From: a virus
Lineage: Duplodnaviria; Caudoviricetes
Strand: one strand, 5' to 3'
IMG/VR virus record: IMGVR_UViG_3300035140_000027
Coordinates: 1-47,636 of that record
DNA: 47,636 nucleotides
The notes beneath the pieces are model-generated. The model was not told where the DNA came from, made no database searches, and saw only the letters and a list, made by a program, of their open reading frames with translations. The first letter of the stretch is position 1, and each line of letters begins with the position of its first letter. Positions 1 to 47,636 of this stretch are shown in pieces. The position numbers and the translations under genes are program-made.

Positions 1-16
1 GTACGCATATAAACAC
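1..16. repeat. Left copy of 16-nt terminal direct repeat (gtacgcatataaacac); candidate cohesive end
   Basis: Identical to 47621-47636; after circularisation it is flanked by ggcgag / cgcgcc, forming a partial dyad. Confidence 0.9.
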
Positions 17-40
17 CGCGCCCCTCCCCCCCGGTGTCAC

Positions 41-47
41 AGGACCC
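41..47 (-). promoter_or_regulatory. cosQ-like packaging termination site GGGTCCT
   Basis: Minus strand reads GGGTCCT, the lambda cosQ heptamer, 24 nt before the terminal repeat and upstream of a lambda-type terminase operon. Confidence 0.7.
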
Positions 48-246
48 GCGAGCGCTCAGCAGATGTCAGTCTTGATGGTAGGCTGGGTCACGAAGGGATG
101 GCAATACTCTGAAACGTGAATCCACTTGGGAATGACATCGTTTTGCCTTTCTTTTCGATATCCAACGTCGACCCTTCGCCCCTTCGGGGCATCGCCCGCC
201 CTCAGCGCCCCTCAGTGTATCTGTAGGACTCGGGCTGCGCAAGGTC

Positions 247-630
247 TCAGTCTTCGGTGGGCTTCACCCAGTCGACCCGGCGCGGCGCACAGCAAACACA
301 GTTCGGAGCATTCCGAAGCGTGCCGCCCCCGTCAATACATGCCTGATTCTGAGCATGAGAATAGACGCATTCTTCATTTCTATCATGTGAACAGATCGGC
401 TCTGATGTATCCGTGTCACTATCACTATCGGAGTCGCTGTCCGTGTCGGTATCCGTATCCGTATCACTGCCACTGTCCGTATCGGTGTTGGCATCCGTAT
501 CTGTGTCACCGCCACTATCACTATCCGTATCGGTATCGCCGGCATCAACCGTTTCGTCATCCCCACTGTAGTACTTACTAGGCTCCTCATCGCATCCGAT
601 CAAAAGTATTAAAAAAACTAGGTATTTCAT
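247..630 (-). CDS. Lipoprotein with Asp-Thr/Asp-Ser low-complexity linker and small Cys-rich C-terminal domain
   Basis: MKYLVFLILLIG-C lipobox-like signal, (DT/DS)n tract, C-terminus with 6 Cys; start moved to MKYL. Confidence 0.7.
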   Translation of the reverse strand: MKYLVFLILLIGCDEEPSKYYSGDDETVDAGDTDTDSDSGGDTDTDANTDTDSGSDTDTDTDTDSDSDSDSDTDTSEPICSHDRNEECVYSHAQNQACIDGGGTLRNAPNCVCCAPRRVDWVKPTED

Positions 631-782
631 GCCAAACCTCAAAAAATGCTCCACCCGGGCTGTTGTGTCGGGATAGATTCCCGCCCAGGTGAAGCGCAAA
701 GTTTTCCTGTATTTCCCGACACAACTTAATTATTGTGCAACATTTCCATGTTTTTTCAAGCAAAAAGCGTTAGGATAGCGGT

Positions 783-1529
783 ATGTTTACGATAGAAATG
801 GACAAACGACCTATCGAACAGCTCGAAAACGACCTGGATCGGTTTGGAAAACAGGCGCTTCCGTACGCGGCCAAGGACACGCTGAACACTGCGGCCTATA
901 AATCATCCGACCTCGCAAAGCGCAACCTGGATCGCGTATTCACCCAGCGGAACACGTGGACAAAGCGGTCGATTCGGTACCAACGCGTGATCGGTCGCGA
1001 CATCCGCACGATGGAAAGCGCCATGGGCTCCACCCTTGAGTACATGCGCCTCCAGGAAGAAGGATTCACCCAACACAAGAGCGGGAAGCACGGTGTTGCC
1101 ATCCCCACCGGAGCGGCCGCAGGCCAGATGGGGGCGAAGAAGCGCACACGACGTCTCCAGCGCAAGAACTGGCTGGCCAATGTCAGCCCTGCTAGAGGAC
1201 GTGGCAGGGGCAAAGGCAGCACCGTGACGGCCGTTCGTGACGCCGTGGAGACCGGCCGTAGGGTCGTCTTTATTGACAGCCCTTCTGACCACTACGGACG
1301 CCCAACTGGTTTTTACCGCGTCGTCGGTGGACGGAAGGGCGGACACGGATGGCCGAAGGGTGCAAAGCTCCAAATGATCTACTCAGTCGAACGGTCATCG
1401 GTGCGGACGGATCCCCACAAGTGGATGGAGTCACCGGTCAGGTTGATCATGAAAAATATCGGCAAGATCTATCGAGATGCCCTAATCCGACAGATTCGAA
1501 TCAATCGGTCGTTTCGGAATCGTGGCTGA
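783..1529 (+). CDS. Putative neck/tail-completion protein (lambda gpZ / Mu gpG-like)
   Basis: Basic 248-aa protein with N-terminal LxxxxxALPYAAxxTLNxAA pattern typical of this class; family uncertain. Confidence 0.5.
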   Translation: MFTIEMDKRPIEQLENDLDRFGKQALPYAAKDTLNTAAYKSSDLAKRNLDRVFTQRNTWTKRSIRYQRVIGRDIRTMESAMGSTLEYMRLQEEGFTQHKSGKHGVAIPTGAAAGQMGAKKRTRRLQRKNWLANVSPARGRGRGKGSTVTAVRDAVETGRRVVFIDSPSDHYGRPTGFYRVVGGRKGGHGWPKGAKLQMIYSVERSSVRTDPHKWMESPVRLIMKNIGKIYRDALIRQIRINRSFRNRG

Positions 1530-1543
1530 CGTCGCTACGGTAC

Positions 1544-1574
1544 CGGGGCGACACTCCCTCTCACTGTCGCCTCG
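1544..1574. terminator. Stem-loop between convergent genes
   Basis: cggggcgaca / tgtcgcctcg 10-bp stem with 11-nt loop; no U-tract. Confidence 0.4.
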
Positions 1575-1597
1575 AGATCTGGGCGACATCGGCATTA

Positions 1598-1813
1598 CTA
1601 ATCAACCGCATCAACGGGCCTCGGGATCTCCGGGTCATCCTCATAGAGCCCACGACGTCGGAGCGTCACTATCACTTCTTCCAACGCATCACAGATTTTT
1701 TCCGTGTCTTCGTCCGAGAATCCCTCACCCCAAGGCCACCCCTTCCCCATCGCCGAATCAATAACCGCTGCCGCGTTCGTATTAGCCCACCTTTTCGCGT
1801 GTCTTTTATCCAT
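1598..1813 (-). CDS. Hypothetical protein
   Basis: ATG overlaps the end of the MTase gene; 71 aa. Confidence 0.55.
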   Translation of the reverse strand: MDKRHAKRWANTNAAAVIDSAMGKGWPWGEGFSDEDTEKICDALEEVIVTLRRRGLYEDDPEIPRPVDAVD

Positions 1814-2495
1814 TTCTAACTGCCTTTCTATCCAGGTCCTCAGCGACGCTGTCGCCTTCGGCCAGAGACGACGAGAACTCCCTCCAGGCTGCCGAAACAA
1901 TCCCTGTACCTGGAAAGAGATCATCAAAGCTGTCGTCCGGCGATGCAGCTAGCGCCTTGAACAGAAACGAGCAGAATGCAATCGGCTTTCTCCCGATGAG
2001 CTCACCTCCAAATCGTGCGGGCTGACACGAAATCCAGTCGCGGAGCCCTGCAGGCGACAACCGCGCTTGTTTCACGATCAACGGCTCCCACCGGACATTC
2101 AACCCGCGAGCATTCGGAGACGGCGGAATAGGCTTCACCCATGCACAGGTGTGTACACCCTCCGGGCACATCGGGAGAATGTAACGCAAGGCCTTCGACG
2201 ACGTTGATAGCGCCCACCCATCGTACGTCTCAAGCAGCGCAATGAGCCTACGGTGGTCCACCTCCCCGCCATAGGTGTCTTCATACTTGTAATACATCTT
2301 CGCCAAGCCGGGGTAGGGCGGGTCAGCGTAGGCTATCCGTTTCGGCTCCAGTGCCGTCGCCTCGAGGCGTGAGAGACGCCGAAACCGATAGGCGGCCTGT
2401 CTGCACCGTTTGGAGCAGTAGGTTTGGTGCTTCTCTACGGGCTCCACCCCGCACCACTTGCAGAGTTGCCTTGGTGATTTACTTTGCATTCTCAC
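1806..2495 (-). CDS. DNA amino-methyltransferase (N6-A/N4-C) with N-terminal Zn-finger-like segment
   Basis: Catalytic ADPPY motif precedes the SAM-binding DLFPGTG motif (beta-class order); CxxC...YCSxxC at N-terminus. Confidence 0.8.
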   Translation of the reverse strand: MRMQSKSPRQLCKWCGVEPVEKHQTYCSKRCRQAAYRFRRLSRLEATALEPKRIAYADPPYPGLAKMYYKYEDTYGGEVDHRRLIALLETYDGWALSTSSKALRYILPMCPEGVHTCAWVKPIPPSPNARGLNVRWEPLIVKQARLSPAGLRDWISCQPARFGGELIGRKPIAFCSFLFKALAASPDDSFDDLFPGTGIVSAAWREFSSSLAEGDSVAEDLDRKAVRNG

Positions 2496-2573
2496 TCGTG
2501 TCCAACCAGCATGGTAAAAAATCGCCTGGTTTACAGATGGCTTCCCAGAATTTTTCTAAAGGTAGATTTCCCA

Positions 2574-3062
2574 TCAGTAATAGGCCATCTCCCAACTTCT
2601 CTGATACTCTTCCCAATGCGCGGCATAGCTGATGTCTATGTCGGTATCCGGATTCAGGCACGATGGGCAAAGGTTCTTGCCACGCCAGCGCTCCAATTTT
2701 TCTCGCCGTCCGCATTTATCGCATTTCATCTTTTTCATTTTGCCGCGTGCGCTACGTTTCACGTGTCCGGATTGTCGCAGATATGCATAGATGGTAGACA
2801 AGCAGAGACCGAGATCGTCCGCAAGCTCTTGCAGGTTGCGACCAGCCGCAACCTGCTCGGCAACGTATTTGACCCGCTCGTCACGTTGCCGACGCGACTC
2901 GGATGATGACGGTCCGGATATGCCAGACTCGCGAATGTATTGGGCGAGGGTGTACTCTGATATGTTCAGCATCCGGCATACACCCCTGTGAGCCATTCCG
3001 GATTGCAGCAGTTCTATCGCCCTTTGCTTACGGCGATCGCGAACTTTTTTTTTATTGCTCAT
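2574..3062 (-). CDS. Tandem HTH DNA-binding protein with C-terminal Zn ribbon (possible late regulator)
   Basis: Two HTH-like segments (HRGVCRMLNISEYTL; LQELADDLGLCLSTIYAYL), CDKC...CPSC; SD gagga. Confidence 0.65.
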   Translation of the reverse strand: MSNKKKVRDRRKQRAIELLQSGMAHRGVCRMLNISEYTLAQYIRESGISGPSSSESRRQRDERVKYVAEQVAAGRNLQELADDLGLCLSTIYAYLRQSGHVKRSARGKMKKMKCDKCGRREKLERWRGKNLCPSCLNPDTDIDISYAAHWEEYQRSWEMAYY

Positions 3063-3364
3063 GATTCCTCGGCCTCCCATCCAGATCGCTCAACCACCCA
3101 ACCGCGCATAATATTTAGAGCGGCTACATATCCGCATGAAAAATCGCAACCCGGTGTTCCAAGCCTTTCCAGTCGGCGGTCTATCTCAGATATGATGTCT
3201 TCGGAAGACATCGCCTTTCCGATCCATTTAAACCCTTCAAATATCGACTCGTATTGCTCAATAGAGTCGTTAAGCGTAGTCCTTAGATTGTCATCAATAT
3301 TCATCGCACGCAGTTCATCATCTGAAGTCTTGAATAGCCAAAGCCCTTTTTTATTCGGCCTCAT
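3059..3364 (-). CDS. Hypothetical protein
   Basis: Translationally coupled ORF; MRPNKKGLW start resembles the PxxPGxYW phage motif. Confidence 0.6.
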   Translation of the reverse strand: MRPNKKGLWLFKTSDDELRAMNIDDNLRTTLNDSIEQYESIFEGFKWIGKAMSSEDIISEIDRRLERLGTPGCDFSCGYVAALNIMRGWVVERSGWEAEES

Positions 3365-3659
3365 ATCCTTGCCTTTCCTTGATGCAATCCATGATTGCAG
3401 CTTTCACTTTATCCTCCGTCACATCCAGCCATCTCAATCGGCACTCGCTCAAAATCCACTGGTAAACCTGCTTTCGTTCGTAAGGGTCGACGCGGTTTTT
3501 CGGTCTACCGCTGAGCCGTTCGTTGATCTCGACGAGATAGCGGATAAACATACTGGCCTTCTCGAATTCCTTCGCATGAAGCAGCTGCTTCAACATCTCC
3601 AATTGATTTCCAATTGGCATGTTTTCGATTTTAGCTGCCAGTTCCTTCAGGTTAGACAT
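3351..3659 (-). CDS. Hypothetical protein, paralog of 4639-4878
   Basis: SD ggaggtg; shares FIxYL...G(R/K)P(K/R)NR...QWIxxECxLRW. Confidence 0.65.
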   Translation of the reverse strand: MSNLKELAAKIENMPIGNQLEMLKQLLHAKEFEKASMFIRYLVEINERLSGRPKNRVDPYERKQVYQWILSECRLRWLDVTEDKVKAAIMDCIKERQGYEAE

Positions 3660-3984
3660 TGGACACCTCCGGACACTCATCAATTGCATTGTCAACTTCC
3701 CGAATCTTCTCTGCGGCTTTTTTAGAGATACCTTCGACCTCCGCCTTAATTAGGCGTCTTATTTCCCATAGCGCATCGACATTATTGACAAAAACGCGTT
3801 CAGGGCTTGTATAAATAATTAGGTTGCCATGATTAAGCTCAATACAAGTATCGCCTGGCTTTACCGACAGCTTTATCGCTTTGCATTGCCGAATTTTGTA
3901 TTCAAACGTTCCTTTATTTCCACCAACGACAAAAATCTCTTCCTCGTTCTGGATCGCTTTCGCGATCTCATCAAGCGTCATCAT
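3652..3984 (-). CDS. Hypothetical protein
   Basis: Coupled ORF in the leftward operon, 110 aa. Confidence 0.6.
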   Translation of the reverse strand: MMTLDEIAKAIQNEEEIFVVGGNKGTFEYKIRQCKAIKLSVKPGDTCIELNHGNLIIYTSPERVFVNNVDALWEIRRLIKAEVEGISKKAAEKIREVDNAIDECPEVSNV

Positions 3985-4268
3985 GCTGCTTTCCTTTCTT
4001 TCTCCAACCAGGTGCCATTTACTAATTTGGCTATTGCTTTTTTCAATACGTCAATTTTCTCTCTTCTCGTCCTCGATGTCATATGGGGGCTTACGTGGAA
4101 AATTCACTGCTTAAAATCTCCCATGCGAGCGCAACCACTCCAGGAACCTCGTTCACCGTGCTCTTGGCGATGCCGAGTATCTCCATGATCTCTTCGCGGC
4201 TCTTGCCCTCTCGGAACAGTCGGATCGTTTCTTTCATGCGATAGGCTTCATTTCTTTTGAACCACTCA

Positions 4269-4706
4269 TTAGATAATCTCCAAATCAATAACAAAGCCCT
4301 TCATTCGAACAGCCAAAGGGTCCTCAGAGTCTTCGTAGACATAGTATTTGTGGCCAGTACCACGGCGCGGGTCATATATCTCAACTACATCATCCAATGT
4401 ATCTGCGATGATAGAGTGGAGTGTCGCTTCCTTATTCAGAGAAGGCACACACAATAGGTACACATGGCCAAATAGCATTACACGCTCGAGTGAAGAGAAT
4501 GCTCTCACAATCCGATCATGTTTTCGCAGATAGTCAGCCGGTGTGGTTTTTCCAGCGAAAAACAAGTCTTGGAACTCGGCCGTTACCACGTCGACATCTT
4601 TGTGTAAAATCATTGCAAGACATGCTGACGTGCAATTATCATCTCTGGTTTGTGTTTTGAATTCTACTTTTCGATTTATCACCATCTTCCTGCCTTTCAA
4701 AGTCAT
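4269..4706 (-). CDS. Papain-fold peptidase C39-like protein
   Basis: QxxxxxCxSACLAMIL Cys motif, downstream HSII and IYDP (His/Asp). Confidence 0.6.
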   Translation of the reverse strand: MTLKGRKMVINRKVEFKTQTRDDNCTSACLAMILHKDVDVVTAEFQDLFFAGKTTPADYLRKHDRIVRAFSSLERVMLFGHVYLLCVPSLNKEATLHSIIADTLDDVVEIYDPRRGTGHKYYVYEDSEDPLAVRMKGFVIDLEII

Positions 4707-4878
4707 ATCCGTCGATTTTTTTGACTATTTCCCACACCTCTCGCTTGCTCACATTCGGCCACCGCAACTTGCACTCCTCGTGAATCCACTGAAGTAGAAA
4801 CCTCAGTTTGTGGCGGTTTCGCGGTTTCCCGGTGCGGGATTCCTGAAGCTTGATTAGATATTGAATAAATTCGTTCAA
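4639..4878 (-). CDS. Hypothetical protein, paralog of 3351-3659 C-terminal domain
   Basis: Shared motif QWIHEECKLRW. Confidence 0.6.
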   Translation of the reverse strand: MNEFIQYLIKLQESRTGKPRNRHKLRFLLQWIHEECKLRWPNVSKREVWEIVKKIDGYDFERQEDGDKSKSRIQNTNQR

Positions 4879-5231
4879 CTGACCTCGTTCTCATCGAAAA
4901 TAATACGCTTTATCTTGCTGCCGACCTTCACATATGCGGGGAAGCCAAGCCTGTTTGAATCCCAGCATGCGTGAGCACCATCCCGAAAAGGTGTATCGAG
5001 TTCTACGCAATGGATATGATCTGTTCCGCCACTGTAAAATGTTTTTGAAATCTTTGCTCTGAAAAAATATCCACCAAATGCTTTCTGAGCCCTGATGTCG
5101 AGTTTATTAACTGGAATATACAGATGGTAAAAGCACATGTGGTCAAATCCTTTTCTCCTTGATTTCTTCCATTACAGCAATAGAAATGGCCGATCTGATG
5201 GCAATTTATTTACGTCAAATTCATTGCACAT
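4875..5231 (-). pseudogene. Probable interrupted gene (in-frame TAA at 5172-5174)
   Basis: MCNEFDVNKLPSDRPFLLL*WKKSRRKGFDHMCFYHL... is one continuous frame joining ORF 4875-5138. Confidence 0.35.
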
Positions 5232-5637
5232 CTCCCAAGCTGAACACGATCCCACGACAGAAGATCTCGCCGTCATCGTAGATGTCGAAAGTGGCGTGCG
5301 GTATATCGGTTTCGAACGTCCAAGCGATGTCTCCATCACACCATTTCGCGCGTATATTTGTTGCCTGTTCTTTCTTTTTCGCATAGTACGGACATCTATC
5401 GTCATCGCATTCGTTTGTGACAATCCCGTCCTTGTTTAGTGGAATGGTAGCTCCTTCCCATACGCCAAACAACTCGTCATTGATTGCGCCCCGGAATTCG
5501 CAGAGGTCATCGGACGCGCCGAAGACGATCACGAGACCGTTCTCTGCGGCAATCCTGCCCATGTCATCGGGAACTTCATTTAGATACTCTCGATTGTTCA
5601 ACAGTGTAGCCAATTCTTCTTTTGTGAAATCTTTCAT
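5221..5637 (-). CDS. Conserved phage hypothetical protein
   Basis: GLVIVFGASDDLxEFRGAI and WTFETDIPHATFDI motifs recalled from phage proteins. Confidence 0.7.
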   Translation of the reverse strand: MKDFTKEELATLLNNREYLNEVPDDMGRIAAENGLVIVFGASDDLCEFRGAINDELFGVWEGATIPLNKDGIVTNECDDDRCPYYAKKKEQATNIRAKWCDGDIAWTFETDIPHATFDIYDDGEIFCRGIVFSLGDVQ

Positions 5638-5653
5638 TTTCTTGCCTTTCTTG

Positions 5654-6184
5654 TTAAAGATTTCCTTTCTGGACTCTCAATTTGAGTCTTGACCATCGCT
5701 TCAGTCGGAACGCCGTTATCCTCCGCGCCCTAGGTGTCCCTCTGCATCGACCAGACGCATATCGCCACAGACCGCGCTCCAGGCTCCCGCAGAACCGTCT
5801 ATCCATGTCGATGAGCATCGCCCCACACATCACCTGCCCCCGCGCTGTGGATAGGTCGTGTTCGCCCTCACAGGCTTTCCGGTGTTTGCCGTGGACCTGA
5901 AAGAGACCGACCTCCCCCAGGGCACCATCGGCGTCCATCCGAAACGATGACTCGTAGAATGACCAGGTGACGAGTAAGAATGGGTCGACGCTGTATCTCT
6001 CGCCCGCGTCGACAAAGTGCTGTGATATTGTCTCTCGTGCGCCCGCATCGCGGTACAAAAGACGGTTCTGTGCAGTGGACAAAAAGACGAATATCATTGC
6101 CGATACCGAAGTCATCATAGTGCGCTCCATATCTGGTAAATAAAAGCTGTTATCGATGCCATAGCTCCAAATCCGAACAGACAC
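5654..6184 (-). CDS. Lytic transglycosylase (SLT domain), possible signal-anchored endolysin
   Basis: VDPFLL...YESSF (catalytic Glu), GEVGLFQV, and LWRY motifs; hydrophobic N-terminal segment; start uncertain. Confidence 0.8.
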   Translation of the reverse strand: MSVRIWSYGIDNSFYLPDMERTMMTSVSAMIFVFLSTAQNRLLYRDAGARETISQHFVDAGERYSVDPFLLVTWSFYESSFRMDADGALGEVGLFQVHGKHRKACEGEHDLSTARGQVMCGAMLIDMDRRFCGSLERGLWRYASGRCRGTPRARRITAFRLKRWSRLKLRVQKGNL

Positions 6185-6245
6185 ACCAGCATCCAGTACA
6201 TGATTTCATTTCTATACCTTTTGGTTTCGGGTTTTATCAGTCGCA

Positions 6246-6515
6246 TTAGTCCATCCCTCCTTTCAAGCCTTCTTTCGCCTTGAACGCCTTAAAGTCCAGC
6301 ATCTCAAGCGCTTCTATGTCAGTTCTGACTGCTGGCTTGTCCATTTTCTGGATACGCCTCACGGTATCCAATATTCTCGTGTGTACCTCAATCCTCTTAT
6401 CCTTGACCGCCTGAATGATATTCAGGCAAAGTTCACGTTGGTACCTGATCTCCTCGATCTTCATCTGGCTAGTGCCCATACCGGAAAACATTTCATGGTT
6501 TATGTCGTTCATCAT
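6246..6515 (-). CDS. Hypothetical protein
   Basis: SD aaggag; 89 aa. Confidence 0.6.
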   Translation of the reverse strand: MMNDINHEMFSGMGTSQMKIEEIRYQRELCLNIIQAVKDKRIEVHTRILDTVRRIQKMDKPAVRTDIEALEMLDFKAFKAKEGLKGGMD

Positions 6516-6538
6516 ATTGATTCTCCTTTGTTTAGCCG

Positions 6539-6595
6539 TAACCGGCCGCCACTGCCACCCATCTCCTGGGAGATGAGTGGGGTGGGGGTCGGTTA
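6539..6595. other. Long imperfect intergenic hairpin
   Basis: taaccggcc...ccacccatctc-ctgg-gagatgagtgg...ggtcggtta. Confidence 0.5.
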
Positions 6596-6772
6596 ATCTA
6601 GCGCGTCAATCTGCTCTTGAGTCAGGAGCACAGCCTTCGCACCGATCCATGTGAGATTTCTTTCCGTTGCTTCTTTGCGCGCGTTTTCACGAGACCCTTT
6701 TTCTCGACCGTAAGTCCTTACCAATCTACCATCTTCTACCACTGCCCATTGTCTGTTTTTCTGATTTGTCAT
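6593..6772 (-). CDS. Hypothetical protein, first gene behind the sigma54-like promoter
   Basis: SD aaggag before MTNQKN. Confidence 0.6.
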   Translation of the reverse strand: MTNQKNRQWAVVEDGRLVRTYGREKGSRENARKEATERNLTWIGAKAVLLTQEQIDALD

Positions 6773-6820
6773 TTCATTCTCCTTGTTGTTGGCGTTATTG
6801 CCGTCCATACCCTAAGAGAG

Positions 6821-6837
6821 TGCACACCGCGTGCCAA
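6821..6837 (-). promoter_or_regulatory. Sigma54 (-24/-12) promoter
   Basis: Minus strand TTGGCACGCGGTGTGCA matches TGGCACG-N4-TTGCA with GG-N10-GC spacing. Confidence 0.7.
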
Positions 6838-7003
6838 CTTTCAACCAATAAAAAACGCAATGATTTCAACAACTACAAAACGGAAGTGTGCAAACTTTGC
6901 ATGCTACTTTTTGCATAGCAACAAAAAACCAATGATTTCAATTGGAAAAGATTGCATAGTTTTTTACTTATTTTCATACCGAAAACGCCGTGGAATCGCA
7001 TAC

Positions 7004-8299
7004 TCAATGATATCCAGCTCGCTGGTAATCACCAACGTGCATGTGCTGTAGGTCGCAATGAAGACGCAGTTTGCCAGTCCGTCCATGCGAATTCTTCGAT
7101 ATGATAAAAGTCAATTCGTTCTCATCCTTCGATTCATCGTAATATCTCGGACGATGAAGCAACCAGACCACCCGCGCGAGCTGTTCGAGCTCTCCGGTCT
7201 GCCGGAGATCGCCAAGCTCGGGAATTTTTGAAGACCGCTTTTCCGTCTCTCGGCTGAGTTGATGAAGACAAAGCACGGGAATGTTCATCTGTTTAGGAAT
7301 CTCGACAATCGTCCGAGCTGCCGCCGTTGTTGACTCGTAGAGGTCTTTTCCCTTGTCACGGAGATGCCCAAGGTGGTCGATGACCAGTAGGTCAAGGCCG
7401 TGCTCGTCCGCGTGCCTAAATGCAACATTTCGAACATCGGCCGACGTCATTGACGTGGTGTCGTCAATCCAGATTGGAAGACATCCAACGACATCACGAA
7501 CATTGTGAAGTAGTGTTCGCTCTTCAGAAGACAACCGTTTGGCGACAATACGGTCTAGCGCGACATTTGCAAAACGCGCGAATAGCCGGTACAGAATGAA
7601 GCGTCGTGAATCCTCAGGGCTGACAATCAGTACATGTTTGCAAGCCAATGCGGCATTGGCAGCGATATTGAGGGCTAGGGTGCTTTTCCCCATCGACGGC
7701 CGTGAAGCCAATACGCTGAGCAACCCGGGCCACAACCCGCCGAACTCTGCGTCAATGGTTCCAATGCCGGTTTTGACCAATCCTGCCGGCTCACCCTGCT
7801 CTTCGAGCTCCTGAAGTGTACTGTCTATCAGGCCAGAGATAGCGATAGCATTCGAGCTTTTAACTTGCTGGTCGGCAACTCCCGTTACCGCGGCCCGGGC
7901 CCTGGCGAGGAAGTCTGGAGTGTCGATGGATTGTTTGGTCCCATCCTCGACGATATTTACCGCGGCCTGTATCATGGCACGGCGATGACTCAGCTCGCGA
8001 AGCTCGTTAAGATAGTGATCGAAGTTTGCGGTCGTGGGCAATTCATCCGCAAGATGGTTTAACCCCTCCATACCGCCGACAAGGCGCTTCTCATCGTCAC
8101 CAAGGGCCGAAAACAGTGTGACCGGGTCAACCGGCTTACCTTCTACCAGGAGAAGTTGTGTCGCCTTGTAGATGGTCTGATGCGGCACATGGTAGAAATC
8201 ATCGGCCTCAAGTTCAGCAAAGAACCTTCCGAGTCGGTTGTTTACGATAACGGCACCGAGTACGGCCCTTTCGGTCTCTATGCTGCGTGGAAGCTGCAT
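7004..8299 (-). CDS. dnaB: Replicative DNA helicase, DnaB family
   Basis: LPRSIETERAVLG N-terminus, Walker A SRPSMGKST, LVIDHL, QLSR, DLRQTGELEQ, KNSHG. Confidence 0.95.
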   Translation of the reverse strand: MQLPRSIETERAVLGAVIVNNRLGRFFAELEADDFYHVPHQTIYKATQLLLVEGKPVDPVTLFSALGDDEKRLVGGMEGLNHLADELPTTANFDHYLNELRELSHRRAMIQAAVNIVEDGTKQSIDTPDFLARARAAVTGVADQQVKSSNAIAISGLIDSTLQELEEQGEPAGLVKTGIGTIDAEFGGLWPGLLSVLASRPSMGKSTLALNIAANAALACKHVLIVSPEDSRRFILYRLFARFANVALDRIVAKRLSSEERTLLHNVRDVVGCLPIWIDDTTSMTSADVRNVAFRHADEHGLDLLVIDHLGHLRDKGKDLYESTTAAARTIVEIPKQMNIPVLCLHQLSRETEKRSSKIPELGDLRQTGELEQLARVVWLLHRPRYYDESKDENELTFIISKNSHGRTGKLRLHCDLQHMHVGDYQRAGYH

Positions 8300-9051
8300 C
8301 AGGTGTCCATCCCGTATTTAACTGGAGCCAGTTTTGGCTTTGACTGCTCGGCCTGTTTCCGGATCGTGTTCTTCAGGCAATTCATCAGCCACTGGTGCAG
8401 CTTGTTTCGGCCTTGAACGTACACTGGATCATTAGGCGATCTACTGGTCGCCACTTCTTGTATCCATTCCAGCGGTTCTTCTTCGAGCTGGAGGAGGTAG
8501 TTCTTTGCCTGCTCCACCCATGCGATTGCGTCTTTGGCTGTACAGTCAGGCCATGCAGTTAGGATGAACTTCGCTAATTGTCTGTCTTGTTCTACTGGAA
8601 GAAACTCCAATGCTTCATCGATTGGATGTAGATCGACTTTCGATGTCTCCTCAACTTGATCCTTCGATGTCTTATTTTTTTTATATATATATTCTGTCTC
8701 TCTCTCTATCTCTGTCTCTGTCTCTGTCTCTGGATCAGCACATTGCTCCACTTTTGCTAGCAAGCTGCTATCATCATAAGCAATCCAATGTTTTAGTTTG
8801 CTTATATGTCCTGCTAGCACTGTGCTATCAATTCGCAAGCGCCATGCTATCTCATCGAGTGACGGTAAATTTCCGCCCTTCGCCTTATCCTCTGCTGCAA
8901 GCATCCAAAGAAAAACGAGTGTCTTCACGACGTCACCCTCAAGATCGTTGAATTCTTTGTCATCCAGAAGCTTGCGATGAAGTTTTATCCATGGCGGACA
9001 TCTGTCCTTGTAATGCTGAAATTCGTGCCAGTTTTTAATTCTTAAGGCCAT
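8299..9051 (-). CDS. Phage replication initiator protein
   Basis: NWHEFQHYKDRCPPWIKLHRKLL N-terminal domain, ETETE linker, coupled to dnaB, internal iterons. Confidence 0.8.
   Translation of the reverse strand: MALRIKNWHEFQHYKDRCPPWIKLHRKLLDDKEFNDLEGDVVKTLVFLWMLAAEDKAKGGNLPSLDEIAWRLRIDSTVLAGHISKLKHWIAYDDSSLLAKVEQCADPETETETEIERETEYIYKKNKTSKDQVEETSKVDLHPIDEALEFLPVEQDRQLAKFILTAWPDCTAKDAIAWVEQAKNYLLQLEEEPLEWIQEVATSRSPNDPVYVQGRNKLHQWLMNCLKNTIRKQAEQSKPKLAPVKYGMDT
8671..8852. promoter_or_regulatory. Putative replication origin: four AGC(A/G)-N3-TGCT iterons plus AT-rich tract
   Basis: Cores at 8737, 8759, 8816, 8838 (spacing 22/57/22); AT run 8671-8694. Confidence 0.65.
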
Positions 9052-9260
9052 GGCGTACCTACGAGAATGTACTCATAGCGATCATCCCAAACGTCTACGG
9101 TACCCTTGTATCCGCTGATGTCGTTCAATTCCTGGACGACGATGCCGAGCAGAGGCTCACCGCGCACGCCGTCTTCGCGTTTGTCGCAGCCGTAGACGAG
9201 CCATGCGACCTTGCGGCCGCTGTTCGCGCCATGTACCGACAGCTTGAAATATCCACCCAT
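9042..9260 (-). CDS. Small ORF carrying a circularly permuted 58-codon portal fragment
   Basis: 9065-9238 equals portal 43618-43663 joined to 43482-43617 with 2 mismatches; in frame; purine-rich SD gaggggag; overlaps the rep start. Confidence 0.55.
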   Translation of the reverse strand: MGGYFKLSVHGANSGRKVAWLVYGCDKREDGVRGEPLLGIVVQELNDISGYKGTVDVWDDRYEYILVGTPWP

Positions 9261-9278
9261 AATCGAGCTCCCCTCTGC

Positions 9279-9497
9279 TTAAGCCATCGAGGTATCACTC
9301 GTCTGTTCGGTTTCAATTGGAAACGCGCTAGAGTCTATTAATTCATCAATATCCGACTCTTGATATCGAACCGTGCATCGAATACCATCTCCAAACTTTA
9401 ATGCTCTCAGTTTCCCGCCTCTGGTCCATCGGCGAATTGTTTCAACATGAACGGATAATCTATCGGCCACTTCTTGTGCGGTGAGCAGTTTTGACAT
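9279..9497 (-). CDS. Excisionase-like / HTH_17 DNA-binding protein
   Basis: LLTAQEVADRLSVHVETIRRWTRGGKLRA; SD aggaggt. Confidence 0.85.
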   Translation of the reverse strand: MSKLLTAQEVADRLSVHVETIRRWTRGGKLRALKFGDGIRCTVRYQESDIDELIDSSAFPIETEQTSDTSMA

Positions 9498-9676
9498 ATC
9501 GGCATACCTCCTGCGCAATAGCGCAAATTAACTGCTAAAAATGTATGGCCAGTGAGCTGGAAAATATCCTTTTGATTTATGGGGCGAATTCAAAAGCAAA
9601 AAAATTGGTGGCAGTATTGTTCCAAATATGTAAAACAAATGGCGGCAAAAAAATGCTTTGGCCACCCATAAAATAT

Positions 9677-9705
9677 TTGACAGCAAAATTGGCAGCAATT
9701 AGGCT
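9677..9705 (+). promoter_or_regulatory. Sigma70 promoter for the rightward early operon
   Basis: TTGACA-17 bp-TAGGCT. Confidence 0.7.
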
Positions 9706-9768
9706 CTGATTATGGCCAGTGAGGTGCGGCGACGGCGAGGTGATCGAGATGCGCAAAAAGGAGGAGGT

Positions 9769-10008
9769 ATGAACACCGAAAGGACAATCAAGGCTGAACG
9801 AGAAGCTGTTGCAAAGCATCTTGACAAAATAGCAGCCGAACACCGAGAGAAGGCCGTCGAGATCCGAAGGCGCCTATGGAGAAAGAACGACTCAATCGAT
9901 ATTAAGTTTGACAACTGGCTTGTCTATATGCATGAAACGCAGGCAATCGAGATTGATCACGCGGCATTCCATATTTTGCTCGGTCGACACGTGGAGGGCA
10001 GTGAATGA
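9769..10008 (+). CDS. Hypothetical protein (alternative leaderless start at 9712)
   Basis: SD ggaggaggt before MNTERT. Confidence 0.65.
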   Translation: MNTERTIKAEREAVAKHLDKIAAEHREKAVEIRRRLWRKNDSIDIKFDNWLVYMHETQAIEIDHAAFHILLGRHVEGSE

Positions 10009-10763
10009 ACACCGCCCCCGCCATGCGCCCCGACGACAAGCTGCTCGACGACTTCGCCCTGGCCGCGATGGACTTCGAAAACGTCGATGGAGGCCCGGCA
10101 GCCAAGGCGCTGCGCAAAGCTTTCAATGCGATGCGGGAAGCCGTCGAGATGGCCCGCAAGGAGGAGCAGGCGGCAGCGTGGTGGACGAAACGGATCGCCG
10201 ACTGGGCAGAGTGGTCTCGGATGTCGGATGGCCGCACAAAAGAGCGTGCGGCCGCTCTGCTCGTCGGTGACTTCGACGATATTCAAACCGCTATTGATTT
10301 CCTCACGTGCCCCCCGTTGGACAGTCTTTCTCTCCTTTCTCTGTCCGATGGGGGGCGCATCCCCACTAACGCCTACGAAGCGTTTGCCGCGTCACTCCGT
10401 GGTGGACGCGCCGGAGAGATGGAGATCGCTGAGAGTAGCGGACCTGTGGAGCGGTACACGTACCGCCTGCGGATGCTGCGCAACGAAGGTGAATCTCGGT
10501 CCGCTGTCTACCGATGGCGGCGACTGGGACAGCGCTGCGGCTTCCGTCTACTGAAAAAACATCAATCCGTCGAGATGGCGCCGTCTCGACTTCCAATCAT
10601 AACGGCCGCGCGAAGAAACGCGGCTACAATGTCGGGGGTGAATCATGACGCAATGGCTCGTCACAGCATGGTTAGGCGGCGAGATGGTCCGCGAGCTTTG
10701 GCCGGATATACAGAAGTTCGGCCGACTAAAGACGACGGCGGAAATTCGCGCGCTACAGCTTGA
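10005..10763 (+). CDS. Hypothetical protein (possibly a fused or extended ORF)
   Basis: ATGA-coupled start; runs through a hairpin at ~10310-10355 and overlaps the next gene by 119 bp. Confidence 0.45.
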   Translation: MNTAPAMRPDDKLLDDFALAAMDFENVDGGPAAKALRKAFNAMREAVEMARKEEQAAAWWTKRIADWAEWSRMSDGRTKERAAALLVGDFDDIQTAIDFLTCPPLDSLSLLSLSDGGRIPTNAYEAFAASLRGGRAGEMEIAESSGPVERYTYRLRMLRNEGESRSAVYRWRRLGQRCGFRLLKKHQSVEMAPSRLPIITAARRNAATMSGVNHDAMARHSMVRRRDGPRALAGYTEVRPTKDDGGNSRATA

Positions 10764-10875
10764 GCGAGATTTGAAAGATTTCGGAGATTACCAATTTACC
10801 GTTCGTCCAGTGACGAATGAGGAAGTGAGAGAGGTGCAGAATGAAACGATCAAAGAAGGGCTTCTACGTTGTTAA
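10645..10875 (+). CDS. Hypothetical protein
   Basis: SD gggggtg. Confidence 0.55.
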   Translation: MTQWLVTAWLGGEMVRELWPDIQKFGRLKTTAEIRALQLERDLKDFGDYQFTVRPVTNEEVREVQNETIKEGLLRC

Positions 10876-11239
10876 GCCGCACAAGGCAATTTGGTGCAGT
10901 GACAAAAGCCGCGCCATGCAGACGCAACGGGAAGAAGGGGGAACGATTTTTACACATGAAGAATGGGAGGTGCAGCTTGGTCGAGCTCAAACGAGAATGC
11001 AGTAATTTATCACTGATGAGGCTCATTGCGGAAACAGCCGCTGGGGCTGTCGACGAAATCGGTTCACTCAACGATAGCCGCTTGCGCGCCGCAGAAATGC
11101 TGCACGAGGCCTCGGGGTTAGTTAACGAGGCGATTCGGCATTTGTCGTTGAAGAACATCAAGGATCCAAGTGTAGGCAACTTGTACAATGCAAGTCTTGT
11201 CATCGGCGAGGCCATCCGCGTTTTGACGGAGGTGCAAGT

Positions 11240-11467
11240 ATGAGCTGTTCATACACTGCAGATCAACTCCGCGAAATGGCCTATGAAAAAAATCGTCGTC
11301 GTCGATTAAAAAAACGAAATGAACGAACGAAGGCTGCGGCCATCGCAAAGATCGGCTCCACTGCGATGCCGCGGTATCGAAAGAAGAAATCGCTGACAAA
11401 CCAACGGAAAGCCGATGACCGCGTGAAGCGATTCATTGCTCGGCAGAAAGAGAAGGTGGCGTCATGA
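11240..11467 (+). CDS. Basic hypothetical protein
   Basis: SD ggaggtg, ATGA-coupled at both ends. Confidence 0.55.
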   Translation: MSCSYTADQLREMAYEKNRRRRLKKRNERTKAAAIAKIGSTAMPRYRKKKSLTNQRKADDRVKRFIARQKEKVAS

Positions 11468-12903
11468 AGGTCATCCACGCACGCATAGAGAACGTCCTCG
11501 GTTTGTCACTGCTTGAGGTGGAGCCCGGTCAGGTGACGATCTTCGAGGGCAAGAACGGCTACGGTAAAACCTCATCGGTGGATGCGATTCAGTCCGTGTT
11601 CTCCAAACAGGGGCTTAAGTTGATTAAAAATATCCATGCCGATGATGACGCACACTCACGGATCGTTCTGACCTTCCAGGACGACGAAGGGCGTCAGGTC
11701 ATTGCCGAGCGAAACGAGAAGGGAGTGAAGGTTCAACGTCAAATCCTGGATCCGAATCTTGGTCTAACCGCGGGATTCGAAAAGATCAAGCGCCCGGCTG
11801 AATACCTTGCGGAGTTGCTACCAGACGGATCGATAGTCAATCCGGTGAAGATACTCACCACGAATGACAAGGACCGCATCGACATGCTCTTGAATGCGCT
11901 CCCCATTGTGTTCGACGAGGACGACTTTTGGAACACTATCGGGCTTCGCAAAGAGGACTTCCGCAACGCGCCGACTCACAAGCACCCATTGTTTCAGATC
12001 AGTCATTACTACAAAGAGATCTTTGATCGTAGAACAGACATCAACCGTGATGAGAAATCGAAGCGGTCGGCGTGTTACGAGATGCGCAAGAAAGTGCCGA
12101 TGGTCATCCCGACCGTGGATGGGTTCGAAGAGAAACAGAACGAGCTTGCGGATCTGAAAGCGCGCCATGCTGAGGGGCGAGAGCAGATCAATGGCGCTGC
12201 GAGAGCCGACGAGAACTCTATCACCGCACAGTGTGAAAGTGAGTGCCGTTTGCTGGACTCTGAATTGTCGACTTTCCATGAGCAGGTAATGCGGGAGGCC
12301 GAGCAGCGAGTTGCAGCGCGCAAAGCAGAGATCGATAAGCAGCAAGCGCAGGAGCGCCATGATGCACAAGAGCGCATTGGTGCTGTACATGCGGCCCGCG
12401 ACATGTCGCTTGAGAACATCGATCGTCTACTTCCAAAGATTGAAGCAGTGTCCACACAGCTCGGTCAACTCAAAGAACAACTCCAGAATGCCGAACGGAT
12501 ACAGCATTCCCACGAAATAGCGGAAACATATGAACGTGAAGCCGATTCTCTAAAATCGGATTCCGACCGATACACACAGGCCCTTGGTGAAGTAGACAAG
12601 TACAAGGCGAATCTCACGAAAAACCTTCCGATCAGTGGCGTCGACATCACAGACGGCAAACTCACCATCGACGGCGTTCCGTGGAAGACGGTGAACATGG
12701 GACGGCGGATAGAGATCGCGGTTGCGATTATCTGCCTACGTTTCGGCAACGCGAAATTCAAGCCGGTGTTTGTGGACGGGATTGAATCGCTCGATTCCGA
12801 AGCGCTCGGCCTGCTAAACCAAGAACTTATCAAAGTCGGAGCACAAGCGTTTATGGCCCGCGTCACGGATGCGGAAGGAATCGTAATCAGGAAGGTGGGG
12901 TAA
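11464..12903 (+). CDS. SMC/Rad50-like coiled-coil ABC ATPase
   Basis: Walker A GKNGYGKTS, long coiled coil, Walker B/D-loop VFVDGIESLD. Confidence 0.85.
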   Translation: MKVIHARIENVLGLSLLEVEPGQVTIFEGKNGYGKTSSVDAIQSVFSKQGLKLIKNIHADDDAHSRIVLTFQDDEGRQVIAERNEKGVKVQRQILDPNLGLTAGFEKIKRPAEYLAELLPDGSIVNPVKILTTNDKDRIDMLLNALPIVFDEDDFWNTIGLRKEDFRNAPTHKHPLFQISHYYKEIFDRRTDINRDEKSKRSACYEMRKKVPMVIPTVDGFEEKQNELADLKARHAEGREQINGAARADENSITAQCESECRLLDSELSTFHEQVMREAEQRVAARKAEIDKQQAQERHDAQERIGAVHAARDMSLENIDRLLPKIEAVSTQLGQLKEQLQNAERIQHSHEIAETYEREADSLKSDSDRYTQALGEVDKYKANLTKNLPISGVDITDGKLTIDGVPWKTVNMGRRIEIAVAIICLRFGNAKFKPVFVDGIESLDSEALGLLNQELIKVGAQAFMARVTDAEGIVIRKVG

Positions 12904-13127
12904 TGAAAAGACTCAAGAGACTCTACAAAAATCATACCAGTATCTTGGTCCGTGACGGATTAAAACATATTGGTAACGGTGAGGTGGTGCCGCGGTATCG
13001 TTGGAAAAAGCTCAGCGACCAGCCGTCACTGAAACAGTTCATTAGAGATTTGTCGAACAAAGAATTATCTGACAACGGTATCGGTTATCTGAGCCCAAAG
13101 GCCGCGAGATTGAGAGGGTGGTTATGA
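12903..13127 (+). CDS. Hypothetical protein
   Basis: TAATG-coupled ORF. Confidence 0.55.
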   Translation: MKRLKRLYKNHTSILVRDGLKHIGNGEVVPRYRWKKLSDQPSLKQFIRDLSNKELSDNGIGYLSPKAARLRGWL

Positions 13128-14053
13128 ACGATCATTCAACAGACGTAACAGCCCTGGCCATGGCAAACGAAAACGGCATTGTCCAGCAACCTGAGACGAT
13201 TTCGAGCGTCCTTGCGGCTCGCGAGGAAGCGGAGGTAAAAGCCCGCTACTTCGTTGCCATGCAGAGACCTCGCAACATCAACCGTGTACGGCAAGTACTC
13301 AAGACTGAGTGCGATCGCCCTGGATTTGCGAACATTGCATTCTATCGTCTGCCATCCCGTGGGAAGAACACCAAGCCGATACAGGGGCTATCGGTGCGGT
13401 TTGCAGAGGCGGCGTTTAGGGCCATGGGGAATCTCGATATGAGAGCGGTCGTCACATACGAAGATGACGATATGCGCATCATCAAAACTACCGTGGTAGA
13501 CATAGAAAGTAACGCTGCCATCACATCCGACATACCGATAAAGAAAACGGTGGAGCGCCGATATTTGAAAAACGGCGAAGTCGCGATCTCGCATCGAGTC
13601 AATTCTGATGGTGATGTTGTATACCTTCGGCGAGCAACCGAAGACGAGATTACACCTAAACAGAATTCAGCCATATCAAAAGCATTCCGAAACGGCATTC
13701 TGCGTTTGCTCCCTGGTGACATCCAAGACGAGTGTGAACAGCGTATCCTGCAGATCAGGCAAGGAGACGTTCCGAAAGATCCGAAGGAACAGATTCATAG
13801 AATCGTAGATTCCTTCGGTGGCATCGGCGTCGATGCGGACGCCCTGGTAGAATATCTTGACCACAAGATAGAAACCTGCTCACCATCTGAGATGCAGGAA
13901 CTGCGCGACATCTTCAGTGCAATCCGCGCCGGCGAAACCACATGGCACGCGATTACAGCCGAGGATGCTCCCGATGAGAAACCAAAAACAAAAGTCGAAA
14001 AACTCAAGGATGAGCTAGAGAAAGAGAAAGCGACGAAGGAGGCGAAGAAGTGA
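13124..14053 (+). CDS. Putative phage recombination / single-strand annealing protein
   Basis: EVKARYFVAMQRPR...GLSVRFAEAAFRAMGN pattern seen in phage recombination modules; near SMC-like ATPase and YqaJ; function inferred. Confidence 0.55.
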   Translation: MNDHSTDVTALAMANENGIVQQPETISSVLAAREEAEVKARYFVAMQRPRNINRVRQVLKTECDRPGFANIAFYRLPSRGKNTKPIQGLSVRFAEAAFRAMGNLDMRAVVTYEDDDMRIIKTTVVDIESNAAITSDIPIKKTVERRYLKNGEVAISHRVNSDGDVVYLRRATEDEITPKQNSAISKAFRNGILRLLPGDIQDECEQRILQIRQGDVPKDPKEQIHRIVDSFGGIGVDADALVEYLDHKIETCSPSEMQELRDIFSAIRAGETTWHAITAEDAPDEKPKTKVEKLKDELEKEKATKEAKK

Positions 14054-14427
14054 GCAACGATTGGAATAACTGGGCAGAGTTTGACCTCAACCTACTGGGA
14101 CGAGGCGACGTTGTGAAGTCGCTGAACCATGCATGCACCATGGCTGGTCAGGACATCCAGGATAGAAACAAACCGTACAACAAAAAGCGAACTGTTGTAC
14201 TAAAACTTGTTTTCGAAACCGACGAGGACCGCCACGAAGTCGATATCTCCGCTACAGTAGAGCAGAAATTCCCGGCAGACAATCCGCAAATCGATCGTGT
14301 GCAGCTCGAACCGAGCACCGGTCGCCCGTTTCACAACCTTATGGGACAGCAGGAACTGCCTATGGTCGACACAGAAACCGGTGAGGTTGTGTCCAGCCTC
14401 ATCAGAAAAGAAAGTCATCATGATTAG
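14050..14427 (+). CDS. Conserved phage protein (often labelled replication-terminator-like)
   Basis: DIQDRNKPYNKKRTVVLKLVFETDEDR; usually paired with the next gene. Confidence 0.6.
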   Translation: MSNDWNNWAEFDLNLLGRGDVVKSLNHACTMAGQDIQDRNKPYNKKRTVVLKLVFETDEDRHEVDISATVEQKFPADNPQIDRVQLEPSTGRPFHNLMGQQELPMVDTETGEVVSSLIRKESHHD

Positions 14428-15115
14428 AGAAGCTATAGATAGAATTCTTCAACTGCAGAAACCGCCAACATTCAAAGACGCAGAGGGTATTGAACGTTAC
14501 ACGGATAGCGGCAAAGCACTCGGTTTTCCATTGGAACCTGGATTCAACGGCACGTCTCTGGAAGCTGCGGTGCAAAGCTGCAATCCGTCATTTGATGGCT
14601 CTACCTTTATAGAGTGCGCCTATGATGGAGTGATCGTGAGACAGGTGCGCTGCTACAACAGTCATGCATGCTCGCAAGAACTGTTTGTCTGCCGTCCGAT
14701 TTTGCCGAATGATTTTTCTTTCGGTAGCTACATGGATCCGGAGATGTTCATCATCCGCTCTGCAGATTTCTTCGAGCGAAACGACAACTACAAGGCGATG
14801 ATTGCGCTCGTCTCCAGTGTCACAGAAGTCAGCGAGTCCGCCGTCGACGACGATGGCATGTCTCAGACGGTTACTTTCAAAAACCGAGTCGGACGCAAAA
14901 ACGCGGGCATCGTCGAGCCGTTCGTCAAGCTCCGGGCCTACCGGACGTTCCGGGAAGTTGAGCAACCGGAAGTCACATATCTACTCAGGTTCAAGAAGGG
15001 GCCGAGCGTGGCGCTTTTCGAGGCGAGTGGTTACGAGTGGAAGATTCAGGCCACCGACGCAATCTACCAGTACATCAAAGAGCGCGTCGGCGACGAAGTG
15101 ACGGTACTGCGGTGA
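14420..15115 (+). CDS. Conserved phage protein
   Basis: DDDGMSQTV, YRTFREVEQP, ALFEASG-WK motifs. Confidence 0.7.
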   Translation: MIREAIDRILQLQKPPTFKDAEGIERYTDSGKALGFPLEPGFNGTSLEAAVQSCNPSFDGSTFIECAYDGVIVRQVRCYNSHACSQELFVCRPILPNDFSFGSYMDPEMFIIRSADFFERNDNYKAMIALVSSVTEVSESAVDDDGMSQTVTFKNRVGRKNAGIVEPFVKLRAYRTFREVEQPEVTYLLRFKKGPSVALFEASGYEWKIQATDAIYQYIKERVGDEVTVLR

Positions 15116-15117
15116 CG

Positions 15118-15145
15118 AAATGTTTCGCACGATGAATCAGGAAGG
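15118..15145 (+). repeat. 28-bp direct repeat, copy 1 (copy 2 at 15545-15572)
   Basis: aaatgtttcgcacgatgaatcaggaagg, exact. Confidence 0.9.
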
Positions 15146-15154
15146 GTTGAGAAA

Positions 15155-15382
15155 ATGGAACCGAAATTAATGCTGAAGTACGTGCATGATAATACGATAC
15201 CTATGGCGTGCTTGAACTGCGGCGACCCAATACGTATTGAACCAGAAAATGGCCCGCAACGATGTGCGCGGTGTCAAATCCAATACGACAACGAGCGATA
15301 CAGGGTTCCACTGGAAGGCGTTTACTGTACCGCTATTATCTTTGTTCTATTCCTGGCCGTAGTGGCCGTGATCTGCCTGTGA
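15155..15382 (+). CDS. Zn-ribbon protein with C-terminal TM helix
   Basis: CLNC...CARC, hydrophobic C-terminus. Confidence 0.55.
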   Translation: MEPKLMLKYVHDNTIPMACLNCGDPIRIEPENGPQRCARCQIQYDNERYRVPLEGVYCTAIIFVLFLAVVAVICL

Positions 15383-15591
15383 TTGACAGGTGTCAGTATT
15401 TAGAGCGGGTCGCGATCTGTGTGGAGGCAGGGGTGCCAATCGCCAAAGCCGAAGAGATCGCGGCCCGCCTGTTTTTCGCATCGTGCAATCTGCCGACAAT
15501 AGAGGACCTGGCCGATGCAGAGCGGCTCGGTTGGTCGAAGATAAAAATGTTTCGCACGATGAATCAGGAAGGTTTAAAGGAATGGATGTGA
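15379..15591 (+). CDS. Hypothetical protein
   Basis: GTGA-coupled; ERVAIC motif. Confidence 0.5.
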   Translation: MIDRCQYLERVAICVEAGVPIAKAEEIAARLFFASCNLPTIEDLADAERLGWSKIKMFRTMNQEGLKEWM

Positions 15592-15875
15592 CTGAAAATA
15601 AAATCGAAAAAATGAAGGCTCAAATAGTGATTCTTGAGCATGAAATATTGCAACTGAAATCACGTCTCAATATGCCTACCTCACCAGGATGGTACTGGGC
15701 GTTGGCGCAAGGTGAACCGGAGCCTGTTGTTTTTCAGGTGATAGAATCCGACAGACATGGACTGAAGGAGCTTGTTTGCAGAAGAGACGGCCATGTCTGG
15801 GGGCCAGTTCAGAAAAGTGACAACATCGTTAAATGGCTCGGTCCGGTAGCTCCGTGTGAGTACGAGGCCAAGTGA
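15588..15875 (+). CDS. Hypothetical protein with PTxPGWYW motif
   Basis: GTGA-coupled; similar to 20336-20641. Confidence 0.55.
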   Translation: MTENKIEKMKAQIVILEHEILQLKSRLNMPTSPGWYWALAQGEPEPVVFQVIESDRHGLKELVCRRDGHVWGPVQKSDNIVKWLGPVAPCEYEAK

Positions 15876-16229
15876 GACAAGCCCTCATGTTTGGCGCAGC
15901 ATGGAAATTGTTTTAAACGGAAAGACTATTTTTCAAAACCAGTATAAATGCTGTTTGTGCAACACAGAAAGAGTTTTTCCGGGAGAAACTCGCAAAGAGT
16001 TTGAGGAGACGAAAAACCATGGAAGTTAATTTTAACGGAGCGCGCATCAATCTGGCGCGTGCATACAATGGAATGCTTGAGTCGTCCGATTCTGTGGACA
16101 GTGAAAGAATAATTGTCGCCCGTGACAGACCTTGTGAGCTCATGTCAATGGTTGGTGCGTTTCTCGCAATGTACGATTTAGAGTCTGGTTATGAGGACCT
16201 GTCTCATATTGATCTGAAGGATCCCTACG

Positions 16230-16640
16230 ATGCCCCGTGAAAAAAGAATCGAAAAGGTGAATCAGGTTATTGAGGCGATAGCCAGTTGTGGCCGGGAATT
16301 TTTCAAGCACCATGATTCAATTTCACGGTTTGAAATCGGAGAAAACAGCAGACTCTATTTTGTAGAAGGGTACAACGGTGTTTATCTTCCATGTTGGCGA
16401 AGAAAAGACACTTGGAGATGGAATTCTCACCGTTGGTACCGTTTCTGCGGTGGCGGAACACTCAAAGATCTCGTGAAAAGCTTCGCGATGTATATCGCCC
16501 ACGGCACTCCGGTTCCAAAACATCACTTCGGTCCTTGGCCGGATTGGTACTGCGGAGAGGGTGATCTCTGGGGCTATGGTGAAGAGAACATGGTGAAGGT
16601 CCGTGAGGCGGCGAAGGTGATAACAGATGAACGCCCGTAA
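16230..16640 (+). CDS. Conserved phage hypothetical protein
   Basis: IASCGREFF, FCGGGTLKDLV, WGYGEE motifs. Confidence 0.65.
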   Translation: MPREKRIEKVNQVIEAIASCGREFFKHHDSISRFEIGENSRLYFVEGYNGVYLPCWRRKDTWRWNSHRWYRFCGGGTLKDLVKSFAMYIAHGTPVPKHHFGPWPDWYCGEGDLWGYGEENMVKVREAAKVITDERP

Positions 16641-17499
16641 ACAGTGGCTGCGCCGCCGCAAAGAGCTGCTCACCGCGTCCGACGTAGCGGCCGTGCTTGG
16701 GGTTGCATCGGCGTTCAGAAACATCCTCGATGTTTACCTCGACAAGACGACGGATGAGTTCGACGATTCGGATAGCCGCATCATGAGGCACGGCAGGCAC
16801 AACGAGCCGTTCACCGCAGACGAGTACGAGCTAGAAGGACACAAGATACGCAACCCAGGTGAGCACGAAATCGCCATTCATCCCGACATCCCTTGGTTGG
16901 GGGCGACGCTGGACCGGGAAGAGTACATCGATTGGCTCACAGACGAGGGTATTGCGCCAGACTGGTACCCGTTGGAGATAAAGCAGGTCAATGACCCGGA
17001 CTACTTCTTTCGGGCGTCAGAATGGACGGAGGACCCGCCTGAACAGTATTGGACACAGGTCCAGGTCCAGGCGGCATGCAAGAAGAAACAACTTGGCATC
17101 CTGCTCGGTCAGTTTCCGCCGGTAACGTTGGCGAGTACCACAATATGGTACGAGGCCGACTTTTTCGAACGACTTGCATATCCGAAGCTGGATCAGTTTT
17201 GGAACTACAACGTTAAGAAGCGGATACCGCCAAAGGTGCCAGACCACAAAGGCGCCCTGAAGTCCGTAAAGCGTCTGCACAGACGGCAGAACGGGGAAAC
17301 CATCGCGTTGAACGACCAAGCGAAAAAACTCTGTGAAGAGTGGTGTAATTTGAAGTGGGATGCCAAAGAGAACGAACAAAAAATAAAAAAATGTGAGGCA
17401 AGACTGCGCAGTATGCTCGGGACTGCGACCTACGGGGCCTTTACCGATGGGAGCTATCTCGAAAGGGATGCGCGGGATATTTTGCGGAGGAAGAGATGA
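16627..17499 (+). CDS. YqaJ-like (lambda-exonuclease family) viral recombinase/nuclease
   Basis: WLRRRKELLTASDVAAVLG, GRHNEP, HPDIPWLGATLD, LEIK, YWTQVQ. Confidence 0.9.
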   Translation: MNARKQWLRRRKELLTASDVAAVLGVASAFRNILDVYLDKTTDEFDDSDSRIMRHGRHNEPFTADEYELEGHKIRNPGEHEIAIHPDIPWLGATLDREEYIDWLTDEGIAPDWYPLEIKQVNDPDYFFRASEWTEDPPEQYWTQVQVQAACKKKQLGILLGQFPPVTLASTTIWYEADFFERLAYPKLDQFWNYNVKKRIPPKVPDHKGALKSVKRLHRRQNGETIALNDQAKKLCEEWCNLKWDAKENEQKIKKCEARLRSMLGTATYGAFTDGSYLERDARDILRRKR

Positions 17500-18020
17500 A
17501 AAACAAGATTAACAAAAGAGGAAACCTGGAAGTCGAACGCAATGGAAAGAAGAAAATCAAGATTGTACAGGAAACCTTTTCGCAGCTTATCCAAAGACTA
17601 TCTGAGCTCGACGGACTCTACTGGATGGACGCTGAGACGTGCCCGGATAGATATACGGCGATTTTGGAGCTGAGGGAACACATGAGTTGCTTACGAGATG
17701 TCCATGAATATGAGTGGGCCGAAAACGCCGAAATAGCCATGAAAGAAATAGACAAATTCTACGATACCAAAGGCTGGCAGCCCACAGAACAGGACTACCT
17801 GGAGTGCTGCGGAGTGTGGGTGCTAAAGGGGAATGCTAATATTATAAAAGTCACCACGCTCAGCATGACTGCATTTCATAGTCGCTCAGAATTCGACGAA
17901 ATATTTGATGAAATCTGGGAAAAAATCGAACCCATGCCCAAACAATGCATCCCTAAGGAAGAACCGCCGAAGGAGTCGTATCGGATCAAGTATCCACTTT
18001 TGGCAGGGGTGATCGAATGA
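17496..18020 (+). CDS. Hypothetical protein
   Basis: ATGA-coupled, 174 aa. Confidence 0.55.
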   Translation: MKNKINKRGNLEVERNGKKKIKIVQETFSQLIQRLSELDGLYWMDAETCPDRYTAILELREHMSCLRDVHEYEWAENAEIAMKEIDKFYDTKGWQPTEQDYLECCGVWVLKGNANIIKVTTLSMTAFHSRSEFDEIFDEIWEKIEPMPKQCIPKEEPPKESYRIKYPLLAGVIE

Positions 18021-18679
18021 AAACAACCTACACGACATTTACTCGGGATATGGCCAGAGCATACCGCGATGGCCGGAAGAAGATGACGCGGCGGGTTATC
18101 AAATGGCCGAAGTGGTTAGACCCATCTTTGACAGATACGTCATTGGAAATAATCGCCGAGATAATCAACTCAAATGAGTATCGTGGTGTGTGCGACGGGG
18201 TTGAGCATCAATACCGATGCCCATACGGCAATCCAGGTGACCAACTCATCCTCGGTACGACGTGGGCTGTATCTGCAGAATTCGATCGGTTTAAGCCGAC
18301 CGAATTGACACCACATTATACGTGCTCTCCAGAACCATTAAAGATATGGTCTTATTTCGACAGCGATGAGAAACCAAATTGGTGTGGTAAGCTCCGGCCT
18401 GGTCGATTTCTGCCTGGTTTTCTCCGTGACCAGATGCCGAAGGAGACACTGACTGTTGTCCGGGCTGAGCGCGTGCAGGAGATAACGGACATGGAGGCCA
18501 TTCTGGAGGGTATTTTTGAGACACCAAGGGATCCTGGGTTTGATTGCTGGTCAACGTACGGCATGCGCGACTACTACCCTACACCGAGAGATGCATTCAA
18601 GGCGCTTTTGAATTCGATTAATGCTGGCAGAGGTTACACGTGGGAGAGCAACTCATGGAATTGGGCTTTGGGGTGGTGA
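18017..18679 (+). CDS. ASCH/PUA-like phage protein
   Basis: MARAYRDGRKKMTRRVIK, CPYGNPGDQL, VRAERVQEITDMEAILEG, WESNSW. Confidence 0.75.
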   Translation: MKTTYTTFTRDMARAYRDGRKKMTRRVIKWPKWLDPSLTDTSLEIIAEIINSNEYRGVCDGVEHQYRCPYGNPGDQLILGTTWAVSAEFDRFKPTELTPHYTCSPEPLKIWSYFDSDEKPNWCGKLRPGRFLPGFLRDQMPKETLTVVRAERVQEITDMEAILEGIFETPRDPGFDCWSTYGMRDYYPTPRDAFKALLNSINAGRGYTWESNSWNWALGW

Positions 18680-18680
18680 G

Positions 18681-19088
18681 ATGAAAAAGAAACTCCGATG
18701 GAGATATTATTGCGACTACTGCAATGCGAGTAGAGGCACGCGACAGTCAATGGAGCACCACGAAGAGCGGTGCACGATGAATCCGAATCGAAAATGCGGC
18801 CTGTGCGGTATCCGCTATGGCGGATATGGATACTTGGATGAATGCCTCGATGTTCTGAATCCATATCTGGAATTGGCTGAAACAGGAGAGGATCTTCCAA
18901 GGAGCGTTGCTGATAAACTGAGAGAGGTGTCAGATGGCTGTCCGGTATGCATCTACGCTGCGTTAAGGCAACGTGGTTTTATGTCGCTTCAGCTGCCAGG
19001 GTTCAATTACGAGTCCGAATCGAAATCAATGTTCGATGATGCCATGGACGACATCCATCAAGAAAAGATGAATGCCTCGATGTTCTGA
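18681..19088 (+). CDS. Cys/His-rich Zn-finger protein; C-terminus made by the duplication
   Basis: YYCDYC...HEERCTMNP...CGLC, GCPVC. Confidence 0.65.
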   Translation: MKKKLRWRYYCDYCNASRGTRQSMEHHEERCTMNPNRKCGLCGIRYGGYGYLDECLDVLNPYLELAETGEDLPRSVADKLREVSDGCPVCIYAALRQRGFMSLQLPGFNYESESKSMFDDAMDDIHQEKMNASMF

Positions 19089-19258
19089 ATCCATATCTGG
19101 AATTGGCTGAAACAGGAGAGGATCTTCCAAGGAGCGTTGCTGATAAACTGAGAGAGGTGTCAGATGGCTGTCCGGTATGCATCTACGCTGCGTTAAGGCA
19201 ACGTGGTTTTATGTCGCTTCAGCTGCCAGGGTTCAATTACGAGTCCGAATCGAAATCA
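18837..19258 (+). repeat. 192-bp perfect direct duplication (18837-19028 = 19067-19258)
   Basis: Base-by-base identity, 38-bp unique spacer. Confidence 0.95.
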
Positions 19259-19271
19259 CGGAGGTGAAGTG

Positions 19272-19514
19272 ATGATCTGTACGAGATGTGAAGGCACTGG
19301 ATTCATAGACTGGGATGAGCGATGTGAATTATTGAGCTTAGAACACTCCATTAAATGGATTTTAGAGCATCCAGATACAGACATGCGAGTGTGCGACTGC
19401 TGTGGAGACGGTGAACACTGGTACGGCGAAGCAGGTATGCACTATGGACCAGATGACCCTCCGGGTCCATACGGTCCGTATGACTACAATGGTGGTCTAT
19501 GCGAGTGTCACTGA
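19272..19514 (+). CDS. Small Zn-binding protein (CxxCxGxG motifs)
   Basis: CTRCEGTG, CDCCGDG; SD ggaggtg. Confidence 0.6.
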   Translation: MICTRCEGTGFIDWDERCELLSLEHSIKWILEHPDTDMRVCDCCGDGEHWYGEAGMHYGPDDPPGPYGPYDYNGGLCECH

Positions 19515-19571
19515 TAAAGCGAGTAATAACGAAGACGAGGAAGACGATGGGTAAGCTTACTGGATGCAAAG

Positions 19572-19916
19572 ATGACAACGAAAATTGAATTAGAAATATC
19601 CGACGATAACGAAAGCACATCATATCCATGGTGGGTGATACTGCGACCTGTTTGGGCGACACGCAAGCGACTGTCCAGTGCCGACGTTTCAAACGCAGTT
19701 GAGGGTCCGTTTTTCAGCCGAGAAGAAGCACAGGTCGAACTAGATTCTAGACGTTATTACTACGGAAAACAGGCAGTAGTATGGTGTTTGTCAGGATGCA
19801 ATTCAAGTCAATACAGGATCGCAATTGACGGTGTCGAGAAAGTAGCGGAATTCAAAAAGCTATTGGATAAGACGACACATGTTACAGATAGAGATCTGCA
19901 CACACCATTAAAGTGA
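19572..19916 (+). CDS. Hypothetical protein
   Basis: PWWVI...GPFFSREEA...YYYG...VWCLSG. Confidence 0.6.
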   Translation: MTTKIELEISDDNESTSYPWWVILRPVWATRKRLSSADVSNAVEGPFFSREEAQVELDSRRYYYGKQAVVWCLSGCNSSQYRIAIDGVEKVAEFKKLLDKTTHVTDRDLHTPLK

Positions 19917-20125
19917 GGAAAATGAAAACCGTGAAAATAACAATTGAAGTCGAGGTGCCAGATGATGCATCTCAGGCAGCTGTAGACGACATTGGTCAAC
20001 CGTGGTCATTTGGTGGTAATGCAGAAATTTTTGATTGCGACAGTTTCGGCCAAATTTGGACCGGAAAAAACTGCACCCAATGTCGTGTTATCAACTGGCG
20101 CGAAACACTCACGGAGGTGAAGTGA
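19913..20125 (+). CDS. Hypothetical protein
   Basis: Coupled ORF. Confidence 0.5.
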   Translation: MRKMKTVKITIEVEVPDDASQAAVDDIGQPWSFGGNAEIFDCDSFGQIWTGKNCTQCRVINWRETLTEVK

Positions 20126-20349
20126 TGAGCATACCGGATCCAATTGAGATAATGGAACGAATACAAGAAGAAGCTATAGATAGAATTGTGATCATAGATG
20201 GAATTGAATACTACCCATGCGATGATTGCGGGAAAGCGACGCCACTCGATGACATTGTATGCATGGACCCATTAGGTGTGTCAGGCGGCATCTGTGGAGA
20301 TTGCTTGGATAGATGGATAGAAGAAAGGGGAAAAAATGAGACCAGATAA
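20125..20349 (+). CDS. Zn-ribbon hypothetical protein
   Basis: PDPIE N-terminus, CDDC...CGDC; SD ggaggtg. Confidence 0.55.
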   Translation: MSIPDPIEIMERIQEEAIDRIVIIDGIEYYPCDDCGKATPLDDIVCMDPLGVSGGICGDCLDRWIEERGKNETR

Positions 20350-20641
20350 ACCAGGATTATATTGGTGGGAAGATGACTGCGGACGCTATCACGTTGCAGA
20401 GTTTGACGAGGAAATGGAGACCCTTGATTCTTGCGATACTGGTTTTGTTAGTCCAGAAAAGTTTGAAAACTCGGCCTGTTTTATTCGATGGGTAGGCACG
20501 GCGCATCCTCCGAAGAAGGTTGATAGATATCAAGCTGGCATGTTTCCTATGGATCTACCAATAAAACCTCACGAACGTGGCCCGTTAGTACTTTATGTCG
20601 ACGTCAAAGAGTTCCTGCTGAAGGGTGATGAAAATGGCTGA
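20336..20641 (+). CDS. Hypothetical protein with PDKPGLYW motif
   Basis: Similar to 15588-15875. Confidence 0.55.
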   Translation: MRPDKPGLYWWEDDCGRYHVAEFDEEMETLDSCDTGFVSPEKFENSACFIRWVGTAHPPKKVDRYQAGMFPMDLPIKPHERGPLVLYVDVKEFLLKGDENG

Positions 20642-21116
20642 AAAATCAAAGATAGATAATGTTAGACGCGGAAACTTCGGTCCTAAAAATGGTTTTTGGA
20701 AGGGCGGTAAAAGCATAGCCAGCAACGGATATGTGTTAATCAGAGTTGGCGTAAATCATCATCTATCTGATGTCAGAGGATATGCTTATGAGCACCGCTT
20801 GGTTGCTGAGCAAAAGATCGGAAGAAGACTGATAAATGGAGAGATAGTCCATCATAAAAACGGGGACAAGAAAGATAATAGACCATGCAACCTCGAGGTC
20901 GTGACTGGCAATTGGGATCACTATGTGAAGCACAGAAGTAGGACAGATCTCAGGTTTCCAGACGAAGAAAACCCGATAGTTGAATGTGAATGCGGATGCG
21001 GTGAAACATTCAGAAAATATGATGCTGGAAATAGGCCAAGGAGATTTGTTTCCGGACACAACATGCACCCAAAATCTAGAGAGGAACAATGCAGTCAACA
21101 AAAATTGAATATCTAA
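20634..21116 (+). CDS. HNH homing-type endonuclease
   Basis: WKGG...GYV, YEHRLVAE, VHHKNGDKKDNRPCNL, C-terminal CECGCG...FVSGHN. Confidence 0.85.
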   Translation: MAEKSKIDNVRRGNFGPKNGFWKGGKSIASNGYVLIRVGVNHHLSDVRGYAYEHRLVAEQKIGRRLINGEIVHHKNGDKKDNRPCNLEVVTGNWDHYVKHRSRTDLRFPDEENPIVECECGCGETFRKYDAGNRPRRFVSGHNMHPKSREEQCSQQKLNI

Positions 21117-21973
21117 CTCATACATGGAACCCTTTTGCGATGAGATGCACGCCAATGAGCGAAGGATGCGCGAACTGTTGGCACATCAAAATGGCGAATC
21201 GACTTCGTGGGTATTACAGAAATATGCCAGCAGAGAAAACAGACTGTTATGCAAAGTTTCAAGCATACATGGGCGGAGATCCATGGCTGAACACAAAGGA
21301 GTTGTCCGCGCCGTTCTCGGCAAAAAAGCCCGCTGTCATCGGGGTTCAGTTCATGGGGGACCTGTTCCATGAATCGATCACAAACGAGCAGATAGCGGCC
21401 GTATTCGGCGTGATGGCGGCGACTCCGCAGCATCAGTACGTGGTTCTCACGAAGCGGCCGAAGCGGGCGTTGCAGTGGTTTGAATGGATGTCTGCTTGGG
21501 CGAAGGCCTCAGGCATCAAAGATTACGAAGTGAGAATATCGCTGGCCCAATTGGATAACTTGATAGATCGGCGCCATCACGTAGTCTATCCTGAGTGGCC
21601 CCTCCCGAACGTCATCATCTGCGCCAGCGTGGAGAACCAGAAGGCGGCAGATGAGCGCATGCCGCTTTTGCTTCAGATACCGGCGAGGTGGCGCGGGGTG
21701 AGCGTTGAGCCGATGTTATCTGGGATTAATATAGGGCCTTGGTTGCTTGACGAAGACGGTTTAGACGTCGATGGAGGTTGGCCGCAAAATCATGATGGCC
21801 TCGATCTCGCCATCTGCGGAGCAGAGACCGGCCCTGGTAAGCGGAATTTCAAGGACGAGTGGGCGCTTGATCTACGTGATCAGTGCAAGATAGCAGGCGT
21901 TCCATATTTCTTTAAAAAGGACGGTTCCGGAAACGGTTCTCTTTGCGGCGTCGAATACCAAGAGTGGATCTAG
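21089..21973 (+). CDS. Phage Gp37/Gp68 family (DUF5131) radical-SAM-like protein
   Basis: TWNP, CTPMSEGCANCW, MGDLFHE, LTKRP, SVENQ, SVEPML, GAETGP, PYFFK. Confidence 0.9.
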   Translation: MQSTKIEYLTHTWNPFAMRCTPMSEGCANCWHIKMANRLRGYYRNMPAEKTDCYAKFQAYMGGDPWLNTKELSAPFSAKKPAVIGVQFMGDLFHESITNEQIAAVFGVMAATPQHQYVVLTKRPKRALQWFEWMSAWAKASGIKDYEVRISLAQLDNLIDRRHHVVYPEWPLPNVIICASVENQKAADERMPLLLQIPARWRGVSVEPMLSGINIGPWLLDEDGLDVDGGWPQNHDGLDLAICGAETGPGKRNFKDEWALDLRDQCKIAGVPYFFKKDGSGNGSLCGVEYQEWI

Positions 21974-22094
21974 AGGATTGAAATGCAAGATCCATGCTTT
22001 GGCTGCTGTCCCGATAAAAGAAAAGGCGGGAGGTGTCTTGGATGTTGCCTTGGAAGAGAGGATGCAGAGATGAAAATAGGAGAAATGGTTTATG

Positions 22095-22514
22095 TCACAG
22101 TGCCGTGGCCGGGCGGACCGAAGAGCGAAATTGCAAAGATAACGCGTATTGATGAGAATACAGCGTCATTTGGTCCGAGGTGGAAGATGACAACTTAGCC
22201 ATCTCCTTCCCGCAGTTCATTACATCCTGAATAGTCGTCGCTTCCATAATGCATTCCACCGGCAGGATTCCGGCCATCAAGACAATGTCGCAGTAGGCCC
22301 CAAATTGGGCGTTCTCCGGCATGCGCTGTGTTATGTGCGTTTCCACCGCTTCCGATACCAACGCCGAACAGACGGCGTTCTGCATGCATCCTACTTCAAT
22401 CAAGTGGGCCTTCATCGCGTCGCACGTGGGCGCCGCTTCCGTAACTGACATTTGTGTTGCTGCGCAGCCGAAAAGCGCGACGGAAGCAGCTATTGACAAG
22501 AACAAGATTCTCAT
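22095..22514 (-). CDS. Cys-rich lipoprotein at the end of the late operon
   Basis: MRILFLSIAASVALFG-C lipobox; SD aaggag. Confidence 0.65.
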   Translation of the reverse strand: MRILFLSIAASVALFGCAATQMSVTEAAPTCDAMKAHLIEVGCMQNAVCSALVSEAVETHITQRMPENAQFGAYCDIVLMAGILPVECIMEATTIQDVMNCGKEMAKLSSSTSDQMTLYSHQYALSLQFRSSVRPATAL

Positions 22515-22575
22515 ACTTTTTTCTCCTTTGGCGGGCGCCTTGCCCGCTTTGTTGTAATGCTGACCGAATTGTCCC

Positions 22576-24048
22576 CTATCTCAATCCTGGGGCAATGATT
22601 CGGCAAATGTAACCGTCCCTTGCGCAATACCACATATCGTGCCCGTCAAAGAGCAGCCGGCCTGCTTCGTATTCTTCGATAACGTTTGATGAGATACCGG
22701 TGATCACCATGTCCACGGTGTAGTCCAGATACGTTATCATAGCTGTGTTTGACTCACAAAACAACGTCGCAGGTATCTTAGCGAATACAAGTCTACGATA
22801 TGGACTATAGTCAAAAATTTCTACAAGCTGAGCCCATACGTTGACGCCGTCGAAGCCAAGAACTGTACTATACCCAGACGCCGTATACGAAATGGAACTG
22901 TGATTGGTCAACTTAATGCAATACCTCACCACATTTTCGGATTTCACAAACTGATAAAAAAAGCCAAATGGTGATGAGATGACAATTGAATTACCGATGT
23001 TGAGCAGCCCGCATGGTATTCGGCAATCCTGCCCCGAAACAACGGGCGATCCGATATTAACAAGTCCGTAATCTGACGTAGTTGGATTGGATATACGCGC
23101 CGAACACAATCGAGCTTGTGTTTCGCCGCCGCTTGAGTCAGTTGTCACCCAAAACACATGGTCCCCGTCGCTTATCAGACGGCCATGCATTGGATCGGAA
23201 TCTGCCCCGCCGCCGCTGCCTTCGCCTAGCATTACGGTGCCTGTTCCGGACCTGGGGATAATGGCGACTACGCTGTACCCGAGAGAGAACGTGTATGCGA
23301 TGGATACAGCGAGAAAGGTATCATTGGCGATGATGATCTTGTGATACTGCGTTGATGGATCAGAACTTGCGGTTGGATCGCTGATGCTGGTATCCAGTGT
23401 CCAGGCGTGAGACGGCGGATAGTTTGCAAGGCTGAATGCAGATACCATGTAATTAAGTGTAGAACTGTTAAGCCATAGAACATAAAGATAGCTCCCGTCG
23501 CAGCAAAGGGATCGCACCTGGTTTGGTGTCTCGGGAAACGATAGGCCAAGCGGACTTCCGATTACAGGGGCGTACGTGTAGTCCATGCAGCCGGTCACCC
23601 GGAGTATGTCATCGTTTTGGTTGATCACAAACAGGCAATGCTGATTTGTTGACCGATCCCAGCCGATGCAAGAGTCTTTAAACGTTGCACTGGCGTCCAT
23701 GGCGTAGTTTGGAAACGCGTCCGGACGGTGCCACAGCGAATTTTCCCTTATTAACCCTGTGCAAATATTCGCAGGGGTCGTTGCAGGTGCCCGCGTCGAG
23801 CGGGCCCAGCGCTTATCCATGGCGTTGACGATGTCCGACTGTATCGCCGTATCAGCAGCACCGGATGGCACTATCCCAGCGTCTTGCACCAGCTTTTGGC
23901 ATGCTCCGTGGGAATCTTTCGCCCAGTCTTCGTCAAGCGGCGTTCCGTCTGTTGCGCCGGATACCGAGCGATTCCGGAAGGTCCCATATGGATACTCCGA
24001 TGAGGAGTTTGCTGCGCGGCCAGGATAGGTGTCGGGTAGTCTGAGCAT
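22576..24048 (-). CDS. Tail fibre / receptor-binding-like protein
   Basis: N-terminal YPYG...DGTPLDEDW...AGIVPSGAADT anchor-type segment; beta-rich repeats (FDG..VW, FDG..MW); late operon position. Confidence 0.65.
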   Translation of the reverse strand: MLRLPDTYPGRAANSSSEYPYGTFRNRSVSGATDGTPLDEDWAKDSHGACQKLVQDAGIVPSGAADTAIQSDIVNAMDKRWARSTRAPATTPANICTGLIRENSLWHRPDAFPNYAMDASATFKDSCIGWDRSTNQHCLFVINQNDDILRVTGCMDYTYAPVIGSPLGLSFPETPNQVRSLCCDGSYLYVLWLNSSTLNYMVSAFSLANYPPSHAWTLDTSISDPTASSDPSTQYHKIIIANDTFLAVSIAYTFSLGYSVVAIIPRSGTGTVMLGEGSGGGADSDPMHGRLISDGDHVFWVTTDSSGGETQARLCSARISNPTTSDYGLVNIGSPVVSGQDCRIPCGLLNIGNSIVISSPFGFFYQFVKSENVVRYCIKLTNHSSISYTASGYSTVLGFDGVNVWAQLVEIFDYSPYRRLVFAKIPATLFCESNTAMITYLDYTVDMVITGISSNVIEEYEAGRLLFDGHDMWYCARDGYICRIIAPGLR

Positions 24049-24051
24049 AGT

Positions 24052-24294
24052 TCACCTCATAAAAAGTGCGGCGAGTCCAATATAGGAACCGATTAGGCCA
24101 ACGACAGTAAGCCATGTACCGGTTCTCCAACGGCGTTGGCCATCAATCCTTGAGTATATACCATTGACGTCATCTTTAATTTCTCGCCGCAAATCTCCAA
24201 TTGCGCCTGTCAAATCCTTCGTCATTTGGGCGTATAGCTCTTTCGCCGCAGCCTTCACGACATAATCAATGAGTGTTTTCTGATCGTCGGTCAT
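24052..24294 (-). CDS. Small coiled-coil plus C-terminal TM protein (holin/XhlA-like candidate)
   Basis: Single C-terminal TM WLTVVGLIGSYIGLAALFM. Confidence 0.45.
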   Translation of the reverse strand: MTDDQKTLIDYVVKAAAKELYAQMTKDLTGAIGDLRREIKDDVNGIYSRIDGQRRWRTGTWLTVVGLIGSYIGLAALFMR

Positions 24295-24496
24295 TTCGCG
24301 TCATCCTACTGATCTTCCGGTAGCAGTTTTTCGAGCGCCATGATTGCTCCGCTTAAGCGCTCAACACGAGCTATCGACAGGCCAAGCTGCTGTTCTTGGG
24401 ACACTTTGATTTTCAGGGCGCTTTGCATCTCTTGCTGGTATATATCAATCTGATCTTTGACTGTCTTCACTGCGATATCGGTCATTTTGTGTCCTT

Positions 24497-25216
24497 TCAT
24501 ACCAACATTGATCTCGGAATCCACGGTTTGTCACCGTGGGACGTGAACGTCGAAACAGATGCATGGTGTGACTGTTTGACGATGGATTGCTGTGGAGCGT
24601 ACGCCTTGACGCGATACGGCAACTCGGGCCAGTCCGGCTTCGAAATCTCATTGTCGCGCAGCGACTCAAAGCACCTGAACGGTATCTGCCAATCCGTTTG
24701 AAATACATGATGCGGATTCATGGAGAGCCGCGCCATTACTGCGCAACGGCGCGACAGAGCATAGGCTGCGAGGGTACGTGGCAATCGCACTTGACCGTCT
24801 TCCCACGTCGATACGCGGCACCCTTTATGGTCCGTTCCGAGGAGATAGAACCAATCTGCATCGTCCGGAACTTCGATTGCGCGGACGTCTCCGATCGGCT
24901 CCGTATCGTCCTCGATAATGATCCCCCATTCGTCTCCGGATGTCAGAAAATCAGAAATGGCCCGGAGGTGGGAACGGTTGCAGCCGTAGGCCGTTGGAAA
25001 CATCTGGAAGTACCGAAAGTGCTCCGTAAGCACATTCGAGGGAATATTGCCCCATTTCGGACGCCCTTGGTCGTCGTAGGTGCCGTCTGACCATCGCATT
25101 CCGTCTATAGCCGGGATGCGAATAAGCTCGTTGTCGAATGCTCGGCTGACATCATTCCACCTGTCCGTAGAGCGATCGAGGTTGATGCAGCGTATTTTCA
25201 GGTTTTTTAGTATCAT
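24497..25216 (-). CDS. Glycosyltransferase family 25-like
   Basis: CINLDRSTDRW, RIPAIDG, GCNRSH, IIEDD motifs. Confidence 0.85.
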   Translation of the reverse strand: MILKNLKIRCINLDRSTDRWNDVSRAFDNELIRIPAIDGMRWSDGTYDDQGRPKWGNIPSNVLTEHFRYFQMFPTAYGCNRSHLRAISDFLTSGDEWGIIIEDDTEPIGDVRAIEVPDDADWFYLLGTDHKGCRVSTWEDGQVRLPRTLAAYALSRRCAVMARLSMNPHHVFQTDWQIPFRCFESLRDNEISKPDWPELPYRVKAYAPQQSIVKQSHHASVSTFTSHGDKPWIPRSMLV

Positions 25217-25219
25217 TGT

Positions 25220-26527
25220 CTAACTCGTTGCTGTCATTGATGTCTGGGATATGACGCCCTCGACTACAGCGACATGCGTTATGGTTTCTCCTGATGTATT
25301 GGATGTCGTAATCCGTAGATTAAACTCACCGCCTCCTGGGGTACCTATGCCCTGGCATGACGCGAGAGCCGCCCATGCAGGGCCGCCCTTTGAAGATAAT
25401 AATACGGGCGACTCAGCCCCAGCGTCCGATCCGTGGTAGCCATTGCAATTCCATATTACGAAATGAGACTCTCGATCCTGCCAATTATTGTAAACACTAG
25501 GCGTTGCAGCATATACGGAAGATAACACCGTTATGCGGATGAACATTCTGAATCCGTCTGGAAGCGTAAACGTATGATCGGATCCGCTGTAAGTCGGTCG
25601 CAGCACCGCGGTTTCGTCTCCGATTGTCTCGGTAACCAAGACCCAATTGCATACTCTCTGGCAATTGCCACTCACAGAATGATGGCGATCTCGCGCTGTG
25701 AACCTGGCCCCCTCCCAAAATGCAACCGCATATTGTCCGCGGACATCGGCGTAATCGTAGCCGCAGTCCAGTTCGTTACCGCGTGCTGACACGTAATCTC
25801 CATCAACATTTATGGTGTTTCCGGCAATTAGCGGAAAATTACCATCGGCAACAACGCCGCCGCCGGCAATCAGGCCGAGAATCACACCGGTGTTGACGTG
25901 ACCGACCAAGGATCCCCATCCGATAGCGGAGGTACTCAGACACATTAATCCGTTGGAATTTGAGATGTCTGCGTTGCCGGCTACAATCAGATCTGAGCAA
26001 CCGCCTCCAGTGATACTGAGTTCTTGCGAATCGTCGTTTGAAATGGCAATCGTTTCGCCGGCCGAGTTGTCAAGCGTGACGAATTGCCCCATCGTTAAAT
26101 GCTTCCATGAGAGCGTCCCGCGCTTGCTGTCGGCACTTGTTGCACCGGTTGCCGCAATGGTCAGAGTCGGGTCATTTCGAGATGGGGGTGCCAGGTTTGT
26201 CGAGTCGTCGGCAATGTCACAGACCAGCAGATTTCGGGCCGAGCTGTCCACCGCAATCTTCAGGGAGTCACGGGTCTGTGCAGTGTCGAACGACAGTTTC
26301 ACCTGACCGCTGTTGCCGAGCTCAAGGTATTCCCAGGATCGGATATTTTGCACAATCGCCGGCTGACTCTTTGCAAGACACCGGTAATAGCTGCCACCGT
26401 GATCGCGATATGCCAATACCCTAAAACCCAAATCTGGATCGCTGTTCGAAGTGAAGCAGAGTTGACCATCCTCGATGTTTTCCGGGAGGTCATTTATGTG
26501 CAGAATATGTCTCTCTTCAACTGCCAT
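25220..26527 (-). CDS. Putative tail fibre / spike protein
   Basis: Follows the baseplate genes; Gly/Ser/Thr-rich beta-type composition. Confidence 0.5.
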   Translation of the reverse strand: MAVEERHILHINDLPENIEDGQLCFTSNSDPDLGFRVLAYRDHGGSYYRCLAKSQPAIVQNIRSWEYLELGNSGQVKLSFDTAQTRDSLKIAVDSSARNLLVCDIADDSTNLAPPSRNDPTLTIAATGATSADSKRGTLSWKHLTMGQFVTLDNSAGETIAISNDDSQELSITGGGCSDLIVAGNADISNSNGLMCLSTSAIGWGSLVGHVNTGVILGLIAGGGVVADGNFPLIAGNTINVDGDYVSARGNELDCGYDYADVRGQYAVAFWEGARFTARDRHHSVSGNCQRVCNWVLVTETIGDETAVLRPTYSGSDHTFTLPDGFRMFIRITVLSSVYAATPSVYNNWQDRESHFVIWNCNGYHGSDAGAESPVLLSSKGGPAWAALASCQGIGTPGGGEFNLRITTSNTSGETITHVAVVEGVISQTSMTATS

Positions 26528-26530
26528 TTC

Positions 26531-27316
26531 TCACCTGTCCTGTAGCGGGTCGTCTTCGGGATCACTGCTGTCCTGATAGGTCGGGTCAGTGATCGCAATG
26601 ACGTCTTGGATATAGTCGTAAACCGGATCACCAATAGGAGATACCCGTAGTATTACCCGTGTCTGCATCGGTTTTATTTTGAAAATCAGTCGGATGAGCT
26701 TTCGTAGCATATTGGACGGGATCTCCGCATAATCCGGCCAGGTTTCACCGCAGACGTACCAGTATACCGGGTATTCATCTGGGTCGTCCGGGCACGGATA
26801 CTGTTTAATCTGTAATCGGTATCCGGTGGACTCACCGAACTGGGCGCCGTCTCCGAACTGAGTACCGTCACCGAATTGATGCCGCCAATCGGGTTGAATC
26901 ATCGTGAGGTCGTTGACTAGTACGATTGAGTTGTCGACGTACGGCATGGGATTCCGGAGTGTGGGCGGTGACGTCGAGTGATCCCAGCACTCATGGACGT
27001 AGACGGTGGGCACAAGGGCTTGCAGAATGTCCTGTAGATACCTCGGGTGTTGCCCTCCGAACTGGCTCCATGCGGCCTCGAGCTCGTCTGCTGTGAAGTC
27101 CTCGACGCTCCCGAACTGCTGAGACCAGTCATGGAGGTAACTGGTGTGCTGCGGCATCATTTCGAGGAGCACGCTCGCCAGATAGTCCATTGTTAGCTTT
27201 TGAGATGCCATAAGGCCATGAACAAACCGACGAAGCTTGCTAGACGGCACAAGGCTCCATGCCGGAGAGTTCGGCAGCAGACGGTCAAAGACTCTCACCC
27301 ACGCATCTAAATCCAT
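26531..27316 (-). CDS. Baseplate wedge protein (Mu gp48-like)
   Basis: LLPNSPAW, LHDWSQQFG, GGQHPRYLQ, IFKIKP; QFG repeats; follows baseplate J. Confidence 0.7.
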   Translation of the reverse strand: MDLDAWVRVFDRLLPNSPAWSLVPSSKLRRFVHGLMASQKLTMDYLASVLLEMMPQHTSYLHDWSQQFGSVEDFTADELEAAWSQFGGQHPRYLQDILQALVPTVYVHECWDHSTSPPTLRNPMPYVDNSIVLVNDLTMIQPDWRHQFGDGTQFGDGAQFGESTGYRLQIKQYPCPDDPDEYPVYWYVCGETWPDYAEIPSNMLRKLIRLIFKIKPMQTRVILRVSPIGDPVYDYIQDVIAITDPTYQDSSDPEDDPLQDR

Positions 27317-28497
27317 ACTATCTCCCCGAGCCGTGCCTTTTCTCCCTCTTGGAGATATAGGACGTTCACGGCGCTGAAGCCTTCGCGGACCGTGATGCCT
27401 GTGTATGCTGCCCCGTGGGACAGCGCGACGTTTTGAGCGATGCCGCCGATACCCTGTACCGAGACTATGTCTCTGCGTGGAAGTAGGGTTGTGTAGCCTG
27501 CTTGTCCGCCTGGCACGAGGCTCAGAAAGTACTGTGATAAGGCTTCTTCGATATCGGATCTGACGGCCGACAGGTCAGGAGCTGCAAGACCGGTGATTTC
27601 GACGTCGAAGATGCGTCTAGTGATGGCAAGAACGTAGACATCCGCGTTGATGTTGCGGCGGCTTGAAAAACCATCGTCGTCGTGTTCGATGTGGTCTTTA
27701 ACCTCATCTCGAAGGAGGTCTCCAGGTATACCATAAGCATCTGCAGAACTTTCGATGTATACAAAAACCTGTCCCGCGCGGGATGTGAATTCTTCAATGC
27801 CATGATCTACCCATCCTGAATACGGATAGGCATTCCGTACGCCCTCGACCTCCTCTGCCCAAAGCTTGTAGTCCGCCATCGCGCCGCCCTGCGGCCATGC
27901 GATGAAGCGCTCCATAACTCGCTCGCGATATGCATCTTCTGTTTCTGGATCTGTGCCTGTTTGCGTAGCGCTGTAAACCGAAACGTCTTTCTCGACAGTA
28001 TCTGGCGCATTCATAAAGCTGAGACTGGCGCCATTGTCAACGTTTCCGATGATTCCAACCCTCGTCGCTCTGATTCCAACTGTCACAACATCGGAGTCCA
28101 GCGCCACGTCACCAAGGGTCTGGTAGACCAATTGAGTATCAGGATTGACGATCTGAGTGCCGCTGTACAGCGTTCCACCTTGTGTGATTACATCAATCTC
28201 AATCATCCGCTCCGCACGCTGCCCTGTCTTGTAATAGATTCCGAGCAACTCCCCCCACATCTTCAGAGGGTTTACAGTTATGGAGCCGACCTTTACGTCC
28301 TTGAACGATGCCGTCTTTGGAAACAGCTGCAGCAGCATCCACGCGCCGTACTGCTGTAGTGTTACGAATGACATCCCGATGGCCTTTGCCAACTTTCGGC
28401 TGTATCCTCGGAGCAGCGGAAACTGTGCTGTGAAATTGAGCTCTAACTGCGCAATTACTGCGTCCGCGATTTGCTGTGCCGTCATCTGTGGGATCAT
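27307..28497 (-). CDS. Baseplate J-like protein (Mu gp47)
   Basis: GTDPETEDAYRERV...PQGGAMADYKLWAEEVEGV. Confidence 0.9.
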   Translation of the reverse strand: MIPQMTAQQIADAVIAQLELNFTAQFPLLRGYSRKLAKAIGMSFVTLQQYGAWMLLQLFPKTASFKDVKVGSITVNPLKMWGELLGIYYKTGQRAERMIEIDVITQGGTLYSGTQIVNPDTQLVYQTLGDVALDSDVVTVGIRATRVGIIGNVDNGASLSFMNAPDTVEKDVSVYSATQTGTDPETEDAYRERVMERFIAWPQGGAMADYKLWAEEVEGVRNAYPYSGWVDHGIEEFTSRAGQVFVYIESSADAYGIPGDLLRDEVKDHIEHDDDGFSSRRNINADVYVLAITRRIFDVEITGLAAPDLSAVRSDIEEALSQYFLSLVPGGQAGYTTLLPRRDIVSVQGIGGIAQNVALSHGAAYTGITVREGFSAVNVLYLQEGEKARLGEIVWI

Positions 28498-28979
28498 TGT
28501 CCGAGTCCTTTATAACTGAGGTCATAAACAGTACCGTCAGCACCGATGATGACTGCGTCGATGTCCACCCTGGTGGGAGAAGTGATACGGGCCAAGATCT
28601 TAGCGTCCTTCACGGCCGACTTAGGCATCTGGTTGACGATGTCGTCACGCGCCGCTTCTTCGATGTCGTCGACACTGGCACTGGTAAGGGGTTTACCATT
28701 CAGGATGAACTGCAGACGCCCTCGCGATTTGTGTTCTTCTCTCTCGCCTTCGTTCCCGCACCACTGATTCTTCTCGGTGGCTTGGGAGCCGTCGTCATTC
28801 CAGTTCCCTCCCATCCAGCAATCGAGGATTGCAGACTCCAGCCCGGCGGTCATCACGACTTCAGCGAACGGCGTCACATCATCGGCGATGTAGCGATTTA
28901 CGATCATGTCTCCGCCGTCCGGATTCATGATGTGCAACACGTCGCCTTTCTGCGGGATGTTTTGTCCGTAATCGCCCAT
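28494..28979 (-). CDS. Baseplate protein (Mu gp46-like)
   Basis: GLESAI...GGN..DD...WCGN...IEEAARDD; synteny. Confidence 0.7.
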   Translation of the reverse strand: MGDYGQNIPQKGDVLHIMNPDGGDMIVNRYIADDVTPFAEVVMTAGLESAILDCWMGGNWNDDGSQATEKNQWCGNEGEREEHKSRGRLQFILNGKPLTSASVDDIEEAARDDIVNQMPKSAVKDAKILARITSPTRVDIDAVIIGADGTVYDLSYKGLGQ

Positions 28980-29482
28980 CAGTCAGCCCTCAAGTTGTTG
29001 GATGCTACGGATTGCGGCCCAGGCGGCTGGAACGCAGCTAGAAAACCTGCTTTCAGCGCTGATTCGTACACTGGCGTCCACCCGTTAAAAACGCCCCACA
29101 ACGCATTCCATAGCGCATCTACGTTGTTCGCCAACGCCACCGGACTCTGGCCATTGCCGACACGGACGTCTGTGCTGGGTGATATGGTGACTCGTCCATC
29201 GCTGCCGAGCAGAATGCTTGCCACGACTTCCCCGGCAGCGTTTCGTGAAAATATGAGCCCCTGTCCACCGCTGGTTGACGCATCCTCCGAAAGAACGGCC
29301 TTGATTACGATGTCCTGGCCGGCCTTCTCAAAAACAACACGGTCCCCCGGGAGGGGGTGATACTCTGAACCGGCATCGGCAAAGAGCACCGCGGTAACCA
29401 CTCGGCCGTTGCCTGTCTCTACATCGCAAACGATCTGCCCGTCTACGATGCGAGTCTCTTTGATATGTCCTATCGTTGCCAC
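28979..29482 (-). CDS. Baseplate spike / assembly protein (Mu gp45/gpV-like)
   Basis: GSEYHPLPGD, G..IFSRN; synteny. Confidence 0.7.
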   Translation of the reverse strand: MATIGHIKETRIVDGQIVCDVETGNGRVVTAVLFADAGSEYHPLPGDRVVFEKAGQDIVIKAVLSEDASTSGGQGLIFSRNAAGEVVASILLGSDGRVTISPSTDVRVGNGQSPVALANNVDALWNALWGVFNGWTPVYESALKAGFLAAFQPPGPQSVASNNLRAD

Positions 29483-30675
29483 GGCATCACCTTCGGAATC
29501 TCACCGCTGTACACCCCGGGCATCACCAGATTGAGATTGGCGGTCATCGACTCCGCATCTTTACGGAACGTCACCATTGCGACCAAAAACTCAAATGGGT
29601 TGTATACGCGGTCTTCTTCGCTCTTGATTTTGACGTGCTGCCCGGGCCGATACAGTTGCCCCATATCGTTTTGCCAGACGGAGAGATCGGCGGATGCCGT
29701 TACGATCTCCGCAAACAGCCGCCCGGCAACAGATTGGGCTGCGACCTCGAGCTCTCCCTCGTCGATGTCTTTGGCCTCGAAATGGCGAGGTCGAATGATG
29801 CCCGGGATAATGATCGGGCTAGGTACATCGTGAGATTTCCCCTTCGCACCCTTGCGACTTTTCGACGGCATCGCAACCGTCACGCTACTGTAGTAGGCAT
29901 CGTCATTGATGGGAACTTCCATGTCTGCGCACGGATGCAGACCCTTTTCAATGTAGGACACCAGTGCGCCGCCTGTTCCGTCATGGATGATGAGTTCCCC
30001 CCATTCATTTGACGCCAGCAGGAGCCCCCTCTGAGCCGCCAAATTTTGGAGGAATCCAAGTACAGGCTCACTCTGTTCGATGTCAACACGCTTGAATCTG
30101 GCGCGGTCTGGCGCTTCATAGTAGGTCTTTATGCCGTGCAGCGCTGCGAGCTCTTGTGATATGGACTGCAGCGTTGCGTTTCGCCATTCGTTCGGAAACG
30201 ACTCATTTGGTGGTGGGCATGTCTCCAAAATAGCGGGGTCTGCCCAAATGGTGACGGATGCTTCTTTTGATTTAAGCGGCGGCGTAGATGCCCGCCCGGT
30301 GAACAGCCGCTCTCCGAATGAGTCCACTGTTACTATAGGGAAAGAAATCGGCTCGAACAGATTTCTTGTCTCTGGTGTGTTCGGCACGGTAAAACCGCCT
30401 TTTGCGCATGCGTCGATGGCGGTCACCAGCTCGAAATCTGTCACGGTGCCCAGCCGTTGACCATTGACTTCGATCGTCAACGGATCATCGCCGAAATGAG
30501 TCGTCTTGTATTTGTCCCATGCGGGCACGTGAATAGCGGCCCCCACTGGAAGGGGCACGGAAAAGGCAGGGTTCGCCTTGCGGATATAATCAGCGTCCGT
30601 GTCGTTTCCTGTCGTTCGACGTGCTACGTCGGTCCAACTGCGCTCGAATCCCGTGGCTTTATACGTACCAGACAA
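29470..30675 (-). CDS. Baseplate hub protein (Mu gpP/gp44-like) with LysM-like N-terminus
   Basis: IRKANP...LPVGAAIHVP; FLQNLAAQRGLLL...GELI; GQLYRPG. Confidence 0.8.
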   Translation of the reverse strand: MSGTYKATGFERSWTDVARRTTGNDTDADYIRKANPAFSVPLPVGAAIHVPAWDKYKTTHFGDDPLTIEVNGQRLGTVTDFELVTAIDACAKGGFTVPNTPETRNLFEPISFPIVTVDSFGERLFTGRASTPPLKSKEASVTIWADPAILETCPPPNESFPNEWRNATLQSISQELAALHGIKTYYEAPDRARFKRVDIEQSEPVLGFLQNLAAQRGLLLASNEWGELIIHDGTGGALVSYIEKGLHPCADMEVPINDDAYYSSVTVAMPSKSRKGAKGKSHDVPSPIIIPGIIRPRHFEAKDIDEGELEVAAQSVAGRLFAEIVTASADLSVWQNDMGQLYRPGQHVKIKSEEDRVYNPFEFLVAMVTFRKDAESMTANLNLVMPGVYSGEIPKVMPWQR

Positions 30676-31906
30676 TCTCTCTTCCTTTTGGTATCTCTAT
30701 CAGCTCGTCTCCGCCGAGATTGTTGTTTTCGATAAAGTTATCAAGCTGCGCCTGTAGCGCCGTCCCGTAGAGCCTGAAGCAAAGCGGGATCAACGCCTCG
30801 GAACAGGTGGTCACCATGCGCATTTCGGTTTTGGCCGCGAATGACTGCGAAATGATTTGCGAGATCGCCGACGACACAAGCTGTATAAGCTCGTAATCAC
30901 CTACACCGGTGTCCATGTTGGCCGCGTCGATTGTGTCGATGGCCAAGATCTCAAATCCTGCGCCGACCCATGCTTGATACAATGTCAGCAACTCGTCGAG
31001 TCGTTCTGCATTGAGGATATAGTCGGACCGTTTCAGCCACTTTCCATCAGCGGCGACCATGGCGAAATTCGAAATGATAGAGCGCGACATCATACGGTTG
31101 AAGCCGAATTGGTTTTCAGCCTCCTTTGAGTACTTGACAGGCTCCTCGATGGTCCGCGCAAAGATGTTGTTTGCGAGGTTTTGATATGCGTCAAGCTTCG
31201 CGTGTACCGCAGAGTTCTGGCGCCGCGGCTCACCGATGAGCAGTTGACACTGGAACGCCAGTGACAGCGGCTCACCCAGCAGCACATCTAATCCGCGGCC
31301 TATGGAGTCGCCGGTGTCCTCGATTGCTTGATTGACCTCCGCAACTGCTCCAGACGCCTTTTTCAGTGTCGACGAGATGCGCTTTAGCAGAGCTGCCACG
31401 CGGTTTTTGAACGATGCTTTATCCATGGCATTGGATAGATTAACCTTCTCCGAGAAGTCCACCGCAGACGCTTGTATGAGGCTTTCGAACGACTGCGGCA
31501 ATCCGCCACTCTCGCCGATTTGCAAACCAGTTGTCTCATAAAACTCGACGCCGAAGATGACTTGTCCAGCAGCTTCCACGAGACGGTCACTGCGCCGGAC
31601 CTCCCCAACGGGCACCACATGAACCTCGTTGCTGATGGGATGAGATAGGACTCCAACACCGTCCTCGAGCACGGCCGACAAAAACGCATCGGCTTTCCGG
31701 TCGTAGTCGTCTCCGGAGATGTAGCATGCCATCGGTAAACGGCCGCTGGTGTGACCATTCGGCTGTACGTAGGTTCCGTTACCAACGGCGGATTCGAAGA
31801 CAGCCGCCTTTTTGAGATAGGAACTATCGATATCCATGTAGTCAAAGAAAACAATTTGGCCACTTGGACTCTTATACTTTCCGCGCTGGAGGTTGCGGAG
31901 ACTCAT
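30659..31906 (-). CDS. DNA circularisation protein N-like / tail tube initiator (Mu gpN)
   Basis: YKSPSG, GVGVLSHP, FYET; C-terminal LysM-like RLYG...NNL...EIPKGREI. Confidence 0.8.
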   Translation of the reverse strand: MSLRNLQRGKYKSPSGQIVFFDYMDIDSSYLKKAAVFESAVGNGTYVQPNGHTSGRLPMACYISGDDYDRKADAFLSAVLEDGVGVLSHPISNEVHVVPVGEVRRSDRLVEAAGQVIFGVEFYETTGLQIGESGGLPQSFESLIQASAVDFSEKVNLSNAMDKASFKNRVAALLKRISSTLKKASGAVAEVNQAIEDTGDSIGRGLDVLLGEPLSLAFQCQLLIGEPRRQNSAVHAKLDAYQNLANNIFARTIEEPVKYSKEAENQFGFNRMMSRSIISNFAMVAADGKWLKRSDYILNAERLDELLTLYQAWVGAGFEILAIDTIDAANMDTGVGDYELIQLVSSAISQIISQSFAAKTEMRMVTTCSEALIPLCFRLYGTALQAQLDNFIENNNLGGDELIEIPKGREIVWYV

Positions 31907-33567
31907 AACGGCGCGGCACCCGTTCTCAACAGTCGTAGATTGCGGCTCTTGCCATTGGTAACCTTGGCCCGGCCGGTTTCGTCTTTGATGGTGACTTCGA
32001 CCTGTTCATTGCTTGTGGATACCGTTTCTGTTTTTGCCAGTGAAACCGATGGTCTTACGACGCTCGGCACAACTGAAGCAGCGACGGAGCTTGCACCACG
32101 TGATGCACTGACAGATTTCGGTACGCTGGACCGCTCATGTGTCTTGTCTCTCCAATCAAAGGCAATCTTGATCCCTTTCAGTATCGGATCAAGTAGCTCC
32201 TTTATGGCACCGAGAACGTCCATGGCGACACTTTTAAATCTATCCCATATTCTCACGAGCTTGTTTCCCGCACCTTCCCAGTTGCCGGTAAACAAGTCGA
32301 TGAACACGCCGACGTAGTCTTTCAGGTTGTCGAAAGCGAACTTGGCAACGGACTTTATTTTTGACCACATGGACTCCCATATAGAAATTACTGCAGACTT
32401 GATGAATTTCCATGCTGCGACGATGTACTCTTTCGGATTAGTAAAGAAATCCTTTACCTTGGCTGCCATCGCCTGGAATTTCTTGATGATATTCACCGTG
32501 ATTTTTATCAGTTCCTTGCGGAATACAATGATGGCTGCGACAGCTGCCGTTGTTGCGATTACGACCAGCGCTATTGGATTCATCGCCGCGATTGCGTTGA
32601 ATACAGTCATTGCCGTACTGGCAACTTTCACCGCGGTCGCGATACCGTAGAATACACCGATGCCGATGGCGATCTTTTTTCCGTAGTCGATGATTTTGTC
32701 GAAATTATCAACAAGCCACGAAAGGCCGCTCTTCAGCTTTGAACTAATGATGTCACGATTGGCCACCGCCCACTTTCTGGCATTATCCATCCCCTCTGTC
32801 ATCAGCGGCATGAGCGGAGAGAGAACGTCGACCATAAAACCAGACACGGTGTGTTTCACACGATTCATCATGTCGTTATAGGCTTCTGCCTTGGCTGCCT
32901 GCTCAGCGGTCACAATCCCGTTTTCGCGCATTTGATAGCGCAGCTTTTCGATCTCCTTTGCGCTGTTGTTGGCAACATTAATCATGTCAACGCCTGATCG
33001 TCCAAAGGCTGCTGTTGCAAGCGCAGCCTTATCCATAGCGTTAGGTGTTTCGTGGATAGCTTTCAAATACAAATCGAATGCGTCCGCAACATTGTCGGTC
33101 GTCTTCAATTGGCGCAATAGAGGACGATTTGTCTTCTTCAGCGCCGTGAACATGGCGCCGTATCCACCTTTTAATTCTCCAACGGTCTTCGTGAACTTCG
33201 TGAGTGACTTATCAAATATGCCCTGTGAAACTCCACTCTGTTCAGCTACGAAACGCCACTCTTGAAATTCTTCAATTGGAAAATTGATGGCTCTTGTCTT
33301 CTTAGCCAGCGCATCCATTGACTCAGCGGTTCTGTTTATCGCGAAAAACAGACCAGTAGCCGCTACCGTCGCCGTGGCGAAACCGTATTTCAATCCGCGG
33401 GTGACTGCACCGGTAACCTTGGACACTGCCCTGTTCACTTTGCGCATGCCCATGGCCACCTTCGAAGTGAAGCGCATGATCTTTGATTGGATCTTGCCGA
33501 CTACACGGGTTGACTTGTCAACCGTTTTAAATGTCGTCTTCGCTTCAAAATCTGCGCTCCTGGGCAT
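31903..33567 (-). CDS. Tape measure protein
   Basis: Ala-rich helical, ANPIALVV segment, W/F periodic repeats; follows chaperones. Confidence 0.85.
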   Translation of the reverse strand: MPRSADFEAKTTFKTVDKSTRVVGKIQSKIMRFTSKVAMGMRKVNRAVSKVTGAVTRGLKYGFATATVAATGLFFAINRTAESMDALAKKTRAINFPIEEFQEWRFVAEQSGVSQGIFDKSLTKFTKTVGELKGGYGAMFTALKKTNRPLLRQLKTTDNVADAFDLYLKAIHETPNAMDKAALATAAFGRSGVDMINVANNSAKEIEKLRYQMRENGIVTAEQAAKAEAYNDMMNRVKHTVSGFMVDVLSPLMPLMTEGMDNARKWAVANRDIISSKLKSGLSWLVDNFDKIIDYGKKIAIGIGVFYGIATAVKVASTAMTVFNAIAAMNPIALVVIATTAAVAAIIVFRKELIKITVNIIKKFQAMAAKVKDFFTNPKEYIVAAWKFIKSAVISIWESMWSKIKSVAKFAFDNLKDYVGVFIDLFTGNWEGAGNKLVRIWDRFKSVAMDVLGAIKELLDPILKGIKIAFDWRDKTHERSSVPKSVSASRGASSVAASVVPSVVRPSVSLAKTETVSTSNEQVEVTIKDETGRAKVTNGKSRNLRLLRTGAAPL

Positions 33568-33570
33568 AGG

Positions 33571-33810
33571 TCACTTCCTCGGTTTCGTGTCTTCTTTCAG
33601 TTGTCCTCTGATCGCATCGTAAAATGCCTCAATTTTGATATCAGATAGAGATCTGTGGTCCGGCAAGCTGTTGTATGACATGCAGATCTGAAAATACATC
33701 GCACGTATGACGTTGTATCGTGTGTGCATTGCGTTTCCGTGTTTATCTGGCCATAATTTCGCATTGCTACCATCTCTCACCAGCAGTGGACCGCTGATCT
33801 CTGTAATTAA
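33571..33810 (-). CDS. Tail assembly chaperone -1 frameshift extension (GT-like)
   Basis: Open -1 frame starting at the T6 run that overlaps the upstream stop; ends just before tape measure. Confidence 0.65.
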   Translation of the reverse strand, partial: LITEISGPLLVRDGSNAKLWPDKHGNAMHTRYNVIRAMYFQICMSYNSLPDHRSLSDIKIEAFYDAIRGQLKEDTKPRK

Positions 33811-34220
33811 AAAAGCTCGGCAACCGCCTGAATTTGGTCGAGCTCGCGCTCTTTCAGTTTTCGCAAATGCCCAACGGGCCTGCCGACGACACTTGCAATC
33901 CATGCCAGTGTTCCGGTGGCAGGCTTATCCGGATACCTGTCAAGCACGCACCTGTCTTCCCCGGTTGGCTCCCTTGAGAATTTCACCTCTTGTATAAACT
34001 CATATCCTTCCAGTTTGACGGTGGGCCATCCTTCATCGTCCACAATAATGGAGCCTGTTCGGACACCATGGATGAACGTTGCGCGACTTTTGAGAAACCT
34101 CTTCTCGTCAGTGTCTGATCCGAAGTCCCCTGTTCGAATCTGTGCGGCTTCAGCAAACCGCACGAATTCGTGTTCCGCCATTTCTTTATCAACTTTTTCG
34201 ATCATTGACTTGCCTTTCAA
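33807..34220 (-). CDS. Tail assembly chaperone
   Basis: Between tube and tape measure; ends GAG CTT TTT TAA. Confidence 0.75.
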   Translation of the reverse strand: MKGKSMIEKVDKEMAEHEFVRFAEAAQIRTGDFGSDTDEKRFLKSRATFIHGVRTGSIIVDDEGWPTVKLEGYEFIQEVKFSREPTGEDRCVLDRYPDKPATGTLAWIASVVGRPVGHLRKLKERELDQIQAVAELF

Positions 34221-34284
34221 AAAATGCCCCGGCCTTTATGACGCCAAGGCAAGTAAGCGCCGGCCGGGACAGAAGTAGCCTTTA

Positions 34285-34662
34285 TCAGTCCAAGCGCATT
34301 GTTTCTGCTGAGACGTCGAACGTCGCCTTTGCGTTCACCTCATCGAACTCGATTTCTCCTTCGATGTTTCCGATACCTGACGCAATAGATCCATTGGTCC
34401 ATTCGTGCCAAAAGTCCTGATCATCGCCAGCTTGGATATCGACGAGAAACTGTTTGTCTTTTCGATTGTTGTCGATCTGAATCTCAACGCCAGTTACCCC
34501 TTGTATGGCGGGCTTTTTTGATACGCGGGTAGTCTTGTTGCCGTTCTTGAGTCTCTCATTTGTTACGCTTGAAAGCTGGAGACGCGTATCGCCATCTCCA
34601 GTGCAAGCAAAAGTGCGGCCACCAATGCTAAATTCTTTTCCGGGACCTCCAATTGCACCCAT
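34285..34662 (-). CDS. Tail tube protein
   Basis: 125 aa immediately after sheath. Confidence 0.75.
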   Translation of the reverse strand: MGAIGGPGKEFSIGGRTFACTGDGDTRLQLSSVTNERLKNGNKTTRVSKKPAIQGVTGVEIQIDNNRKDKQFLVDIQAGDDQDFWHEWTNGSIASGIGNIEGEIEFDEVNAKATFDVSAETMRLD

Positions 34663-34664
34663 GA

Positions 34665-36164
34665 CTAACCTCCAAAGCTCGGCCCGGTAGCGTAATCAAT
34701 GGAGATCACCTTTGCGTTTCCAGATACCGGGGCGACGCATCTAATGTTCACACGATTCGGGTTGGCTCCATCGATGGCCACCGTACTGTTTTCCTTGGCA
34801 TACTCTCTTTCTGTGGTAATGGCTGCATCCGCTGTACGGTCGATAACCCCGTATAGAAAACCCTTGATAGTTTTGGGCTTGAGAGCATTCGGATTGTTTG
34901 AAGTCTCGTTGTCTCCAATAATCGGCCGCCCAGGAATATTGTTCTCCTCCACCATGATATCCAGTTCATGTACCACGACCGCGTGCTTTGCCTGAGTTAC
35001 CACGTACTGATAAATCGGATTCGTCTCCCCGGTAGGGTGGTAGCACGTAACCACGTCTTCTAGTGTCAAAACACCGTCGCGGAGCTTGGTTGTAGAGCAT
35101 CCCGCCTTAATGGCGGCATCCCGCATCGAACTGTCCCACTGCTGCGCGTCTGTCCCTGGGGTGATACCGGTCAGCGGTAACCGGTTGTACGCCATCGCCG
35201 GATCCGCGTTGTCCTGAACCGCAATCTCTCTCACCGCTTCGGCGGCGATGACAAACGGCAGGTTGTGAGATCCCGGCGCCGGGATGATTGAGTTTACAAG
35301 GTCAGTGGCCCGGGCTTCCGTGACGGTGGTAACCGTTGTTAGGTCGGCTTCGTTCGTGCCCGTAAACACGTCTAGAGGTTTGTGCACCTCGGGAGCGCGC
35401 CGCCCTCCTTTGCCATTCGTTCCCTGTCCGAACACCATGTACTCATCCAGCTCGGTGTCATCGGTATATTCCAGCGGATTGATAATGTGGGTAATCCACT
35501 GCTCGCCGATCTGTGCCAGTGCTGCCGAGATGTCCGGGACACCGGTTCCCCCGGTGGGTTGTACAATTGCCCAAGAAATCTCACTGTCGTCCTGATACTC
35601 GACTACCTCAAGATGGACGTTGTCACCACTGGTGCCTTCCCACTTCACCTCGGCGCTTGCAACACTGGTTCCCGTCACATTGATTGGCATTCCCACCACC
35701 GAAGCAACTGCAGTGGCCATTTTAGCAACGATTGTTGTCGGTGTGTCCCCCACAACAACCGTGAAACGGTCGGAAAGGACTTCCCCAGCCTTCAAGGCGT
35801 ACTCCTGATTGTGGGTCGGCGTACCGCTCGGGGTTACCGTGCCGATTGCTGCATCGCCAGATGTCGGCTGAGGGAGGGGGAATAGCCACACCTCGACATC
35901 TCCAACGCCATCACCGGTCGGGCCAAAGAGCGCATCAGCCATCAGGTGCGCCGGAGTGCCGTATCCCATGGTCAGTCTATCGATGACCTCAGCAGCTGAG
36001 TAGATCCGTTGCTTGGTCGATCCATACACGGCATCAGTGCCACCTTGGGCAAGTAATCCGATTTTCGGCGGTCGCGTTCGCGCTCTATTTGGCGGACGCT
36101 TGTCCCGGACAATTTGGATAGCCGTCCCGGATGCCTGTCTGGATGGCGGGTATGCTGTACTCAT
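34665..36164 (-). CDS. Contractile tail sheath protein (Mu gpL-like)
   Basis: GYGTPAHLMA, PTGGTGVPDISAALA, DPAMAY, VTCYHP, NPNRVN. Confidence 0.9.
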   Translation of the reverse strand: MSTAYPPSRQASGTAIQIVRDKRPPNRARTRPPKIGLLAQGGTDAVYGSTKQRIYSAAEVIDRLTMGYGTPAHLMADALFGPTGDGVGDVEVWLFPLPQPTSGDAAIGTVTPSGTPTHNQEYALKAGEVLSDRFTVVVGDTPTTIVAKMATAVASVVGMPINVTGTSVASAEVKWEGTSGDNVHLEVVEYQDDSEISWAIVQPTGGTGVPDISAALAQIGEQWITHIINPLEYTDDTELDEYMVFGQGTNGKGGRRAPEVHKPLDVFTGTNEADLTTVTTVTEARATDLVNSIIPAPGSHNLPFVIAAEAVREIAVQDNADPAMAYNRLPLTGITPGTDAQQWDSSMRDAAIKAGCSTTKLRDGVLTLEDVVTCYHPTGETNPIYQYVVTQAKHAVVVHELDIMVEENNIPGRPIIGDNETSNNPNALKPKTIKGFLYGVIDRTADAAITTEREYAKENSTVAIDGANPNRVNIRCVAPVSGNAKVISIDYATGPSFGG

Positions 36165-36913
36165 TGCAAAACCTCATGTCGGAGCTCTGCGACCACTTGG
36201 CCGTCAGGCTCGTATCGGTATGTTGTTGATATAAGGTCGGTGTAATGCGGAGACTGGAATGTGAAGGTCTCGTTGTGCTCTACATCGAGCACCAATCGCA
36301 TCACAGTCACATGCTGCATTGCTGCATCGTTGGTGGGCTTGGATTTCTCTCTGTTGGCCAGCCAGCGCCCCCAGACAAAATTTTCATCGTACAAGCCGAG
36401 CTTATCGTATTTTGGATGCATCAAAATCCGTCTGACTATTCGTGCGAGCTCGAAAGCTCTGATTGCCGATGCTTTATCCCCAAGTACGTGGCCGGTATCG
36501 GTTGCGGCGGACACTCCGACGGCATAGCAATCTACATGGTAACGACTGAGAGTTGTTTGCCTCGTCGTACTGTTGGATTTAGACTTGTCAAAGTAGTCTT
36601 TGTCGTACTCAACATGCACAGTCGGAATACGATAGGTTCCGCCGCGATATCGATCCCAGTGGTTTTGCCGCTCCTTGTATACACCGAAGCGCCACGGAGT
36701 CGGATCGAGGCCGCGTTCTACGGCCTGTTCTTGCTGGGATGTGGACTCGAATGCCAGTATCTCGACAATCTTGTCGAGCACCACCTCAAAACCATCCTGT
36801 TCCGTAATGAGCGGGATGACCTGGACGCGTTCCGGCATCGCAGAGTATCCAAGGCCGTTGGTTACAATTGTATTGCCGCCCGGTCCCCACCCGCTTGTAA
36901 TCAGGTTACCCAA
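36161..36913 (-). CDS. Tail terminator-like protein
   Basis: Directly upstream of sheath; YHVDCY, VRRILM motifs. Confidence 0.55.
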   Translation of the reverse strand: MGNLITSGWGPGGNTIVTNGLGYSAMPERVQVIPLITEQDGFEVVLDKIVEILAFESTSQQEQAVERGLDPTPWRFGVYKERQNHWDRYRGGTYRIPTVHVEYDKDYFDKSKSNSTTRQTTLSRYHVDCYAVGVSAATDTGHVLGDKASAIRAFELARIVRRILMHPKYDKLGLYDENFVWGRWLANREKSKPTNDAAMQHVTVMRLVLDVEHNETFTFQSPHYTDLISTTYRYEPDGQVVAELRHEVLQ

Positions 36914-37379
36914 CCGGCTCTCTCCTTACCGGGTTTACCCGCGTTTGGGTCCCCGATGCGTCGAACATGTTAGCCGTAGCCAGGGGCGTGGTACCATCTT
37001 CGTCATAAATAATTTGCTGTCCCGCCTCGGTAAGCTCCATGCCGCCGGCCGCCTCCTGGATCAATAACCGTATGTCCGCAGCCGATGGCAGATAGTGGAC
37101 GTCAAGCTGATCCATAAAATGGGCCGTTGCTGTGCTATCCGTTAACGTGTATTCTGCAAAGTACTGACCGGCCGGCAGCGTAGCGGGCTCCCATTCGTAG
37201 GACCACAGTGTTCCGGCGACGTTGACGAGGGGAGTACTTCCCAATACCTCTGACACCGCCCCCCCAACGATCTGAAAGACACGCACTGTGCCGGAATCAA
37301 CATCCGACTTCGGCTCACCAGTTTGGGTTAGAGCGAGAATCGGCAGAACGACCATCGATTGATTTATGTCTGCTCTCAA
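36906..37379 (-). CDS. Hypothetical virion protein (Ig-like beta sandwich candidate)
   Basis: GTLWSYEW...AGQYFAEYT; IYDEDGTTPL tail. Confidence 0.5.
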   Translation of the reverse strand: MRADINQSMVVLPILALTQTGEPKSDVDSGTVRVFQIVGGAVSEVLGSTPLVNVAGTLWSYEWEPATLPAGQYFAEYTLTDSTATAHFMDQLDVHYLPSAADIRLLIQEAAGGMELTEAGQQIIYDEDGTTPLATANMFDASGTQTRVNPVRREPVG

Positions 37380-39301
37380 GTCACCACCTCAGTCACTGTC
37401 ACATCCAGCCAATTCTTGCCGCCCTCGCCAATGACACCTATTGCGGTGCCGGATTGCGATCGCGTAAATGTGCCGTACTCCTGGCCGTCCATGATGATAC
37501 GCCAAGCCGTGCCGACAGCCTCCAGCCCGATGGTGTGGTCCTGATCTACGGACCATGAGGCAGGGAAACCGCCAGTGATGGTAATCGTCGAAGTTGGCGC
37601 ACCGCCGGCTTCTGCGGTATTGCAGATGATTGGGCTCTGCAAATCTGTCATAAAAAACAGGCCGCAACCGTCAAATGTTGTTGTGTCGATATGGGTTGCG
37701 ATTCCCCACCAATTGTCCGTTGTGACCCTGGCATGTGGAATGGTCCACTCTACATAGTGATTAGCCGGTAGGGCACCTCCGCAGGCGTTATATAGGATTC
37801 CGTATCCTCCAGCGTCGCTTACAAGGGCATTCGAAGTGATTTGCCCATCGGCGTTGTGCCCGGCCCAACCGTTGTCAAGCTCCGTGGTATCCGCCCTGTC
37901 GAACAAATCTTGCCATGCGATTCCGGAGCCAACAGTCACAGTCCATCCTCGGCTTTCCAGTGACGCCACACTGGCAAGTCCCGCAGCTGATGGTATCGCA
38001 TTACCAGATAGGTCTATCGTGCCGTTGCTAGTGCCGTAGGCGTCCATGGTTGCGAGCACGCCGTCAACCGCGGCTTCATCAAGCAGATTGTTGGACGCGT
38101 CCAAATTCAAGATCTCAGAACTGTTCGAGACATCCAGTGCCGCGAGCTGGTTTCCAGACACGTTCAAGACTCCGGATGCACCGTCAAGGTATCCGCACGA
38201 TACATCAACGGAGGTGATTTGATTGCCGTGCATGTCTAGACTGGCGAGTCTCCCACCATCAAATGTCAAGGCACCGCTGAGATTCGAATCCCACATAAGT
38301 AATTCTTCCAGCGCCACAAACCTTGAAACGTCAGGCAAACTGACATTGGTGTTACCCCACATGCACAGGTGCCGAATGTTGGCTCCAATTGTCCCCCATG
38401 TGATGCCATCAATACCATTGGTTCCAGCCCTAATATCCTCTAGAGCGACACAATCGGATAGATCTAACGATTGCACTGCACACGCCTCGATACAGAGACG
38501 TATAAGGCTTGCCGCGCCGGAAAGTCCGACGCTTTGCAGGCTTGTGCAGGATAGGCACTCGACGGTCTCCAGCGCCGCGCAGTTCGCAAAGTCCAATGAC
38601 GTCACCGGGTTGTTGGACGCCGCAAAGAACTGCAGTCCGGATGCGTTTCCGAGCCCCTCCACCAAGGTAACGTTCTGTTGGGCGAGCTCGTATTCTGCTC
38701 CAAGCTCCCCGCCGTCTCCGCCGTCGTATCCGACGACGAGACCAAGCAAGGCGGACCACGGTGTGACGCGGAGCTCCGTCTGTCGAGTGCCGGCCGTTCC
38801 GAAATCCTTGACTGGGTTGTCCGTGTTATCGATCGTGTCGTCGGAAAATCGCCACTCAATTGTTGCGCCTACATCCACGTCCAAAATCGCCTCGAACGTC
38901 TGGCCGGTGTGCGTGATAGTAATGACCGCGCTCTCAAAACTCTGATGGACCGGACCGAAATATATCGTATTTTCGGTATCGGCGTATCCTATGGCGCTCC
39001 CAGTTGGTCCAGAGGTGGCGAACACACCCGGAGTACTGCCGAGATAGATTGGCTGTCCAGGAATGAGGCTCCACGCGCTGTTGCGGAAGAAAACGCCGGT
39101 CCAACAGAGCACGCGCCGCGCCCCTGTCCCTTCCTCGAGGGCAAGGAAGAGTCCCGGTCGCCCGGGCGCAGCGTTTGAGACGGCCCCGACTAGATCCCCC
39201 GAGGCGTCTTGATAGAGCACGGCACCTAAACCGACGTCGTTAGAAGCGACGTTCTTGACGACTTCGGTGCGTGCCTCTATTGGTCCGAAACGGCCTTCCA
39301 T
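37376..39301 (-). CDS. Leucine-rich-repeat protein with N-terminal head-fibre/cement-like domain and C-terminal beta (lectin-like) domain
   Basis: Repeated LxxLxxxxNxLxxLD (e.g. LASLDMHGNQITSVDV, LNVSGNQLAALDVS); N-terminal WSLIPGQPIYLG...IGYA. Confidence 0.75.
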   Translation of the reverse strand: MEGRFGPIEARTEVVKNVASNDVGLGAVLYQDASGDLVGAVSNAAPGRPGLFLALEEGTGARRVLCWTGVFFRNSAWSLIPGQPIYLGSTPGVFATSGPTGSAIGYADTENTIYFGPVHQSFESAVITITHTGQTFEAILDVDVGATIEWRFSDDTIDNTDNPVKDFGTAGTRQTELRVTPWSALLGLVVGYDGGDGGELGAEYELAQQNVTLVEGLGNASGLQFFAASNNPVTSLDFANCAALETVECLSCTSLQSVGLSGAASLIRLCIEACAVQSLDLSDCVALEDIRAGTNGIDGITWGTIGANIRHLCMWGNTNVSLPDVSRFVALEELLMWDSNLSGALTFDGGRLASLDMHGNQITSVDVSCGYLDGASGVLNVSGNQLAALDVSNSSEILNLDASNNLLDEAAVDGVLATMDAYGTSNGTIDLSGNAIPSAAGLASVASLESRGWTVTVGSGIAWQDLFDRADTTELDNGWAGHNADGQITSNALVSDAGGYGILYNACGGALPANHYVEWTIPHARVTTDNWWGIATHIDTTTFDGCGLFFMTDLQSPIICNTAEAGGAPTSTITITGGFPASWSVDQDHTIGLEAVGTAWRIIMDGQEYGTFTRSQSGTAIGVIGEGGKNWLDVTVTEVVT

Positions 39302-39304
39302 ATC

Positions 39305-39694
39305 CTACTCACTAGCCACGTCGTAGAGCTCAAGAGTCAACGGCATGAGCCCCATACTGTTGCTGGGTTTCGTTTCCGCGACTTTGAAAGTCGCCTCCCT
39401 CCCGTTGCCGTCCACAACAGTGACAAGCCACGGCGTAGCGTCCTCGTTCTCTTCTCCACGTATGTCTCCGAAGCCCGCTGCTATGAGCTCCGAGATGATT
39501 ACAGAAACATGCACTTGCCGACTGGAAATGAACAACCCGGTGGTCGGGTCAATCGCTTCGGCGATGTCACCGTGGAAACCGTTGAACGTTTCAATTTCGC
39601 CGGATGGGCTTGTAATCGTGCACGGAACCCCACCGCTTTCCGGGTCGTTCATGATCTCAGAGAGATCGTCAAGTTGTGTGTCTCGCAGGGGCAT
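39305..39694 (-). CDS. Head-tail joining / head closure protein (gpFII-like)
   Basis: Position after capsid; DIAEAIDPTTG...PWLV pattern. Confidence 0.55.
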   Translation of the reverse strand: MPLRDTQLDDLSEIMNDPESGGVPCTITSPSGEIETFNGFHGDIAEAIDPTTGLFISSRQVHVSVIISELIAAGFGDIRGEENEDATPWLVTVVDGNGREATFKVAETKPSNSMGLMPLTLELYDVASE

Positions 39695-39707
39695 CTATTT
39701 TGCGGCC

Positions 39708-40034
39708 TTATGCTCTTTTTTTGCGGAGCTTTTTGTACTCATTCTCGGTGATGATAAAACCTTTATTTTTGTGTTCCTCGAAAGCCTCGGTTGATGCTTC
39801 AAGTTCTTTTTCGTCTTTTTTTCGAGAACAGAAAAATTCCGGAATTACAAGATCTCCAGGTTCCAGGACACCCTTTCGTGGCGTGGCAAATGTGACGCCA
39901 TCGGCGACCACGAAAACATCTTTATTGTTTTCGCTTTGGCCTTTGGTGTCCTTGCCGGTGGCTTTCTTAGTGTCGCCCTGATCGGCCGTGTTAAGCAGTA
40001 CATCTTTATTGTTTTCGTTTTGGCCTTTACTCAT
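39708..40034 (-). CDS. Small charged protein after capsid (gpFI-like position)
   Basis: Internal KGQxENNKDV repeat; VADGVTF...GVLEPGD. Confidence 0.55.
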   Translation of the reverse strand: MSKGQNENNKDVLLNTADQGDTKKATGKDTKGQSENNKDVFVVADGVTFATPRKGVLEPGDLVIPEFFCSRKKDEKELEASTEAFEEHKNKGFIITENEYKKLRKKRA

Positions 40035-40035
40035 T

Positions 40036-41112
40036 TTACAGCCCCGTATCGTGACACCCGAATGTGTCCATAGCGATGGGGAGAAGGATCGGACGCGAAG
40101 ACAATTCGATTGTTACCGCAGATCCGTTTTTCTCGGCCCAGTTGTTGAAGAAAATGTCCATCCCCTGTTTTCGCATTTTGGCGCGCCGGCGCAACTCGGG
40201 GATCGGCGTGTTTTGCCCATTCGGTAGGAAGAAGATCCGGCCGAAAGCAGTCTCAAGACGGCCATCTGCCAAGGTGATGATTTTCTCTTCAGGCACGGCC
40301 CTAACTTTGGAGCCGGTCTGAGGATCTTTGTAGATCTCGCCAGATGTCCAGATGTCGATTTTGAAGTTTTCCAGATCCAGTGTGCCGCGATAGTGTCCGC
40401 CGCGGGTTCCTCCGCTCTTGAGGGGGTGCAGCTGTCCAAAATCGGCGCGCTTCTGATCGAATCGCTTTAGGATATCGTCGTCGCTGGTGAGATTATCAAA
40501 TGCTGCATCTCCGAATATCATACGGACGGGATCTTCCAATCCGTCGTTACGCACCGCATTGGCGACCGTGGCAAGCTGCCCAAGCTTCTGTGCCCCGGTT
40601 GCGGTATCCCATGCGACGGATGCGGTTGTGAAATGTGTCGCCTTGGGTTCGAAGTCGATAGTGTAGACAACTTCCCCGTCCTCGTCGGTGAGGGCGAGCT
40701 GTCCGGTCGTCAAAATCTGCGATGCCTGAATGGTCATCGCGCGCCGAATCTTTTTCTCAAGGCGCGTTGCAGCCATTGAGGCGCGCTCTCCAGCCTCCCG
40801 GAGAAAACCTGGATCCTTGTATTCGTTCTCACCAACTTGACGGTTCCTGCCCAATGACGATGCGGAAATCGATGCACTCTCAGCATAACGAGGTGGAATG
40901 ATCTTTTTGTTGTCGAAGTCTCCCAGATCGTTGTGATGAGATCCCGGCCCGGCAATCGGCACGGCAACATCTTCATCTTCCCTCATGATGTCCCATTTCA
41001 CCTCCTCGCTGTTTTTGTAACTCTCTGCTGTGGTACGGAACATGCCAGCGAGAAAAGTTGGGACCGGAGCGTTTTGGAAATACGGTCTCAGCATTCTTGT
41101 CGTAATGGTCAT
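40036..41112 (-). CDS. Major capsid protein (lambda gpE family)
   Basis: 358 aa; VKWDI..VAVP, PPRYAES, QILTTG, SRPILLP; lambda head synteny. Confidence 0.9.
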   Translation of the reverse strand: MTITTRMLRPYFQNAPVPTFLAGMFRTTAESYKNSEEVKWDIMREDEDVAVPIAGPGSHHNDLGDFDNKKIIPPRYAESASISASSLGRNRQVGENEYKDPGFLREAGERASMAATRLEKKIRRAMTIQASQILTTGQLALTDEDGEVVYTIDFEPKATHFTTASVAWDTATGAQKLGQLATVANAVRNDGLEDPVRMIFGDAAFDNLTSDDDILKRFDQKRADFGQLHPLKSGGTRGGHYRGTLDLENFKIDIWTSGEIYKDPQTGSKVRAVPEEKIITLADGRLETAFGRIFFLPNGQNTPIPELRRRAKMRKQGMDIFFNNWAEKNGSAVTIELSSRPILLPIAMDTFGCHDTGL

Positions 41113-41123
41113 GCGAATGCCTC

Positions 41124-41528
41124 CTAACTTACGCCGTTGTCGGCGACGTAGAGATCTTTGGTGTCAACGAGCGTGATGCCCTTATCTCTACAGAGCAGCT
41201 TCACGTTCGCATCGATGTTGCTGGCGTCACCGTCAGCATGGACAACGGCTTTGTGCGTTTGGATGTCCGCGTCGATGTAGATGGTAACCGGAATGTCCCC
41301 AGCGCCGGCGGCAACCTTCTCCTCGGTCAGTGCGCCGGCGACAATCCCGTTACCGTTTGTCGTACCGCCGATAACGTAGGGCACGTAATTTTGCGTCGCC
41401 GTATCCAGCGCAACGAGCGTATTTGCAAGAAACGTATCCGCTCCGGCTGCCGTCAAGAGACCTATTTCGGTGCGCCCAACACGGATCACTCCATCATTGA
41501 CAACTTCTTTGCTTGCCGTAAAAGACAT
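41124..41528 (-). CDS. Head decoration protein (gpD-like)
   Basis: Between protease and capsid; 134 aa. Confidence 0.75.
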   Translation of the reverse strand: MSFTASKEVVNDGVIRVGRTEIGLLTAAGADTFLANTLVALDTATQNYVPYVIGGTTNGNGIVAGALTEEKVAAGAGDIPVTIYIDADIQTHKAVVHADGDASNIDANVKLLCRDKGITLVDTKDLYVADNGVS

Positions 41529-42656
41529 CTATACCTCCCCCCACTCGAGGCCATCGCAGCCTTCTTCTATCTCCGCTTTTTCTTTCGCAAACGCGGTTAC
41601 GACCGGCGCATCTCCGTTGGTGTTGATGTCCGGCGGGTTGTCGGCGGCGCGTGCGGCTATCAGACTCTTATTCCGTGCAAAAGCCTGATGCTTTGCCTCC
41701 ACTTTCGGGCCGTACTCGTCGCCGGCGAGAATCGCTTTGTGTGCCGCCTCCACGTCGCCGTTCTCGGCTGCGATCAAGTGTGCCTCGACGCGGTCTCTCT
41801 CCTTTTCGGAGCCCTTTTTTGAGCCCGCCGCCTCGCCAAGCGCGAAAACCTGGGCATAGAGCCCGGGGTATTCTGCCTTGAGTTGTTCCAGATCCATGGA
41901 TTTCGCTCCTATTGCTGCCGCCTTGGATTTGGCGGGCTGGTTTTGCGGCATGATCCCGTCGATCATGCCTTTGGATAAGGCCGTTCGGGCGGTCATTACC
42001 GCGCCCTGGCCGTAGTTTTTCTTGATGTTTTCGACGGTTGTTTTTCGGCCGACTGCCATCTTTTCGGCATAGATCGCCCAGAAGTCGTCAAGCTCGTCCA
42101 CAACAACCTTTTTCCCCTCGTCAGTGCTTACGTCAGGGCGTTTCTTTTTGCTATCGCTGTTTGTGAGGTCAACAATACTGTCTGATATATATGCCCAAGT
42201 GGCAATGCCGATGCTGCCGACGTTGGACGCCGGACTCTCGACAATTATTTCTCCGGTCTGCGACGCGAGCATATAAGCTGCAGACGCCAGCGTATTCCCG
42301 GCAATCGTTCGAGTAGGAATATCGACGGATGCGATGGCCAGCATTGCGTCATACAGTCCATCGATGTGTCCACCGGGACTATCTATCTCAAAATCAATGC
42401 TTTTAGCTCCCTTGTACTGAGCTTCCGCTACATCTGCAATGATGTCCGAATACACCGTGTGGTTTTCGCCCCAATAATCCATCCATGAGTTTCTTTTGGG
42501 GTACAGTGGGCCTTTGATTTGGATAGTCGCTACACCATTTTTGAGCTTGACCGGTTCTCGCTCTTTTGCTTTTGCTTCGGGCTCAGGCATGCCGAGAACA
42601 GCCGCGAACATTGCAGCCATCCGATCAACCTCATACTGTAGCATAAACAGCTTCAT
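41529..42656 (-). CDS. Prohead protease/scaffold, peptidase S49 (gpC-like)
   Basis: IDSPGG, ASAAYMLAS, VGSIG, ALSKGMIDG; C-terminal MDLEQLKAEYP scaffold-like region. Confidence 0.9.
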   Translation of the reverse strand: MKLFMLQYEVDRMAAMFAAVLGMPEPEAKAKEREPVKLKNGVATIQIKGPLYPKRNSWMDYWGENHTVYSDIIADVAEAQYKGAKSIDFEIDSPGGHIDGLYDAMLAIASVDIPTRTIAGNTLASAAYMLASQTGEIIVESPASNVGSIGIATWAYISDSIVDLTNSDSKKKRPDVSTDEGKKVVVDELDDFWAIYAEKMAVGRKTTVENIKKNYGQGAVMTARTALSKGMIDGIMPQNQPAKSKAAAIGAKSMDLEQLKAEYPGLYAQVFALGEAAGSKKGSEKERDRVEAHLIAAENGDVEAAHKAILAGDEYGPKVEAKHQAFARNKSLIAARAADNPPDINTNGDAPVVTAFAKEKAEIEEGCDGLEWGEV

Positions 42657-44338
42657 GCGGCCGCTTTCTCCTCTCTGGATTCGCCGCCGATATGGATGCC
42701 GGCGAGCGCTGCCACGTCCTTCACTTTGTCCGCTCCAAATTGTTGTTGGAGTTCGAGGAGCGGCCGCATGGCTTTCGCCAGCATCGCGTTTTCTTCCTCT
42801 AGAATCTCCACGTTGTCGGCGAACTTGGTACCGTTGACGGCGCGGGATATGCGGTCATTAGTGTTCCAGCCGTTCTTCACCTGGATCTCAAAGCCTTGAC
42901 CTTGTTTTTTCATGTCGGTGGTTGGCTTAACAGAGCCAATCCATTCTACCTTTATCCATGCGCGTTTGACGTCGTACTGTTGCGGATTGTAATAGGCATC
43001 GATAAACCCGGGCGCTTCGATTTTGCCGATCAGCACTTCGGATACCTGCCACCCCTCAGCCATGTTCTGACAGTGCTCTACGGAGAACCGTGCACGCTCC
43101 ATCATTAGAAACATGATCCACTCATTAAGCGCGGCCTGTGAGGCATTGAACGCCTTGTGGAACGATAGCGTAAGTATCTCCGGCGGAATCTGTAGCGCCC
43201 AGGCCATACCGGCCACAATCGCGGCCTCGAACGGGCCGAAGTTGACGTCTGAACCGCTGATGGCGTACGCCGAGAACTCTTCCCCTTGCGAAAGTTCTTC
43301 GGCCCAGAACCCAGGGAAAAGCTCATTGACCCGCACCTTGCGCGTTGAATCCTTCGGATCGGTGGCAACTGTATGTTGCCTGCCCGCTCCTTGGCTGATT
43401 GGAAGTGATGGCAACGCGCCAGTTGTGTTTTTGACGGAACCAACGATCATTGCGTTGATCTTTGCCTTTAAAAGGCTACTCCCCTTGTATCCGCTGATGT
43501 CGTTCAATCCCTGGACGACGATGCCGAGCAGGGGCTCACCGCGCACGCCGTCTTCGCGTTTGTCGCAGCCGTAGACGAGCCATGCGACCTTGCGGCCGCT
43601 GTTCGCGCCATGTACCGGAATGTACTCATAGCGATCATCCCAAACGTCTACGGTACCCTTGTAGACGTAGTAGCCGACGTGCCGGCCTCGGTTGTCGATG
43701 CGGACACCGTCGATTACATTCGGATCTAACGCGTGCTCCGGCGGCGTCTGAACGCGGTCCCCGTTGACAATTTGGATTTGGGGTAGACCGGTAAATGGAT
43801 CTTGTCGATTGATGACCAGGCAGTCACCATTGATAAGCGCTTCGAGGTATATCTGAGCCTGCAAATCACCTTCGGATCGGGTGCCCTTGGCGTCCACGAT
43901 TTCGGGGGAATTACAGTATAGATCATATCGCTGCTCGTACAGTTTCGCGTACGCTTTGGCCTGCTCCTTGGTGATGCCGAGGATTTCATGATTGAGGCGC
44001 CACTCCGGTCGGAGACCGGTGTGAATGACGTTGGTGACGTATCGGCGGAGCATTCCGCGGGCGTACATGTTGCTGTAGAACAGCGCTGCGGAGCGTTGGC
44101 GTAGCGTCCAGTAGTCCAGGTTTCCGATCTCGTCGACAAATCCGCTTACGCCGCGCCAAAATATCGATCCATCAAAAGTGCCGGTAGGCGGGGATGCGTA
44201 TTGCGTCGACGCTTCGACCTGCGGCGAGGACTCGGCTGCAGGCTCCGGCTCCGGAGGCGGAGGGGGCGGCGATGCGGATGCCGGCCACGTCCAGGGCTGT
44301 TCCTCTTCGTAGATTTCGCGTCCCCAACTCACCGTCAC
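42653..44338 (-). CDS. Portal protein, lambda family
   Basis: LRQRSAAL...YARG, GVRIDNRGRHVGY, VRGEPLL, NASQAALNE. Confidence 0.92.
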   Translation of the reverse strand: MTVSWGREIYEEEQPWTWPASASPPPPPPEPEPAAESSPQVEASTQYASPPTGTFDGSIFWRGVSGFVDEIGNLDYWTLRQRSAALFYSNMYARGMLRRYVTNVIHTGLRPEWRLNHEILGITKEQAKAYAKLYEQRYDLYCNSPEIVDAKGTRSEGDLQAQIYLEALINGDCLVINRQDPFTGLPQIQIVNGDRVQTPPEHALDPNVIDGVRIDNRGRHVGYYVYKGTVDVWDDRYEYIPVHGANSGRKVAWLVYGCDKREDGVRGEPLLGIVVQGLNDISGYKGSSLLKAKINAMIVGSVKNTTGALPSLPISQGAGRQHTVATDPKDSTRKVRVNELFPGFWAEELSQGEEFSAYAISGSDVNFGPFEAAIVAGMAWALQIPPEILTLSFHKAFNASQAALNEWIMFLMMERARFSVEHCQNMAEGWQVSEVLIGKIEAPGFIDAYYNPQQYDVKRAWIKVEWIGSVKPTTDMKKQGQGFEIQVKNGWNTNDRISRAVNGTKFADNVEILEEENAMLAKAMRPLLELQQQFGADKVKDVAALAGIHIGGESREEKAAA

Positions 44339-44574
44339 CTCACGTTGCAGGTTCCGCCGCCGAGGAGACGGGAGAGACGTGCCAAAAGCTTTTCAATCAG
44401 ACCGTCAATCTTCCATGAGTCTTTTTTGGTGACTGATTGGGATACCTGCCCGTCGCTGAAGGTATAGCTCTTTATGGTTCCATTTTCGAGCTGCGTTACA
44501 GCGATCCGTAGTGCATTGATGCGGGTGCGCAACGATGTGATTTCGGACTGGATGTCTGTTGCGGGCAGAACCAT
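44335..44574 (-). CDS. Head completion protein gpW-like
   Basis: 79 aa between terL and portal; SYTFSDGQVSQSVT. Confidence 0.7.
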   Translation of the reverse strand: MVLPATDIQSEITSLRTRINALRIAVTQLENGTIKSYTFSDGQVSQSVTKKDSWKIDGLIEKLLARLSRLLGGGTCNVR

Positions 44575-44711
44575 GTCTCACAACCTGCAAGTAGAGACAG
44601 AAGTGTCTCCTGATACAAAGCGAAACATAAATGTTTCGGTGTATCAAGAAAAATTTACCACTGAGGCATTATGGAACATAAATGTCTCATAATTCCGGGT
44701 AGATGTGTCTC
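44574..44711. promoter_or_regulatory. Cluster of palindromic GARACA-N4-TGTYTC operator-like sites
   Basis: 44594-44609, 44622-44637, 44673-44688 plus half sites at 44574 and 44706. Confidence 0.6.
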
Positions 44712-44817
44712 AAATTATTTTGAAATCTGGTGCTCTTGGGCGGGCAGCCGGGCGGGAGGGGAAGGCAATACGAATTGGCAGCGCCCTGCCCGGAAAACAG
44801 ATCTGGACGGTGTGGAG

Positions 44818-46809
44818 CTAATTCGCTTCCTGCCAGAACACGCCTGTTTTGCAGTATTCCCAGAACTGCGGCCAATCGACAGTTTCCATTTTGTAATTTT
44901 TGACGCATATGAGCCACGCAAGTATCTCCACCGAGGCGTGCCCGTACACGAGCAGATCCCATAGCTCGTTATCGGCTCCGTGTGGACGGTGCCACTCATA
45001 GCCCGCTATCCTCCCGTTTGCGAGCTTCTTTTCGCGCTTCCATTCTTTCGTAAGCTCTTTGATTTCATCGTCTGTCGTGTCGGCCGGCGCGTTGAATGTG
45101 TACGGTCGCTGGATACCTTTCTCAGTGCGCCATGGGCGTCCGAGTATCGGGGCGATTCGATCCTTGTAGTGGTTGACTTTGATGACATACAGCAAATCGC
45201 CTGTCTTGGCCTTTGACTCTTTGAAGTTAGTAATGCCCTTATCGGAAATATCATTCTTATCCCCCTTGATCGGCCACACGCAGCGCTCTGCAGACCATTG
45301 CCGGCAGAAGTCCAGGACCACGCTCTCAGCCCATCCGGAGTCAATCAAATGGACGATAGTGCGATACTCTCTACCGTCGTCTGATTTCCAAACGCCGTTA
45401 TCGATGACATCGGCGAGCTGTTCCCATCCAGGGGCATCCAGCGATGCAAAACCAATATCAGAATCGTCTGTGATCTGGTAGTAATCTACGAGCCATGGAT
45501 TGAAGCCAAAACCATCTCCCGCCGTCCATCCCCATATCGAGACATTCAAATGGTGCTTGTGCACATCGACAGTCATCGTCAGAAATAGGACACCAGTGAT
45601 GCTGTATTCCTCGATTTTGAGATTTGGAATTTGTCCCTTGATGTAGAACGACCGGCGATGCGATGACACAGCGCGGAATTGCAGTTTTTCCCCGTCTTCT
45701 TCGAATGTTTTGGCCAGGAAGTTGTTGTAGAATTGCTTCATCGCCTTGAGGCTCTTCGTGCGACCTTTTTTTGTATCGTAAGCCGCCAGCCACATAGAGA
45801 CACCCTTGGACCAACGGGAGCGTCGCGACATGAGACCGGTGATGTGATAGCTGCGGATTCCAGGCTCTACCGGTATCACGGTAGGTTTCCATTCGCAGTT
45901 GTCCTTCGTAATGAGTCGGACCTTGTCATGTTCCGTGTGAGGATTGTCGCAGAATTTGCAGTGATAACGAACACTGTCGATGTCGAGCTGGCCGTTGTTG
46001 GTATCCCATTTCAGTCCATAGGTTTTGCCGGTCTCCTTATTCGTTCCAGAAAAGCGGAGCTCTTGCTCTCCACCGCACTTGAGACAGTGGACCATGTATT
46101 TCCGCTGGTCGCCTCGTAGGTATCGCTTTTCGATTCGACTCGCCCCTTTTATCGTCGGCGTGCAGCCAATGAATACCTTGCGGATCTCGTCGAATGCCGT
46201 TGTGCGATCGATGAATAGCCCTATCGGGTCACCGTCCGGATTGTCAGGGTAGGCGTCGACTTCGTCGAGGAGCAGAAAGAGCGCGGGGGTTTCCCGCATC
46301 TGGTGGGCTTTCTGGCCTCCTTTTGGGATCATGTGCCCGCCGCCGACCCATTGGATGTGATTCTTTGTGACACCGCGTTTACGGCTATTTCCGATGTCGT
46401 GGCTCTGGAAGATATGCTCAAGGCCAGACTGTTGAAACATAGGAATGAACGCAGAATCGATTATCTCCCGGGCTTGTTCGATTGTGACGTTTGCGTAGAT
46501 TCCTGGAGATGTCCTAATTTGGACCGCGAAATAGAACACAATAGAACGAAGAACGGTTGAGTAAGCGGACTGCACCGATTTCATTATGTCCACCTCGCGG
46601 ACGTCTGAACGGACGTCGAAGCACTCAAGGGGCTCTATCCAATACGGGGTGCGGTCAAAATTGATGTAACCGGGATGGCTGGTTTCGGACGACGGCAGGA
46701 ACCGCATTTCCTGGTTGCACTCTACTGGGGAGCGCTGTACAATCTCGTCGGTTAGGTCGCCGGCCATCTCGGCCGCCCATGGCGACCCAATGGTATCAAT
46801 GTTGTACAT
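44818..46809 (-). CDS. Terminase large subunit, lambda GpA family
   Basis: RTPYWIEPLE, atypical Walker A KSVQSAYST, LLDEVDAY, CTPTIKG, GDQRKY..CLKCG, TVDVH, IDSG, NELWDL. Confidence 0.95.
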   Translation of the reverse strand: MYNIDTIGSPWAAEMAGDLTDEIVQRSPVECNQEMRFLPSSETSHPGYINFDRTPYWIEPLECFDVRSDVREVDIMKSVQSAYSTVLRSIVFYFAVQIRTSPGIYANVTIEQAREIIDSAFIPMFQQSGLEHIFQSHDIGNSRKRGVTKNHIQWVGGGHMIPKGGQKAHQMRETPALFLLLDEVDAYPDNPDGDPIGLFIDRTTAFDEIRKVFIGCTPTIKGASRIEKRYLRGDQRKYMVHCLKCGGEQELRFSGTNKETGKTYGLKWDTNNGQLDIDSVRYHCKFCDNPHTEHDKVRLITKDNCEWKPTVIPVEPGIRSYHITGLMSRRSRWSKGVSMWLAAYDTKKGRTKSLKAMKQFYNNFLAKTFEEDGEKLQFRAVSSHRRSFYIKGQIPNLKIEEYSITGVLFLTMTVDVHKHHLNVSIWGWTAGDGFGFNPWLVDYYQITDDSDIGFASLDAPGWEQLADVIDNGVWKSDDGREYRTIVHLIDSGWAESVVLDFCRQWSAERCVWPIKGDKNDISDKGITNFKESKAKTGDLLYVIKVNHYKDRIAPILGRPWRTEKGIQRPYTFNAPADTTDDEIKELTKEWKREKKLANGRIAGYEWHRPHGADNELWDLLVYGHASVEILAWLICVKNYKMETVDWPQFWEYCKTGVFWQEAN

Positions 46810-47461
46810 CTTCGAGCAGGGCTTTTTTTATGTCTCGCTTTAGCGGCTTGATGAGAGATGACAGTTCGCCCCGTACGGCAACTTCGACATCCTCCCTTGG
46901 TACCCCCTTCTCTCCTCTGAGCTCGGCCTCTATTCCAGACCGAATGAGGGCGTAAGCGGTAGACGTGATGGTCTTGGCGCCGTCGGTCTGTATGCGGACA
47001 AGAAATGTTTCCAGTGGATTCCAGACGCCGCGGATCATGACCTCGCGGGCAACGAGTCTGCCCTCTATTTGGGCGTTTTTGAGCTCCAATTGCTGCGCTT
47101 GTGCGGCGAGTTTTCGACGCTCAAGCGTGAGCTTGTTCATTGCGCTGGAGATTTCTTCGTCGTTGTACTCTCGTTCGGTGGGTGGCTGAGGTGGCGGTTT
47201 CGGCGTCGATTTTAATTTGTCCGGTATTCCATCGTCAATTTCATCGGCTGACGACTGGGTAGAAATACTGCCGATTTTTACCCCATTTTTCACTACCCCT
47301 TTTCTCTTCAATCTCTTCTTGATATAGGCTTGTGTTCTTTCGTCATCCAGATCTATGCCGCCGTCTTTCTCGGTGATTACGCCACGTTTAGTAGCCATTG
47401 TAACCGCGCTACGTGTCAGTCTGTAGATTTTCGAAAAGTCGTTCTTTGATACTATGCCCAT
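46796..47461 (-). CDS. Terminase small subunit (Nu1-like)
   Basis: N-terminal wHTH (SKNDFSKIYRLTRSAVT), LELKNAQIEGRLV coiled coil; upstream of terL. Confidence 0.8.
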   Translation of the reverse strand: MGIVSKNDFSKIYRLTRSAVTMATKRGVITEKDGGIDLDDERTQAYIKKRLKRKGVVKNGVKIGSISTQSSADEIDDGIPDKLKSTPKPPPQPPTEREYNDEEISSAMNKLTLERRKLAAQAQQLELKNAQIEGRLVAREVMIRGVWNPLETFLVRIQTDGAKTITSTAYALIRSGIEAELRGEKGVPREDVEVAVRGELSSLIKPLKRDIKKALLEDVQH

Positions 47462-47467
47462 GTCCAA

Positions 47468-47587
47468 ATTGTTAACAATCTCCCGTATGTTGTCAATTTG
47501 TTAACAAGTGAGTTAACAAAATGGCAACCAAGCTTTGTCCTGTAAATAAGACAAGATGGGAATTCTTGTTAAAAATTTTTGTTAACT
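47468..47587 (-). promoter_or_regulatory. terS promoter (TTGACA-17-AACAAT) with repeated TTGTTAACAA palindromes (cosB/operator candidates)
   Basis: -35 at 47491-47496, -10 at 47468-47473; palindromes at 47469, 47498, 47512, 47566, 47579. Confidence 0.6.
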
Positions 47588-47620
47588 GAAAAAAAAACCT
47601 GGGATAGCGCAAAAGGCGAG

Positions 47621-47636
47621 GTACGCATATAAACAC
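47621..47636. repeat. Right copy of 16-nt terminal direct repeat
   Basis: Identical to 1-16. Confidence 0.9.

What the first reader, a model, noticed from the sequence alone, without database searches (positions are those of the whole stretch)
9042..9260. Circularly permuted 174-bp copy of the phage's own portal gene, in frame in an early minigene
Seen: 9065-9110 equals portal 43618-43663 and 9103-9238 equals portal 43482-43617. The two pieces join through an 8-bp microhomology (cccttgta, the YKG codons) that occurs twice in the portal gene exactly 174 bp apart. The copy is the exact circle those repeats would excise, reopened at 43617/43618 with no base gained or lost. It has only 2 substitutions (9130 Gly>Glu; 9153 synonymous). 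It is in sense orientation, keeps the portal reading frame (residues ~226-283, permuted), follows an SD-like sequence and overlaps the rep start. Inference: a DNA microcircle (or a double template switch) captured a late structural-gene segment into an early operon. If translated, this early portal-mimic peptide could be a decoy against portal-sensing defences such as Avs4, or could interfere with portal assembly of related phages. It may also be a neutral scar.
Basis: partly seen in the sequence, partly recalled or inferred. Interest (0 to 1): 0.9.

Follow-up and report, generated by a model that had tools for sequence, protein, structure and literature searches.

The report
Phage portal microcircle reinserted before rep
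A wetland phage carries a 174-base piece of its own portal gene, with head and tail swapped, inserted just before its replication gene; it is likely the scar of a tiny DNA circle that re-entered the genome and is now drifting, not a defence decoy.

Summary
It recurs in a second, about 1% diverged strain, so it is not an assembly artefact. Relatives L004/L005 have the empty site: the insert is 174 bp, with no target duplication and no homology above chance. The 'minigene' is the leftover start of an older rep gene (L006/L012 keep it whole), so its SD and ATG predate the insert. The frame is unremarkable: 49 of 348 possible openings give it, or 49 of the 103 that stay open to rep. The copy looks unconstrained: three amino-acid changes against one silent change, two of them (G272R, G277E) to residues seen in 0 of 104 portal homologues, while three strains' portals are identical over these residues. 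The piece is wing strands plus half a helix, and its model is poor. Best reading: a microhomology-closed DNA circle was opened once and joined into a recombination-prone site; it is a neutral scar. This is the phage counterpart of eukaryotic circle-mediated duplication. Ten literature searches listed no phage case. The scan has noted permuted inserts on other DNA (unchecked). The Avs4-decoy idea is unsupported.

The parts
9065..9238 (-). 174-bp insert: one turn of portal segment 43490-43663, opened at 43617/43618
   Evidence: absent at the same site in L004/L005
9103..9110 (.). closing joint of the circle: 8-bp microhomology shared by portal 43482-43489 and 43656-43663
   Evidence: bridged by a contig of run X3
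9239..9260 (-). stub: first 7 codons of an older rep gene, kept after the rep N-terminal module was swapped
   Evidence: the same start opens a whole 323-aa rep in L006 and in L012
9268..9277 (-). purine-rich SD-like sequence before the stub, inherited (also present in L004, L005, L006, L012)
   Evidence: function inferred
9042..9260 (-). 72-aa ORF: stub (1-7), junction residue, portal 242-284, portal 227-240, junction residue, 6-residue tail overlapping the rep start
   Evidence: translation untested
8299..9051 (-). replication protein gene (phrog_26426, E 4e-14), followed by a DnaB-like helicase gene at 7004-8299
9279..9518 (-). excisionase-like HTH_17 gene upstream of the stub
42653..44338 (-). 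intact lambda-family portal gene (donor)
   Evidence: PF05136; PDB 8k38 by profile and by fold
43482..43663 (-). donor segment bounded by the two 8-bp direct repeats

Best explanation
The insert is one exact, rotated turn of a 174-bp piece of this phage's own portal gene sitting in a leftover 12-codon stub before rep; it likely arose when recombination between two 8-bp repeats closed a small DNA circle that was then opened once and joined into the stub without homology, and it is likely a tolerated, drifting scar. Shown: the rotated copy, the 8-bp closing repeat, the empty site in relatives, the stub's origin as an older rep start, and the presence of the insert in two strains. Inferred: (1) the circle formed by microhomology recombination or slippage in a sister genome during replication; the phage encodes a RecE/YqaJ-like exonuclease, but no enzyme is shown to act; (2) entry was by end-joining or topoisomerase-type illegitimate joining at a break; (3) it survived because 174 bp in this frame leaves the stub ORF ending over the rep start, so any translational coupling to rep is kept; (4) the peptide is probably made but has no selected portal-like role.
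For: Exact unit length with the opening point restored on both sides needs no coincidence if the donor was a closed circle. The empty allele in L004/L005 shows no duplication or loss. Similarity between target and opening point is no better than other openings (52 to 327 of 348 score as well) or than shuffled targets. Short repeats able to close such circles are common: 405 pairs of 8 bp or more spaced 50-500 bp in the window. The site is exchange-prone: four different rep N-termini follow the excisionase-like gene or precede the shared C-terminus in relatives, one swap junction lies 2-4 bp from the insertion point, and the integrase 450 bp away has been deleted. Drift: known changes in the copy are G277E, G272R, D231N and one silent, i.e. 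3 of 4 non-synonymous against 78% expected under neutrality. Portal residues 226-284 are identical in 3 of 3 strain records. E at 277 and R at 272 occur in 0 of 104 homologues.
Against: The free circle has not been seen. Counts are tiny: 2 of 57 residues changed in the insert against 7 of 561 in the portal between two strains, Fisher p = 0.20. Silent changes in the second strain's copy are not known; two of run X3's differences are unplaced. The silent change at 9153 could have arisen in the portal. The insert appears in all four runs laid and no joint skipping it was listed, which could mean selection, though contigs drop rare variants. The nearest empty allele is only 85-92% identical, so the junction chemistry is not settled. 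Ku was not found in the 2 candidate-host genomes, of unknown completeness.
Confidence: 0.7

Rival explanations
1. Same product by a non-circular route: a 174-bp tandem duplication formed first in the portal gene at the same 8-bp repeats and one unit was cut out at the same sequence in both copies, or a polymerase switched template twice. Also a neutral scar.
For: The same microhomology makes a tandem duplication as readily as a circle (established knowledge). The opening falls inside the only CCGG of the unit, as a site-specific cut might.
Against: Template switching needs the copying to stop exactly one unit later. A 4-bp palindrome is weak evidence: the unit has 14 of them. An in-frame 58-residue duplication in the portal would probably be short-lived (inference).
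Confidence: 0.12
2. The 72-aa peptide is functional: an early portal mimic that blunts a portal sensor (Avs4, Avs11) or poisons portal assembly of rival phages.
For: Sense orientation, portal frame, a good SD and a place in the replication operon. The segment includes invariant portal residues R266, G267 and Q276. The insert is shared by at least two strains. Portal-sensing Avs4 and Avs11 exist (10.64898/2026.01.04.697583, passages).
Against: That paper's passages say Avs sensors recognise folds through extended interfaces, in contrast to short-motif sensors. The piece holds wing strands 237-241 and 252-256 and half of helix 270-297, in swapped order, without sheet strands 172-179, 186-192, 212-214 and most of 220-226. 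Its single-sequence model has pLDDT 53 (weak evidence, as no alignment was used). The copy carries G272R and G277E, absent from 104 homologues. No homologue of 39-126 aa was found beyond the one strain variant. The frame is a 49-in-348 event. A mimic could as well trigger the sensor (inference).
Confidence: 0.08
3. The insert was selected for its effect on rep expression (spacing, mRNA structure or coupling), not for its peptide.
For: It lies between the stub's SD and the rep start. The two other sense frames stop at about 9159 and 9127, well before rep. If the pre-insertion allele was L006-like, a 2-bp loss was needed to reach the open frame. The lineage has also lost its integrase, so its replication control may have changed.
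Against: Rep has its own SD-like AGGT, shared with L004. The empty allele already couples stub and rep through an overlapping stop and start. An open frame is explained by mere tolerance.
Confidence: 0.07
4. Assembly or amplification chimera.
For: Only 1 of 4 runs bridges the left junction by 31 letters or more, and no listed piece spans the whole stretch. Only contigs, not raw reads, were seen.
Against: The same junctions occur in four libraries and in a strain with its own substitutions inside and beside the insert. The copy has fixed differences from the portal. Three strain records carry a full 561-aa portal.
Confidence: 0.02

Closest known systems
eccDNA- or circular-intermediate-mediated duplication in eukaryotes (Takahashi and Innan 2020, PMC7188851, part 1 of 4 read; Chicote et al. 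2020, PMC7450558, abstract and section 7 read)
   Same: Donor order a-j reappears rotated, same orientation, at a distant site. Closing and insertion junctions show only microhomology or short indels. An empty acceptor site exists in an outgroup. Takahashi and Innan state that none of their cases seems to have created new gene copies.
   Different: Here it is in a phage genome. The unit is 174 bp rather than over 1 kb. The closing microhomology is 8 bp rather than 0-2 bp. The piece landed in frame in a probably translated ORF.
Minihomology recombination of phage T4 after CRISPR cutting (PMC8262927, passages)
   Same: Short direct repeats are used for recombination inside a phage genome.
   Different: The passages read report deletions and insertions of 1-5 bp; the word 'circular' occurs 0 times in the main text, and no reinsertion of the lost piece was seen in them.
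Illegitimate recombination and NHEJ as a source of phage mosaicism (PMC8136500, passages)
   Same: Homology-free joining is proposed for temperate phage rearrangement.
   Different: That work concerns gene flow between phages; this is a sub-gene piece moved within one genome in permuted order.
Portal-sensing STAND ATPases Avs4 and Avs11 (10.64898/2026.01.04.697583, passages; Gao et al. 2022 is recalled, not read)
   Same: The insert derives from the protein these sensors detect.
   Different: They are described as recognising folds. No portal-fragment decoy appeared. Nothing here links the peptide to them.

Membership tests
Circular-intermediate-mediated duplication | Donor blocks reappear in rotated order (AB to BA), same orientation, at a distant site | tested here: met
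Circular-intermediate-mediated duplication | Closing junction shows only microhomology or a short indel | tested here: met
   8-bp repeat at both donor ends
Circular-intermediate-mediated duplication | Insertion junctions lack long homology; the empty acceptor exists in an outgroup | tested here: met
   L004/L005 empty; no similarity above chance; 0 or 3 bp of microhomology depending on the ancestral allele
Circular-intermediate-mediated duplication | The free circle is observed | not tested
   No reads were laid on the portal gene; a circle and a tandem unit give the same joint
Mobile element (IS, MITE, integron cassette, repeat-bounded circularising cassette) | Terminal repeats, recombination hairpin or target-site duplication | tested here: not met
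   No duplication against the empty site; no inverted repeat of 18 nt or more listed there
Mobile element (IS, MITE, integron cassette, repeat-bounded circularising cassette) | Copies at several sites or in several genomes | tested here: not met
   One copy in the window; the internal joint pattern found 0 other viral contigs (near-identical genomes may be left out); no permuted repeat in self-comparisons of 3 relatives
Phage anti-Avs decoy or portal mimic | Keeps the sensed fold | tested here: inconclusive
   The piece cuts through a sheet and a helix of the portal model; the peptide model has pLDDT 53 without an alignment
Phage anti-Avs decoy or portal mimic | Purifying selection on the mimicked residues | tested here: not met
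   3 non-synonymous and 1 silent change known; two residues unseen in 104 homologues; counts too small for significance
Phage anti-Avs decoy or portal mimic | Expressed early, and binds or inhibits the sensor; host carries the sensor | not tested
   No RNA or protein data; the host is only a lead and was not searched for Avs genes

The most novel reading that the evidence does not exclude
Phages shed microDNA-like circles of 100-200 bp from their own genes and re-capture them, without homology, at a break-prone, translated slot ahead of rep. This would be a route to instant new peptides built from permuted self fragments, and this one could be an early-expressed portal decoy caught soon after birth.
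Probability: 0.1. Interest if true: 0.8.

Novelty: new variant of a known kind. Interest (0 to 1): 0.45.

Why it matters
It is an unusually clean, base-resolved footprint of a process documented in eukaryotic genomes, found in a phage with donor, copy, empty site and a diverged sister strain all in hand. It implies that the piece lost in a microhomology deletion can survive as a very small circle and re-enter a phage genome. That gives a concrete mechanism for some 'illegitimate' joints in phage mosaics and a searchable signature (rotated self-repeats). Its value is mechanistic; a single, apparently drifting event says little about function.

Tried and rejected
Related-locus searches: the stub pattern found 4 viral records, all without the insert, and 0 metagenome records. 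The rep-start pattern found only the two known empty-site records. The peptide query gave 3 loci: one is a strain portal fragment, one was checked and is an ordinary portal, one was not checked. None of the 7 metagenome rep loci matched from the rep start at high identity; two were inspected. No match in isolated phages. No Rfam hit in the window. No reverse transcriptase among Pfam hits of 63 ORFs, so an RNA-circle or diversity-generating-retroelement route was dropped. No RNA holder was listed; this is no evidence on expression. The sigma-70 scan found no site on the minus strand, so 'early' rests on gene content. Loose similarity between target and circle opening proved no better than chance. 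An antisense role was rejected because copy and portal lie on the same strand. Recombination between copy and portal would split the genome into 34.4- and 13.2-kb circles; contig depths in X1 show no excess of the small part (22.9 against 22 and 25.9), but depth is a poor measure and this was not pursued. The integrase query found no prophage in genome contigs. Ku was not found in 2 candidate-host MAGs, which does not show absence. No complex prediction was run, because a portal piece would tend to pass by likeness to solved portals. A script slip mis-numbered one peptide segment by one residue in its check line; D56 of the peptide is portal D231. Literature: searches listed no phage case of a permuted self-fragment insertion; most listed papers were seen as listings only, subscription papers are missing from the library, and no supplements were read.

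Full report
1. Observation. The window is a 47,636-bp IMG/VR virus record with a 16-bp terminal repeat. It has lambda-type head genes and a contractile-tail baseplate. The two matches are exactly as described: 46 bp identical and 136 bp with two substitutions, joined through an 8-bp word that bounds the donor segment on both sides 174 bp apart. Rotating 43490-43663 once reproduces 9065-9238 with two mismatches. The donor is a true portal gene (PF05136; lambda portal by profile and fold). The unit spans codons 226-284 and is opened in codon 241.

2. It is real DNA. Six runs hold 30% or more of the stretch's sampled words, all wetland metagenomes of 2020. In the 4 runs laid (contigs only, 18 piece rows not shown), the left junction and internal joint are bridged by 31 letters or more on both sides in X3, and the right junction in X2 and X4. 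Other pieces pass junctions by 30 letters. X3 differs from the window at about 1% of sites yet has the same insert. The protein collection holds the exact 72-aa peptide on 3 contigs and a variant (G39R, D56N, W71C) on a 45,608-bp record. That variant matches X3's change at 9048 and may come from the same sample, so I count two strains, not more. Three strain records have full-length portals.

3. The target. L004 and L005 (85% in the upstream gene, 92% in rep) align to the window on both sides of the insert with nothing added or lost. Their stub is a 12-codon ORF whose stop overlaps the rep ATG. In L006 and L012 the same start and SD open a whole, different rep gene. So the 'minigene' is what remained when the rep N-terminal module was exchanged; other relatives carry yet other modules. 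The SD and start codon are therefore no sign of selection for the new peptide. One swap junction lies 2-4 bp from the insertion point, and the integrase and attP that L004-L006 carry 450 bp upstream are gone, leaving 18 C-terminal codons at 9716-9769. The neighbourhood is rearrangement-prone.

4. Junction chemistry. Against L004 the join has no microhomology, and the target resembles the opening point no more than other points of the circle or shuffled targets. One alternative cannot be excluded: the window's right junction repeats 7 bases of the L006-type start, so a crossover at a shared 3-base word followed by a 2-base loss on the left fits too. In that case the loss moved the stub from a frame that stops near 9127 into the open portal frame, which would hint at selection for read-through to rep.

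5. Is the frame surprising? No. Of 348 openings and orientations at this site, 103 keep the stub open to the rep start; 49 of these are sense and in the portal frame, 54 antisense.

6. Is the peptide a portal mimic? In a confident portal model (mean pLDDT 82.6, 105 sequences) the segment holds two wing strands, loops and the first half of helix 270-297, and lacks most of the sheet. The permuted peptide models at pLDDT 53 without an alignment, which is weak evidence. Since copying, the insert has gained G277E in all strains seen and G272R and D231N in one; E277 and R272 occur in 0 of 104 homologues and N231 in 1. The nearest homologue keeps G277, so that change arose in the copy. The portal is unchanged over these residues in 3 of 3 strains. 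Three of four known changes are non-synonymous against 78% expected without selection; 57% of random replacements would give an unseen residue. This fits drift, but the numbers are too small for significance (p = 0.20), and silent changes in the second strain are incompletely known. The passages read on Avs sensors describe recognition of folds over extended interfaces, which a permuted 58-residue piece is unlikely to offer (inference).

7. Mechanism. Shown: rotated unit, closing repeat, empty site, stub origin, presence in two strains. Inferred: recombination or slippage between the 8-bp repeats released a 174-bp circle from one genome copy; the circle was opened once and joined into a break in the stub of another copy by a homology-free reaction; the product survived because it left rep intact and its upstream ORF ending over the rep start; it has since drifted. 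The phage encodes a RecE/YqaJ-like exonuclease, but no enzyme is tied to either step. The host lead is Myxococcota/Polyangia: the attP of L004 matches exactly in 2 genomes of that group, and the window's DTD-repeat ORF resembles repeats in one of them. Ku was not found in either.

8. Comparison. The anatomy meets the three sequence criteria of circular-intermediate duplication described for human genomes; the free circle was not tested. It fails the tests for a mobile element. It fails or leaves open the tests for a decoy. Ten searches listed no phage case, within a library lacking most subscription papers. The scan's own notes record permuted inserts elsewhere, including a gene cassette inside a phage gene (unchecked), and nothing for this genome or sequence.

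9. Verdict. A real and tidy fossil of a microcircle reinsertion in a phage: a new variant of a known kind, interest 0.45. The decoy reading stays possible at about 0.08-0.1.

Noticed in passing
window 9690-9769; L004 1057-2540; L006 570-2057: The tyrosine integrase and tRNA-type attP present in L004, L005 and L006 are deleted in the window. Eighteen C-terminal codons survive at 9716-9769, next to about 25-30 bp of unknown origin. No other integrase was found in the window. The phage may have lost lysogeny.
   Followed up: partly
window 8730-9260; L006, L012, L035, L036: The rep N-terminal module differs among relatives (at least four types) in front of a shared C-terminal half, with the right-hand exchange at the low-complexity ET/DT repeat.
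   Followed up: partly
window 18837-19028 and 19067-19258: Exact 192-bp direct repeat with a 38-bp spacer; not matched in the fetched relatives. A recent duplication or an assembly effect.
   Followed up: no
window 1-16 and 47621-47636: 16-bp terminal repeat; the record is probably a complete circle although classed as linear.
   Followed up: partly
window 247-699: ORF with Asp-Thr repeats; its DNA resembles 86 places in a Polyangia MAG (G007), consistent with that host lineage.
   Followed up: partly
window 6512-6598; G001 47330-47412 and 47654-47728: A GC-rich 87-bp element matches G001 at 74% in the opposite orientation and at an unrelated place, where it occurs twice; possibly a small mobile repeat or gene-boundary element.
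   Followed up: no
L042, L043: The 45-bp attP core of relative L004 matches exactly in two genomes, titled Myxococcota bacterium and Polyangia bacterium.
   Followed up: partly
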